NCBI GenBank assembly: GCA_038825775.1
Contig: JAWBOW010000001.1
Coordinates: 1-54,034 of the forward strand
Length of the DNA: 54,034 bases
DNA from: Candidatus Woesearchaeota archaeon
GTDB lineage: Archaea; Nanobdellota; Nanobdellia; Woesearchaeales; WAPY01
Direction of reading: 5' to 3'
Shown: positions 1 to 54,034 of the stretch, piece by piece
Layout of the letters: each line of letters opens with the position of its first letter
Position numbering within the stretch: position 1 is the first letter of the stretch
Program-made: the position numbers and the translations under genes
The notes under the pieces: generated by a model
The model's input: only the letters and a program-made list of their open reading frames with translations
What the model was told of the DNA's origin: nothing
Databases searched by the model: none

Positions 1-240
1 GCAAATGAATTTTGTGTTTCCAGGAACACTGACTGTGATTTTTTCAGCAGTTTCTGTTTTTTCAGAGATTTCTGAAATTCTAGATTTTAGGTTTGTATAA
101 AAATTAGTCATTTGAGCCCTTTCACCTGATTTTTTAAGAGAAGAAATTATTTTATAACCAATTAGCAATGTGAATATGACAACAAAAGCAATGAATGCTA
201 TTAAGAAAACCATTTGGACTTGTGCTTGTTTGCTTTTCAT
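1..240 (-). CDS. membrane-anchored hypothetical protein, N-terminal part only (gene runs off the left edge)
   Basis: ATG at 240 on the reverse strand, open for 80 codons to position 1. MKSKQAQVQ is followed by a ~20-residue hydrophobic stretch (MVFLIAFIAFVVIFTLLIGY), i.e. a signal anchor or possibly an archaeal pilin-like class III signal. Absent from the ORF track because there is no stop in the window. Confidence 0.55.
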   Translation of the reverse strand, partial: MKSKQAQVQMVFLIAFIAFVVIFTLLIGYKIISSLKKSGERAQMTNFYTNLKSRISEISEKTETAEKITVSVPGNTKFIC

Positions 241-351
241 AAAAAAAACAAAAAAATAACATTATATTTAAAGTTTTCTAAAAACTAAAAGCAAATTAAA
301 AAAACAAAAAATAGAAAAATTTTTAAATATTATAATTTTCTGAGTTTTGAC

Positions 352-984
352 ATGCCAGCAATACTAACATTTTTTAGAAAATTGTTCTGGAATATTTTCA
401 AGAAGAAAAAGCATCTTAAAATTGGAATTTATGGTCCTCCAAATGGTGGAAAAACAACTTTAGCAAATAGGATTTGCAGGGATTGGCTTGGAGAGGATAT
501 GGGAAAGGTTTCTAACATTGCTCACGAGACAAGAGAGATACAGATAAAGGAGGAAATACATATAAAATCAGGTAACAAAGAATTAAGCTTTAATTTAGTA
601 GATACTCCTGGAATTGCAACAAAGATTGATTATGAGGACTTTATAAAAGCTGGCATGAGTGAGGAAGAAGCTAAAAAGAGAGCTAAAGAGGCAACAAAGG
701 GAGTTATTGATGCTATAAAGTGGCTTGACGAGATGGATGTTGTGATTGTTGTTTTAGACGCAACAAAAGATCCTTACACACAAGTTAATTTGACAATTGT
801 TGGAAATTTAGAAGCAAGGAAGATTCCTGTTTTGTTAGTTGGCAATAAGATTGACTTAAAAAAGGCTAATCTCAAAAGATTAGAAGCTGCTTTTCCGCAA
901 TACAAGATTGTTGGAATTTCAGCAAAGTATGGAACTAATATTGACGAGTTTTATAAAGCTTTATTTGAGGTTGCTGGAAAATGA
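352..984 (+). CDS. small GTP-binding protein (archaeal Era/Arf-like GTPase)
   Basis: 210-aa ORF with G1 GPPNGGKT, G3 DTPG, G4 NKID and G5 SAK. Its stop overlaps the next start (ATGA at 981-984). Confidence 0.85.
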   Translation: MPAILTFFRKLFWNIFKKKKHLKIGIYGPPNGGKTTLANRICRDWLGEDMGKVSNIAHETREIQIKEEIHIKSGNKELSFNLVDTPGIATKIDYEDFIKAGMSEEEAKKRAKEATKGVIDAIKWLDEMDVVIVVLDATKDPYTQVNLTIVGNLEARKIPVLLVGNKIDLKKANLKRLEAAFPQYKIVGISAKYGTNIDEFYKALFEVAGK

Positions 985-1379
985 TAACAATAGAATTCGT
1001 CCCTTATTCAGAAATTGAGGGTTTGAGCTCAATAGGAAGAATTAGAAAACTATTAAAGATTGCAAAAGAAAACAAGATTGTTTTATTAGAAGGCAGACTA
1101 AAAAAGGAAGAAGAAGCTGAACTTATAAAGACAACAATGGAGGAGATTGATGACGAGTTTAAAGGAATTGAGTTGGCAGTTATTTATCCAGAAGAAGGTC
1201 AGCTAAATTTTATAAAAAAATTAAGATTGAATCTTGTTAATATTGTTTTGGGTTATAGGGCTGGTTTTACTGTTATTGGTCCTGCTTCTGTTGTTAAAGA
1301 AATAAAAAAGGATCCTAAGAGGATTGAACTCTTTACTGTTGATAAGCAAAAGAGTAAAAAGAAGAGTAAGAAAAAATAA
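981..1379 (+). CDS. hypothetical protein translationally coupled to the GTPase (recalls the archaeal DUF2073 family)
   Basis: 132-aa ORF whose start overlaps the GTPase stop; K-rich tail KSKKKSKKK. The family assignment is from memory of the conserved archaeal GTPase neighbourhood and is not verified. Confidence 0.7.
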   Translation: MITIEFVPYSEIEGLSSIGRIRKLLKIAKENKIVLLEGRLKKEEEAELIKTTMEEIDDEFKGIELAVIYPEEGQLNFIKKLRLNLVNIVLGYRAGFTVIGPASVVKEIKKDPKRIELFTVDKQKSKKKSKKK

Positions 1380-1406
1380 TCTTAAAAAAAATAAAAAAAT
1401 TCTTTT

Positions 1407-1793
1407 ATGCCACACCAATGCGTTCGTTGCGGAAAGATTTATGATGATGGAGCCCAAGAAATACTTATTGGGTGTTCTTGTGGTGGGAGGTTATTCTTTT
1501 ACATAAAAAAGGAAAAATTAGCACAGCTTAAAAAATCAATTTCAAAACTCACTCCTGTTGAGAAGCAAGAAATAGAAAAGGATGTTTTAGAATTAATAGG
1601 AGCTTCTGAACAGGAAAGTGAAGAACCAATAGTTCTTGATTTTGAGAGCATCAGGGTTTTAAAGCCAGGAAAGTACGAACTTGATTTGGTTCAAATTTTT
1701 AAGAAAAAACCATTAATTTACAAAGTTGGTGATGGAAAATACTATATTGATTTGGCAGCAAGCTTTGAATTCAGCAGGAAGAGAAAGAAATAA
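1407..1793 (+). CDS. Zn-ribbon protein (recalls the archaeal DUF2072 family)
   Basis: 128 aa with N-terminal CVRCGKIY...GCSCGGRLF (CxxC...CxC). Third gene of the same-strand triad. Confidence 0.7.
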   Translation: MPHQCVRCGKIYDDGAQEILIGCSCGGRLFFYIKKEKLAQLKKSISKLTPVEKQEIEKDVLELIGASEQESEEPIVLDFESIRVLKPGKYELDLVQIFKKKPLIYKVGDGKYYIDLAASFEFSRKRKK

Positions 1794-1809
1794 AAAACAT
1801 AAAAGAATT

Positions 1810-3060
1810 TTATTCCTTAACAAGTTCTTTAACAGATTTTTTGATTTCCTTTAGAAAAGAATTTAACTCTTTTAAGAAATCAGTATTCTTTCTTGACTTC
1901 TTTTCAAGAATAGCACTTTCATAAACAGACAAGAGTTTCTTAGTGCATTCTTCTATAGAATACTTTTGTGATGTTTTATAAGCATTTAAAACAATCTTCT
2001 TTCTCAAATTATCATCTTTTATTAACAACTCTGTTTTTCTTATAAAATCAGAGTCGTTCTTTGCAACCAAACCATTATGAAAGTCAATCATAAAATCAAG
2101 GGTTCCAAAATTTCTGAAACAAACAACAGGGGTTCCTGAAGCCATTGATTCAAGAATTGTTAGTCCTTGAGCTTCTTGCTTTGATGGTGTTATAAAAATA
2201 TCTGCTGCTTTGTAATAAGGGATTAGTTTTTTATAGTCCTCTGTTGCAGGATAAATTCTTATTTTGTTTTGCAAATTATTTTTTAAGATTTCATCCTCTA
2301 AAAATTCTTTCTCTGGGCCAGAACCTACTAATATTAAAAAAACATTCTTTGTTTTTATGCTCTTCATCAACTTTAAGAGTAAAGGAAGATTTTTTTCTTT
2401 TGCCAACCTACCTGCATACAAGAGTATTTTTGTTTTGTTGAAATCTCTCTTTTTGACATGAAAATCTTTAAGTATTTTTTTCCTAAGCAAAACTGCTTTT
2501 TTATTATATTTTTTTAGAGAAAACTCTTTTAAGTTTATGCCGTTAGGTATTAAAACAATTGGTTTTGAAAGCTTCATTCTTGAGAAATGAATCTGCATTT
2601 TTCTTGAGGGAACAATAATGTAATCACAAAATTCTAAAAAGGATTTTATGTAAGTTCTTATTAGATTCTTGCTGATTTTTGGGAACAAATTTAAGTAAAT
2701 GTTGTAGTCCTCATAGTTTGAGTGTGCTGTAAAAACTATTGGTTTTTTATAGAATCTTGCAACGTATAATGCTGTTAAGCCAGTATTTACTGGATGATTA
2801 GCGTGTATTATATCCAATTTTTTACAAATCCTTAATTTTGGGCTTATTATTGGAAATGTTATAGAAAAGTCAGTGTTAAATATTTTTAGCCCATTAAATC
2901 TCACTATGTTTTTCTCCCTGTCAATGTAATTATTATGTTTTGGTGTGAAAACATAAACCTTGTGATTTTTTTCTTCTAATGCCTGCTTAAATGTTATTAT
3001 TGAGGTTACAACACCTGATTTTACTGGCTTGTATGTTTCTGTAAAAAAACCTATTCTCAT
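1810..3060 (-). CDS. glycosyltransferase, GT4 family (GT-B fold)
   Basis: Signature region KQEAQGLTILESMASGTPVV. Start moved from the track GTG at 3069 to the ATG at 3060, because that GTG is part of the SD (GTGGTTTTTATG). Confidence 0.85.
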   Translation of the reverse strand: MRIGFFTETYKPVKSGVVTSIITFKQALEEKNHKVYVFTPKHNNYIDREKNIVRFNGLKIFNTDFSITFPIISPKLRICKKLDIIHANHPVNTGLTALYVARFYKKPIVFTAHSNYEDYNIYLNLFPKISKNLIRTYIKSFLEFCDYIIVPSRKMQIHFSRMKLSKPIVLIPNGINLKEFSLKKYNKKAVLLRKKILKDFHVKKRDFNKTKILLYAGRLAKEKNLPLLLKLMKSIKTKNVFLILVGSGPEKEFLEDEILKNNLQNKIRIYPATEDYKKLIPYYKAADIFITPSKQEAQGLTILESMASGTPVVCFRNFGTLDFMIDFHNGLVAKNDSDFIRKTELLIKDDNLRKKIVLNAYKTSQKYSIEECTKKLLSVYESAILEKKSRKNTDFLKELNSFLKEIKKSVKELVKE

Positions 3061-3083
3061 AAAAACCACTTATAAATATCAAA

Positions 3084-4424
3084 TTATTTTTTGCTATATT
3101 CTAATCCTGATTTTTTAGCTGTTTTTAAAATTTCCTCTTTGGTTATGGGGTTTTTCTCTGGAGAATTTATTATCATTGAAAGTTTGTAAATATAATCCAC
3201 AAAGTTAGGAACTCTTAAAAGATTATAAAAACTATGCTTTAACGCCATAAGTCCTTTAAAACCAACATCTCCGACTGCTCCGTAAAATTGTGTTCTGTCA
3301 AAAATATTCTTGAAAGTGTTGTTCCATTGCTCAACACTCAAAATATCAGGGCCCAATGCTGAGAACCTTCCAATCCTTGCAGTTTTTGGAATATCCAATC
3401 TTAAAAGTTTTTTCAGGTGAGAATGTGCCTTGTATGTTGAAATAGTGTCAGGCCAAGGAATCCAATAAGGAAGCATTCTTGAGAGTTGAGCTGCTGTTGC
3501 TGAGTAAGCCCAAAAGTTCTCTATCAAAAAACCATTCAGTTTTGGTTTAAAGGCATTATAAAACAACATGGAAGAGAATAAACTTAACTCCATTATGTGT
3601 TTTGAAGTTATCCTGTAAAAATTATATCCGTTGTTGTTGCAGAAATCCCTTATTGAGTCACCAAATTCTTTTGAAGAGCCCCATTCAGAATCATATTTTA
3701 ATCTTTTCTCAGAGCTCAAGCGCCAAACAACCTTATCAACTATTGTTGATAACCTCTCAGAAACACCTTGGTATTCCTCAAAACTTAGCCCACCATAACC
3801 TCCTAACTGAAGCCAAACATTTTCACAAATAAAATGCCATGGCCAAGGTTGTTTGTTCTCAAAATAAATTATTGTTCCTTCTTTGTTCAAAAAATCATTT
3901 ATGATAGTTGAATAAGTGTTGTTTATTTCCAAGAATTTTGTCCTGAAAACAAGATAATGCTTTAACAAAGCCCTATCATGAATTGGGTCGTAATGTAAAA
4001 CAATGTCAATGTTTTTGTTTTTCTTTAATATTAACTTGCCTATTTTTTCGCAAGTGTTCATATAATCTCTTATGTTGTCAATTTTCATGAATTTTAATGT
4101 TGCCTTAATTAGTGTTGTGTGAGTGGGCAAGAATATTGTATTTAAAGTTGAACTTATATCAGCTAACGCTCCAGAACCAGGTCCTATTAGCAAATAATCA
4201 AATCTTTTTTGTTTTAGAAAATTAATGTCAGAAAGCATTTTTTTTGAGAGTTTTTCTATGCTTATCTTTGAAATTCTTGAGTTTGAATAATACAAAAAAT
4301 CTCCTGGAAGAAAAGAACTCGCTATTCTTGGAATTGGAGATGCCTTATCCTTAAATTGGTTTGCTATGCATGACTCAAAAAAGAATGACGAGCTCTCAAC
4401 AGGTATTTTTGGGTACAAAACCAA
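3084..4424 (-). CDS. hypothetical protein, 446 aa, no family recognised
   Basis: Long ORF with a TTG start preceded by GGGGTG five nt upstream. Lies 23 nt upstream of the GT4 gene on the same strand, so probably co-transcribed. Confidence 0.7.
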   Translation of the reverse strand: MVLYPKIPVESSSFFFESCIANQFKDKASPIPRIASSFLPGDFLYYSNSRISKISIEKLSKKMLSDINFLKQKRFDYLLIGPGSGALADISSTLNTIFLPTHTTLIKATLKFMKIDNIRDYMNTCEKIGKLILKKNKNIDIVLHYDPIHDRALLKHYLVFRTKFLEINNTYSTIINDFLNKEGTIIYFENKQPWPWHFICENVWLQLGGYGGLSFEEYQGVSERLSTIVDKVVWRLSSEKRLKYDSEWGSSKEFGDSIRDFCNNNGYNFYRITSKHIMELSLFSSMLFYNAFKPKLNGFLIENFWAYSATAAQLSRMLPYWIPWPDTISTYKAHSHLKKLLRLDIPKTARIGRFSALGPDILSVEQWNNTFKNIFDRTQFYGAVGDVGFKGLMALKHSFYNLLRVPNFVDYIYKLSMIINSPEKNPITKEEILKTAKKSGLEYSKK

Positions 4425-4499
4425 TTCTTCACCCCTTTTTTAGTTCTTAAATCTTTGTTAAATTAAAATGTTTTTAAAATTATCTTTTTTTAACAAAAA

Positions 4500-5696
4500 T
4501 TATTTATCAGCAATAATTTGGATTATGTCTCTGTGTTTTAAAACATGATCTCTTCCAATAACCATCTTTGTTCTCAAATCAATAGCCCTTACAAAATTCT
4601 CTCCAAATGAAGTGTGAACTTTGTATGCAAAATCAAGAGCTGTTGTTCCTTCTTGAACTAAGAAGCAGTCAGGCAAAACATTTCCTTGAGAATCCTCAAG
4701 CTTTGAATTTGCTACTGGAAAAACAGCAATCTGTTTTAAAACATTAAAAACAACATAATCAACAACTTGTTGAACTCCAGTATTTCCAAACCTTTTAAGA
4801 ACATTTTGTCTAATAAAGTCAAGGGCTGCTAATTGCTTTTCACTAAGTTTTTCAGGATTTATAATCTTAAAATCACTATCACCTGGAATATATTCTATTA
4901 GTCCGTGATTAGCTGCTTCTCTCAAAGCAAGTTCTGATTCTGCAGAACAAGGTATTATGGTAGTGTTTGGAAAACTCTCCTTTATTCTTTTTATGTTTTC
5001 CTCAGCGTTCTTACAATCTGCCTTGTTAGCTGCAATTATTATTGGCTTTGTCCTCTTTCTTAGCATTTTTGTAAATTCGAACAAATCAGAGTCTGTCCAT
5101 TTTAACAAATCATGATCTAAGTTTAAGGATTCCATTACTGATTTAACATCATGTTCTGTTATTTTCAAACCTGAAAATTGTTTTGCTATTTCCTTAAACG
5201 CTTCTCTTCTCTCCAAATGAACTTTCTTGCTAAAACTCTCCCAAGAACGCTTTAATATTTGTAAATACCACAAATCAATCTCTTCTTCTAAAAAAATAAC
5301 ATCTTTTACAGGATCATAACTTCCTAGAGTTACTGGTTCTCCATTCTCGTTAGTAGAGCCAGAAATATCAACAACATGAATCAAAGCATCTGCCTGTCTT
5401 AAATCGTCCAAGAATTGGTTTCCCATACCTTTACCTTTATGAGCTCCTGGAACCAGGCCAGCAACATCTAAAACTTCAAAAGGAACAAACCTGTAATTTC
5501 CGAGCACAAAACCTGACTTTGGTTTTTCAACAACATTAAATTCTTTACCAACTGATTCTACCCTAACATATGCTATTCCATGATTTGGTTTTAAAGTTGT
5601 GAAGGGATAGTTCGCTATTTCAACATTAATAAGTGTTAGTGCTTTAAAGAAGGTTGATTTTCCAACATTTGCCTTTCCAACAATACCCACAAGCAT
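4500..5696 (-). CDS. Obg-like GTPase/ATPase, YchF/Ygr210 subfamily, with a C-terminal TGS domain
   Basis: G1 GKANVGKST, G3 DVAGLV, G4 NKAD, plus a TGS-like C-terminus (ALDFAYKVHTSFGENFVRAID...RDIIQI). Confidence 0.85.
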   Translation of the reverse strand: MLVGIVGKANVGKSTFFKALTLINVEIANYPFTTLKPNHGIAYVRVESVGKEFNVVEKPKSGFVLGNYRFVPFEVLDVAGLVPGAHKGKGMGNQFLDDLRQADALIHVVDISGSTNENGEPVTLGSYDPVKDVIFLEEEIDLWYLQILKRSWESFSKKVHLERREAFKEIAKQFSGLKITEHDVKSVMESLNLDHDLLKWTDSDLFEFTKMLRKRTKPIIIAANKADCKNAEENIKRIKESFPNTTIIPCSAESELALREAANHGLIEYIPGDSDFKIINPEKLSEKQLAALDFIRQNVLKRFGNTGVQQVVDYVVFNVLKQIAVFPVANSKLEDSQGNVLPDCFLVQEGTTALDFAYKVHTSFGENFVRAIDLRTKMVIGRDHVLKHRDIIQIIADK

Positions 5697-5740
5697 AATC
5701 TAATTTTTGATTAGTGAGTATAAAAATGTTTCCAAAGTTT

Positions 5741-6110
5741 TTATGATAATTCAAGCAAAATTAATGCGATTATCCTAAGAATTATGCTTTATTATTTGTA
5801 ATGTTGAAAGTGCTTCTTTAAAATAAAACAAGCTCACAATTGAAAGCAGTGTTGTGTTTAAAATAATCATCATTAGACTGGCAACAGCGATGTTCTTGTA
5901 CTCTTGTACTTATAACTGTATGCTAAAAAAACCAATCCTATAAGATATTACGAATAATCCCAAAACAAAAATCCAGGAGTTCTTGCTTAGAACCCATTTT
6001 TTCATTATAATATCTGCAATGGTTTGTATAAAAGCTCCATTAGTATTATAATGATTGCTAGTTCCATACGAGTGTTTCTTGGAAGGGTTTTTTATAAATT
6101 TTTGTGTCAA
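5741..6110 (-). pseudogene. decayed SMR/DMT-type small multidrug transporter gene (in-frame TAA plus a probable frameshift)
   Basis: The track ORF 5910..6110 and the in-frame continuation after its TAA align by eye, colinearly over ~85 residues, with EmrE-like SMR proteins (..AFIQTIADIIMKK.. / ..NIAVASLMMIILNTTLLSIVSLFYFKEALSTLQII..). The essential TM1 Glu position is Gln. The last TM (IILRIIALILLELS) is only readable after a -1/+1 shift. Confidence 0.35.
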
Positions 6111-6230
6111 AAAAAGAATTTTAACAAAAAAAGTTGTTTAATTTTTTAAAATTGGACTTTAAATATTTTTGTATCTTATTAGTGGTAACAAAACGAAAGA
6201 TTTATATAATTATTAGATTTACTTATTATT

Positions 6231-7178
6231 ATGAGCAAGAGAATATTAGATTTGGACAATCAATATTTTATAACAAAATTATTACAAGAAGAAAATATAA
6301 CCGTAATAGAAGAAATTTTAGAAAAGGAGATTAAAAAATTTGAAAGATTAAAAAATCTTAAAGAGCAAGGAAAATTAGATTTTGGTGAAAAGTTTGATTT
6401 GGAAAGAATAGTAGAGGATATCTTTCCAAAAGTTGCCAAAAAAGTAAATGAATTCTTAGAAGTTGATAATATAAAACTGCCAAAGGTTAAATATTTCAGC
6501 ATAATAAAACCAGGATTACTTGAAAGTGTTTTTTTAGCACTTTGTTTTTCATGTGGTTTTTATATTGTTTCAGACATAAACAATCTTTTAAAATGGAAAG
6601 ATTCTGAATATGTTTTAGATCTTAGTATTCAAGTGATGAGTCTTTATTTATTATCAAAATTTTATAATAACATAAAAAGTTCGTCATATAACAAACTAGA
6701 AAAAAAGATTACTTTAGAAAAAGAAGAATACACAAAGATTGTTACTGTTTTAGCCCATGAATATACACATCACATACAAAATAATAAATTAAGAGATCAT
6801 TTTAAAAAAGTAATGCCAACAAAGTACATTGCATTTTTAGAAGGCCACGCAAGAGGCGTTGAAAGGTTTATTGCAAAAGAATATTCTGAAAATGAAAATA
6901 ACTATGCCTTTTGGTATAATGTTTTAGACAGAGTTGTTGGCGAGCTTAAATGTGTTTATAAATGGTTATGTATTAATTTTGAAAAAGAACCAAAAGAAAT
7001 TTTATTGAACACCGAAACAAGTATAGACGAAAGGTTAGATTTTAGATTAAAAAGACATAAGAAACCATCATACCATGCTATTGGAAATTCTTTGTTTTTA
7101 ATATACGAATTAAAGCATGGAAATGATGTTTATAAGAAAATAATTAAAGGTGATTTGGAATTTTTGGAATCAGATTAA
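6231..7178 (+). CDS. hypothetical protein with a zincin-like motif (putative MA-clan metallopeptidase-like)
   Basis: 315 aa. LAHEYTHHIQ (HExxH) is followed by FLEGHARGVERF (an EGxA-type third-ligand region). Confidence 0.65.
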   Translation: MSKRILDLDNQYFITKLLQEENITVIEEILEKEIKKFERLKNLKEQGKLDFGEKFDLERIVEDIFPKVAKKVNEFLEVDNIKLPKVKYFSIIKPGLLESVFLALCFSCGFYIVSDINNLLKWKDSEYVLDLSIQVMSLYLLSKFYNNIKSSSYNKLEKKITLEKEEYTKIVTVLAHEYTHHIQNNKLRDHFKKVMPTKYIAFLEGHARGVERFIAKEYSENENNYAFWYNVLDRVVGELKCVYKWLCINFEKEPKEILLNTETSIDERLDFRLKRHKKPSYHAIGNSLFLIYELKHGNDVYKKIIKGDLEFLESD

Positions 7179-7330
7179 AATCGATAATTTTATTTCATAA
7201 TTTCGTAAAGAATTTTTCGTAAACAATTTCGAACTTATAACTAAATAAAAAAAATAATAAAAAATAAAAAGTTTAGAACATTTTGTTTCTCTATGTTTTT
7301 ATTGTTTTTTAAAGTCAGTTTTAAAGTCAC

Positions 7331-7456
7331 TTACCAATCCTCGTCTGACTCGTCAAAATCATCGCTGTCTTCGTCATAGTCTTCGTCGTCTTCCCAATCC
7401 ATATCGTCATAATCTTCATCTTCTTCATCCTTTAACTTTAATGTCCAATCTCTCAT
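7331..7456 (-). CDS. 41-aa hyper-acidic peptide (MRDWTLKLKDEEDEDYDDMDWEDDEDYDEDSDDFDESDEDW)
   Basis: Strong SD GGAGGTGG six nt before the ATG at 7456 and a TATA-like box at 7497-7504. The track's longer 69-aa version starts in A/T-rich DNA without an SD. 25 of 41 residues are D/E, with regularly spaced W/Y/F. Confidence 0.65.
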   Translation of the reverse strand: MRDWTLKLKDEEDEDYDDMDWEDDEDYDEDSDDFDESDEDW

Positions 7457-7490
7457 GGAGTCCACCTCCTTGTGTGCTCTGACAAGATAT

Positions 7491-7505
7491 AGGTTATATT
7501 TAAAT
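7491..7505 (-). promoter_or_regulatory. TATA-box promoter element ATTTAAATATAACCT (identical 15-mer also at 16495-16509)
   Basis: Archaeal TATA consensus TTTAWATA, about 40-48 nt upstream of the acidic-peptide ATG. The 15-mer is identical to the one upstream of the CxxC mini-protein gene. Confidence 0.55.
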
Positions 7506-7536
7506 ATTTCGTTAAAAAATGATATGAGAGGTTTTT

Positions 7537-8394
7537 TCATACAAAATTTTTTGTTTTTAGTATTTTAAGATCGTATTTTAATGAAAGCTCTTCAGAGATT
7601 TCATAAACCATTTCCTTAAAATTGCCAAGCCCCTTCCAATCAAGTATGACACTTTTAGGGTTGGGAATTGTTTTTTTATAAGCCTGTTCTAAAATATCAA
7701 AGTTAAGTTCTTTAAGATTATACTTAGCACAAACGTGGCCCAAAGCAATATTAGTATTTAAAAGAATTTTTTTGAAATTAGGCATCGTGTGCAAACCGCC
7801 AACACCTATCGCTGAATCATAATCAAAATTATTTCTTAATAAGGTATTCATTAATGCCTTGGCAACAATAATACCTGCTTCTTTATTAACCCATTCTTCA
7901 TCAGTCGAACCTATCTCTATGAAAAAAACAGGTTTTTTAACAAATGGGCCGTGATGGGTTACTTCCTGAACAACATCATATCCTATTGTGTTTAATGAGT
8001 CTAATTCCCTAACTGCTTGCTTTATATAAAAAGAAGGTGCTATGCAGAGTTCCCTCTCAAAACCACCAAGATCAGCTTTTCCAAAATTCCCAGGAGCGTG
8101 GGCTGTTAAACTCGGTATTTTTGATTCTGATTTGTGTTTTGTTGCAAAAACTATAAGTTCTGAGTTAATTTCATCATCAATGTTGTCAGCATAAACACAA
8201 TCCTTCTCTATTGTATATAATGAAATTCTAAAACCATTATTCTCTAATAAAAAAGTTTTTTCATTATGGAAAATTTCGTATTCTGAAAAATCAAAGTTGT
8301 CAAGCAAAGCCCTTTTAATATTTAAACCAGCAGGGTCTTTTTTTGAAACAACAATTCCAACATTCCTAAAAACATTCTCTTGCTTAAAAACCAT
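7537..8394 (-). CDS. dtdA: D-aminoacyl-tRNA deacylase, archaeal type (DTD2/DtdA)
   Basis: Colinear by eye with Pyrococcus-type DtdA: FATKHKSESKIPSLTAHAPGNFGKA, EVTHHGP, FFIEIGSTDEEW, GVGGLHTMPNF, LGHVCAKY, LDWKG. Confidence 0.9.
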   Translation of the reverse strand: MVFKQENVFRNVGIVVSKKDPAGLNIKRALLDNFDFSEYEIFHNEKTFLLENNGFRISLYTIEKDCVYADNIDDEINSELIVFATKHKSESKIPSLTAHAPGNFGKADLGGFERELCIAPSFYIKQAVRELDSLNTIGYDVVQEVTHHGPFVKKPVFFIEIGSTDEEWVNKEAGIIVAKALMNTLLRNNFDYDSAIGVGGLHTMPNFKKILLNTNIALGHVCAKYNLKELNFDILEQAYKKTIPNPKSVILDWKGLGNFKEMVYEISEELSLKYDLKILKTKNFV

Positions 8395-8500
8395 AATTTT
8401 TAATAAGTAAAGGAATTATTTTATATGTTTTTTGTTTGTTTAAACCAAATAAAAATAAATTTACAAAAATTTTTAAATACAAAACAAAAAAGGTTTTTTC

Positions 8501-10270
8501 ATGAGATTAGCATTCGTGAATAAGGAAAACTGCAAAGGAGGGGTTGATTGTAATTATATATGCGTATCGGTTTGTCCAATAAATAGGGCTAAAAAGGACT
8601 GCATAACAATAAGTGACAATAAAAAAGTTATCATTGATGAAAAATTATGTATTGGTTGTGGTATTTGTGTAAAAAGGTGTCCTTTTAACGCATTATCAAT
8701 AATAAATCTTCCTGAAGAACTAAAAAAACCAATTCATAGGTATGGAAAGAATGGTTTTGCATTATACAACTTACCAGTTCCCATTTTCGGAAAGGTTGTT
8801 GGGATTTTAGGAAGGAATGCTATTGGAAAAACAACTGCTCTTAAAATAATCTCTGGAATATTAAAACCAAATTTTGGAACCGAAAAAGAAGTGGATTATT
8901 CAGAAATAATAAGTTTTTTTAAAGGACAAGAAGCACAAAAATTCTTTGAAGGACTTAAAAATAATTCTATTAAGGTATCTTACAAACCCCAAAATATTGA
9001 CCAAATTCCAGTAACATATAATGGGAAGGTATTTGAGTTGTTAAAAAGGGTTGATGAAAAAAATAATTTTGAAGAAATTGTTGAAAAACTTGATTTGAGG
9101 AATATACTTGAAAGAAACATAAGAGAGCTTTCAGGAGGAGAATTACAGAGAGTTGCAATAGCAGCAGCTGTTCTAAAAAAAGCAAACTTATACATCTTTG
9201 ACGAGCCAACATCTTACCTTGACATAAACCAAAGATTAAAAATAGCAAAGTTCATCAGAGAATTAATTGTTGAAAACCAGAACAAAGATGTTTCTGTTTT
9301 GGTCGTGGAGCATGATTTATTAGTTTTGGATTACATGAGTGATTTGGTATATGTTTTTTATGGAAAGAGTGGTTGTTACGGAATTGTCTCAATGCTTAAA
9401 TCAACAAGACAAGGAATTAACGAGTATTTAGAAGGATTTTTAAAAGAAGAAAACATGAGAATAAGAGAAAAACCTATTGTGTTTGAGGAAAAACCACCTA
9501 TTATTTTCAAGCGAGAGGAAAAACTAACTTCTTGGAAGGACATTGTAAAAAAAATGGACGGTTTTGTTTTGGAAGCAAGAGATGGTGTTTTGTTTAAACA
9601 CCAAGTTATTGGAGTTTTAGGAGAAAATGGGATTGGAAAAACAACATTTGCAAAAATACTATCAGGCATAACAAAACCCGACTCTGGAAGTTTTGAAAAA
9701 ATAATTGTTTCTTACAAACCACAATACTTGGCTGAAAGGATGAATGATTTAAAGGAAAAGAGAGTTTTTGAAATTATACCAAAAAAAGAAGAAGAAATTT
9801 CTATTCAAGTAATAAGAAATTTGGAAATACCTGTTTTGGAACAAAAAAAGATAGGTGAACTTTCTGGAGGAGAACTACAGAGAGTTGCAATAACCGATTG
9901 TTTGCTTAAAGAAGCAGACATTTACTTATTAGACGAGCCTTCAGCTTATCTTGATGTTGAGGAAAGAATGATTGTTGCAAAAACAATAAGGGACTTTGCA
10001 CAGAAAACAGGAAAAACATTCTTAGTTATTGACCATGATTTATTGTTTTTGGATTCAATATCAGAAGCACTTATTGTATTTTCTGGAAAACCATCTTTGC
10101 ATGGAATAGTTAATGGCCCCTTTGATATGGAAAAGGGAATGAACTTTTTCCTTGAAAAGTTAGGAATAACTTTAAGAAGAGATGTTGAAACAAAAAGACC
10201 AAGAATAAACAAAGAAGAATCTAAAAAGGACAGAATACAAAAAGAAACAAGAAAATATTATTATACTTAA
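8501..10270 (+). CDS. abce1: ABCE1 / RNase L inhibitor (ribosome recycling ATPase)
   Basis: N-terminal Fe-S Cys clusters (CIGCGICVKRCP). Two ABC cassettes with Walker A GRNAIGKTT and GENGIGKTT, and LSGGELQRVAI twice. Confidence 0.95.
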   Translation: MRLAFVNKENCKGGVDCNYICVSVCPINRAKKDCITISDNKKVIIDEKLCIGCGICVKRCPFNALSIINLPEELKKPIHRYGKNGFALYNLPVPIFGKVVGILGRNAIGKTTALKIISGILKPNFGTEKEVDYSEIISFFKGQEAQKFFEGLKNNSIKVSYKPQNIDQIPVTYNGKVFELLKRVDEKNNFEEIVEKLDLRNILERNIRELSGGELQRVAIAAAVLKKANLYIFDEPTSYLDINQRLKIAKFIRELIVENQNKDVSVLVVEHDLLVLDYMSDLVYVFYGKSGCYGIVSMLKSTRQGINEYLEGFLKEENMRIREKPIVFEEKPPIIFKREEKLTSWKDIVKKMDGFVLEARDGVLFKHQVIGVLGENGIGKTTFAKILSGITKPDSGSFEKIIVSYKPQYLAERMNDLKEKRVFEIIPKKEEEISIQVIRNLEIPVLEQKKIGELSGGELQRVAITDCLLKEADIYLLDEPSAYLDVEERMIVAKTIRDFAQKTGKTFLVIDHDLLFLDSISEALIVFSGKPSLHGIVNGPFDMEKGMNFFLEKLGITLRRDVETKRPRINKEESKKDRIQKETRKYYYT

Positions 10271-10297
10271 AAAGTAAATATATATTATTATAATAAA

Positions 10298-10987
10298 ATG
10301 AGGGTTGGTGTTTTATTCTCAGGGGGAAAGGACTCTTGTTTAGCACTAATGAAATCCGTGGGCAAGAATGCAGTTAAGTGTTTAATAAATGTTTATTCTG
10401 AAAACCCTGAAAGTTATATGTTCCACACAATAAACTCTGACTTTACAAGAATACAAGCAAAAGCAATGAAAATCCCGTTAGAGATTATAAAGACAAAGGG
10501 CTTAGAAGAGAAAGAGGTTTATGACCTAAAAATTGGCTTGTTAAAAATTAAAAAGAAGTATAAGCTTGAAGGGATTGTTTCTGGGGCAATCGCCTCAAAC
10601 TATCAATACTCAAGAATAAAAAGAATTTGTGAGGAGTTAAAACTAAACTCTATAACTCCTTTATGGCAAAAACCACAAGATATTGTGCTAAAAGAGGTCT
10701 TAAAAAACAAAATAAAAGCAATAATTGTAGGCGTTTTTGCAGATAACCTTGGTAAAGATTTTTTGGGAAAAGAAATAAATGAAGAACTAATAAAAAAACT
10801 CGAGGAAATTAACAAAAGAACAAGTTTAAACATAAGCGGGGAAGGTGGAGAGTTTGAAACGTTTGTGATAGACGCTCCGGTTTTTAAAAGAAAAATAATA
10901 ATTGAAGATTTTGATATTGATTATAAAAATAATTCAGGAACATTAAAAATAAAAAAGGTAAGGCTAGAGAGAAAAACTAAAAATTAA
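10298..10987 (+). CDS. diphthine-ammonia ligase-like PP-loop ATPase (Dph6 / MJ0570 family)
   Basis: N-terminal PP-loop FSGGKDS and the EGGEFETFV motif; 229 aa. Confidence 0.8.
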   Translation: MRVGVLFSGGKDSCLALMKSVGKNAVKCLINVYSENPESYMFHTINSDFTRIQAKAMKIPLEIIKTKGLEEKEVYDLKIGLLKIKKKYKLEGIVSGAIASNYQYSRIKRICEELKLNSITPLWQKPQDIVLKEVLKNKIKAIIVGVFADNLGKDFLGKEINEELIKKLEEINKRTSLNISGEGGEFETFVIDAPVFKRKIIIEDFDIDYKNNSGTLKIKKVRLERKTKN

Positions 10988-11017
10988 TAAAAAGGCAAAA
11001 AATTATTTTTTGTTAAA

Positions 11018-11557
11018 ATGTTAGAATTCAAAGTTAAAGAAATTATTGAACAGTTGGAAGAATTAAAAAACAAAGATTATTCTTTAAAAAAGGCAATAGA
11101 TTATTTTAAAACAAAAGAAATTTTAAGCAGCGAAGAAATAAGAATGCGCTTTGGAAGAGAAAAGTATGGCGTTTTCCTATACACCATTGGACTGAAAGAA
11201 CAAAATTTTTGGATTAAAGAAAAAAGGGATAAAATAATCGAGGAATTCTTAAATTTAAAACACCCTTATTTGTTATACCTTGCTGGTATTTATTGGACTG
11301 ATTTTTGGTTTACAAAAGAAATAACAAAAAAATTAATAGAATCAAAAGATCCTTATTTATTGTATTATGCTGGACTTGATTGGAAAGCAGAAAGATTTAG
11401 TGAGGAAATTGCAAGAACGCTTTTAGAAACAAAAGATCAAAAATACATTAACTTAGCATTAAAAAATTGGAACAAAACAAGAAAAGAAATTCTTGAGAAA
11501 TACATAAAAGAAAAAGAAGAGGAAAACATAAAAAAACATAAGAAAAGAAAGAAATAA
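11018..11557 (+). CDS. hypothetical helical-repeat protein
   Basis: 179 aa with three tandem ~30-aa units (KHPYLLYLAGIYW..KEITKKLIES / KDPYLLYYAGLDW..EEIARTLLET / KDQKYINLALKNW..KEILEKYIKE) and a K-rich tail. Confidence 0.65.
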   Translation: MLEFKVKEIIEQLEELKNKDYSLKKAIDYFKTKEILSSEEIRMRFGREKYGVFLYTIGLKEQNFWIKEKRDKIIEEFLNLKHPYLLYLAGIYWTDFWFTKEITKKLIESKDPYLLYYAGLDWKAERFSEEIARTLLETKDQKYINLALKNWNKTRKEILEKYIKEKEEENIKKHKKRKK

Positions 11558-11561
11558 ATAA

Positions 11562-12590
11562 TTAAAGTTTTGATTTTAAATTATTAATTTCCTCTTCAAT
11601 CCTAGACTTTGTTCTGTCATATAACCAAGGATAATTTTCCATTAATACATTCTTGATTTTAAGAATATAATTTAAAGAGTTGTTTATGTGCTTATTCAAA
11701 TCAATTTCCTCATAATTATCCCCACAAAAAACCCTATTTTGCCTTTCAGACCAATCACCAGGCTGGTCAGTTCCTGGAATGAAGTATTTAGCCCAATCTT
11801 TAATTGTTTCTTCAGAAGCAACGCAGCCAAGATTCAACAATTTATTTGTCTTAGAATAATAGGACTCGTCAGGCCCATAAAGTGGCATGTCATAACCATT
11901 ATTGCATAAAGCTGTTAAGTTACCAAAAGAGAGAACTATTAATTCATTACAATTCTTTCTTATTAAATTATTCCAGAGAAAATCCATTCCTTTCTCTGAA
12001 AGAAAACCATAATATATTATTTTGTTAAAATTTATTTTATACTCATAAGAAAGTTCAAACAATCTTTGAAGTGCTTTAAAACTTGTTTTTCCAGAAGCAA
12101 CAGTATCTTGAAGAAATAAATCACACTCAGAATTTTTAAAAAATTTTAAATTATTAAAGTCCTCAAAAACAATCTCAACCTGTCTTGAATTCTCATCGTG
12201 AGCCCTGTAAGAATTAATAACATACTTAGTTCTTATAAAAACCTCTCTAAAATCCTTTTTGTCAAAAACATTATGCATGTTGTAACCCAAAGAAGCTCTT
12301 AAAACATGATAGAACAAAAAATTACTATTCAAAATATTATTCTCCTTAAAAAATTTTAAAGCATGATTAGCACACTCCATTGAAAGTTTATCAAGTTCTT
12401 CTCCAACAATAGATGGAAAGCAAGCAATTTTCATACAAGCTGTGCAATCAAGAAGAAATGTCTTGTAAGGTTTTTCATAATACTCAAAAACTTTAAAAGC
12501 AGCAGAATCAAATATCTTTTTAACATTTGTTTTTATGTTAAAATCAGTTATTATTTTTTTAACATCTTCATCCTTAAAATCGCAAATCAA
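11562..12590 (-). CDS. divergent uracil-phosphoribosyltransferase-fold protein (PRT family, enlarged)
   Basis: 342 aa. Three colinear UPRTase-type motifs: HVLRASLGY (cf. ILRAGLGM), DLFLQDTVASGKT (PRPP loop, cf. DPMLATGGS) and YFIPGTDQPGDW (cf. YIIPGLGDAGD). There is an extra ~90-aa N-terminus and a ~45-aa insertion. Confidence 0.6.
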   Translation of the reverse strand: MICDFKDEDVKKIITDFNIKTNVKKIFDSAAFKVFEYYEKPYKTFLLDCTACMKIACFPSIVGEELDKLSMECANHALKFFKENNILNSNFLFYHVLRASLGYNMHNVFDKKDFREVFIRTKYVINSYRAHDENSRQVEIVFEDFNNLKFFKNSECDLFLQDTVASGKTSFKALQRLFELSYEYKINFNKIIYYGFLSEKGMDFLWNNLIRKNCNELIVLSFGNLTALCNNGYDMPLYGPDESYYSKTNKLLNLGCVASEETIKDWAKYFIPGTDQPGDWSERQNRVFCGDNYEEIDLNKHINNSLNYILKIKNVLMENYPWLYDRTKSRIEEEINNLKSKL

Positions 12591-12758
12591 AAACTCACCT
12601 CGCCTAAACCTCCAAAACTAAAAAAACAAGAGTTTATAAATTTTTTGGAATACTTTTTAAATTATTAAGAGATTTTTAAAAAACAATAATGCTTAAATAT
12701 TAAAAAATAAAAAAATAATTTTATAAAAATTAAAATAAATAAAAAAAGAGGTGTTTTT

Positions 12759-14045
12759 ATGATACACGAATATATTAATTTAGAATACGCTCCAAAAGAA
12801 GAAGAAATCATTTGCGAGTATTATGTTGAACCAGCACAAGGACTAAGCTTGGAAGAAGCAGCAACACACATTGCAGGAGAGAGCAGCATAGACACTTGGA
12901 CTGATATAAAAACACTAAGCCCAAAGATCGCTGAAAAACTAAAACCCCAAGTGTTCTTTATAGATAAAGAAAGGAACATAATAAAAATTGCTTACAAGAC
13001 AGATTTGTTTGAAACTTGCTCAGTAGCACAACTGCTAAGCAGCATTGCAGGAAACATTTTCAGCATGAAATTAGTTGAGAATTTAAAATTATTAGATGTT
13101 AAGATTCCAAAAAAAATGATTAGTGAGTTTAAAGGCCCAAAGTTTGGAATTGAAAACATAAGAAAATTATTGAAAGTTAAGGAGAGACCATTAATAGGAA
13201 CAATTGTAAAGCCAAAAACAGGACTAAACCCAAAACAACATGCAAAAGTAGCTTATGAATCATGGATTGGCGGTTGTGATATTGTGAAGGACGATGAAAA
13301 CTTGACAAACCAAAAATTCAACAAGTTTGAAGAGAGAGTAAAAACAACATTAAAATTAAGGGACAAAGCAGAGAAGGAAACTTCTGAAAAAAAGATTTAC
13401 ATGCCAAACATAACAGCACCAACAACAGAAGAAATGCTGAAAAGGGCAAAGTATGTTAAAAAATTAGGTGGAGAGTACGTAATGATTGACATAATACCAA
13501 CTGGCTGGACTTCTTTGCAAAGCTTAAGAGAAGCAAACGAAGAACTAAAACTAGTAATTCATAGTCACAGATGCATGCACTCTGCACTGACAAGAAACCC
13601 AAAGCATGGGATTAGCGTGTTAGTAATTACAAAACTCATAAGATTAATTGGAATGGACCAACTACACATCGGAACAGTAACTGGAAAAATGCATGGTGAC
13701 AAAGAAGAAGTCTTAAGTATTAGAGATGAATGCGTGCTAAAAGAAGTAAGAGAAAATTATGATAATAAGGTTTTGGAACAAAAATGGTATTCTATAAAAC
13801 CAGTTTTTCCAGTTGCATCTGGTGGGTTGCAACCAACAATGATTCCAAAACTTTACGAAATTTTTGGGAATGATGTTATAATGCAGTTTGGTGGTGGCAT
13901 CCATGCTCATCCTTTAGGAACAATTTCTGGAGCTATGGCTTGCAGACAAGCATTAGAAGCTGTGCTTCAAGGAATTTCTTTGGAAGAAGCTGCAAAAACA
14001 AAGAAAGAATTAAGAGAAGCAATAAACAAGTGGGGGATTTATTAG
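12759..14045 (+). CDS. rbcL: ribulose-1,5-bisphosphate carboxylase/oxygenase large subunit, form III
   Basis: 428 aa. Motifs KPKTGL, GGCDIVKDDENL (carbamylated Lys), HSHRCMH, LHIGTVTGK and GGGIHAHP. No small-subunit gene nearby. SD AGAGGTG upstream. Ends in a tandem TAG TGA stop. Confidence 0.95.
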   Translation: MIHEYINLEYAPKEEEIICEYYVEPAQGLSLEEAATHIAGESSIDTWTDIKTLSPKIAEKLKPQVFFIDKERNIIKIAYKTDLFETCSVAQLLSSIAGNIFSMKLVENLKLLDVKIPKKMISEFKGPKFGIENIRKLLKVKERPLIGTIVKPKTGLNPKQHAKVAYESWIGGCDIVKDDENLTNQKFNKFEERVKTTLKLRDKAEKETSEKKIYMPNITAPTTEEMLKRAKYVKKLGGEYVMIDIIPTGWTSLQSLREANEELKLVIHSHRCMHSALTRNPKHGISVLVITKLIRLIGMDQLHIGTVTGKMHGDKEEVLSIRDECVLKEVRENYDNKVLEQKWYSIKPVFPVASGGLQPTMIPKLYEIFGNDVIMQFGGGIHAHPLGTISGAMACRQALEAVLQGISLEEAAKTKKELREAINKWGIY

Positions 14046-14148
14046 TGATTATTTAAAAATTTAAAGTTAAAATTTTTAATATTACATTTTGGTGCAAATA
14101 TTTAGAACTTTTAAGGCCGGATGAAATTTTAAAATTGATCATAAAAAA

Positions 14149-15216
14149 CTATTTTTCATATAACAGTTCAAGGTTTTTTAAAGTCAAAGGTTTATTTCCA
14201 AGTGCTAATTGCTCAGCATTTTTAGAATAACTTTTTATATAGGATAAGCAATCTTTTCTTCTTTTATCATTTTCAGATATTAAATTCAAAAGTTCTTTTA
14301 GTTTTTCAGCTTCTGCTATATTGTGAGCTATTGCTTCTTGAGTTATTGGTTGTTCTAAAATTTTTTGTTTTATTTGTTCAAAATAATTTTTATCTCCATA
14401 TATTAATTTTCCTGAAAATATGGGATCAGTAACACTTATGTCCAGTTTATCACATAAATAATTAAACTCTTCTTTGTTTACTTCGTAAATATCAAGCCAG
14501 CCATTATAATAATTTAAAGAAGAGTTTTTTGAAACAACAAATAGGTCAATATCACTTTCAGGTTTTTGAGAACCATATAGTATTATAAATTCGATGTTAT
14601 AAAAATAAGAACTGTATAATCTTTTTAAAACTTCTAAAATTTTTTCTTTATCATAAAATTTTGGAAAGCCAAGTTGGGACATAAAACCAAAACGAGACAA
14701 TCTTTGTTCAGCATCTTTAAAATACTCAAATAAAGAGATAAAATAATTTGGTAATCTTTCTTTTTTTAATTCCCAAATTTTTGAGTTGCCGGTTTCTTCA
14801 CATATCAAAGCTTCAAGCCAAATAGCAAAACCCTCATAATTATCAATACTAGATTTTGCAATACCAAAAAGTTGTTCTGTTGTATTTACTTCACCAAAAA
14901 AGGGTTTTTCATCTTTACCTTTTATAAGAATATCAACTAATTTTTGACCAATTTTTGAATGTTCACAAAACAAGCCATGACCATAAAACTCGTGAAAAAC
15001 ATTAGAAATGAACACAGGACTATCAATTTTAACATATGCAGAATAAGAGATGGGAACATATAAACCCTCACTATTAACATTAAAACCATTAATACTACAA
15101 AACTCTTGCCAATTGTTAGTGTCATAAATTTTTAATTTTGATTTTTGTAATCTTAAATTAAACTCTGATTGAATAAAAGAAGAAGCATCTTTTAATATAA
15201 AATTAATTGATTTCAT
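14149..15216 (-). CDS. fusion protein: zincin-like N-domain + MNT-type nucleotidyltransferase + HEPN-like helical tail
   Basis: HEFYGH...YEGFAIWLE in the N-terminal half; LYGSQKPESDIDLFVV (GS..DxD pol-beta NTase signature) near aa 215-230; helical C-terminus (AIAHNIAEAEKLKELL...AEQLALGNKPLTLKNLELL) without an Rx4-6H motif. The ATG at 15216 overlaps the upstream stop by 14 nt. Confidence 0.75.
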   Translation of the reverse strand: MKSINFILKDASSFIQSEFNLRLQKSKLKIYDTNNWQEFCSINGFNVNSEGLYVPISYSAYVKIDSPVFISNVFHEFYGHGLFCEHSKIGQKLVDILIKGKDEKPFFGEVNTTEQLFGIAKSSIDNYEGFAIWLEALICEETGNSKIWELKKERLPNYFISLFEYFKDAEQRLSRFGFMSQLGFPKFYDKEKILEVLKRLYSSYFYNIEFIILYGSQKPESDIDLFVVSKNSSLNYYNGWLDIYEVNKEEFNYLCDKLDISVTDPIFSGKLIYGDKNYFEQIKQKILEQPITQEAIAHNIAEAEKLKELLNLISENDKRRKDCLSYIKSYSKNAEQLALGNKPLTLKNLELLYEK

Positions 15217-15715
15217 AATTATCACTACTTTTTTGCTTTTTTCCTTCCCAAAAATTCCTTACTTTTTTTGAAAATTTAATTAGCGAAGGTAAATGCTTTC
15301 TCCAAATTTCTAAGGATTTATCAACGTATTCTGCTTCTTTTTGTTTATCTTTTGTTAGTCCAACTTCCGTGTTAAAAGCAACTATTGACATAAAATCCTT
15401 GAGAATCACATTTAATTCTTCTTTTTCTTTATCGTTAAACAACTGACTCTCTGATGTGCTTATTATAGAATATGGTGTTGGAATTAGCCAAGAGTGTATT
15501 TGTTGAACCCAACTATAAAAAGTATCTTTGATTCTACTACAAATCATGCGATTTATTTTTGTACTAACAAAACCATAAGCTAAAACATAATCTTGAATAA
15601 AAAACACTTCATCTAGTTCTTCAAAAGAAGATTTAAAATTTACTTCTTTTTTCCAGGTGTTAAATGCTTTTTTTAAATTACCAACTAAATTATTCTTATT
15701 TTTAAGATTGCTCAT
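15203..15715 (-). CDS. hypothetical protein, 170 aa (operon member)
   Basis: ORF overlaps both neighbours by 14 nt (ATGAGCAATCTTAA at its start, ATGAAATCAATTAA at its end). No family recognised. Confidence 0.7.
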   Translation of the reverse strand: MSNLKNKNNLVGNLKKAFNTWKKEVNFKSSFEELDEVFFIQDYVLAYGFVSTKINRMICSRIKDTFYSWVQQIHSWLIPTPYSIISTSESQLFNDKEKEELNVILKDFMSIVAFNTEVGLTKDKQKEAEYVDKSLEIWRKHLPSLIKFSKKVRNFWEGKKQKSSDNYEIN

Positions 15716-16001
15716 TTTCCAATTCTTGCTTTCGTTTTTTAAGATTTAAAATTATTTTTTTAACTTCTCCATTTTTAAGCATCTTTAGATTAGGATCCTT
15801 ATTAGGATAAGCCAAAGCAAATAACTTACCAACAGCTATATTAACACTTTCACTAAGCAAAGTATTTCCAGGTGTTAGTTTATTATAAATTGCTCTCGCT
15901 TTTTTAGAAGTATTTTTATTTAAACCATTCATCAAAAAAAATTCATAGATTTGGATTAATTCTTTGATTGCGCTCAGTTCTAATTCTTTCATTTTATTCA
16001 T
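15702..16001 (-). CDS. hypothetical protein, ~99 aa (operon member)
   Basis: Same-strand ORF 21 nt after the upstream stop. The start is ATG 16001 or ATG 15992. Helical, with a K/E-rich end. Confidence 0.6.
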   Translation of the reverse strand: MNKMKELELSAIKELIQIYEFFLMNGLNKNTSKKARAIYNKLTPGNTLLSESVNIAVGKLFALAYPNKDPNLKMLKNGEVKKIILNLKKRKQELENEQS

Positions 16002-16022
16002 CAAAAAAATAAAAAAATTTAC

Positions 16023-16217
16023 TTACGGAAATTTCTTGAAATTATTTTTTAAAATTGGGTCTAACAATGAACATTCATATCCATTGTATTCTTTTATTAC
16101 TTTTCCAAAGGGATCCCTTACATGTCCGTGCGTCAAAGTTGTATTATCCAGTCCATGAAAATCAAGCTTGTATCCTCCACCCAAATCAAATCCATACCTA
16201 AATGGTTTTGGGTCCAT
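16023..16217 (-). CDS. hypothetical protein, 64 aa (operon member)
   Basis: MDPKPFRYGFDLGGGYKLDFHGLDNTTLTHGHVRDPFGKV... The start lies directly after the upstream ORF stop (TGA TTG ATG). Confidence 0.55.
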   Translation of the reverse strand: MDPKPFRYGFDLGGGYKLDFHGLDNTTLTHGHVRDPFGKVIKEYNGYECSLLDPILKNNFKKFP

Positions 16218-16220
16218 CAA

Positions 16221-16316
16221 TCAAAATGTTTTTGGTTGAGGTGTATAAAGAACAAGTGTTCCTTTAGTGTATTTATCTATTGTTTCGTATTTTCTTATTT
16301 TCTCAAATTGTGGCAT
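16221..16316 (-). CDS. possible first small ORF of the operon (31 aa from the ATG; up to 46 aa if the start is GTG 16361 or ATT 16352)
   Basis: In-frame ORF ending TGA immediately before the next start. G-rich SD-like GAGAGGGGGGTGG at 16358-16370. The start codon is ambiguous. Confidence 0.35.
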   Translation of the reverse strand: MPQFEKIRKYETIDKYTKGTLVLYTPQPKTF

Positions 16317-16494
16317 ATATTCAACTATTTGTTCTAATAATTGGTTCGTAATTTTTACCACCCCCCTCTCAAAAATTTTTAATTGTTTCTTTTATTTAAG
16401 ATGTTATTAAATTATTTTAACTTATAAATTTTTTCTTTCTTTTTTCAAAAGATTTTCGATAACTCAAAATGTTTGAAAAAAGAAAAAAGCATAC

Positions 16495-16509
16495 ATTTAA
16501 ATATAACCT
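16495..16509 (+). promoter_or_regulatory. TATA-box promoter element ATTTAAATATAACCT (identical to 7491-7505 on the minus strand)
   Basis: TTTAAATA about 100 nt upstream of the CxxC mini-protein ATG. Its TATAACCT forms an 8-bp inverted repeat with AGGTTATA at 16526-16533. Confidence 0.5.
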
Positions 16510-16604
16510 GTTTATCTTTGAAAGAAGGTTATACGGATTCTCTTTCTAAGGAGATTTTCGTTATAGCTAAGAAAAACAAGAATAATAAGTGAGAGTGAGG
16601 TAAG

Positions 16605-16757
16605 ATGAGTTTTGGTAGCTTTAGGGGAAACTTCGCTAGAGAAATGCATAAGGCAGTATGTAGTGATTGTGGTAAGGACTGTGAAGTTCCTTTCAAACCA
16701 ACTGAAGGCAAACCTGTTTATTGTAGGGAATGCTATCAGAAAAGAAGGAAGTTCTAA
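16605..16757 (+). CDS. CxxC-x17-CxxC zinc-ribbon mini-protein (50 aa)
   Basis: MSFGSFRGNFAREMHKAVCSDCGKDCEVPFKPTEGKPVYCRECYQKRRKF, with SD GAGG before the ATG. Below the ORF-track size cut-off; the 16529..16711 minus-strand ORF is its antisense shadow. Confidence 0.75.
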   Translation: MSFGSFRGNFAREMHKAVCSDCGKDCEVPFKPTEGKPVYCRECYQKRRKF

Positions 16758-16863
16758 TTTTTTTGAAAATAAAAGTTAGAATTTAAACTTCTAAAAATTT
16801 TTTATTTTTTTATTTTTTATTTACAAATAATTCAATAAATTTTTACTTAAAGAATATCCTACT

Positions 16864-17481
16864 TTAAGCCCTTCCCCGGCTTTCTCCCTCAATCATTGCA
16901 GAAGCAATCAAGTGTGCAATTCTTAATGGTTCTGGAATTAGCGATCTTGTTGTAGTAATCTGAATTATTCTCTTAGCATAATTTTCAGAACAACCAAATT
17001 TTTGATAATAAACAAAGCCAGAGATGTTTGAGTTTTTAACAAAAACCCTTTTTATGCTGCCTGCTTTTTTCATTATTTCTTCTCTAAGATCTGATTTAGT
17101 AGTGTGCTTTATTGCCTCAAAGATTTCCTTAAAATTTGGGATCTTTCTCATTATTATTAATATTGGAATACCTGTTTTTTTATAAAGTTCTTCTACATCT
17201 ATGACATTAAAACCCCCTAATGATATCCCATCAAAAAGTATTGCTTTTAATTGTGGGTAAAACTTTGATCTTTTTATTGCCTCAGAAATCTTTTTTGTTG
17301 AGTTAAAACCATCAATTCTTACCTTTGTTTTCAGCACGCCTTCAAAATAAAGCCCTCCTCTAAAAACAACTCCTACAACTAAAACATTTTTGTTCTTATT
17401 GAATTTTTCAAAAGGACCGTCATCAAAACCAATAACCCTTACTTCTTTCTTTAAAATTTTTTCATTATTAAAGGATTCCAT
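16864..17481 (-). CDS. UPF0215/DUF99 family protein
   Basis: 205 aa. The N-terminal VRVIGFDDGPF.. and VVGVVFRGG.., FDGISLGGFNV pattern matches my memory of the archaeal DUF99 family, which I believe has been linked to a dU-directed endonuclease. Not verified. Confidence 0.65.
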   Translation of the reverse strand: MESFNNEKILKKEVRVIGFDDGPFEKFNKNKNVLVVGVVFRGGLYFEGVLKTKVRIDGFNSTKKISEAIKRSKFYPQLKAILFDGISLGGFNVIDVEELYKKTGIPILIIMRKIPNFKEIFEAIKHTTKSDLREEIMKKAGSIKRVFVKNSNISGFVYYQKFGCSENYAKRIIQITTTRSLIPEPLRIAHLIASAMIEGESRGRA

Positions 17482-17537
17482 AATTCTTAATAAAGAATAG
17501 AAGTATTAAAATTTATCTTAAATTAAAAAAAATAAGT

Positions 17538-18293
17538 TCATGGTCTGAATATGTAGTTTTTGTTTAGCATAATATTATTGAGCCCAAAATAAATTTTTGA
17601 TTTACTCTCTTCTCTTAGTATTTGCATTAAAATATTTTTTTCATCTTTTGTCATTCCATTTTTTATAAGAGAAGGAATTTTTCTTTCAAACTTTATGAAA
17701 TTTTTGGCATCATTTTCAATTCCATTACCTTTTATTATATTGTAAAGTTTTTCAAAATAGGAAGGCATTTCTCTAATTTTAGAATTGTTTCTTTCGAAAT
17801 CTATAAAAGACTCATAGTATGAAAATAGTGCCTTAAAAATATAAGTTAATTTTTTACAAATGTTTTTTCTCTTTTTATCTGTTCCATAATTAGAATCTAA
17901 TTCTGGTTTAAGATATTCTTTATAGAAGTTTTCAAACAATTCGTAATTAAAAGGTTTATCTTTTAACAATATGTCAAAAATTTTTTCTGCATAATTTAAA
18001 GAAAGATTAAATAAAGCTTCAATATTCTCAGAATTTTCATTGTATTTTTTATTATTTTTAGATTCTAAAGCTGTCTCAAAACTCAGGAGAAGATTATTTA
18101 GCGTATCTGTTAAGATAGTTTTTTTATTATTCCTTCTTGAGGTAATATTTATATTAAAACTTTTAAAACAATCGTATAAGTCTTTATATTCTTCTTTTAT
18201 AAAGTTTAGTTTTGTTTTGTCTGAAGTGTTATTGTATATCTTTTTTTCTAATCCTAATTCATTTTTTAATGCATAATTATTATTCTCATTCAT
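17538..18293 (-). CDS. hypothetical N/K-rich helical protein, 251 aa
   Basis: Long ORF with no family recognised. Shares two colinear motifs with the next gene (..KEEYKDLYDCFKSF.., ..KPFNYELFENFYKEYLKPELD..). Confidence 0.65.
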   Translation of the reverse strand: MNENNNYALKNELGLEKKIYNNTSDKTKLNFIKEEYKDLYDCFKSFNINITSRRNNKKTILTDTLNNLLLSFETALESKNNKKYNENSENIEALFNLSLNYAEKIFDILLKDKPFNYELFENFYKEYLKPELDSNYGTDKKRKNICKKLTYIFKALFSYYESFIDFERNNSKIREMPSYFEKLYNIIKGNGIENDAKNFIKFERKIPSLIKNGMTKDEKNILMQILREESKSKIYFGLNNIMLNKNYIFRP

Positions 18294-18405
18294 AAGACTC
18301 TTGTTTTTAAGAAACTCATATATAAATCTTTCTATTTTTTATTACTTATCAATGACTAAACAAGAGCATAGAGTTTTTATTTTTGATAAATGATCTTTCT
18401 TGATT

Positions 18406-18963
18406 TCATCCATTTTTAAGTTTTGATTCCATATAGTTTATAGTTTTCTCTAAGGCAACCTTTTTTTCAGGACTAATCTTTTCTAACCTCTGGATTTCCT
18501 TTTCTTCTGCTATTTTTATCGTTTCTAAAATGTCAGGATAGTTTTTAAATGAATCCTTAAGAGCAGAATACAAACTAAACCCCTCCTTATTTGCTATATC
18601 TCGAGGTAGATTTTGTAAAAACTCTTTTGTTCTGTTAATTAAAATTCTAAATTTTTCTTTATCATCAAGCTTTTTGTTCTTTTCGTTTATTTCTCTCTTT
18701 ACAAATTGTTTATATACTTCTTCAAAAATCAAATAATCAATAAAGATCGGCTTTCCGTACGAATCTCTAAAAACAGACCGTTCAAACGGATTTATGAATT
18801 CTTTGAGAAAATCATCAATACTTTTATACTCCTTAACTATCATAGAAAGCAATTTTTCAATACCTCGATCTGAGTTTCTGCAATAATTACTCCTGCAAAA
18901 GTTTAGAATGTTAATAATAAGTTCATTTTTTTTATAAAATATATCCCTTTTTTCGTTGTTCAT
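18406..18963 (-). CDS. hypothetical helical protein, 185 aa (distant paralog of 17538..18293)
   Basis: Motifs ..VKEYKSIDDFLKEF.. and ..KPIFIDYLIFEEVYKQFVKREIN.. occur in the same order as in the downstream neighbour. Confidence 0.65.
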   Translation of the reverse strand: MNNEKRDIFYKKNELIINILNFCRSNYCRNSDRGIEKLLSMIVKEYKSIDDFLKEFINPFERSVFRDSYGKPIFIDYLIFEEVYKQFVKREINEKNKKLDDKEKFRILINRTKEFLQNLPRDIANKEGFSLYSALKDSFKNYPDILETIKIAEEKEIQRLEKISPEKKVALEKTINYMESKLKNG

Positions 18964-19188
18964 TTTTAATAATAATTCTATATTTTGGTATATAAAATTT
19001 TTCTTTTTTTATCTATTCAGAAGTAGAAATAAAATTGATTGTCTTATTCAAATATAATTAAAAATTTTATAAGTTAAATCACTGAACAAGTAAGAAATAA
19101 GAAATGAATATAAAAATTAATAATAAGACAAATAATAAGATAGAATGTAAAAGGTTAAATTTATAAAGAATAAAAAAAGTTATTCGCT

Positions 19189-21027
19189 ATGGATATTAAG
19201 GCCAAATTGTTGATTATCTATCGCTGGGCTCCATTTGTTCTAATATTAACAGCAATCTTATTGGGTTTAATAAAATCTCAGTCAAGGAATTATTGGCTCA
19301 CAGACGCTAATGTTAATATTACTATTAACAGAGAAGGAGAAATATATATTAGAGAAGACATTGGTTATAAGTTTAAGGGATGCTAGAGAGAAGTTTACAG
19401 GAAGATTAACATATTATATCCTAATTCTGTTGTTAAAAATTTGGATAAAAGAATGATAAAAGAGCCGTTTATTTATTTTCTTGAAGCAAGTTGTATTCCG
19501 GAATGCAAAATCATAGAAAGCTCTGATGAAATTATAGGAAACTTTGAAAGAATATGCAATTCCAATGCAAGATTCATTCTTAAATACAACGTATTAAAGG
19601 GTATTGTTATTGGTAATGATATTGCAGAATTTCATTATAAAATTTGGGGGGAAGGTTGGGATAAGCCTCTTTCAAGATTAAATGGTGAGATAATTCTTCC
19701 TGAAGGTGTTTCAAATGATTCAGTCATTGTTTATTTCCATCCGGAAAAGAGTATAAAGAACTACTCATTCAAAGGCGAAAAGATTTCATTCTCAACTAAT
19801 AAATTGTATGGTTATTTAGAAGTGAGAATCCTGATGCCAAAAGACGCATTCCTTTATTCAAATAATTCCCACTTATATTATGAGAACTTCCTATTTAATT
19901 CTGAATTAGAGAAAGAAAACATAATTAAAATTGAAGAGGAGTATTCAAAATGGTATAATAGACGCTATATTTTTTTGTCATGCTTAGTATATTTTTATCT
20001 CGCATTTTTGATCTTTACACCAATACTAATTTATATTAAATATGGAAAAGAGCCAAAAATATCTTATAAGGGAATATTTGAAAGGGAACCTGTAAAGGGA
20101 ATAAAACCCTATATTGCAAATGCACTTTGTAATTCTAATCCTGGTTACATAAACGAGAACGCCATAACAGCAACTCTACTTGACTTAGTAAGGAGAAAAC
20201 ACATTAAATTATACGAGATTCCTAACAAAAATAGGGCAAAAGACCTTGTTTTTGAATTTTTAGACAACCCACATGACATGCTAACAGAACCAGAAAAGAT
20301 TGTTTATGATTTTTTTAAGAGTTTTTCTACTTCAGGAAAACTTGTATGGAATGATTTTTTAAATTCTTTGAAAAAAGAAGAGAATGCTTTAAGATTTATC
20401 AGATTTAAAGAAAAGTTCAGTAAGAGCATCAGAGAACACCACGACCTAAAAAAATATTTTAACTCAACAGGATATATCCTAATATGGGTGTTTTTAATTT
20501 TAGTTGCAATTTTAACATCGTATTTAATTTACATCTTAGGCGACTCTGTAAAGGCAGGGATTCCAATAGGAATTGTATATTTCCGATTATTTACTCTAGT
20601 TCCGATACTTTATATTTATTTTATAATATTGGTTTCTCTCCCTCAAAGGATATTTGGTAAATTCACCAAAGAAGGATACGAAATTTATTTAAAACTAATA
20701 AATTTCAGAAAGTTCATAACAAATATGACCCTACTCAAAAGATACCCTCCAGCTTCAATAATAATTTGGGAAGAATACCTTGTTTATGCTTGTGCATTTG
20801 GAGTCGCGGATAAGGTAATAAAGGAGATGAAAATTATAGTTCCAGAATATACAATGCAATCTAGTTCGCTATATTTTGCGTATAATGTTTCTACACTTAA
20901 AACAATAGATTCATCATACTTTACAGCAATTAGACATGCAGGTGTTTCAGGTAGCAGTAGTGGAGGGTTTTCTGGTGGTGGCGGGGTTGGTGGTGGTTTT
21001 GGTGGAGGTGGAGGTGGTGCAAGGTAA
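19189..21027 (+). pseudogene. DUF2207-family membrane protein interrupted by a single in-frame TAG (19384-19386)
   Basis: Track ORFs 19189..19386 and 19441..21027 are in the same frame, and the 54 nt between them have no other stop. The joined protein has a signal/TM, a DUF2207-like N-domain (..IGYKFKGC*REVYRKI.. across the stop), TM helices and the typical Gly-rich tail (SGGFSGGGGVGGGFGGGGGG). It could equally be a sequencing error or a read-through site. Confidence 0.55.
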
Positions 21028-21233
21028 AATTTTTGATTATGAATTTTTTAAATAATTATTAAATGATTAAAATAAAAGTGATTCTTAAACAAAGTTAAAA
21101 ATTATTTTTAAAATAAAAACGCAGTTTATATTAAAAAAAATTTTTTAATAGTATTAAAATAATTTTAGTAAGATTTAAATATTAGAATTAAAGTTAAAAT
21201 TTGTGCAATATAAACAAAATATAAGGTGTTATT

Positions 21234-22991
21234 ATGTGCGGAATAATTGCTTTCAAATCAAGGGAAAAGATTAGTGTGAATGACTACTTAATAGCCGGCT
21301 TGAAAAAGCTTGAGTATAGGGGTTATGATTCTTTCGGAGTTGCGTATAAAGGCAATTCTGTTAATATTATAAAAAGAGTTGGTAAAATAGGAAACTTTAA
21401 TCTTGACAGAGAAATAATTTCAGAACAAGGAATAGCACACACTAGATGGGCTACTCATGGGGGTGTTAATGAAATAAATGCTCATCCTCACCATTCACAA
21501 AACAAAAAAATAATTGCAGTTCATAATGGAATAATTGAAAACTATCAAGAACTAAAAGAATTCTTGTTAAAAAATGGTTATAAATTTTACTCAGAAACAG
21601 ACACAGAAGTTATTCCACAACTAATTCAATACTTTATGGATTGTGGAGATAATTTTTTAGAAGCAAGTAAGAAAACATTCAAAAAACTAGAAGGAAGCTT
21701 TGCAGTTGTTATAATGTATGAAGATGAAATGATAGGGGCTAGAGATGGTTCTCCACTAGTTCTTGGTTTTGATGAAAAAACCTACTTTATGGCATCAGAT
21801 GTTCCAGCATTTCTAAAACACACAAACAAAGTAATATTTTTAGATGATGGAGAAATGGTTTACATAAGTAGGGATAACAAAATAAGTTTTTACAATTATA
21901 AAAGTGACAGGATTGTTGAGAAAAATAAAACAGAGATTAATTATAGCATTGAAGAAGCAGAAAAGGGTTCTTATGAACATTTCATGCTAAAAGAAATTGA
22001 CGAGCAAAAATTCACAATAAAGAGAGCAATACAACAGGATAAAGAGCTAATAAGAAAAGTAGTTGAGGAAATAAAGAATGCAAAGGGAATATTCTTTATT
22101 GGAGCAGGAACAAGCTATCATGCTTGCTTTGCAGCATCATACTTATTCTCTCACATTGCAAAGATGCATGTGAATGTTGTCCTTGCATCAGAATTCCCAA
22201 ACTATGAAGATTTTATAAATGAAAAAACATTAGTAATAGCATTATCACAATCAGGAGAAACAGCTGATGTTTTAGAAGCAGTGAAATCTGCAAAGAAAAA
22301 AAATGCTAAGATAATATCAATAGTAAATGTTGTTGGATCGTCACTAACAAGATTATCAGATTATAGCATAATGATGAATGCTGGTCCTGAAATTTGCGTT
22401 TTAAGCACAAAAAGCTATACATCACAATTAGCAATAATATTATTGTTAGCTTATAGCATAATCGGAAAACAAGAAGAAGCAAAAAAGATTATTGAAAAAG
22501 TTTCAAAAATAGTTCCTGAGATAATAAACAAAAAAGAAGAAATCTTTAAAATAGCAGAAATACTTAAGGATAAAAAAGACATATTCTTAATAGGAAGGAA
22601 TTCAGAATATGCAACAGCACTTGAAGGTGCTCTAAAAATAAAAGAAGTAAGCTATATTCATGCAGAAGGATTTGCAGGTGGAGAATTAAAACATGGAACA
22701 ATAGCTCTAATAGAAGAAAAAACTCCGGTAATAGTTTTTGCATCAGAAAGAACAAGAAAACAAATCATTAGTAATGCGATGGAAGTAAAGGCAAGAGGAG
22801 CATACGTTATAGGAATAAGCTCTGAGAACAATGAAGTTTTTGACGAATTTATAAAGCTTGAAGAAATAGAAAACGCAAACAACATTTTAATGATAATTCC
22901 AATACAAATACTAGCTTATAAATTAGCTGTTTTAAGAGGGCTTGATCCTGACAAGCCAAGAAACCTTGCAAAATCCGTAACCGTAAAATAA
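21234..22991 (+). CDS. glmS: glutamine--fructose-6-phosphate aminotransferase
   Basis: MCGI N-terminal nucleophile, two SIS domains (GAGTSYHA, SQSGETADV) and the C-terminal LAKSVTVK. Confidence 0.95.
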   Translation: MCGIIAFKSREKISVNDYLIAGLKKLEYRGYDSFGVAYKGNSVNIIKRVGKIGNFNLDREIISEQGIAHTRWATHGGVNEINAHPHHSQNKKIIAVHNGIIENYQELKEFLLKNGYKFYSETDTEVIPQLIQYFMDCGDNFLEASKKTFKKLEGSFAVVIMYEDEMIGARDGSPLVLGFDEKTYFMASDVPAFLKHTNKVIFLDDGEMVYISRDNKISFYNYKSDRIVEKNKTEINYSIEEAEKGSYEHFMLKEIDEQKFTIKRAIQQDKELIRKVVEEIKNAKGIFFIGAGTSYHACFAASYLFSHIAKMHVNVVLASEFPNYEDFINEKTLVIALSQSGETADVLEAVKSAKKKNAKIISIVNVVGSSLTRLSDYSIMMNAGPEICVLSTKSYTSQLAIILLLAYSIIGKQEEAKKIIEKVSKIVPEIINKKEEIFKIAEILKDKKDIFLIGRNSEYATALEGALKIKEVSYIHAEGFAGGELKHGTIALIEEKTPVIVFASERTRKQIISNAMEVKARGAYVIGISSENNEVFDEFIKLEEIENANNILMIIPIQILAYKLAVLRGLDPDKPRNLAKSVTVK

Positions 22992-23022
22992 AAAAACTGA
23001 AAAATAAAAAAATTAGAATAAT

Positions 23023-23328
23023 ATGAAAAAGAAAAAACTCGAAAAGGAAAAGAGAAAAGATTCAAAAAACAAAGATAAAAAAACAATATACAAGAAAGTA
23101 TCAGAACAAAAAATAATAAGAGAAACAAACAAAAGAGAAAAAAGCATTCAAAACAAGCAGGTTTTAGAACAAGACAATAAAGGAGAAAACAAATTAGAAA
23201 ATGAAACAGAAAAGGAAAAAATAGGTTATTCAGAGTGTCCTGAATGTGGTTCAAAAAATCTTATTAGCGAAAAAGGAGAAATTTATTGTAAGGACTGCGG
23301 TTATGTTTTAGAAGAAAAGGAAGAATAA
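23023..23328 (+). CDS. K/E-rich mini-protein with a TFIIB-type zinc ribbon
   Basis: 101 aa. About 65 aa of lysine/glutamate low complexity, then CPECGSKNLISEKGEIYCKDCGYVL (CxxC-x15-CxxC). Lies between glmS and glmM on the same strand. Confidence 0.7.
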   Translation: MKKKKLEKEKRKDSKNKDKKTIYKKVSEQKIIRETNKREKSIQNKQVLEQDNKGENKLENETEKEKIGYSECPECGSKNLISEKGEIYCKDCGYVLEEKEE

Positions 23329-23350
23329 AAAAAATAATAAGGTGATTTTT

Positions 23351-24724
23351 GTGAGACAACTCTTTGGTACAGATGGGATTAGGGGAGTAGGAAATTTATA
23401 CCCCCTAGAGCCAGAATTTGTTGTTAGAATAGGAAAGGCAATAGGAATCTATTTTAAAAGAAGAAACGAAAAAAATGGAAACAACAAAAAAACAACAATT
23501 GTTATTGGAAAGGACACAAGAATATCAGGTTATTTGATTGAAAATGCTTTGGTTGCAGGACTTTGTTCTGTAGGAGTAAATGCTTACTTAGTAGGACCAT
23601 TACCAACACCCGCAATCTCTCATCTAGTCAGGAGTTTTGCAGCTGACGCTGGAATAATGATCTCTGCATCTCACAACCCTGCACAAGATAATGGAATAAA
23701 AATATTTGATGATAAAGGTTTTAAGTTAAGTGATGAGGAAGAAGAAGAAATAGAAAAAATAATTTTTTCTGACGAAACTAAAAATTTGAGAATAATAGGT
23801 GCTGATATTGGAAAAGCAAAAAGAATTGATGATGCAAGAGGACGCTATATAGAATTTGCAAAAGCATCAATAAACAACACCTCTCTAAAGGGCTTAAAGG
23901 TTGTGCTTGATTGTGCAAACGGAGCTGCTTACTCAGTAACTCCAAAGATAATTTCAGAATTAGGAGCAGAAGTTATTGTTTTAAACGATAATCCTAATGG
24001 ATTAAACATTAACGAAAAGTGTGGGGCATTACACCCTGAGGTTATTAAGGAAAGAGTTGTTGAAGAGAAGGCAGATATTGGAATAGCATTGGATGGTGAT
24101 GCTGACAGGGTAATAATGGTTGATGAGCATGGAAATGAAATAGATGGAGATCATATACTATTAATGTGTGCTCTAGAATTAAAAAACAAAAACCAACTAA
24201 ACAATAATACTGTTGTTGCTACAGTAATGAGTAATTTTGGACTAGAACTTGCTTTAAAAAAAGCAGGAATAAAACTTGTAAGAGTAGATGTTGGAGATAG
24301 ATACGTGATAGAAGAAATGAAAAAAAACAACTACAATTTAGGAGGAGAACAATCAGGGCACATAATTTTCTTAGATTATACAACAACAGGTGATGGCACA
24401 ATAGCAGCATTACAAGTTTTAAGAATAATGAAAGAAACTCATAAGAAACTTTCAGAACTTTCTAAATTATTAGAAAAAAAACCACAATTTTTGTTTAACG
24501 TTGAAGTAAGAGAAAAAAAACCATTGCATGAAACAGAAAAAACTCATAAGAAAATAAAAGAGATAGAAGAAATACTAAAAGATAATGGCAGGATTTTAGT
24601 AAGGTATTCTGGAACACAAAACCTTTTGAGAATAATGATAGAAGGAAACGATGAGGAAAAGCTAAAAAGATTAGGACAAGAAATTGTTGAAATAGCAGAA
24701 AAAGAATTAGGGGTGAAAAAATGA
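23351..24724 (+). CDS. glmM: phosphoglucosamine mutase
   Basis: [20 protein letters not shown] and GGEQSGH. Start moved to GTG 23351 because the track GTG at 23342 is inside the SD AAGGTG. The stop overlaps the next start (ATGA). Confidence 0.9.
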
Positions 24725-25962
24725 GCGAGAACAAAAAAAACACTAAAAACAAAAACGAAAAAACTACTGTAATAATGCTTGCTGCTGGAACATCAACAAG
24801 AACATGGCCCTTAACAATAACAAGACCAAAACCATTATTAAAGGTTGCTAACAAAGAAATAATACTTCACAACTTAGAAGCATTAAACAAGATAAAAGAG
24901 ATAAAAGAAGTTATTATTGTTGTTGGTTTTAAAAAAGAAATGATAATTGAATTATTAAACAAAAAGAAGTTCAATTTCAAAATTAGTTTTGTAGAACAAA
25001 AAGAACAGTTAGGAACAGGAGATGCTGTAAAAACAGCTTTTGAAGAAAAAAATCTTGAAGGAAAGATAATAATAATGGGAGGGGATGATTTATTCTCTTA
25101 CAAGGACATAAAAAATTGTGTAAAAGAAGAAAATGCTATATTAGCAAAAGAAGTTGATGATATAAAAAACTTTGGAGCAATAATAAAGGAAAAAGATTTT
25201 CTAAAAGACATTGTTGAAAAGCCAGAAACAAAGATAAGCCGATTAGCAAACACAGGACTTTATGTTGTTGATCACAGCATAATAGAAGAAATAAAAAATA
25301 TAAAGAAAAGCCCAAGAGGAGAGTTTGAATTCATAGATGCAATAAAAGAATTCTCAAAAAGAAAAAAAATAAAGGTTGTAGAAGTGAAGGATTATTGGAT
25401 TCCAATAACATACCCTTGGTCATTATTAGATGCTAATGCTTTTCTGCTTGAAAGAACAAAAGAAAAGATTTTAGGGAAAATAGAAAAAGGAGCAACAATA
25501 AAGGGAAAACTCATTCTTGGAAAAAACTCAATAATAAAATCAGGAGTTTATATTGAAGGACCTGTAATGATTGGAGAAAACTGCATAATAGGACCAAACT
25601 GCTATTTAAGAGCAGGAACAACAATAGGCAACAATTGCCACATTGGACAAGCAGTAGAAATAAAAAACTCAATATTCTTTGACAACTCAAAATGCAACCA
25701 CTTGAGCTATATTGGAGATTCAGTAATTGGTTATAACGTTAATTTAGGAGCAGGAACAATAACAGCAAACTTAAGACATGACAACGCAAGTGTAAAATCA
25801 ATGGTAAAAGGACAACTAATAGACACAAAAAGGAGAAAGTTAGGAACAATAATAGGTGATAATGTTCACACAGGAATACACACTTCTATCTATCCTGGAA
25901 GAAAAATATGGCCTGACAAAACAACACTACCTGGAGAGATTGTTAAGTATGATGTTGAGTGA
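24721..25962 (+). CDS. bifunctional sugar-1-phosphate nucleotidylyltransferase / acetyltransferase (GlmU-like, archaeal type)
   Basis: N-terminal NTP-transferase loop LAAGTSTR and a C-terminal left-handed beta-helix with hexapeptide repeats ([31 protein letters not shown]..). N/K-rich N-terminal tag of about 16 aa. Confidence 0.85.
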
Positions 25963-26028
25963 AAGATTAAAAAAAATAAAAAAATTCTAAAAATTAAAAA
26001 GTTACGAGTTAATACTTTAAGATTATTT

Positions 26029-29000
26029 TTATTTAACGTATATGGGTACGTTAGAGTATTTAATCCAAGTACCTGTAGAAGTTCTGTAAACACCAACTCT
26101 TAAACTACATCGTTCACAAGATATTTTAGGAACCTGCCAAACATAATAAGTTTGACTCAAAGGCAAATTATCAACAATAACTCTCCAATCAGTAAAATTA
26201 CCACTATAATCAAACAAAATTCTAACCCTTAAATCATCACCAACAAAGCCGGACAAAGACCAACTAATCATAAAAGGATAACCACCAACAACAATTTCAC
26301 CACTCCTAGGACTTAACAAGTTAAAAACAGGACTAGAAACACTTTCAATACAAGCACCACCAACACAAGTATAGTTTGAAGGACAAGTCCTCAGCACATC
26401 CTTAATAAAATTACCATCACAATAAAACTCCTTAACATTAAAAGAATCATAACAAGTATCTACATAAGAAACACCACTATAATTAACAACACCCTTAACA
26501 AAAATATTTATACCACCATCCGAATCTTTACAATTCGTTGTAGATTTAACACTTACAGAGTATCCTAATGCATACATATTCTTATTAGAATCGGTAACAT
26601 TAACTTCTATAAAATAATCTCCAGGCACACTCCAAACATAAGCAGCATTACTACCATCAACCGAAACCCTACCATTAGAAGACCAAGAATAATAATAAGG
26701 AGGACTACCACCACTAGCATTCACATAATAATAACCAACCTCATTAACATTCAAACTCTGAGGCCCATTAATATCTACTTTAAGAGGCTCTGAACTTAAA
26801 ACACAAGCCCCATCAACACAAGAATAACCAGAAGGACAAGTAAGTCCGAAAGTACCTAAAAGTCCATCTTTAGTAATAAAACCTTCTATCAATTCTTTTT
26901 CATTCTTACAATAATCATAAACTATTGAAAAACTATAATTACTAATTCTTGGAATTTCTGGATTAGGATACAAACCAAATATGACATCATAATTACTACC
27001 AAGATATTTGCCTCTTGCGTCTCCTTTAACATAAATATCACGATTTTTATATGGATCGAAATTTGATAAACTTGAATAGTCTGGACTATTATCTGTATCG
27101 TATCCTTTATCTACACAAATTCCTTCAAAACATACTTGTGTTTTTGGACACTCAAATAAATAATTAAGAGCCCTATTGTCCTCACAAAAATACTCCATTA
27201 AATAAGGAGAGTAGCGTGTTGGATTACCATTACCGCTCAAATTCCAACAAGTGTCGGTATATGTGAATAAACCGTCATTAACCGAACCCTTAACATAATA
27301 ATTTAAACCGCCGTCAGAATCAGTACAAGTAGCAGGAGTTGCTAATGTTATAGCAACTACTCCAACCATAGTTGGTATCCCACCTATATAAAGTAATGTG
27401 CCATCTTTTAATATATAAGATTCACATTCACTAACTATACCTAAATATTCTACTGTTTCTTTATCTCCTAATTTATATTTTACTGTTAGATTAACTGTCC
27501 TTACATCTGACAACCAATTCCAAGAAAATGAGTATGTTTTTCCATTATGAGTACAATCTGATCCTGATCTATTTTCTAAAGTACATTTAGTTTCTACAGC
27601 ATAATTTATATTATCATAATAAAATGGTTCTGATAATATTTTTTGTGTGTTATTATTATAATTAACAAAAACATTTAGTGACCAATATCCTGACTTAATT
27701 AAGTCAGGAGCCACATTATCAATAATTATAACTTGCTTTCTTCCAGGAACACAACCTCCTATGAAGTTAGTTCTTCTTACACCATCGGGATTGATAAGAT
27801 AATAAACACAGTTTAATATATTTGTGTCTTCACTTATATTAATAACATATTCTAAACAATCATATTTTGAAACATTTTTATCCAAGAGAATTAAAGTGTT
27901 TTCAAAATTACAATCCTGTGGGCAATTACACTTATTTTCAGGGTATTTACAGACACCGTCACCACATTTAGTACAAAAACCCCTGTATGCACTTAAGGGA
28001 ACACATTCTTCCTGTAAGAATTCTATGGGAGGTATTTCAAGAAGTCCCTCACAACAAGTACTATTAAAAGATTCTAAATAACTAGAATCTCTAACACAAA
28101 CCTCCTCAACTTTAACATTTAAAGAAGCACTAGCATTACAAGCAGAATAACCTCGCGCTGGCACGCCATAAACAAAAACACTAACCTCTTTAGCACCAGG
28201 AGAATCCCAACTATAATAAGCAACATCACCACTAGAATTAACCAAACCATCACCCTCCCAAACAAAATACACCTTACTAACACCCTCAGAATAAGAAACA
28301 ACAGCCCTAAACTCATAAATTTCATCAACAACACCATTCATAGTACCATTAATAAAAACCTTCTCCAAAACACAAGGTTTTGAATTATCCTCAAAAACAA
28401 CCATCAACCTAGGAGCATAAAAACTAGAACCCTCCCTAGAATAAAAATAATTATAAACATTATAACCACTCTCATTAACACTCTTCAACAAAAAACCATA
28501 ATTACTCCTAGAAAACAAAAAATCAGAATTATTAGTCAAATCAAAACCGTACCAACCATTAGAATCAACACTAACAATACCAATAGGTTTTGAAGAAAAA
28601 CTAGGCTGATTAGCCCAACTAACATTCTTATCAACCCAGTCAGAAGTAATCCTATAAACACCAACATCAACATTACTCATAAGAGAAGAACTACCACGCC
28701 TATAAACAAACAAAGTAACATTCTTAACCCTCTTATCCTTAGAATAATTATAAATACTAGACAGATCAAAACTAACCAAAGATCTTAAACGCTTACCATT
28801 CTTAACACCAACATACAAAGAACTAGAAGAAAAAAACTTAGAACTAGAACCCTCATAAACATAAGTATCCATCACAGGACCCAACAAAAAACAACCATTC
28901 TCTTTTTTACACTCAGGCAAATCACTAACAACAAAACCCGTAACCTTATCCTCATCATAAAAATTCTTACCAACCAAAAAAACACCAACAAAAGCCAAAG

Positions 29001-29061
29001 CAAACAAAACAAAAACAAAAAACTCAGGCCTCAAAAAACTCCTAAAACTAAAACTCTTCAT
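26029..29061 (-). CDS. large secreted/surface protein (1010 aa), multi-domain and Cys-rich
   Basis: N-terminal signal anchor. DNRLRE-like module (..LRSLVSFDLS..VGVYRITSDWVDKNVSWANQP). Two PKD-like modules. Three C-x-DSDGG-type Cys-rich modules (aa 579-650, 653-753, 844-904). C-terminal Kre9/KNH-like beta-sandwich (..ISWSLSG..YYVWQVP). Confidence 0.85.
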   Translation of the reverse strand: MKSFSFRSFLRPEFFVFVLFALAFVGVFLVGKNFYDEDKVTGFVVSDLPECKKENGCFLLGPVMDTYVYEGSSSKFFSSSSLYVGVKNGKRLRSLVSFDLSSIYNYSKDKRVKNVTLFVYRRGSSSLMSNVDVGVYRITSDWVDKNVSWANQPSFSSKPIGIVSVDSNGWYGFDLTNNSDFLFSRSNYGFLLKSVNESGYNVYNYFYSREGSSFYAPRLMVVFEDNSKPCVLEKVFINGTMNGVVDEIYEFRAVVSYSEGVSKVYFVWEGDGLVNSSGDVAYYSWDSPGAKEVSVFVYGVPARGYSACNASASLNVKVEEVCVRDSSYLESFNSTCCEGLLEIPPIEFLQEECVPLSAYRGFCTKCGDGVCKYPENKCNCPQDCNFENTLILLDKNVSKYDCLEYVINISEDTNILNCVYYLINPDGVRRTNFIGGCVPGRKQVIIIDNVAPDLIKSGYWSLNVFVNYNNNTQKILSEPFYYDNINYAVETKCTLENRSGSDCTHNGKTYSFSWNWLSDVRTVNLTVKYKLGDKETVEYLGIVSECESYILKDGTLLYIGGIPTMVGVVAITLATPATCTDSDGGLNYYVKGSVNDGLFTYTDTCWNLSGNGNPTRYSPYLMEYFCEDNRALNYLFECPKTQVCFEGICVDKGYDTDNSPDYSSLSNFDPYKNRDIYVKGDARGKYLGSNYDVIFGLYPNPEIPRISNYSFSIVYDYCKNEKELIEGFITKDGLLGTFGLTCPSGYSCVDGACVLSSEPLKVDINGPQSLNVNEVGYYYVNASGGSPPYYYSWSSNGRVSVDGSNAAYVWSVPGDYFIEVNVTDSNKNMYALGYSVSVKSTTNCKDSDGGINIFVKGVVNYSGVSYVDTCYDSFNVKEFYCDGNFIKDVLRTCPSNYTCVGGACIESVSSPVFNLLSPRSGEIVVGGYPFMISWSLSGFVGDDLRVRILFDYSGNFTDWRVIVDNLPLSQTYYVWQVPKISCERCSLRVGVYRTSTGTWIKYSNVPIYVK

Positions 29062-29228
29062 AATATCACCTCAAATAAATTATTAATTTTTTTAATAAAT
29101 TTAGAACCCAAAATTGATTTACAACTCAAATTTTTATCTTTAAATACTTCCATACTCAAACACACTCGCTTGCTCGTTAAAAAGAACAAAAAAACAAATT
29201 AATATATAAATCTTACTATTAACTATAC

Positions 29229-29301
29229 TGCTCCTGCGGGGATTTGAACCCCGGTCACAACCTCCGCAGGGTTGTATACTTCCAGGCTATACTACAGGAG
29301 C
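29229..29301 (-). tRNA. tRNA-Arg (anticodon GCG)
   Basis: Hand-folded cloverleaf: acceptor GCTCCTG/CAGGAGC, anticodon stem CAACC/GGTTG with loop CTGCGGA, T arm CGGGG-TTCAAAT-CCCCG, discriminator A. No encoded CCA. Confidence 0.85.
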
Positions 29302-29317
29302 AAATGTTAAAAAAAAA

Positions 29318-29392
29318 TGGGGCTGCCCGGATTTGAACCGGGGTTGCTAGCACCCCAAGCTAGAGTGATAGACCAAACTACACTACAGCCCC
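29318..29392 (-). tRNA. tRNA-Pro (anticodon GGG)
   Basis: Acceptor GGGGCTG/CAGCCCC, anticodon stem CTAGC/GCTAG with loop TTGGGGT (G37), T arm CCCGG-TTCAAAT-CCGGG. Confidence 0.85.
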
Positions 29393-29555
29393 AAAAGGAA
29401 AAAAACTATTTCTTATATGAAATGTTAATTTTTAAATTTAACTAATTTTTTGATTTTTAAGTTTTGATTTTTATATACTTTGTTTTGATTATTTAAAACA
29501 CAAAAACTTTTAAACAAATAATGATTTATTAGAAAAAAATAAAGGGGTGGTTTTT

Positions 29556-30518
29556 TTGAAGGAAAGCATTAGTGAGAGTTTAGAAAAATATTCTAAATAT
29601 GTTTTAGAAGCTTCAAAGCTCGGAAATTTTAAGGTTAAGGGTAAGATTAATAAGATCGTTGTTTGTGGTGTTGGGGGTAGTGGTATTGCTGCTGATATAG
29701 TAAAGTCTTATTTAGAAAATATTAAGGTTAAAATTCCTGTTATTGTGAATAAGGATTTTGAATTGAATCCAAGTGCCGATGATAAAACATTGGTTTTTAT
29801 TATTTCTTACTCTGGAAATACTGTTGAAACTTTATCATGCTATGAAGAAGCTTTAAAGAAAAAGTGTAAGATCGTAGCAATAAGTTCTAATGGTTTTCTT
29901 GAAAAACTTTGCAAGAAAAATAAAACTAAAATGATAAAAATTCCCCAGAACATGCATCCAAGGGCTTGCCTGCAATTCTTGTTAATTCCAATGTTGAATG
30001 TGATAAAGAATACTTTGTGTTTAAAAGAGATAAATTTTGAGGAGATTGCAAAAGAATTAGAAAATAGTGATGTTAAGTCGTACGCTCTTAAACTCTCAAA
30101 GAGAATAAATAAAAAGATTCCCATAATTTATTCTTCACAAAAAATAAAGCCGATAATTCTTAGGTGGAAGCAACAGTTTAATGAAAACTGTAAGATTCCT
30201 GCTTTTTGCAACATCTTTCCAGAGCTCTGTCATAATGAGATTGAGAGTTACGAGCTTAAACAAAAAAATTTTTTTGTGATTATAATTATGGATAATAATG
30301 ATAATAAAAAAACAAACAAAGAGATTCTTGCTTTTAAGGAAGTTATTTCGGATAAAGTTAATAGTGAAATTGTTTTTTTGAAAGGAAAGAATTTTCTGAG
30401 CAAGTTGTTTTATGGTTTTTATTTAGGTGATGTTTTAAGTTTAGAACTTTCAAAATTATTAAATGTTGATCCTGATAATGTTAATCTTATAAACAAGTTA
30501 AAAGAGAAACTAAAATAA
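29556..30518 (+). CDS. bifunctional phosphoglucose/phosphomannose isomerase-like SIS protein (paralog 1)
   Basis: SIS motifs VVCGVGGSGIAADI and SYSGNT, and a C-terminal PGI/PMI-type domain (..FPELCHNEI..). Probable TTG start at 29556 after SD GGGGTGG; the track start at 29547 is the SD's GTG. Confidence 0.75.
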   Translation: MKESISESLEKYSKYVLEASKLGNFKVKGKINKIVVCGVGGSGIAADIVKSYLENIKVKIPVIVNKDFELNPSADDKTLVFIISYSGNTVETLSCYEEALKKKCKIVAISSNGFLEKLCKKNKTKMIKIPQNMHPRACLQFLLIPMLNVIKNTLCLKEINFEEIAKELENSDVKSYALKLSKRINKKIPIIYSSQKIKPIILRWKQQFNENCKIPAFCNIFPELCHNEIESYELKQKNFFVIIIMDNNDNKKTNKEILAFKEVISDKVNSEIVFLKGKNFLSKLFYGFYLGDVLSLELSKLLNVDPDNVNLINKLKEKLK

Positions 30519-30555
30519 TTTTTTGAGAGATTTTTTAAATTTTTATTTAAATTTC

Positions 30556-32991
30556 TTATGAGATTATTCTGCTTATTCCGTTCTCCTTTGCTATTCTTAT
30601 TATAGTATCAACAAAACTCTCTATCTTTTGTTCATGACTTACAATAATAACTTGTTTCATGTCAAGTGCTTTTATAACATCCCTCACCTTGTCAAGTTGT
30701 TGGGAAGAAAAACCGTCTGTTGGTTCGTCCAAAATTATTATGTCCTTTGTTTTTATTCCGTGAGTTATATCATTAATAACCTTGTTTAAAGCTAACCTGT
30801 AAGCTAATGCTAAACTTGTTTTTTCTCCTCCTGACAAACTCTCAATTTCTATTTCATAGTTGTTTTGCTCAACTATTGGTGTAAAATCCTCATCTAACCT
30901 GGCAGTTATTGTTTCGTCTCCCATTAGCATGTTAAACCATTCTTTGAAGAGTTCGTTAAATTCGTAATGCAAAGAACTCATAACTTGCTTTTCCATCAGC
31001 AATATTATATTTGTGAAGTGTTCTTCAATCCAATACTTAAATGATTTTAATTTGTTGAGCTTTTCTTTTGCTTCTAGAATCTTTTGTATTTCTTCACTAA
31101 CTCTTTTTAATTGGGTGTCAATCATTGAAATTTCTTTTGTAAGGGATGCTTTTTTTATTTCAAGTTCTTTTTGTTCTTTTTTTAACTCTTCTACAATCTT
31201 TTCTTTTTCTTTAAGTTTATTTTCTATTCCTTCAAAATTTTTTAGTTCTTTCTTTATCAAATCTATTTTTTCTGTGTGGTTTTTTATTTCTGCTTCGCTT
31301 TCGAGAACTTGTTTTAAGAAGCTGTTTTTTTCTTTATCTTTCTCAACTAAAAGTGCAGAGTGCTTTTCAAAATCGTTGATAAGCTCTAAGTCATTTTTTA
31401 GTTTTTTTAGTTCGTCTGTTTTTACTTCAAGCTCTTCTTTACTCTTTAATTTTTGATTAAGTTTTTTTATTTCCTCCTTTGTTTTTTCTAATTGGACTTC
31501 TCTTTGCAATAAAAGCGAAAGCTCTTCGTTGAGCTTATTAAATTGTTCTGTTTCTTTAGCAAGTTGTATTTTTTGTTCTGAGATTTCGTTCAATTTGTCG
31601 TTAATTTCTAAGAATTCCCTATTGAGTTCTTTTTCTGATTTTTCTAAGTCCAAAATTTCATTCTCTGTTTTTAGAATGATTTCATTGTTTTCTTTCATTA
31701 ATTTTTCTTTGTAAGAATCTGTTATTTCTTGCATGCAGAGGGGGCATTTCTTTGAAGAGTTTAAGGTTTTGATGACATTTTTGAGATTAGATATGAGTGC
31801 TTTCTTGCTTATCAAATCATTTCTTATTGAGCTTATTTTTTGATCAATCTCCTTTTTCTTTTCCAAAAAGGTATTTTCTTTTGAGATTAAGAGTTTCTTT
31901 TCTTCTATGCTCTTTTTCTTAACCTGAATTTCGTTCTCTAAAGAATTCTTTTTTAGGATTTCAGAATTTAACTCTAAAATTTTATTGTTCAGGATTTCAA
32001 TTTCCTTTTGAGAGCTGAATACTTCGTTTTTAATTTTTTCAATTTCATCTTCTTTCTTTTTTATTTTAAGTTTTATTTCTTCCTTGTTTTCTTTTACTGA
32101 AAAACCCTTTATCTTTTCTCTTATTAGGGATATTTCCTTTTCAATTGTTTCTATTTTTTCTCTGTAAATAGAGATTTGTTTTTTCTTTTCTTCAATCATT
32201 GAGTTTATAACTTCAAGATTCTTTTTTAGTTCCAATGATTTATTGTAATTTTCTTTAATTAAATTGTAATCTTTATTTTCAGAATCTAGTTTGTTATTTA
32301 AGGATAAAAGTTCTTTTTCAATTGTTTTTAAGCTCTTTTCAAGTTCTGTTCTTTGTGCTTTTAAATCGTTTAATTCTTGTTTTTTCTGCTCTAAGTTCTC
32401 TGCCCTTATGCTTTCCTCACTTATCTTTTCTTTTAAATAATTTAGGATTATTTGCGAATTTTCGATTATTGTTTTGTAACGGTCTATCCCAAACAATTTT
32501 CTTATAGTATCTAATCTTTCATCACTCTTTTCAAATAGAATTTGTTTCATCTGTTCTTGAGGAGTATAGACTGTAAATCTGTAAATTAGGGATTTTTTCT
32601 TTGAAGCTAAAGAAAGAGGATAACCTAAAATTCTTATTATTTCATTCTTCATCTCAACGGGTGTAAGTTCTTTTTTAATGTTATCAATTATTAAATATCC
32701 GGAAGTTTGAACTGTCTTTTCAGAAGATCTTTTTAAACTCCTCTTTATAATAAAATTCTTTCCTTCAATTTCGAACTCAAGCTCAACAGAACCCTGATTT
32801 TTTCCTTTTCTCAAAAGAGAGTTTGGTGAGATTTCATTCGTTGCTCCAAAGAGTGCAAACTCAATTGCTAACAGTATAGAGCTCTTTCCAGAGCCAATAT
32901 CCCCACTCAATAGGATGCTTCCTTCTGGAAAAATAAACTCTTCTTCAGAATAACTCCTTATGTTGTGCAACTTTACTCTCTTTATAAGCAT
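30556..32991 (-). CDS. rad50: DNA double-strand break repair ATPase Rad50
   Basis: Walker A GDIGSGKSS, ~600-aa coiled coil with zinc hook KKCPLCMQ, signature SLSGGEKT, Walker B IIILDEPT, H-loop VSHE. 811 aa. Confidence 0.9.
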   Translation of the reverse strand: MLIKRVKLHNIRSYSEEEFIFPEGSILLSGDIGSGKSSILLAIEFALFGATNEISPNSLLRKGKNQGSVELEFEIEGKNFIIKRSLKRSSEKTVQTSGYLIIDNIKKELTPVEMKNEIIRILGYPLSLASKKKSLIYRFTVYTPQEQMKQILFEKSDERLDTIRKLFGIDRYKTIIENSQIILNYLKEKISEESIRAENLEQKKQELNDLKAQRTELEKSLKTIEKELLSLNNKLDSENKDYNLIKENYNKSLELKKNLEVINSMIEEKKKQISIYREKIETIEKEISLIREKIKGFSVKENKEEIKLKIKKKEDEIEKIKNEVFSSQKEIEILNNKILELNSEILKKNSLENEIQVKKKSIEEKKLLISKENTFLEKKKEIDQKISSIRNDLISKKALISNLKNVIKTLNSSKKCPLCMQEITDSYKEKLMKENNEIILKTENEILDLEKSEKELNREFLEINDKLNEISEQKIQLAKETEQFNKLNEELSLLLQREVQLEKTKEEIKKLNQKLKSKEELEVKTDELKKLKNDLELINDFEKHSALLVEKDKEKNSFLKQVLESEAEIKNHTEKIDLIKKELKNFEGIENKLKEKEKIVEELKKEQKELEIKKASLTKEISMIDTQLKRVSEEIQKILEAKEKLNKLKSFKYWIEEHFTNIILLMEKQVMSSLHYEFNELFKEWFNMLMGDETITARLDEDFTPIVEQNNYEIEIESLSGGEKTSLALAYRLALNKVINDITHGIKTKDIIILDEPTDGFSSQQLDKVRDVIKALDMKQVIIVSHEQKIESFVDTIIRIAKENGISRIIS

Positions 32992-33131
32992 ATTAAGAAG
33001 AGATTATATTTTATTTAATAAATTTTATGTTAATTAATGCTTTTTAGATAATAATAAAAAAATACAAAAAGCGTTTTTAATACTACTTTATAATAAAAAA
33101 ATTTATATACTTAAAAATATTTTTTTGAGTT

Positions 33132-33671
33132 ATGTCAGTATCTGACAAACTCATAGAAGAAAGTCTAACAAACTACAAAAATGAAAATAGAAGCAATGAA
33201 AGAGATATCTCAAACATAATATTTGTTATGAGTTCATACATAGAACCGTTAATCAAAAACAGATTTAACGAATACAAAGTAGAATTCTTTTATAATTATA
33301 AAAAAGCAATTGAGTATTTAAAAAAGGAATATAAAGATAATAATTTGCAAAATGTAAAACTTTTAATCATTGATGAAGAACTAATACCTGAGATTTTAAA
33401 ATCAAAAGAAGAAAACAAAAATTTAGAAGAATTAGTTAGTTTTAGTGAGCAAAATGGAATTGCAGTAATATTATTAAATCCTTACTTAAAAGTAAATTAT
33501 AATAATAAAAAACTAAAAGTTGAAGACGAACTTTTTGATAACAAAAATGTATTTGAAGAACTTTTAGAAAAGAAAAAAACAAGAATATACTTTTTTAATC
33601 TTTTAGAGAGCATTGAGAGCATAAAGAAATACCTAAAGTATGTTTGTGATGAAAATAATTTTAGTAAATAA
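33132..33671 (+). CDS. hypothetical protein, 179 aa (possibly a degenerate receiver-like alpha/beta domain)
   Basis: ORF with an AT-rich promoter region. VKLLIIDEELIPE resembles a receiver beta3-Asp region, but the N-terminal acidic pair is missing. Weak. Confidence 0.55.
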   Translation: MSVSDKLIEESLTNYKNENRSNERDISNIIFVMSSYIEPLIKNRFNEYKVEFFYNYKKAIEYLKKEYKDNNLQNVKLLIIDEELIPEILKSKEENKNLEELVSFSEQNGIAVILLNPYLKVNYNNKKLKVEDELFDNKNVFEELLEKKKTRIYFFNLLESIESIKKYLKYVCDENNFSK

Positions 33672-33762
33672 GACGTTCTAAAATATTTTTGTTTAAGTTA
33701 GTTTGTTTTTACAGAAATATTTTTAAAGAAACAAAAAATTTATTCTAAAAAAGGTGGTTTTT

Positions 33763-34734
33763 ATGAAGGAAACAATTGCTGAAAGTTTAGAAAAGTATTC
33801 TGATTATATCTTAGAAGCATCAAAGCTCGGAAATGTAAAGATAATGGGTTCTATTGATAAAATAGTTGTGTGTGGGGTTGGAAACTCTGGAATAGTTGGG
33901 AATCTTTTAAAAAATTACTTCGAAGAGTTGGCATTAAAGATTCCTGTTTTTCCGGTTAAGGATTTTGAAATCCCTGTTTTTTGTGATAGCAAAACTTTAG
34001 TTTTTATAGTCTCTTGTTCAGGAAACACTCTTGAAGCAATAAAGTGTTATAGGAGTGCTGTAGGTAGAGGTTGTAAAATAATAACAATAACAGCAGGTGG
34101 AAAATTAAGGGAAATATGCAAAGAAAATAATGTGGATGTTATTAAAATTCCTGAGAATGTTTATTCAATAGCAGCTTTTCCATTCCTCTTCATTCCAATA
34201 TTGAATGTGCTTAAGCAGAACAACTTAATAGAGGAGATTGATTTCAACAGCATAGCTGAAATACTAAAAAGGGCGAATTTTCAGGCAAAAGTTTCAGAAA
34301 TTTCTAAAAAACTTGTTAATAAAACACCAATAATTTACTCTTCAAAAAGATTTGAAGGTGTTGCTATAAGGTGGAAGAACTCTTTTAATGAAATAGCAAA
34401 GATAGAAGCACATTATAATGTTTTTCCAGAAGTTGCTCATAATGAAATAAATGCTTTTGAAGAAGCAAAGCCAAACAACTTTTTAATATTCATAGTTGAT
34501 GAGGATGATAATAAGTATGTTAAAAAACAGATTGATTCTTTTAGAAATCTTATTATAAAAAAAGCAGAATCAACAGAACTAAGATTAAAAGGTGCTGATT
34601 ATCTTAAAAAATTGTTCTTGGCAGTTTACATTGGAGATTTGATAAGCTTAGAACTTTGCGAGCTATTAGAAAAAAATCCTGAAGAAACAAAAATGAAAAA
34701 CCAAATAAAAGAGGAAACATCAAGAGTAATATAA
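33763..34734 (+). CDS. bifunctional phosphoglucose/phosphomannose isomerase-like SIS protein (paralog 2)
   Basis: About 45-50% identical by eye to 29556..30518 (VVCGVGNSGIVGNL, SCSGNT, FPEVAHNEI). ATG at 33763 after SD AGGTGG. Confidence 0.75.
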   Translation: MKETIAESLEKYSDYILEASKLGNVKIMGSIDKIVVCGVGNSGIVGNLLKNYFEELALKIPVFPVKDFEIPVFCDSKTLVFIVSCSGNTLEAIKCYRSAVGRGCKIITITAGGKLREICKENNVDVIKIPENVYSIAAFPFLFIPILNVLKQNNLIEEIDFNSIAEILKRANFQAKVSEISKKLVNKTPIIYSSKRFEGVAIRWKNSFNEIAKIEAHYNVFPEVAHNEINAFEEAKPNNFLIFIVDEDDNKYVKKQIDSFRNLIIKKAESTELRLKGADYLKKLFLAVYIGDLISLELCELLEKNPEETKMKNQIKEETSRVI

Positions 34735-34750
34735 AAATTTGAATTGCAAA

Positions 34751-35644
34751 ATGATTGTTGGAGTTGATTTGGGAGGAACAAAAATCAGGGCTGGTCTGAT
34801 AAACAAGTTTGAGGTTAAAAAAGAGATAACCCTGTTGACAAATGCAAAACAAGGCAGGAAGAAAGTTCTTAAAACATTATTTGAAGCGATAGATTATGTT
34901 TTTGATAATAATGTAGAAAAAATAGGAATCGCAGTTGCTGGAAGCACTGATGGAAAGAAAGTTTTTGAAGCGACAAACATAAAGTGTTTGAATAATATTA
35001 ACTTAGCTTCAATAATAAGCAAGAGATATGGAGTAAAGTGTTTTTTAGAGAATGATGCTAATGCATTTGCTCTTGCAGAATACCATTTTATAAAAAAGAA
35101 AAACCCAAAGTTAAAGAACCTTGTTGGAATAACATTGGGCACAGGAGTTGGTGGTGGCATAATAATTAATGGAGAAATTTATAGGGGAAGCTTTTTCTCA
35201 GCAGGAGAGATTGGGCATATGAGTATAGCATCAAACTTAATTAAGTGTGGTTGTGGAAATTATGATTGCTTTGAAGTTTACTGCAATGGAAAAGCAATTG
35301 AGAGATACTATTATGAGCTTACAAAGAAAAGAGTTCCAAGCGATATGATTGGAAAAGAGATAAGTAAGGACAAGAATGCACTAAAAGCAATTCATACTTA
35401 TTCAAAGTATTTGGGAATTGGTTTGGTAAACATAGCAAACATATTCAGTCCTGAATACATAGTAATTGGTGGTGGAATTTCAAAATTAGATGAAATTTAT
35501 AAGCCGGCAATAAAACACTTCAAAAGATACGCTTTAAAATCAGTTAAGAAAACAAAGATAATAAAATCAAGATTGGGAGATAATAGCATTGTAATAGGTG
35601 CTTCCATGCTAAGTTTTAGTTCAAAGAAAAAGAAAAAATTCTAA
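34751..35644 (+). CDS. ROK-family sugar kinase (glucokinase-like)
   Basis: VGVDLGGTK, TLGTGVGGGIIING and the ROK zinc motif GHMSI..CGCGNYDCFE. ATG at 34751 preferred over the track TTG at 34739. Confidence 0.85.
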   Translation: MIVGVDLGGTKIRAGLINKFEVKKEITLLTNAKQGRKKVLKTLFEAIDYVFDNNVEKIGIAVAGSTDGKKVFEATNIKCLNNINLASIISKRYGVKCFLENDANAFALAEYHFIKKKNPKLKNLVGITLGTGVGGGIIINGEIYRGSFFSAGEIGHMSIASNLIKCGCGNYDCFEVYCNGKAIERYYYELTKKRVPSDMIGKEISKDKNALKAIHTYSKYLGIGLVNIANIFSPEYIVIGGGISKLDEIYKPAIKHFKRYALKSVKKTKIIKSRLGDNSIVIGASMLSFSSKKKKKF

Positions 35645-35683
35645 ATATTGAAAAATCATAAAATCAAAAATTTTAAGTTTTAA

Positions 35684-35848
35684 TTATTCTTCTCCAAAAT
35701 CCTCTTTCATGGCTTCTTCAAGAATGTCCTGTGCAGTTCCTTCTTTTACCAAAGTCCCTATCTTTCCACAATAAGGACATGTTCTTGGTTTCTTGTCAGA
35801 TTTTGTTTGGAATCTGTAACCGCATGATTTGCAATAATATTTTGCCAT
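35684..35848 (-). CDS. zinc-ribbon mini-protein (54 aa)
   Basis: MAKYYCKSCGYRFQTKSDKKPRTCPYCGKIGTLVKEG.. (CxxC-x15-CxxC) with an acidic tail. Below the ORF-track cut-off. Confidence 0.6.
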   Translation of the reverse strand: MAKYYCKSCGYRFQTKSDKKPRTCPYCGKIGTLVKEGTAQDILEEAMKEDFGEE

Positions 35849-35919
35849 TTTAACCACCAAAACATTTTTTGATTTAAAAAGTTTTTGGAAAAAACAACAA
35901 AAAAATTTTTTGTAATTTT

Positions 35920-36474
35920 TTATCTTACCTTCTCTGCTCCTCTTCCCTTATTCAAAAGTCCTCTGGATTTCTTAGCAGCACTTGTTAGTCCTCTGAAAAC
36001 TCTTCTTCTATGCTGTTTCTCTGCAATCCAATTTATGTTCTTATCAGCCAATATTGAAGGATGTGATTTGTCAACCAAGATTACCTCATACCAATAGTAT
36101 TTTCCGTCCTTTGCAACAAAATAAGAGTTTAGGACTTCTAAGTTTGGGTATTTTCTTGCAGCTCTTCTCTCAGCAACAACTTGATAGCTTGTCTCTAAAT
36201 CTAATCTGTTACTCATGTGCTTTGACTTTCTTCCAGCACGGGCTTTTTCACGCTTTCTGCCACCTCTCATAACTCTCTGTCTAACAATTATAAACCCTGG
36301 TTTTGCTTTGTATCCTAAAGACCTAGCTCTATCCAATCTTGTTGGTTTTTCAATTCTCACAGTTGAAGGTTCTTTTCTCCAAGAAATCAATCTTTCTCTC
36401 CAAAGCTCGTTTAATTCTTTTCTAAGTTCTTTTGGTTTTTTCCAAGTTTCTCTCAAATACTTGTACAGAGCCAT
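35920..36474 (-). CDS. rpl15e: 50S ribosomal protein L15e (eL15)
   Basis: [16 protein letters not shown].. is a typical eL15 N-terminus, and the protein is very basic. The ATG at 36474 is preceded by GGAGG; the track start at 36489 lies inside the SD. Confidence 0.9.
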
Positions 36475-36778
36475 AAAATCAGCCTCCATTATTTTATTAT
36501 AAAATTTTTCCTAGCTTTTTGGTTCGGGTAAGCCATCACCCACATCCCGCAAGATAGGATTTTCAAACTCTTTATAAAGCTTTTTATTTTTGACTTTTTA
36601 TTTTAAAATTTTTTGTTTTCAAAGAATTTTTTTGAGAAAAGAATATTATCCTAAAAGGTGATTTTTCTTAAGAATTCGCAAAATTAAGTGTCTTGTTCTG
36701 GATTATTTTTATTAAGCTCTTTAACTAAGTTTTTCTTTAAATTTTTGCAAACAAAAAAAAACAAGAGGTGTTGATGTT

Positions 36779-38128
36779 ATGACAAAAAAACAGAATAATT
36801 ATTCAAAAATTCAGGTTAATTATAAAATTAAAAATATGTTTTTATTTGTTTTTAGTTTGTTATTTTGTTTGGTGCTGTTTTTAAAATTAGTTTTTGCTGA
36901 CACTAATAATATAATCATAACAGAAGTTCTATACAACCCAACAGGTTCTGAAAATTGCAGGGAAGCAGTTGAGATTTATAATCCAACAAATAAGGATATT
37001 AACATTGGTGGTTGGTATTTGAGAACAAAAAGCTCATTAAAAGACGCCATTATACCACAAGGAACAATAATAAAATCAAAATCGTACTTTTTAATAGCTG
37101 ATTCTAATTGGAGTAATTGTAAAGAAGATTATTGGCCAAATGCTGATTATGAAGAATCAATAACCCTTGCAAACACTGATGGTGGAGTTGCTTTGGTTGA
37201 TAATTTGGATAATAAAATTGATAGTGTTTGTTGGGGTTCTGTGCAAGAATACTTTTGCGAAGGAGAACCAGCAGTTATTGTTGTTGAAGGAAACTCGATC
37301 TCAAGAAGATTCTTTGATGAAGAATTTATTGACACAGAAAACAATAGTTTTGATTTTTACGAAACAAGGGTTAATTTAAAAAACTCCAACTCAAGCAAAG
37401 AGCTTTCCCTAGAAATAAGTTTTAGTGTTGTTGAAGAAGATATAAGCATATTTAATGTTTCAATAACAGATGATTTAGAAAGAGAGGGCTTTCAAGTTTT
37501 ACCAAAACCAAACTCTGATAAAATAATAGTAATAAGTGCAAAAACAAGTATTAACAATAGCGTTTTAAAGTGTTCTGTTGAAGGTCTTGGCCAGAAAGAA
37601 ATGATTTTTAATAATGGCTCTTATTTTGTTAATTTCTCAATTCCACACTATTTTGAACCAAAGGATTATGAAGTGATCATTTATGCGTATTACAACAACA
37701 GAACAACTTCTTACTCAACAAGTTTTAGTTTTGAAGAGTTACTTGCAATTATGATTGATTCAAAGAATATTGAGTTTGGAAATATTATTAGAGGGGAAGA
37801 AAAAATAATACTTGGTGACAATGACACTTCAACAATACAAAAGCCAACAATAAAGAATATTGGAAATGTTAATGCTAACATAATAATAACAAACACAGAG
37901 TTTTATAAGAACAACACGAACAGCATAAGCTTTCCTAGTGGAATGATAATGTATTCTTTCAGCAATGATTTTTCAAAATTTTATGGTTATTTGAATGAAA
38001 CAAAAATAGTGAACCTAAACATAAAACCAGCAGAAAAGATGCCAATAAACTTTAAGATTTTTGTTCCTGAAGAACAAGAGTTGGGAGTTTATTATGGAAG
38101 TTTAATGATTGGAATGATAAAGAGCTAA
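36779..38128 (+). CDS. secreted lamin-tail-domain (LTD) protein with C-terminal beta-sandwich modules
   Basis: Signal/TM (MFLFVFSLLFCLVLFLKLVFA), then ITEVLYNPTGSENCREAVEIYNPTNKDINIGGWYL, which matches the LTD consensus. SD AGAGGTG upstream. Confidence 0.75.
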   Translation: MTKKQNNYSKIQVNYKIKNMFLFVFSLLFCLVLFLKLVFADTNNIIITEVLYNPTGSENCREAVEIYNPTNKDINIGGWYLRTKSSLKDAIIPQGTIIKSKSYFLIADSNWSNCKEDYWPNADYEESITLANTDGGVALVDNLDNKIDSVCWGSVQEYFCEGEPAVIVVEGNSISRRFFDEEFIDTENNSFDFYETRVNLKNSNSSKELSLEISFSVVEEDISIFNVSITDDLEREGFQVLPKPNSDKIIVISAKTSINNSVLKCSVEGLGQKEMIFNNGSYFVNFSIPHYFEPKDYEVIIYAYYNNRTTSYSTSFSFEELLAIMIDSKNIEFGNIIRGEEKIILGDNDTSTIQKPTIKNIGNVNANIIITNTEFYKNNTNSISFPSGMIMYSFSNDFSKFYGYLNETKIVNLNIKPAEKMPINFKIFVPEEQELGVYYGSLMIGMIKS

Positions 38129-38560
38129 AAATTATTTTGAATCAAAGAGATCTTAGAGAAAAGGTTATAAATGGTAAAATAAGATGGCTGGAAATTTTAA
38201 AAAATTTTTATTTATAATCATTTATAATTTATACAATCATACAAGAAATATTTCAAAAGTTTGGATTTGAAGTTTAAAGAAAAAATATTGAGGGCTAAAA
38301 AAGTGTTTTATTTGCTGTAAATATAAGGCCGGTTTAAAAACTGATATGCCAGATAAAAATAAAAAATGCAAATTAAAATTTTAAAAAGTAAAAGATTGTA
38401 TAAAAAATTTTGAAGAGGAATTTTGAATCAAGATTGAAGAGTAAAAAAGTTCTGATTAAAATACAAAACCTTTTTTGAAAACAAAAAATATTTGTGTAGA
38501 AAACAAAAAAACAAAAAAGAAAAAAATTGAATATTCAAAAATAAAGTCTTTTGGTTTTTT

Positions 38561-39271
38561 GTGCAAAAATCTAAAATGTTTAAAAAAAAAAGAACAGACA
38601 AAAAAATAAATTTCAATAAAATGCGAGTTGAAAATTTTAAACAAAAAAAGTGTTTTAAGCTTTTGTGGTTAACTAATTATTTTTTTATCACACTGGTATT
38701 TTTGTTGTTTATTCTAAAAAACTCTTTTGGACTATCACTAGGTATAAGTCCCCCAACAATAATTTTTGAAGAAGAAGATATTAAAAAACAAGATTATAAG
38801 GAAATAATAATATTTAACCCGAACGATGAAGGATTTTTTATTATTTCTGAATCCAAAAATTACAGAATTGTTCCAAAAAACTTTTTCATAAGCAGTGAAA
38901 ATCAAAAGAGCGTAAAAATTTTTGCTGATTCTTGCGTGAATGAAAACATAACATTCTTCCTTAATTCAAACACAAACCTATTTCCTGCACTAAAATTAGC
39001 TGTTCTTTGCAACAAAACAATAAAAGAAAATAATCTGAAAATTCAGGAGAACTTTAATAATTATGATTTGAGTGCTGAGAATTCTGGAATTGAAAGTTTA
39101 GAATCAGAATTAAATAAGCAAAAAAACAAACCAAACAAAATGATAGGTTTTTTTGTTTCGTTTAGCATAGTAATTTCAGGACTTTTAGTTTATTTCTCAC
39201 TAAACAAAAGAGAATTCAGGAAGATTAAAAGAATAGTTAAGGAATTTTTAAGAGAGGAAACTGATTTTTAG
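38561..39271 (+). CDS. membrane-anchored hypothetical protein (N-terminal signal, C-terminal TM)
   Basis: 236-aa ORF with hydrophobic segments at both ends and a beta-rich middle (ISPPTIIFEE..KEIIIFNPNDEGFFII). The start is uncertain (GTG 38561, ATG 38576 or ATG 38621). Confidence 0.6.
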   Translation: MQKSKMFKKKRTDKKINFNKMRVENFKQKKCFKLLWLTNYFFITLVFLLFILKNSFGLSLGISPPTIIFEEEDIKKQDYKEIIIFNPNDEGFFIISESKNYRIVPKNFFISSENQKSVKIFADSCVNENITFFLNSNTNLFPALKLAVLCNKTIKENNLKIQENFNNYDLSAENSGIESLESELNKQKNKPNKMIGFFVSFSIVISGLLVYFSLNKREFRKIKRIVKEFLREETDF

Positions 39272-39782
39272 TTTTTTAAGTGAAAAATTAGTTTTTTAAT
39301 AAGTGTTTTGGTTGCGAGCAAGAATAAAACAAAAAATAAAATCAAAGACAAATATAAAATAAGATTTATTCAAAAATTTTAGAACAAAAATGTTTGAAGA
39401 AAAAACATAAATAGAACACCAAAAGAAATAAAAAATAATAAAAAATTGTAAAAATAAAATTTTTTAGTGTGGACTAAAGAATAAAAAATGGCATAAAGAA
39501 AATCTAAAAATAAAAAATTATTATAAAGAACCAGGGATGGCAAATAGTAGGGGAGTTTGTATTTTTGGCGACAGAATTACTTTCATTCAAAAAAATAGGA
39601 AATAAAAAAGTAAAAATAAGAAAAAATTATAAAAATAATAAGAAAAAAATTGTTTTTGAGATTTAATTTTAGGATTAAAAACATAACACATGAGAAAAAT
39701 AAATTTTAAATTTTAAGAAATAAAAAAGTATAGAACTAAAATGGTTTCTTATAAATACTATTGTTTTTAGTTCAATTTTAAT

Positions 39783-40466
39783 TCAAATGTATCTTTGTAT
39801 TTTTTCATAAACTTCTCTTTTTGAAATAAAGAAATACTCTCCTGGCCTCAGATTTTTTAGTGTAAAACCATCAATTCTAATTCTCTTCAACTTATTAATC
39901 CTGTAACCCATTCTTGAAAAAATTCTTTTTAGAATGTGTTTTTCTCCATGACTAATGATTATTTTTAACCTTGTCCTTGATTTGTTTATTGAATGAATTT
40001 TAACATTCATTCTCCTGCCATCAACCACTAACTCATTAATCCTCTTAAAATCCTTAGTATCAAACTGCTTGTTAAGTTTAATCTCGTATTCCTTCTCAAC
40101 TTTGAATCTTGGGTGTGTTAAAATATTTATGACATAACCGTCATTGGTTAAAAACAATAATCCTTCTGCATCCTTGTCAAGTCTTCCTGCAAAATCAATT
40201 TTTTGTTTAACATTAACAAAATCGAGAATGTTTGGTCTTTCAATCATTGAGGTTGTTGTTATGACATTCTTTGGCTTGTAAAAGATTATGTAAATGTTTT
40301 TTTCAGGTAAAATTATGCTTTCATCTATTCTTACTTTGTCAAAATCTTTTACTTCTTGATTCTTTGTTGCTTTCAACCCATTAATAGTTACCCTTCCATT
40401 CTCTATTAATTCTGAGATTTTTCTCCTTGGAATTCCTGATTTTGAAAGGTATTCTTCAATTTTCAT
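39783..40466 (-). CDS. pseudouridine synthase, RsuA/RluB family, with an N-terminal S4 domain
   Basis: S4-like MKIEEYLSKSGIPRRKISELIENGRVTINGL and the catalytic motif GRLDKDAEGLLFLTNDG. Confidence 0.85.
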   Translation of the reverse strand: MKIEEYLSKSGIPRRKISELIENGRVTINGLKATKNQEVKDFDKVRIDESIILPEKNIYIIFYKPKNVITTTSMIERPNILDFVNVKQKIDFAGRLDKDAEGLLFLTNDGYVINILTHPRFKVEKEYEIKLNKQFDTKDFKRINELVVDGRRMNVKIHSINKSRTRLKIIISHGEKHILKRIFSRMGYRINKLKRIRIDGFTLKNLRPGEYFFISKREVYEKIQRYI

Positions 40467-40511
40467 AATAACCTCACAATAACCTAACGATCAAAAATAT
40501 TTTTTGCTTTG

Positions 40512-42083
40512 TTACAAATCCTCAAAATCTTGTAAAAATCTCTTTATTGGAATATTTTCCTTGTCCTTCGTGTTTTTAAAATCAGCATCTATTTGTTCCT
40601 TAACTTTCAAAGCTGTTTTCTCTCCAAGCAGTTTTGAAAGGATTGAATAAGGAGTTTTTTTAAGATCACTAATTGTTTTTATGTTATTGTTATAAAGCTT
40701 TCTAGCTCTTATTCTTCCTATGCCTTCAACCTTTAATAACGGCAACAACTCTTCCTTAACACCATACCTCAATCTTAATCTCGTCTTATTTATTTTAGTT
40801 AGGATGCTCTTTAATTTTAATATAACAGCAATTTCATGACAAGCGTAGAGAAGCCAATCAAGGATTTCTATCTTTGAGTGAAGCTCTCCCGGCCTTATAG
40901 AGTATTTCTCCAGAAGGTATTCCTCATCAATTTCATTAATCCAATCATAAAAAACCATTGCTGTTTTAAAAGCATTAAGAAAATCATCATACTCTTCATC
41001 ATAAGAATTTGGTATTTCTTCTAAAATTTCGTCTTGAAATTTTGTCAAAAGTTCTTCATAATCCTCAAACTCTCTTACTTTAACGTTTAAGTAAGGCCTG
41101 AGTTCTAAGGTGTGAGTGCACAGTTGCAAAAATGAGAATTCTGTTTTTTCCTTTTTTTTCAAAAGATTCTTTATTAAGTAACGTGCTGTTAATGGGTCTA
41201 AGTAAAGCTCGGCAACCCTTTTTCCCAACAAAGTTGCCCTGAACTTTTCCTCATCACTAAATTCAAAAGCGGTTTTAAAATCATCAGAATCACTGGTTAT
41301 AAAATCCCACTTTTTTAACAAAACCAAGTTTTTGTTTATTAACTCCTCAATCTTCCTAAAATCTCCAAATTGAAAAGCCCAAAATGTTTTCTTAAAAAAA
41401 TCATAAATCTCTGATTTTGTTCTCGTAATATTAGTTGATATCAAACTTAACAAGTAAGTCCTAAAAACTGGTTCAACAGCTAGTTTTGAATAAATTTCTT
41501 CTGGCTCTCCAAGAATAAAGTGTTCTACCAAATCCCTTATTTCTGATTCAGAGTTTGCAAAGCAAATTGCTTGTCCTTCACTATCATACTTTGGCCTTCC
41601 TGCTCTTCCAAACATCTGCTGAACTTCTAAAACAGGAATCCAAGTCATTCCTCTCAAAGAGTATCTCTTTAAATCCCTCACTATCACCCTAAATGCTGGA
41701 AGATCAACTCCAAAGGCCAGTGTTGGGGTGCAACAAATAACTTTTATAATTCCACTCCTAAAATTTTCCTCTATCAAATGCCTTTGTTTTGCGACTAGGC
41801 CTGAATGGTGAAAAGCAATTCCTGATTTTAAGCAATAAGCCAATTTTTCGCACTGCTTTGTTGGTCTTGGCAGAACATTTAAAACTTCATCCGAGAGAAT
41901 TTTGTATTGTTCTGATTTTAGCTTTAGATTTTTAGCTATTAACTCTGCTGTTTTTTCAGCTCTCTGCTTTGTGTTAACAAAAACCAAAGCTTGTTTTCCA
42001 AGCTTTACCGTATCATAAATTATATCAAGTAAGTTGTCCTCGAATTTTTCCTCTATTTTAACAACTTCCTTTTTTATCTTCAT
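40512..42083 (-). CDS. Hel308/Ski2-like helicase, C-terminal portion only (RecA2 + WH + ratchet + HhH); RecA1 half not encoded here
   Basis: Starts at the RecA2 motifs (ALVFVNTKQRAE, HHSGL, TPTLAFGVDLPA, QMFGRAGRP) and ends with the HhH EGIGRIRARKLY. There is no GxGKT, DExH or SAT anywhere. A TATA-like TTTTAAATAC lies about 20 nt upstream of the ATG. Confidence 0.8.
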   Translation of the reverse strand: MKIKKEVVKIEEKFEDNLLDIIYDTVKLGKQALVFVNTKQRAEKTAELIAKNLKLKSEQYKILSDEVLNVLPRPTKQCEKLAYCLKSGIAFHHSGLVAKQRHLIEENFRSGIIKVICCTPTLAFGVDLPAFRVIVRDLKRYSLRGMTWIPVLEVQQMFGRAGRPKYDSEGQAICFANSESEIRDLVEHFILGEPEEIYSKLAVEPVFRTYLLSLISTNITRTKSEIYDFFKKTFWAFQFGDFRKIEELINKNLVLLKKWDFITSDSDDFKTAFEFSDEEKFRATLLGKRVAELYLDPLTARYLIKNLLKKKEKTEFSFLQLCTHTLELRPYLNVKVREFEDYEELLTKFQDEILEEIPNSYDEEYDDFLNAFKTAMVFYDWINEIDEEYLLEKYSIRPGELHSKIEILDWLLYACHEIAVILKLKSILTKINKTRLRLRYGVKEELLPLLKVEGIGRIRARKLYNNNIKTISDLKKTPYSILSKLLGEKTALKVKEQIDADFKNTKDKENIPIKRFLQDFEDL

Positions 42084-42178
42084 ATTTGTTTTGAAAATTT
42101 TTGTATTTAAAATTCTTTTTTTTATTTTTTATTTTTTTAAAACAAAAATTTTTTTATTAAGCAATAAAAAAAGAAAGA

Positions 42179-42186
42179 TTTAAATA
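42179..42186 (+). promoter_or_regulatory. TATA box TTTAAATA, 25 nt before the ATG at 42212 (leaderless geometry)
   Basis: Consensus archaeal TATA with spacing consistent with a leaderless transcript for the small Cys-containing ORF. Confidence 0.45.
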
Positions 42187-42211
42187 TAAGTTTTTTTTAA
42201 AAAATTATTTA

Positions 42212-42373
42212 ATGAACATTACAAGCGAGCAAACAGAAGAAGAGTTTTCAGAACTTTGTTCTTTATGCAAATTTAGAGATCAATGTAATGATTATATTAT
42301 GAGCAAAAATTCTAACATGAAAGGTTTTTCTGTTTTTATAATTGAGTGCCCAAATTATAAAAGAGAAGAATAA
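42212..42373 (+). CDS. possible 53-aa Cys-containing mini-protein
   Basis: MNITSEQTEEEFSELCSLCKFRDQCNDYIMSKNSNMKGFSVFIIECPNYKREE (CxxC-x5-C-x20-C) with a TATA box at the right distance. No SD. Below the track cut-off. Confidence 0.4.
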   Translation: MNITSEQTEEEFSELCSLCKFRDQCNDYIMSKNSNMKGFSVFIIECPNYKREE

Positions 42374-42422
42374 AAGTTTTTTATCAAAAAAAATTTCTTC
42401 TAAAAAAAATTATAATAAAGTA

Positions 42423-42544
42423 TAGCCCCGCCCGGATTCGAACCGGGGTCCCAGGCTTTCTCCAAAATCAAATTTTTAATTTTTTAGTTTTTTAATTTTG
42501 ATTTTTCCAAAGGCCTGGATGATTGGCCGCTACACCACGGGGCT
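42423..42544 (-). tRNA. tRNA-Gln (anticodon UUG) with a 49-nt intron at position 37/38
   Basis: Acceptor AGCCCCG/CGGGGCT (A1-U72), anticodon stem CAGGC/GCCTG, loop CTTTGG|intron|A, T arm CCCGG-TTCGAAT-CCGGG. The A/T-rich intron contains the hairpin AAAATCAAA/TTTGATTTT. Mature length is 73 nt. Confidence 0.8.
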
Positions 42545-42693
42545 GAAATGCAAAAATTTTTTTATTAGTAAAAGTAAAAAATTCTATTAGTGGAAATTTG
42601 TTTTGTATTTAAAAATGTTTTGCTAAACTTAAATTTAAATTTTTAATACTAAAATTTAAATAGTGCATTTGTTTATAAAAGAAGTGGGGTGTT

Positions 42694-43428
42694 ATGAAAG
42701 GCATTTTTGTAATGGTTGATGGACTTGACGCGTCTGGAAAATCAGTAATAATAAATGCTTTTAAAGAATGGAGTTCTATGAAAAAATTAAGAATTCTTGT
42801 TCTAAAGGATTATTGTGAAGAACACAAAAACCTGCCAGAGCCAGAAGAAATCCAAGATTATGATGTTATAATAAGCAATGAGCCAACAGATGCTCTTGTT
42901 GGAAAAGCTATTAGGGAAGAACTCATAAAGCAAAACTCTCGAGATTACAGTGCAGCAACAATAGCACAAGCATTTTCTTTGGATAGAGAAATACTATATA
43001 AAAGAGTAATAATTCCTGCAATAAAACAAAACAAACTAATTTTTCAGGACAGGGGAGTTGTCTCTTCTTTTGTTTATCAACCAGTTCAAGAACACATACC
43101 ACTCAATGAATTGATAAAACTTCCTGGAAACAGATTAGCTTTGGAGTATGCTCCTAATCTGTTAATAATTACAAAGGTTTCTCCAGAAGTTGTTATGGAA
43201 AGAATCGAAAAGAAGGGAATGAGTGCTGCAACAATTTTTACAAACTTATTATTCCAAAGAAAGATTTCTGAAAGATACAACAGCATTTGGCTTAGAGAAT
43301 TATTTGAAAAGTTTGGAACAAGGATAGTTTATATTTCAACAGAGCCGCCGTTAACAGAAGAAGACACTAAGAGAAAAGCAATTGAAGTATTAGAAGAGTT
43401 CCTAAAAAGTTCTGGAAGAAGTTTTTAA
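42694..43428 (+). CDS. tmk: thymidylate kinase family protein
   Basis: P-loop DGLDASGKS, NEPTDALVGKAIREEL (cf. REPGGT..G..iR) and DRGVVSSFVYQ (cf. DRy..Ss.AYQ). SD GGGGTG upstream. Confidence 0.75.
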   Translation: MKGIFVMVDGLDASGKSVIINAFKEWSSMKKLRILVLKDYCEEHKNLPEPEEIQDYDVIISNEPTDALVGKAIREELIKQNSRDYSAATIAQAFSLDREILYKRVIIPAIKQNKLIFQDRGVVSSFVYQPVQEHIPLNELIKLPGNRLALEYAPNLLIITKVSPEVVMERIEKKGMSAATIFTNLLFQRKISERYNSIWLRELFEKFGTRIVYISTEPPLTEEDTKRKAIEVLEEFLKSSGRSF

Positions 43429-43559
43429 AAAGAATTTTAGAACAAAAATTTAAAATAAAAAATCATAATTTGTTTTTTTAGCTTTTTATTGGTTTTTGTT
43501 CCTAACAAATTTTTGATCAACTCTTAAAATTATACTCTTCTCTGCTTGCTTGTAAAAAA

Positions 43560-43736
43560 TCATTCGAGAATATTAGTTTCTATTAACTCATTTATTTCCT
43601 CATCCTCTGTTTTTATTTCTGAAATCTCACCTTGTTTCTGCTCTTCCTTTTTTTCGCTCTTAAAGAACTGGTCCAATCTTTTGTTACTAATCATCGTCTT
43701 AAAACTAATGTGTTGTTCTATCACCCTTTCTCTCAT
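43560..43736 (-). CDS. possible 58-aa hypothetical protein
   Basis: MRERVIEQHISFKTMISNKRLDQFFKSEKKEEQKQGEISEIKTEDEEINELIETNILE. Its amino-acid usage is typical of genes in this window, unlike the antisense track ORF 43546..43749, which is S/F/L/C-rich shadow sequence. Confidence 0.35.
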   Translation of the reverse strand: MRERVIEQHISFKTMISNKRLDQFFKSEKKEEQKQGEISEIKTEDEEINELIETNILE

Positions 43737-43898
43737 AAATTTTTCCTAAAATTAACTAATATTTAAATAAATTCAATATTTAAAATATAAATTAAAAAAA
43801 AGATTTAGCAAAGATATTTTAAAAGTATAATAAAAACCACTTTTTTGGAGCAACAAAAAAATTATGAAAGAAAAACAAAAAATAAAAGATTAAAAAAA

Positions 43899-44387
43899 TT
43901 ATTTTTGGATAAAATTAAAGATTGGTGTTGTTTTATCACTTATTAATTCTAAACTTTTAGCATCAAACTTTAAATTAATAACCTTAAATGTTTGAGTTAT
44001 AAATATGATATTCCAAATTATTCCATCTTGGTTTTGAAGAATCATTATTGTCTTATAAACATCATCTTTTGGGTATTTTTTCTTTTGGTAATCAGAAGCA
44101 ACATTTAAAGCATCATTAAGCTCTGAAACATCATTCAAGAATAACTGCTTCAACTCCTTTTTCTCCTTATTCATTATCTTGCTATCCTTAACAACCAAAA
44201 CATAATTCTTAGAATAACTAAAACTTGTTATTGTATTTTTTATTTTGTTATAATAATCAATTTGTATCTCGTTTGGCTTGTCAGACACATAAAAGAAACT
44301 CACCAAGTAATCATCCTTATTATTTGCTCTCCAATCCAAAAACTCTCTTGTTTTTTCAAGTTCTTTTAAAGAATCAAAAATTTTCAT
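43899..44387 (-). CDS. hypothetical protein, ~162 aa
   Basis: ORF with no family recognised. ATG at 44387 preferred over the TTG at 44393. Confidence 0.6.
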   Translation of the reverse strand: MKIFDSLKELEKTREFLDWRANNKDDYLVSFFYVSDKPNEIQIDYYNKIKNTITSFSYSKNYVLVVKDSKIMNKEKKELKQLFLNDVSELNDALNVASDYQKKKYPKDDVYKTIMILQNQDGIIWNIIFITQTFKVINLKFDAKSLELISDKTTPIFNFIQK

Positions 44388-44477
44388 AACCAATTAAGAA
44401 TTTTATTTTTTATTATAAATCTTTTGTTTTTGATAAGATAATTTTTTAAACTATTAATAAAATCATTTTTTAACATA

Positions 44478-45449
44478 ATGAAAAAAAACAAAATCAACAT
44501 GGAGGATTTTAAGAAAACCCTAACAAAACAACATTATGGAATTGTAGGTAATCACAGTGCTGTAAAGATCTGCGAGTGGACTAAAAAATCCTTGCTTGAT
44601 AAGGATTTTTGTTACAAACAAAAATTTTATGGCATAAGATCGCATCTTTGCTGTCAAATGTCACCTGCACTTGGTTTTTGCAGCAATAAATGCTTGTTCT
44701 GTTGGAGGGCAATAGAATACACTCTTGATAATAAAATGAATTTTAAGGTTGACAATCCAGAAGAAATCATTAAGGGTTGTATTGAAGCTCAAAGAAAACT
44801 ATTGTCTGGTTTTGGTGGAAATCCAAAAGTTAATAAGAAAAAATTTTTTGAAGCACAAGAACCAATGCACTTTGCAATCTCTCTTACAGGAGAACCAACC
44901 ATTTATCCAAAACTTGATTTGTTAATAAAAAAACTGCATTCTTTGGGAAAAACAACATTTTTAGTAACAAATGGTTTATACCCAAAAGCCTTAAAGAATT
45001 TGGATGAGAAAGATGCTTTGCCAACACAACTTTACATTTCTTTAACAGCCCCTGATGAAAAAACATACTTTAAAGTTGATAGGCCTGTCTTTAAAGATGC
45101 TTGGAAGAGATTAAATAAAAGCTTAGAATTCATGAGTTCTGTGAAGGGAAAAACAAGGACTGTTGTTAGAATGACTGTGATAAGAGGTATTAACATGTTT
45201 AATCCAGAAGGTTATGCTTTGTTGTTGAAAAAAGCAAATCCTGATTTTTTAGAAGTTAAAGCTTACATGCATGTTGGTTTTTCAAGGAACAGATTAAAAA
45301 TTCAGAACATGCCAACCCATAAGGAAGTTAAAGAATTCGGAATAAATATTGGAGGACTTATTGATTACAAAATTGTTGATGAAAAGGAAAACAGCAGGGT
45401 CGTTTTGTTAATGAAAGAGGACTCTCCTGAGAGAATCATGAAGTTTTAG
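44478..45449 (+). CDS. taw1: tRNA 4-demethylwyosine synthase (radical SAM, Taw1/TYW1)
   Basis: Radical-SAM cluster CSNKCLFCW preceded by the auxiliary Cys region (CYKQKFYGIRSHLCCQMSP) typical of Taw1; 323 aa. Confidence 0.85.
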   Translation: MKKNKINMEDFKKTLTKQHYGIVGNHSAVKICEWTKKSLLDKDFCYKQKFYGIRSHLCCQMSPALGFCSNKCLFCWRAIEYTLDNKMNFKVDNPEEIIKGCIEAQRKLLSGFGGNPKVNKKKFFEAQEPMHFAISLTGEPTIYPKLDLLIKKLHSLGKTTFLVTNGLYPKALKNLDEKDALPTQLYISLTAPDEKTYFKVDRPVFKDAWKRLNKSLEFMSSVKGKTRTVVRMTVIRGINMFNPEGYALLLKKANPDFLEVKAYMHVGFSRNRLKIQNMPTHKEVKEFGINIGGLIDYKIVDEKENSRVVLLMKEDSPERIMKF

Positions 45450-45452
45450 TTT

Positions 45453-45782
45453 TTATAAAATTCTACAACCATTCGGAACTTTTCTTTCTGGTTGTAATAA
45501 AACAACTTCTTGGTTTTCAAGAACAACTCCTAAAATTAAACATTCAGAGATAAAATCAGCAATCTGCTTCTTTGGAAGATTAACAACAGCAATCACTTGT
45601 TTTCCAATAAGTTCTTCCTTAGAATAAAGTTTTGTTATTTGAGCACTTGATCTTTTTATTCCAAAAGAACCAAAATCAATTTCAAGCTTGTAAGAAGGAT
45701 TTTTTGCTTTTGGAAAATCCTCAACCTTTAATATTGTTCCAACACGAATTTCTAATTTTTCAAAATCTTGGTATGAGATCAT
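45453..45782 (-). CDS. tRNA-binding OB-fold protein (CsaA/Trbp111-like)
   Basis: 109 aa. FEKLEIRVGTILKVEDFPKAKNPSYKLEIDFG.. matches the tRNA-binding-domain pattern. Confidence 0.8.
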   Translation of the reverse strand: MISYQDFEKLEIRVGTILKVEDFPKAKNPSYKLEIDFGSFGIKRSSAQITKLYSKEELIGKQVIAVVNLPKKQIADFISECLILGVVLENQEVVLLQPERKVPNGCRIL

Positions 45783-45802
45783 AAATTAAAAAAATTTTTT
45801 GG

Positions 45803-45988
45803 TTAATCATCAACAACCTTTATTGCTTGCTCAGGGCATTGGACTTCACAAGCTCTGCAGCCAATACAAGCTTTTGGATTTTTAACCACAACCTTATTGT
45901 TTTCTTTTGCAAAAACATTCATTGGACAAATCTCGACGCAAACAAAGTTTGACTTGCACTTCTTATAATCAACAACTGGATGACTCAT
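45803..45988 (-). CDS. small ferredoxin (4Fe-4S dicluster type, first cluster motif atypical)
   Basis: 61 aa. One canonical CIGCRACEVQCP and one non-canonical CKSNFVCVEICP. Confidence 0.8.
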   Translation of the reverse strand: MSHPVVDYKKCKSNFVCVEICPMNVFAKENNKVVVKNPKACIGCRACEVQCPEQAIKVVDD

Positions 45989-46034
45989 AAAAAAAACACC
46001 TCCTGAATTTTATTCTTAAATTCAATTCATAAAA

Positions 46035-46751
46035 TTATTTATTCTCTTCCAGAACAACTTTTTGATCTTGGTCTTCTGCCTCAACCTCTTTATTCAACTC
46101 TTCCTCCTCAAACTTTTCCTTTGACTTTGACTTCTTCTTCCTTTCTTGAGAATCCTCTTCTTTTATCTCAATCTTTGTCGGTTTTGACTTTGTAATCTCA
46201 AACATTCTTATCTCAAACGTTTTTATAGGATAAATCTTTGAGAGCTCTGCTCTCAAACCCTCTTGAAGCTTGTGACTTACGAGATTTGCTGCAAAATCAT
46301 CAAAACTCATCTCTTTTATTTGCTTGAACAACAACTCCCTTATCTTTGATCTCAAGCGTTTTTCAACAACTCCCTTTGTTCTAAAAGCTGTTATGACTAA
46401 TGGTTTTATCCTTAAAGGTATATTGTCCTTTGTTATTATAACAAAAGAATCGTCAAGCTTGTTCTTTCTTCTGCTAACAAACCTCTTAACAGCAGGCGGT
46501 GTTATTTCATAACCAACAAAATTTGTTTTTGCCCTCTTGTTTTGAACATCATAAATCTTAAACTTAACATTAACACCTTGTAACTTTATATTCCTTGTAA
46601 TTTCAGATAATGCTATAACTACTGTTCTTCCAATAAGCTTGTTAGGAGAATCAGCTGTTACTTCTCCAACAATTACATTCTTGAATTGTTTTGGAGCTTC
46701 AACCTCATACCATTCCTTTGTTATTACTTTTGCAGTTTGTTTTTTAGTCAT
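46035..46751 (-). CDS. rps3ae: 30S ribosomal protein S3Ae (eS1)
   Basis: KEWYEVEAPKQF.. is a typical eS1 N-terminus. About 45 aa of K/E-rich C-terminal extension. Confidence 0.9.
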   Translation of the reverse strand: MTKKQTAKVITKEWYEVEAPKQFKNVIVGEVTADSPNKLIGRTVVIALSEITRNIKLQGVNVKFKIYDVQNKRAKTNFVGYEITPPAVKRFVSRRKNKLDDSFVIITKDNIPLRIKPLVITAFRTKGVVEKRLRSKIRELLFKQIKEMSFDDFAANLVSHKLQEGLRAELSKIYPIKTFEIRMFEITKSKPTKIEIKEEDSQERKKKSKSKEKFEEEELNKEVEAEDQDQKVVLEENK

Positions 46752-46805
46752 ACTTATACCAAGGATTTATGGATGGTTTAAAAATTTTTCTTTTTTGTTC
46801 TTTGC

Positions 46806-48287
46806 TTATTGCTTTTTGTTTGTGTTATCATGATTATTATTTTCATTAACAAAAATCTTTTTGTAGTTTCCATTCTGAAGCGTGTGCTTTATATTCTTTA
46901 TTGTTGTGATTGGAAATGTTATTAAAGAGTTTATTGGTTCTCTAATTATCAAATCAACAATCATTTCTTTCTTTGGAAGCTCTTCAAGGGTCCTAACTTC
47001 CTTAATCTTTCTCAAAAAGTATGCTGAAACTAAAAACCTTGTCAAGAAAGATATTAAGAAAACAACTTGATAGTTTGAACTAAAAACCCCTCTAAAAATT
47101 GGTGCTTGAACATTAACTCTGCCAAGCAAGAATGCTCCAATCATCACCCCAAAAAAAACTCCAACTCCCTTAAAAAAATTAGAATATGAAACGCATCTTG
47201 CCCTTCTTTGAGGAGTAACCGCATCATAAACAAAGTTTGAAGCGCTTAAATCAAAGCCGCCCCATGCAACCCCACCAATTATTTGAACCAATAATAAATA
47301 ATAAAAGTTGCTTGAAAAAATCCAAAGTAATGGATAAAGAGGAACTAAAAAACCACAAATTGTTAATACTTTCTTGTTGCCATAAATATCAGAATATTTT
47401 CCCCAATAAGTCATTATCAAATAAGAGGTTAGCGTGTGTGTTGCGTTTAAAATTATGAATGTGAAGTAATTGAATTTTAAAACAGTAAGCATGTAAATGC
47501 TAAAGTATGGTGAAGCAATTGCTACTGCAATCATCATAAAGAACAAGTATAGAACAAAAGTTCCAAAATTATTATAATACATTCTTTTTATGAATTGCAA
47601 TAAGCTGAAATACCATTCCTTGCTTACATTGTATTCTGGCTCATAAATCAATCTCATATAGTATAAACTCACTAACCTTGCTATTGATGCTATTAAGAAT
47701 AGAATTGCAAATCCCAATAATGAGTGAACACTTGATATTTTGTTAAGAAAAAAACCTGCAATCAGTGAGGTTGTGAATGCTGTAAAACCAGCTATTGCGT
47801 TTCTCCTGCCAAAGAAAAAACCGCCTTGTTTTTTATCAACTATATCTCCCAATATGCTCGACCAAGGCGGTATTAGGAAATTTCCTGAAAAAGCATACAA
47901 AGCAAACAAAAATATTGTTAGGTAAATGCTCTTCCAAAAAAGAACGTTTAAAACCATTGGAACCCAAATCAAACTTTGAGTTAGTATTGAGTAAAGAATT
48001 ATTTTCTTTCTCTTTTTTGTAAAATCTGTTATGTCAGTGCTTATAACCTGCGAGATTGAACCTATTAAGTTGCTCAGTGATGTTAATAAACCAACTTGAA
48101 AGTTTGTTGCTCCTAATTTGATTATAAAAGCAGAAACAAAGGATTCTCCACAACCAACCATTACTGAATTAGCACTTGCTTCTTTTATGCTGTATTTTAA
48201 ACTCTTTTTAATTAACTCTTTTTTTGATTCTAATTTGTTCTCTTCCGCTTTCTTTTCTTTTTTCGAATCCACAAAAAACACCCTCAA
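46806..48287 (-). CDS. MFS-type transporter
   Basis: 493 aa with about 12 hydrophobic segments, a K/E-rich cytoplasmic N-terminus and an MFS-like loop (GRRNAIAG). Confidence 0.75.
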   Translation of the reverse strand: MRVFFVDSKKEKKAEENKLESKKELIKKSLKYSIKEASANSVMVGCGESFVSAFIIKLGATNFQVGLLTSLSNLIGSISQVISTDITDFTKKRKKIILYSILTQSLIWVPMVLNVLFWKSIYLTIFLFALYAFSGNFLIPPWSSILGDIVDKKQGGFFFGRRNAIAGFTAFTTSLIAGFFLNKISSVHSLLGFAILFLIASIARLVSLYYMRLIYEPEYNVSKEWYFSLLQFIKRMYYNNFGTFVLYLFFMMIAVAIASPYFSIYMLTVLKFNYFTFIILNATHTLTSYLIMTYWGKYSDIYGNKKVLTICGFLVPLYPLLWIFSSNFYYLLLVQIIGGVAWGGFDLSASNFVYDAVTPQRRARCVSYSNFFKGVGVFFGVMIGAFLLGRVNVQAPIFRGVFSSNYQVVFLISFLTRFLVSAYFLRKIKEVRTLEELPKKEMIVDLIIREPINSLITFPITTIKNIKHTLQNGNYKKIFVNENNNHDNTNKKQ

Positions 48288-48604
48288 AATTGTATTTTAG
48301 TATATTAATTTATATACTGATATACTAACTTATTTAAATATTTTTCTGTGCTTAAAAATAATAAATTAAAAAATAACAAAGAGAGAATAAAGCATAAAAA
48401 GAATAAATTAAAACAAAAAAAGAAAAAATCCTTTAATTATTAAAAAACAATTCTAAAAAACAAAAAGATCATTTATTTTTAAAAAAATCATTAATAAAAA
48501 ATAAAAATAAAAAAACAAAAAATAATTCTCAAAACAAAAAAATTTAATCAAAAACTTTAAAGAAAAACTTAGAAAAACTTAAAGATAAAAAGTTTATAAA
48601 ATTC

Positions 48605-49327
48605 TTACTTCTTACCACCTGGTTTTTCTTTTTGCTCTTCAGGCAACAACTCCTTAATAATCTCCTCAGGAATCTTTGCATCACGTAATCTTGACCTTAT
48701 AAAAGATGGTTCCTTACCAGTATATTGTGCCATAATTTCTTTTGCTTTCTTTGTAAGCTCTTCATGACGTTTCTTGATCTCCTCACTAAGTTTTCTCTTT
48801 TCCTCTTCCAATGCCCTTAATTCCTCTGCTGAGAGTTCTGTTTTCTCAAGTTCTATTTCCTGCTTGAAAGCTCCATTATCAATATCCTTTAATATTTCCT
48901 TATAATTTTTTCCCTCAATCAAAACACCCATAGAACCAGCAGTTCCTATTACTTCTTTAACAGCATCCTTCATGCTCTTGCCCAATAAAGAATCACGCTT
49001 CATCTTTGCAATCTTAATCACTTGCTCAATCCTCAAATCAGCGACCTTCTCTGCCAAAGGATTAGAAGAGCCCTTCTCAACACCAGCTTCTTTGAGAATA
49101 AGCTGAGATGTTGGTGGGGTTCCAACCTCAATCTCAAACTTTTTTGTTTCAACATCAACAATGACCTTTACAGGAACCTGCATTCCTTTAAAACTCTCTG
49201 TTTTTTTGTTTATCTCTGAAACAACCATTCCAATATTCACTCCCAAAGGTCCTAGAGCAGGTCCTAATGGTGGTGCTGCTGTTGCTTTTCCACCTTCCAC
49301 TAAAACTTGAATTTTCTCCTTAGGCAT
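48605..49327 (-). CDS. rpl11: 50S ribosomal protein L11 with an ~80-aa charged C-terminal extension
   Basis: [29 protein letters not shown] and [11 protein letters not shown] are canonical L11. The protein is 240 aa, against roughly 160 aa for archaeal L11 as I recall it. Confidence 0.9.
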
Positions 49328-49432
49328 ACGAGAAAAAAGGATTTTTGTTTTTATTTATAAAACTTTTGTTTTGCAAAAAAGAGAAAATTTTATAAACAAA
49401 CCAAAAAGATTTTTTTCAAAAACGGTGATTTT

Positions 49433-50074
49433 ATGAAAGAGGTTATTGAAAATGGGGATTTTATAGAATTGGACTTTACAGGTTTTGTTGAAAACACTGG
49501 AGAGGTTTTTGACACAACTTTAAAAGAAGATGCTAAGAAAGCAGGAATTTATGACGAGAAAGTTGTTTATGAGCCGATTGTTGCAAAAATTGGCAGCAAT
49601 CAATTATTAAAGGGCTTGGAAGAATTCTTAATTGGAAAGAAGATTGGAAGTTATGAAATTATTTTAGAACCTGAAAAGGCATTTGGCAAGAGAGATCCTA
49701 AACTTTTAAAGTTAATCTCTGCAAAAAATTTTATTAAAAACAAGATAGAACCAATCCCAGGACTAAGGGTTAATATTGATGGTATTCTAGGAACAATCGT
49801 TTCTGTAAGTTCTAACAGGGTGATGGTTGATTTTAACCATCCTTTGGCTGGAAAGAGAATAAAGTATAAAATTATTGTTAGGAAAATTTTAGAAAATGAT
49901 GAAGAGAAGATAAGAGCAATTGTAAAACAAATAATTGGAAAAGAACCGGAGAAGATTTCTATTAGGGATAAAAAAGCAATTATAAAGATTGAAAAGAAAT
50001 TTTCAGAATTAGAACCATTAATAAAAGATGAATTGTTAAAGATCAACTTTGAAGCAGAGTTTGAAAAGGAATAA
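49433..50074 (+). CDS. FKBP-type peptidyl-prolyl isomerase (SlyD-like, with insert-in-flap and a C-terminal domain)
   Basis: GDFIELDFTGFVENTGEVFDTT.. and ..VDFNHPLAGK.. are typical of archaeal/SlyD FKBPs. SD GGTG upstream. Confidence 0.85.
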   Translation: MKEVIENGDFIELDFTGFVENTGEVFDTTLKEDAKKAGIYDEKVVYEPIVAKIGSNQLLKGLEEFLIGKKIGSYEIILEPEKAFGKRDPKLLKLISAKNFIKNKIEPIPGLRVNIDGILGTIVSVSSNRVMVDFNHPLAGKRIKYKIIVRKILENDEEKIRAIVKQIIGKEPEKISIRDKKAIIKIEKKFSELEPLIKDELLKINFEAEFEKE

Positions 50075-50081
50075 AATCTTA

Positions 50082-50109
50082 AAATAATAACATTATGATG
50101 TAATTATTT
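50082..50109. repeat. 28-bp palindromic repeat A (AAATAATAACATTATGATGTAATTATTT), left copy
   Basis: Perfect copy of 51470-51497. 24 of 28 positions are self-complementary. Confidence 0.9.
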
Positions 50110-50121
50110 TTTATGAATAAG

Positions 50122-50144
50122 GACATTGTAATGTAATTATTTTT
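50122..50144. repeat. 23-bp related site B (GACATTGTAATGTAATTATTTTT), left copy
   Basis: 21/23 identical to 51444-51466. Core starts 33 bp from the core of repeat A. Overlaps the ATPase stop codon. Confidence 0.85.
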
Positions 50145-51405
50145 GTATTAAAAGCCACTTCCAAATAGGAACCACTCTAATCTCGTCAATAATTTTTTCT
50201 TCTTCTAAATCTATAATAAAAACATCCTTAACCTTTGATTTAAACTTTAAAACAAATTTTTTTAGTTGTGAAACCTCGTTAGCATTCAATTTGACCTCAA
50301 CACCAATTATTTTTGTATTTTCTTCTAACAAAAAATCAACTTCAAAAGAATTCCTGAAAAAAAACCTTGCTTCAGAATGAACAAGAACAACGTTCTCAAT
50401 TATTTTTGGAAGAATATCATTGAAATTAGGGTTTAATGCAAAGATCAAGTTTGGTGTTGCAAAATAAGCCTTTTTTAGTTTTCTATAACTTGCAATTTGA
50501 CTTTCACGATAATTAAAAACAAACTTTACCAACAAAGAAAATTCTAAATACTCAAAATAATTAGCTATTGTCCTCTTATCTCTGCCCAAATCCTCTGCTA
50601 ACCTTTCAAAATTCACAAGCATTCCAGGATTCCTTGCAATAATATAAATCAATTTTTTTAGAAGCTCAACATCCTTAATGTAAAGTTCTTCTAAAATATC
50701 CTTATAAATTATCCTTTCAACAACAGATTCTAAGAGGTATCTTCTAGCAAACTCCTCATCCTCCTCAAAAACTAACTCAGGAAACATCCCAAACTTTACG
50801 AACTTATAGAATAAAGGCATTAATTCTCTCTTCCACAAGTTTATATTCTTCTTAATACTTTTTAAGTCCTTACCAAGCATTTCTAAAAACTCTTCAAAAC
50901 TTAAAGGTTTAAGCAAAAAATCAATAATTCTCCCTGATAAACTTTCTCTAGATTTTTTCCTAAGTTTTAGAGAAGCAGAGCTGGAAATAAAAAACTTTAT
51001 TTTTGGGTATAAATCATAATAAACCTTTAACTTGTTTTCCCAATCATCAACCTTTTGTATTTCATCAAAGAAAACATAAATCTTATTATCAATTTCATCA
51101 AAAGTTTTATTCAAAACATTCTTCTGATAAAATTCTAAAACCTCCTTAACATCAAAAGTTTTCTCGTCAAAAGAAAAAAACAGGATGTTTTTTGGATTAT
51201 TATTTTTTAATAATTCATCAATTATTTGTAAGAGCAGAGTTGTTTTTCCAACCCTTCTTAAACCATAAATCATTACTATTTGCCTCTTTTTAATATACTT
51301 TTGAACTTCAAAATAAAGTTTTCTCTTATAAGGTTTTAATAGTTCCTTCCTAACACTACCAGTAGTCCACCATGTGTTAAACCTTTCCAAATCTTCTAAA
51401 AACAT
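50137..51405 (-). CDS. AAA+ ATPase of the COG1373 type (AAA_14 + DUF4143-like C-terminus)
   Basis: Walker A GLRRVGKTTLL and Walker B IYVFFDEIQ. 422 aa, an architecture typical of the widespread archaeal predicted-ATPase family. Confidence 0.8.
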   Translation of the reverse strand: MFLEDLERFNTWWTTGSVRKELLKPYKRKLYFEVQKYIKKRQIVMIYGLRRVGKTTLLLQIIDELLKNNNPKNILFFSFDEKTFDVKEVLEFYQKNVLNKTFDEIDNKIYVFFDEIQKVDDWENKLKVYYDLYPKIKFFISSSASLKLRKKSRESLSGRIIDFLLKPLSFEEFLEMLGKDLKSIKKNINLWKRELMPLFYKFVKFGMFPELVFEEDEEFARRYLLESVVERIIYKDILEELYIKDVELLKKLIYIIARNPGMLVNFERLAEDLGRDKRTIANYFEYLEFSLLVKFVFNYRESQIASYRKLKKAYFATPNLIFALNPNFNDILPKIIENVVLVHSEARFFFRNSFEVDFLLEENTKIIGVEVKLNANEVSQLKKFVLKFKSKVKDVFIIDLEEEKIIDEIRVVPIWKWLLIQK

Positions 51406-51443
51406 AATGATAAAAGAAACAAAAACTAGTATATAAATTTTAT

Positions 51444-51466
51444 GACATTACAATGTAATTATTTTT
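51444..51466. repeat. 23-bp related site B' (GACATTACAATGTAATTATTTTT), right copy
   Basis: Differs from the left B only by inversion of the central dinucleotide. Abuts the TATA-like box of the ATPase gene. Confidence 0.85.
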
Positions 51467-51469
51467 TAT

Positions 51470-51497
51470 AAATAATAACATTATGATGTAATTATTT
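51470..51497. repeat. 28-bp palindromic repeat A', right copy
   Basis: Perfect copy of 50082-50109. Core starts 33 bp from the core of B'. Confidence 0.9.
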
Positions 51498-51615
51498 CTA
51501 TGTTCATATTTTAACGCTAAAAAATAATAATGTTACTTATAAGTAGTTACAACAGCAAGCTTTATATATAAGTTATTCTTTACTAATAGCATAAATAAAT
51601 TAGAGGTGGGTTTTT

Positions 51616-54034
51616 ATGCAAACAAAAATGAAAAAATCAGAATTATTAGGTCTTGATGATATGCTAAATTCTAATGATGAGAGAAGAATAAAATCTTTTG
51701 ATGTTACAAAAGAAGAACTTGAAAAAATTGATTTGGAAAAAAAATATTATAACCCGCTTTCAAAAACAAAAAAACCAGTAATAATGAGTTTAATAGCGGC
51801 AATGGCATTACAATTTGGAAGCATGTTTTATAATCCAAAAAAAGCAATTTCTTTAGACAAAGAACTTCCAAAGGTGACATCTGTAAATCCAGAATGGTAT
51901 TCTTTGGAAAAACAACCATTAGAAGCACTAATTAGGGAAATAGAAAAAACAGACATAAGAGTTTATATTGGAAGCACAGAAGCAAAGATAAACGAGCAAA
52001 ACTATAGCTTGGACGCAGCACCATACATAAAGAATGGCAGAACACTAGTGCCTTTAAGATTCATAGCAGAAGGCCTAGGAGCAAGTGTTGGTTGGGATGG
52101 TGTTGAGAAAAAAGTAACTATTTATTATGAGGACAAAACAATAGAACTTTGGATTGGAAAAAAACAAGCAAGAGTAAACGGCATTGATTATGCCTTAGAC
52201 GTTGCTCCAGAAATAACAAAAGGAAGAACCTTTGTGCCGATAAGATTCATAGCAGAAAACTTCGGCTCACAAGTTCTTTGGAATTCCACTCTTAAAGAGG
52301 TCTCAATAATAAAAGAAAAAGAATACAAGAGAATAAACGAAAACTCTGACGCTGATAATGACGGAGTTATTTTTAAGGACGAAAAAACCCTTGGAACAAA
52401 CCCGAATGACAAAAACACAGTTTACAATTCATTAACTGATAAACAACTCTTTGAACTAAAACAAAAATATCCAAACTTAAACATATTTTCAGCATATCCT
52501 GACGGAATTACAAAACTAACATTGCCAGAAAAATACCAACTAAACCTAAACCCTGTAAGTGCTCATAACTTGGACCAAAAAATAAACGATGAAATAATAA
52601 TAAACTATGCATTGAACAAAAACCCACAACTAAAAACAAGGGAAGAATTAGAAAGCATTTGGCAAAACTTTAACACAAAATACTCAAGCTTCATAGATGC
52701 CTTAAAAGAAAACCTAAACTTAGAAACAACAAGCACAATAGAAAAAGCAGCAGAGCTAATACTAAACTTTAAGAATTTAAAACTTGATGAAAAACTAAAA
52801 ACCCAAATAGACAAAGAATATGTCAAGAGAGTTCTTGAAGAAATGCAAGAGTTCAATGAAATAACACCACTAGTATCATCCTTCAACAAAGAATTCGTAA
52901 ACCAAAACAAAAACTTCTTCTCAGAAATAAAAAACACAACACTTGACTTTATTGCAGAAATGCTCACAAAATACCCAGAACTAACCATTCAAAAACAAAT
53001 AGAACTAAACAACAAATACCCAGAACTTGATTTTTCATTAAGAGAAACATTTGAAAACCCGGACAAGGTCTCAGGACTAAGCTTGCAAGAAAAAACAAAA
53101 TACAACATAAACCCGTTAAGCCCAAACAACTTTGACGATGTCTTGAATGACAAAAAAGCAATAGAATACGCAAAAGTAAAAAACCTATCTGGAACAAAAG
53201 AAGATGTTTTGAAAGCAATAAAAACAATAACTGAAAATTATGGGCAAAAATTAGGAACAGCAGCAAAACAATTGCTCAACCAAAACAAAATAGAAGCTTC
53301 AGAACTTGATGCTCAAGCAACAACAGCAAAAACACAAGTAGAAGCAATGTTCAATGCTAGGGCTTATAAAACAAAATCTGACGGAACAAAAATAACACTT
53401 GAAGACCTGACAACAACAGAAAGGTATAAAACACTAATGCTACTAAACAAAACCTTCGGCAAAGAAGATATTAATATTTTGTTAGCACAAAGCAAAACAC
53501 TAAGCCAAAACCCGGAATTGTATTCAGAACTAATAAACACGCTAAAAACAGCATCTCACAAGATTGAAGAGCCGGTAAATCAGGAAATAAAGGACTTAAG
53601 AGTTTTCAAAAACTACATAAACCAGTGGGGACTTTACGATAACAACGCTGGAGAATTAGCAGTAAAACTCTGGAATTCTCTAAGCCAAGAATTAAGAGAA
53701 GAAGTAAAACAACACCCAAAACTCTTCTTAAGCTATGTTGGAAAATACAGGGCTTGGGCAGAAGCTGGAAAGGTAAAGATTGGAAGCAAAGAATACGATT
53801 TTAGAGAGGTTTTTGACGATATTGTAAAATTCACAAAAGACCAAATAGGGTATGTAATAAAGATGGAAAAATACTTCCAAGAGAAAGGTTATGAACTATA
53901 TGAATATTCTGGCTATGGAAGAGAAATAGAAAATCTTCCATTCATTTGGATGCAGGGCTCACCATTCACCCCGGGACTAAGCCATATTGAACTAATAAAG
54001 AACAAACTAAGCGCTGGAAAGATGACACTGAAAG
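51616..54034 (+). CDS. large membrane-anchored/secreted protein, 5' part (>806 aa, runs off the right edge)
   Basis: I checked codon by codon that the frame stays open from ATG 51616 (SD GAGGTGG) to the window end. TM near aa 55-75. Two copper-amine-oxidase-N-terminal-like repeats (NGRTLVPLRFIAEGLGASVGWDG.., KGRTFVPIRFIAENFGSQVLWNS). DADNDG calcium-binding-like motif. Then a long N/K/E-rich helical region. Not in the ORF track because it has no stop. Confidence 0.8.
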   Translation, partial: MQTKMKKSELLGLDDMLNSNDERRIKSFDVTKEELEKIDLEKKYYNPLSKTKKPVIMSLIAAMALQFGSMFYNPKKAISLDKELPKVTSVNPEWYSLEKQPLEALIREIEKTDIRVYIGSTEAKINEQNYSLDAAPYIKNGRTLVPLRFIAEGLGASVGWDGVEKKVTIYYEDKTIELWIGKKQARVNGIDYALDVAPEITKGRTFVPIRFIAENFGSQVLWNSTLKEVSIIKEKEYKRINENSDADNDGVIFKDEKTLGTNPNDKNTVYNSLTDKQLFELKQKYPNLNIFSAYPDGITKLTLPEKYQLNLNPVSAHNLDQKINDEIIINYALNKNPQLKTREELESIWQNFNTKYSSFIDALKENLNLETTSTIEKAAELILNFKNLKLDEKLKTQIDKEYVKRVLEEMQEFNEITPLVSSFNKEFVNQNKNFFSEIKNTTLDFIAEMLTKYPELTIQKQIELNNKYPELDFSLRETFENPDKVSGLSLQEKTKYNINPLSPNNFDDVLNDKKAIEYAKVKNLSGTKEDVLKAIKTITENYGQKLGTAAKQLLNQNKIEASELDAQATTAKTQVEAMFNARAYKTKSDGTKITLEDLTTTERYKTLMLLNKTFGKEDINILLAQSKTLSQNPELYSELINTLKTASHKIEEPVNQEIKDLRVFKNYINQWGLYDNNAGELAVKLWNSLSQELREEVKQHPKLFLSYVGKYRAWAEAGKVKIGSKEYDFREVFDDIVKFTKDQIGYVIKMEKYFQEKGYELYEYSGYGREIENLPFIWMQGSPFTPGLSHIELIKNKLSAGKMTLK

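What the first reader, a model, noticed from the sequence alone, without database searches (positions are those of the whole stretch)
50082..51497. Single AAA+ ATPase gene bracketed by perfect 28-bp palindromic repeats with a second site exactly 33 bp away on both sides
Seen in the sequence:
- AAATAATAACATTATGATGTAATTATTT occurs perfectly at 50082-50109 and 51470-51497, enclosing exactly one gene (COG1373-type ATPase, minus strand).
- Each copy is 24/28 self-complementary (arms AAATAATnACAT / ATGTnATTATTT around a 4-nt centre).
- A related site (GACATTGTAATGTAATTATTTTT at 50122-50144; GACATTACAATGTAATTATTTTT at 51444-51466) starts 33 bp, or three helical turns, from the outer site on both flanks. 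The order is therefore A-B-gene-B'-A'.
- The two inner sites differ only by inversion of the central dinucleotide.
- B' abuts the TATA-like box of the ATPase gene, and B overlaps its stop codon.
- I did not notice the motif anywhere else in the window.

Inference, two options:
1. Paired operators for a dimeric DNA-binding protein (possibly the DUF4143-like C-terminus of the ATPase itself), allowing looping or autoregulation.
2. Terminal repeats or att-like sites of a one-gene mobile or recombination cassette inserted between the FKBP gene and the large surface-protein gene.
Basis: seen in the sequence. Interest (0 to 1): 0.7.

Follow-up and report, generated by a model that had tools for sequence, protein, structure and literature searches.

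The report
Inserted ATPase gene carrying own operators
A 1.4-kb piece of DNA carrying one ATPase-nuclease gene of a very common but uncharacterised candidate anti-virus family has been inserted between two housekeeping genes of a Woesearchaeota archaeon. The palindromes around it are most likely the protein's own binding sites: they travel with this gene family across archaea in a strict 33-bp register, and only here do they also mark both ends of the insert.

Summary
The 28-mer occurs exactly twice (50082-50109 and 51470-51497), with 0 expected by chance. Four related sites lie in the order A-33 bp-B-gene-B'-33 bp-A'.

The gene encodes an AAA_14 + winged-helix + DUF4143 (PD-(D/E)xK) protein that matches PADLOC candidate defence family PDC-S01.

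In about 75 homologous loci from many archaeal phyla, the same kind of palindrome sits at the gene's promoter. Site centres fall at -11, -44, -77 and -111 from the ATG. Adjacent sites are exactly 33 bp apart in 40 of 43 pairs. The half-site sequence changes together with the protein's predicted recognition helix. The 5' pair (A', B') is therefore a family-typical auto-operator; binding itself is inferred.

Two groups of close relatives keep the L11-FKBP-large-protein synteny without the ATPase. The 1416-bp segment that starts and ends with the 28-mer is therefore an insertion.

The 3' pair is unique among all loci examined. All four sites are direct copies of one 33-bp unit. Joining A to A' rebuilds a regular three-site array, B-A-B'-TATA-gene. 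This suggests a circular or tandem precursor with a 28-bp terminal redundancy. That step is inferred, not shown.

I rate it a new variant of known kinds, with moderate to high interest.

The parts
50082..51497 (.). The inserted segment (1416 bp): one gene plus four binding sites. It is absent from the orthologous locus of the closest relatives.
   Evidence: Empty-site loci L085-L091. Homology to L088 runs up to 50081 and resumes at 51498-51503. The flanking large protein is 63% identical to that of L088.
50082..50109 (-). Site A: the outer 3' site (centre +42 after the stop codon) and the left terminal 28-bp repeat. In gene orientation it reads AAATAATTACAT-CATA-ATGTTATTATTT.
   Evidence: It matches the family class-I site consensus with 0 mismatches.
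50115..50142 (-). Site B: the inner 3' site (centre +9). It overlaps the last codon and the stop codon of the ATPase gene. In gene orientation it reads AAATAATTACAT-TACA-ATGTCCTTATTC.
50137..51405 (-). ATPase-nuclease gene (422 aa). Domains: AAA_14 P-loop, helical lid, winged helix (predicted recognition helix about residues 277-289), and a C-terminal PD-(D/E)xK domain with D357, E370 and K372. It matches PADLOC PDC-S01.
   Evidence: Pfam, PADLOC at 5e-65, invariant columns, AF2 model with pLDDT 91, Foldseek best match Orc1/Cdc6-like AAA+ plus winged helix.
51430..51437 (-). TATA box (TTTATATA in gene orientation), 24 nt before the ATG. This implies a leaderless or near-leaderless mRNA.
   Evidence: Read from the sequence. 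The same TTTAAATA/TTTATATA box occupies the same position in about 70 homologous loci. The transcription start site is not mapped.
51437..51464 (-). Site B': the promoter-proximal operator (centre -45), abutting the TATA box over the position where a BRE would lie. It reads AAATAATTACAT-TGTA-ATGTCATAAAAT.
   Evidence: The -44/-45 position is the most frequently occupied in the family.
51470..51497 (-). Site A': the distal operator (centre -78) and the right terminal 28-bp repeat, identical to A.
49433..50074 (+). Flanking FKBP-type prolyl isomerase gene (not part of the element). The insert begins 7 bp after its stop codon.
   Evidence: Pfam; orthologs in empty-site loci.
51616..54034 (+). Flanking large protein gene (Cu_amine_oxidN1 repeats; not part of the element). 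Its promoter region 51498-51615 is homologous to the empty-site intergenic DNA.

Best explanation
The four palindromes are binding sites for the product of the gene they surround. That product is a PDC-S01-type protein: AAA+ ATPase, winged helix and PD-(D/E)xK nuclease in one chain.

Shown:
- The gene family carries, wherever it occurs, an array of one to four 20-28-bp palindromes at its own promoter.
- The arrays keep a strict 33-bp register, with site centres near -11, -44, -77 and -111 from the ATG, bracketing or abutting the TATA box.
- The half-site sequence changes together with the predicted recognition helix of the protein's winged helix.
- The window's 5' pair (A' at -78, B' at -45, touching the TATA box) is a normal member of this pattern. 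It has the 'two sites upstream of TATA' layout seen in other DPANN copies.

Inferred: dimers, or a higher AAA+ oligomer, bind cooperatively on one face of the helix. They occlude the BRE/TATA region and so keep a potentially toxic nuclease tightly autorepressed. Because the operator is read by the gene's own product, the control travels with the gene when it moves to a new host.

Also shown: the 1416-bp segment from A to A' is an insertion into the conserved L11-FKBP | large-protein locus, and its two ends coincide with the 28-bp repeats.

Inferred, with lower confidence (about 0.45): the 3' pair is not a separate invention. All four sites are direct copies of one 33-bp unit, and joining A to A' gives a 1388-bp unit in which B-A-B'-TATA-gene forms a regular three-site array at -111, -78 and -45. 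The inserted DNA therefore looks like one unit of a circular or tandem form carrying a 28-bp terminal redundancy. Once in place, the 3' sites could still be bound and could act as auxiliary operators, as a roadblock, or as a terminator against the convergent FKBP gene.

The confidence of 0.75 applies to the two main claims (own-product operators, and an inserted cassette), not to the origin of the 3' pair.
For: - The repeat is exact and non-random.
- The protein matches AAA_14 + DUF4143 and PADLOC PDC-S01 at E 5e-65. The AF2 model (pLDDT 91) shows AAA+, lid, winged helix (H246-258, H266-273, H277-289, wing strands) and a PD-(D/E)xK domain. The best structural match is Orc1/Cdc6 bound to DNA.
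- Homologs at 63% identity in Methanoperedens-like genomes have AATTACATCGTAATGTAATT-TATA-GTAACATCATAGTGTAATTT-ATG, with site starts 33 bp apart.
- Seventy-nine further loci from GTDB genomes show the same design.
- In 52 class-I loci, site density is 9.1 per kb in the 200 nt upstream, against 0.05 per kb inside genes and 0.04 per kb in far flanks.
- Adjacent sites are exactly 33 bp apart in 40 of 43 pairs.
- Helix class against operator class: class I 45/47, class II 10/10, class IV 3/3, class III 4/7. One cross-class match was found: L075, helix class III, carries a class II site.
- A distant bacterial plasmid homolog also has a perfect palindrome with a 4-nt centre upstream of its start.
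- Empty sites: L085, L087 and L091 (57-nt spacer) and L088-L090 (123-nt spacer) keep S3Ae-MFS-L11-FKBP-large protein with no ATPase. Junction alignments place the insert at 50082..51497-51502. The large protein is orthologous at 63% identity.
- All four sites share the identical left half AAATAATTACAT in gene orientation, so they are direct copies.
Against: - No binding, transcription or expression data exist. The TATA box and start site are assigned by position only.
- The 3' pair is found in 0 of about 75 other loci, so nothing comparative speaks to its function or origin.
- The gene's GC, GC3 and codon usage are typical of the host, so there is no compositional sign of a recent arrival that would explain the perfect 28/28 identity.
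- The empty sites come from relatives whose FKBP is only 75-80% identical. Loss of the cassette in both relative groups cannot be strictly excluded, and the insert boundaries are uncertain by about 6 bp.
- No circular or tandem copy has been observed.
Confidence: 0.75

Rival explanations
1. The cassette is an autonomous one-gene mobile element. Its own ATPase-nuclease binds the terminal sites and cuts there, for example by symmetric nicks on either side of the bound 28-bp palindrome of a circular form. This would leave 28-nt cohesive ends that, once filled in after insertion, appear as the direct repeat.
For: The insert ends coincide with the outer edges of the two identical 28-mers, within about 6 bp at the right end. 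The outer and inner sites keep the same 33-bp spacing at both ends. The protein has intact PD-(D/E)xK residues and a DNA-binding winged helix. The family is spread across phyla and domains at 55-64% identity, which fits frequent transfer (PMC12988326). No other mobility gene lies in the insert.
Against: Zero of about 75 other family loci have sites at the 3' end. There is no target-site duplication. There is no second copy in the window. The four sites are direct, not inverted, copies. PD-(D/E)xK nucleases cut but do not join DNA. No circular junction has been observed. The family is nearly absent from viral contigs.
Confidence: 0.12
2. The 3' pair is the promoter array of a neighbouring tandem paralog in the donor. 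A fragment running from array 1 through gene 1 into array 2 was transferred, and the coincidence of the ends with A and A' is accidental.
For: Tandem or adjacent paralogs of this family exist; L100 has three. Arrays consist of near-identical 33-bp units, so two arrays from one donor could share an identical site.
Against: It needs both break points to fall exactly at the outer edges of identical sites, and it needs the site order to be swapped between the two arrays. No TATA box or gene remnant follows A.
Confidence: 0.2
3. The 28-bp repeats are sites for a host site-specific recombinase: Xer/dif-like sites as in dif modules or IMEX elements, or integrase att sites. The cassette is then a recombination module.
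For: The layout is superficially similar: a single gene bracketed by 28-bp imperfect palindromes, as in Acinetobacter dif modules (PMC13141974).
Against: The same palindrome class sits at the promoter of homologs in unrelated phyla and co-varies with the gene's own recognition helix, which a host recombinase site would not do. The geometry is 12-4-12 rather than 11-6-11. The empty site has no such sequence. There is no integrase in or next to the insert. The two copies are direct repeats of one sequence, whereas dif modules are bounded by sites in opposite XerC/D and XerD/C orientation.
Confidence: 0.03
4. The site array is an iteron-type replication origin and the AAA+ plus winged-helix protein is its initiator, by analogy with Orc1/Cdc6 and ORB elements. 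The cassette would be an integrated mini-replicon.
For: The arrays are phased direct repeats next to an AT-rich box, immediately upstream of a gene whose best structural match is Orc1/Cdc6 bound to origin DNA.
Against: The Foldseek similarity is generic AAA+ plus winged helix (TM 0.3-0.44, with RFC, RuvB and Apaf-1 scoring alike). The protein carries a nuclease domain. PADLOC detects tens of thousands of PDC-S01 genes, 9986 in archaeal and 29494 in bacterial genomes (PMC12988326). No extrachromosomal copy is known. The family is rare on plasmids (41 records at 32% identity or less) and on viral contigs.
Confidence: 0.04
5. The palindromes are ordinary AT-rich hairpin terminators or generic intergenic repeats, with no link to the ATPase.
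For: On the + strand, A and B together fold into one long RNA hairpin (-20.7 kcal/mol, z = -5.5) followed by a U-run just after the FKBP stop codon.
Against: The motif occurs nowhere else in 54 kb. The 5' pair does not fold significantly (z = -1.5). The motif, its register and its position relative to TATA and ATG are conserved with the gene across phyla. Relatives terminate FKBP without it. A terminator role for the 3' pair could be a secondary use, but it does not explain the sites.
Confidence: 0.02

Closest known systems
Controller (C) proteins and their operators in mobile restriction-modification units (review PMC3874152)
   Same: Both are horizontally mobile nuclease genes whose expression is set by a self-encoded helix-turn-helix function. 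That function binds cooperatively to repeated palindromic operators in its own promoter, and operator specificity diverges into groups along with the regulator.
   Different: Here the DNA-binding module is part of the effector polypeptide itself (AAA+ - winged helix - nuclease), not a separate small protein. The arrays hold up to four sites in a fixed 33-bp register around an archaeal TATA box. No methyltransferase partner is present. Binding and regulation have not been tested.
PADLOC candidate defence gene PDC-S01 (AAA_14 + DUF4143/COG1373), surveyed in PMC12988326; DUF4143 is listed as a PD-(D/E)XK family of unknown function in PMC3424549
   Same: The window protein matches the PDC-S01 models (E 5e-65) and has the ATPase plus PD-(D/E)xK layout described for that family.
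   Different: The papers I found describe its abundance and phylogeny only. I found nothing on a winged helix that recognises its own promoter, on the 33-bp operator arrays, or on insertion boundaries.
[quoted passage not shown]
   Same: Both are small nuclease-gene units with no transposase or integrase, found as insertions relative to an empty site in related genomes and bracketed by repeats.
   Different: In long target duplication the repeat is a copy of target DNA that is present once in the empty site. Here the empty site has no copy, and the repeat is the element's own protein-binding site.
dif modules of Acinetobacter plasmids and Xer-exploiting elements (PMC13141974)
   Same: Both are one- or few-gene modules bounded by 28-bp imperfect palindromes.
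   Different: pdif sites are XerC/XerD binding sites (11-6-11) in alternating orientation and are used by host recombinases. The sites here are family-specific promoter operators (12-4-12), are direct copies, and are absent from the target.
Archaeal Orc1/Cdc6 with origin recognition boxes, and iteron plasmids with autoregulated Rep (from my own knowledge, plus Foldseek)
   Same: Both pair an AAA+ plus winged-helix protein with phased repeated binding sites next to its own gene. In iteron plasmids such sites serve as both origin and auto-operator.
   Different: There is no evidence of replication. A nuclease domain is fused. The structural similarity is generic.

Membership tests
PDC-S01 / COG1373 (AAA_14 + DUF4143) ATPase-nuclease | N-terminal AAA_14 P-loop domain | tested here: met
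   PF13173, E 1.7e-35, residues 41-174. The Walker A GKT and the DE motif are invariant in the family alignment.
PDC-S01 / COG1373 (AAA_14 + DUF4143) ATPase-nuclease | C-terminal DUF4143 region with PD-(D/E)xK catalytic residues | tested here: met
   PF13635, E 2.4e-14, residues 235-373. D357, E370 and K372 are invariant in 41 sequences. The AF2 model shows an alpha/beta nuclease-like domain at 328-413.
PDC-S01 / COG1373 (AAA_14 + DUF4143) ATPase-nuclease | Match to the PADLOC PDC-S01 HMMs | tested here: met
   PDLC04787, E 5.4e-65, nearly full length.
PDC-S01 / COG1373 (AAA_14 + DUF4143) ATPase-nuclease | Anti-phage activity | not testable with these tools
   The family is an unvalidated candidate according to PMC12988326.
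Autoregulatory operator read by the gene's own product | Repeated palindromic sites overlapping or abutting the core promoter of the gene | tested here: met
   B' abuts TTTATATA at 51430-51437. In the family, sites are centred at -11 and -44 on either side of the TATA box, or at -45 and -78 upstream of it. The transcription start site is not mapped.
Autoregulatory operator read by the gene's own product | Sites are conserved with the gene across hosts and co-vary with the DNA-reading residues | tested here: met
   Cross-tabulation of helix class against operator class: 45/47, 10/10, 3/3 and 4/7, with one cross-class match (L075, class III helix with a class II site).
Autoregulatory operator read by the gene's own product | Specific binding of the protein and an effect on transcription | not testable with these tools
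   Needs EMSA or footprinting and reporter or transcript assays.
IS / DNA transposon | Transposase gene (DDE, HUH, serine or tyrosine type) | tested here: not met
   The insert holds a single ORF, and no transposase family appears among its Pfam hits.
IS / DNA transposon | Terminal inverted repeats | tested here: not met
   A' equals A exactly (28/28) but matches the reverse complement of A at only 24/28. All four sites share the same oriented half AAATAATTACAT. The 67-nt '78% inverted repeat' is a by-product of each site being palindromic.
IS / DNA transposon | Target-site duplication and multiple copies | tested here: not met
   The flanks ...AATCTTA and CTATGTT... share no duplication. There is no second copy in the window. 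The rest of the genome was not available.
Xer/dif-type module or integrase att element | A recombinase site present at the empty target (dif or attB) | tested here: not met
   The empty sites L085 and L088 contain no ACAT-N4-ATGT palindrome.
Xer/dif-type module or integrase att element | Sites are independent of the cargo gene | tested here: not met
   The sites track the cargo gene family and its recognition helix across phyla.
Iteron-type replicon | Phased direct repeats next to the initiator gene | tested here: met
   33-bp register in 40 of 43 adjacent pairs.
Iteron-type replicon | The protein is a replication initiator, and the element replicates extrachromosomally | tested here: inconclusive
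   There is only a generic AAA+ plus winged-helix resemblance to Orc1/Cdc6. No extrachromosomal form has been seen. The family is rare on plasmids and viral contigs.

The most novel reading that the evidence does not exclude
The cassette is the intact form of a previously unrecognised kind of one-gene selfish element. A single AAA+ / winged-helix / PD-(D/E)xK protein both represses itself and cuts at its own operator palindrome. This would generate a 1388-bp circular or unit-length form with 28-nt cohesive ends that host repair inserts at chromosomal breaks. If so, it would explain how the extremely widespread PDC-S01 genes hop between archaeal and bacterial genomes. The usual chromosomal copies, with sites only at the 5' end, would be decayed or immobilised versions.
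Probability: 0.12. Interest if true: 0.9.

Novelty: new variant of a known kind. Interest (0 to 1): 0.6.

Why it matters
PDC-S01 (AAA_14 + DUF4143) is reported as the fourth most common candidate defence system in prokaryotes and is especially abundant in archaea, yet it has no known mechanism (PMC12988326).

The comparison started by this finding gives that family a concrete and testable DNA-recognition property:
- a winged helix that appears to read a 20-28-bp palindrome;
- a simple correspondence between recognition helix and half-site across subfamilies;
- a fixed three-turn register, which suggests cooperative or oligomeric binding.

That is a direct entry point for biochemistry (EMSA, structures on DNA, regulated expression). 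It also opens the question of whether the nuclease is aimed at such sites.

The window also offers the only case, among about 75 loci examined, in which the sites mark both ends of a demonstrable insertion. It is therefore the best available clue to how these genes move. If the sites prove to be only operators and an insertion scar, the result is still a tidy example of a self-contained regulatory module that travels with a horizontally transferred gene.

Tried and rejected
- **Invertase / hix-like reading.** The GT versus AC centres of B and B' are reverse complements of each other, as expected for invertase crossover sites. I rejected this because all four sites are direct copies sharing the same oriented half, there is no recombinase gene, and centres vary freely (YRNR) among family sites.
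- **Terminal-inverted-repeat transposon.** Rejected: A' equals A, not its reverse complement, and there is no target duplication.
- **Xer/dif or att site.** Rejected: see the membership table.
- **Genome-wide motif count.** The window's own MAG is not in the GTDB representative collection, because no 100% match appeared. The count could therefore only be done for the 54-kb window.
- **Metagenome scan** with AAATAATNACATNNNNATGTNATTATTT. It found 14 loci: two upstream of ATPase homologs at about 40% identity, one upstream of a distant paralog, three orphan pairs in TGA-recoded low-GC contigs, and the rest single hits. None was a second copy of this cassette.
- **Viral contigs.** No motif hits and only three weak protein relatives.
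- **Circular copy.** I looked for one in a 1361-nt Logan contig of the closest homolog, L092. Its ends do not overlap.
- **PDB sequence search.** No hits.
- **Rfam and tRNA scans.** Nothing near the locus.
- **Composition and codon usage.** They do not mark the gene as foreign.
- **Literature searches** for DUF4143, COG1373, PDC-S01 and AAA_14. Only catalogue-level mentions were found.
Full report
**1. The observation**

The sequence is as described. AAATAATAACATTATGATGTAATTATTT occurs exactly at 50082-50109 (A) and 51470-51497 (A'). It occurs nowhere else in the 54-kb window, even with three mismatches allowed, and 0 matches were expected in shuffles.

The shared core ACATTNNNATGTAATTATTT occurs four times on the + strand, at 50090, 50123, 51445 and 51478. 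Outer and inner sites are therefore 33 bp apart on each flank.

The single ORF between the sites is 50137-51405 on the minus strand, 422 aa. B overlaps its stop codon. B' touches a TTTATATA box at 51430-51437, 24 nt before the ATG. An independent Logan assembly is 100% identical over 48493-52052.

Each flank is a tandem of two units of about 33 bp. The flanks can be aligned as direct repeats (74 nt, 78%) or as inverted repeats (67 nt, 78%), because each site is itself palindromic.

**2. The gene**

Pfam gives AAA_14 at residues 41-174 and DUF4143 at residues 235-373. PADLOC assigns the protein to candidate defence family PDC-S01 with E 5e-65.

An alignment of 41 relatives is very conserved (68% mean column identity). 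Its invariant columns include the P-loop residues and D357, E370 and K372, which form a PD-(D/E)xK motif.

The AlphaFold model (pLDDT 91) shows an AAA+ domain, a helical lid, a winged helix (helices 246-258, 266-273 and 277-289, plus wing strands) and a C-terminal nuclease-like domain. Foldseek's best PDB matches are Orc1/Cdc6 on origin DNA, RuvB, RFC and Apaf-1/Avs STAND proteins, which share the AAA+ - lid - winged-helix layout. No solved structure matches by sequence.

The window comes from a Candidatus Woesearchaeota MAG. The nearest homologs are only 63-64% identical. Proteins at 55-63% identity occur in Methanoperedens, ANME-2, Methanosarcinales, Methanoregula, Nanohaloarchaea, Micrarchaeota, Aenigmatarchaeota, Thermoplasmata and Nitrososphaerota. 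This spread fits the repeated transfers reported for PDC-S01 (PMC12988326).

**3. The 5' pair is a family-wide feature**

The nearest homologs (L002, L004, L005) have, immediately before their ATG, AATTACATCGTAATGTAATT-AAATTTAAATATTT-GTAACATCATAGTGTAATTT. These are two ACAT-N4-RTGT palindromes on either side of a TATA box, with starts 33 bp apart.

Seventy-nine further loci from GTDB species representatives show the same design. The layout is either site-TATA-site-ATG or site-33 bp-site-TATA-ATG. The second layout is typical of DPANN copies and is the one in the window.

I scanned 52 loci of the close subfamily with TNACATNNNNATGTNA, allowing one mismatch. The results were:

| Region | Sites per kb |
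|---|---|
| 200 nt upstream of the gene | 9.1 |
| Inside genes | 0.05 |
| Far flanks | 0.04 |

Site centres fall at -10/-11, -43/-44, -76/-77 and -110/-111. Adjacent sites are exactly 33 bp apart in 40 of 43 pairs.

More distant subfamilies use different palindromes at the same positions: TTAGTGnA...TnCACTAA, TTAGGATA...TATCCTAA and GTACAT-N4-ATGTAC. The switch coincides with changes in the predicted recognition helix, residues 275-289:

| Class | Recognition helix | Operator | Loci with the matching operator |
|---|---|---|---|
| I | DQRT(I/V)(A/S)NYFEYLE | ACAT-N4-ATGT type | 45/47 |
| II | xKxT(I/L)MNY | TTAGTGnA...TnCACTAA | 10/10 |
| III | RHKKT(I/V)RNALNYLE | TTAGGATA...TATCCTAA | 4/7 |
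| IV | KDRRVIK | GTACAT-N4-ATGTAC | 3/3 |

One cross-class match was found: L075, with a class III helix, carries a class II site. No class I, II or IV locus carries a site of another class.

A bacterial plasmid homolog at 32% identity also has a perfect palindrome (21-bp arms, 4-nt centre) 46 nt upstream of its start.

A site that follows the gene through unrelated hosts, and that co-varies with the gene's own DNA-reading helix, is best explained as the binding site of that gene's product. Its position over the BRE/TATA region and the start region indicates autorepression. Binding and repression are inferred, not shown.

**4. The cassette is an insertion**

The closest FKBP orthologs (75-80% identity) lie in contigs that keep the order S3Ae-MFS-L11-FKBP-large Cu_amine_oxidN1 protein. 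Only 57 nt (L085, L087, L091) or 123 nt (L088-L090) separate FKBP from the large gene, and there is no ATPase. The window's large ORF is 63% identical to that of L088.

Alignment shows homology up to 50081 (GAATAAAATCTTA in the window against GAATAAAATTTTA in L088). Homology resumes at 51498-51503, including the conserved AGTAGTTACAACAG...TTTATATAT promoter region of the large gene.

With 50082-51497 removed, the window spacer is 51 nt, against 60 nt in L088. Both 28-mers therefore belong to the extra DNA, and the empty site holds no ACAT-N4-ATGT site. There is no target duplication. The gene's GC, GC3 and codon usage are typical of the window.

**5. The 3' pair**

Among about 75 other loci, none has a copy of its own operator anywhere within ±3 kb outside the 5' array. 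The window's sites at +9 and +42 after the stop codon are unique.

In gene orientation the four sites read:
- A and A': AAATAATTACAT-CATA-ATGTTATTATTT
- B: AAATAATTACAT-TACA-ATGTCCTTATTC
- B': AAATAATTACAT-TGTA-ATGTCATAAAAT

The left half is identical in all four, and the spacer before each site is similar (ATAAAAAATAATT or ATACAAAAATAATT). They are therefore direct copies of one 33-bp unit. This argues against terminal inverted repeats.

If A and A' are treated as the same site, the 1388-bp unit reads B-A-B'-TATA-gene, with centres at -111, -78 and -45. That is the regular three-site array seen in L024 and L018. The insert thus looks like one unit of a circular or tandem form with a 28-bp terminal redundancy, and its ends are the ends of the redundancy.

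I regard this as the most economical account, at about 0.45. A fragment spanning two tandem paralogs is the main alternative, at about 0.2.

Whatever their origin, the 3' sites match the family consensus as well as the 5' sites do, so they may still be bound. On the + strand, A and B also fold into a long RNA hairpin followed by a U-run, directly after the FKBP stop codon (-20.7 kcal/mol, z = -5.5). A secondary role as a terminator or roadblock between the convergent genes is therefore possible.

**6. Comparison with known systems**

In how it works, the closest analogue is the controller-protein and operator circuit of mobile restriction-modification units (PMC3874152). The difference is that here the DNA-binding module is fused into the effector.

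In how it sits in the genome, it resembles the repeat-flanked, transposase-less insertions of restriction-modification genes (PMC2853133). The difference is that the repeat here is not target DNA.

It resembles dif modules only superficially (PMC13141974).

It is a member of the PDC-S01 / COG1373 family by every sequence criterion I could test. The family's defence function is itself untested (PMC12988326; PMC3424549).

I found no publication describing the operators, the 33-bp register, the correspondence between helix and half-site, or an insertion boundary for this family. The library searched is limited to open-access papers and bioRxiv.

**7. Verdict**

The sites are the gene's own operators, and the gene together with its sites is an inserted cassette.
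- The family-wide operator code appears to be new and is immediately testable.
- The bracketed arrangement is a single case whose mechanism remains open.
- Interest is 0.6. I classify it as a new variant of known kinds.

Noticed in passing
L093 2516-2575; L099 9713-9773; L101 1699-1760 (JGI metagenome contigs; L093, L099 and L101 are all from sample Ga0233431): These are very low-GC contigs (20-24%) in which long ORFs appear only when TGA is read as sense. They carry pairs of class-I-like palindromes 33 bp apart (for example AAACAATGACATCATGATGTCATTGTTT and AAATAATAACATTATAATGTTATTATTT), but no AAA_14-DUF4143 homolog is detectable on the contig. L093 and L099 also share a GC-rich element, CTCCCTTTTTnAAAGGGAGTACCCGACGAAGGAGGGGGAGGGATT, 60-90 nt from the pair. 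These may be orphan operators or a repeated intergenic module.
   Followed up: partly
L096 464-491 and 4564-4591: This 5-kb metagenome contig is one giant inverted repeat centred between two copies of the palindrome. It is probably a fold-back assembly artefact.
   Followed up: no
L100 2212-7275: A GC-50% contig carries three adjacent distant paralogs of the ATPase (24-26% identity). One of them has AAATAATGACATTGATATGTAATTATTT ending 5 nt before its ATG.
   Followed up: partly
L110 2362-2407 (Acinetobacter seifertii plasmid pAs1069_b): A perfect palindrome with 21-bp arms and a 4-nt centre lies 46 nt upstream of a 32%-identical ATP-binding protein gene. This suggests that the self-operator design extends to bacterial plasmid-borne members.
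   Followed up: partly
window 48605-49327 (-): The ribosomal protein L11 gene encodes 240 aa, but the two L11 Pfam domains cover only residues 6-136. The remainder is a Lys/Glu-rich C-terminal extension of about 100 aa. The extension is also present in relatives, whose L11 proteins are 243-259 aa.
   Followed up: no
L002, L004, L005 (downstream of the ATPase stop codon): Three related Methanoperedens-like loci share the upstream neighbour and about 36 nt after the ATPase stop codon, and then diverge into different downstream genes. A rearrangement break point therefore lies right after the gene's T-rich tail.
   Followed up: no
window 29228-29393 (-): Two adjacent tRNA genes, Arg(GCG) and Pro(GGG), are the only Rfam/ARAGORN hits in the window. 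They are unrelated to the finding.
   Followed up: no
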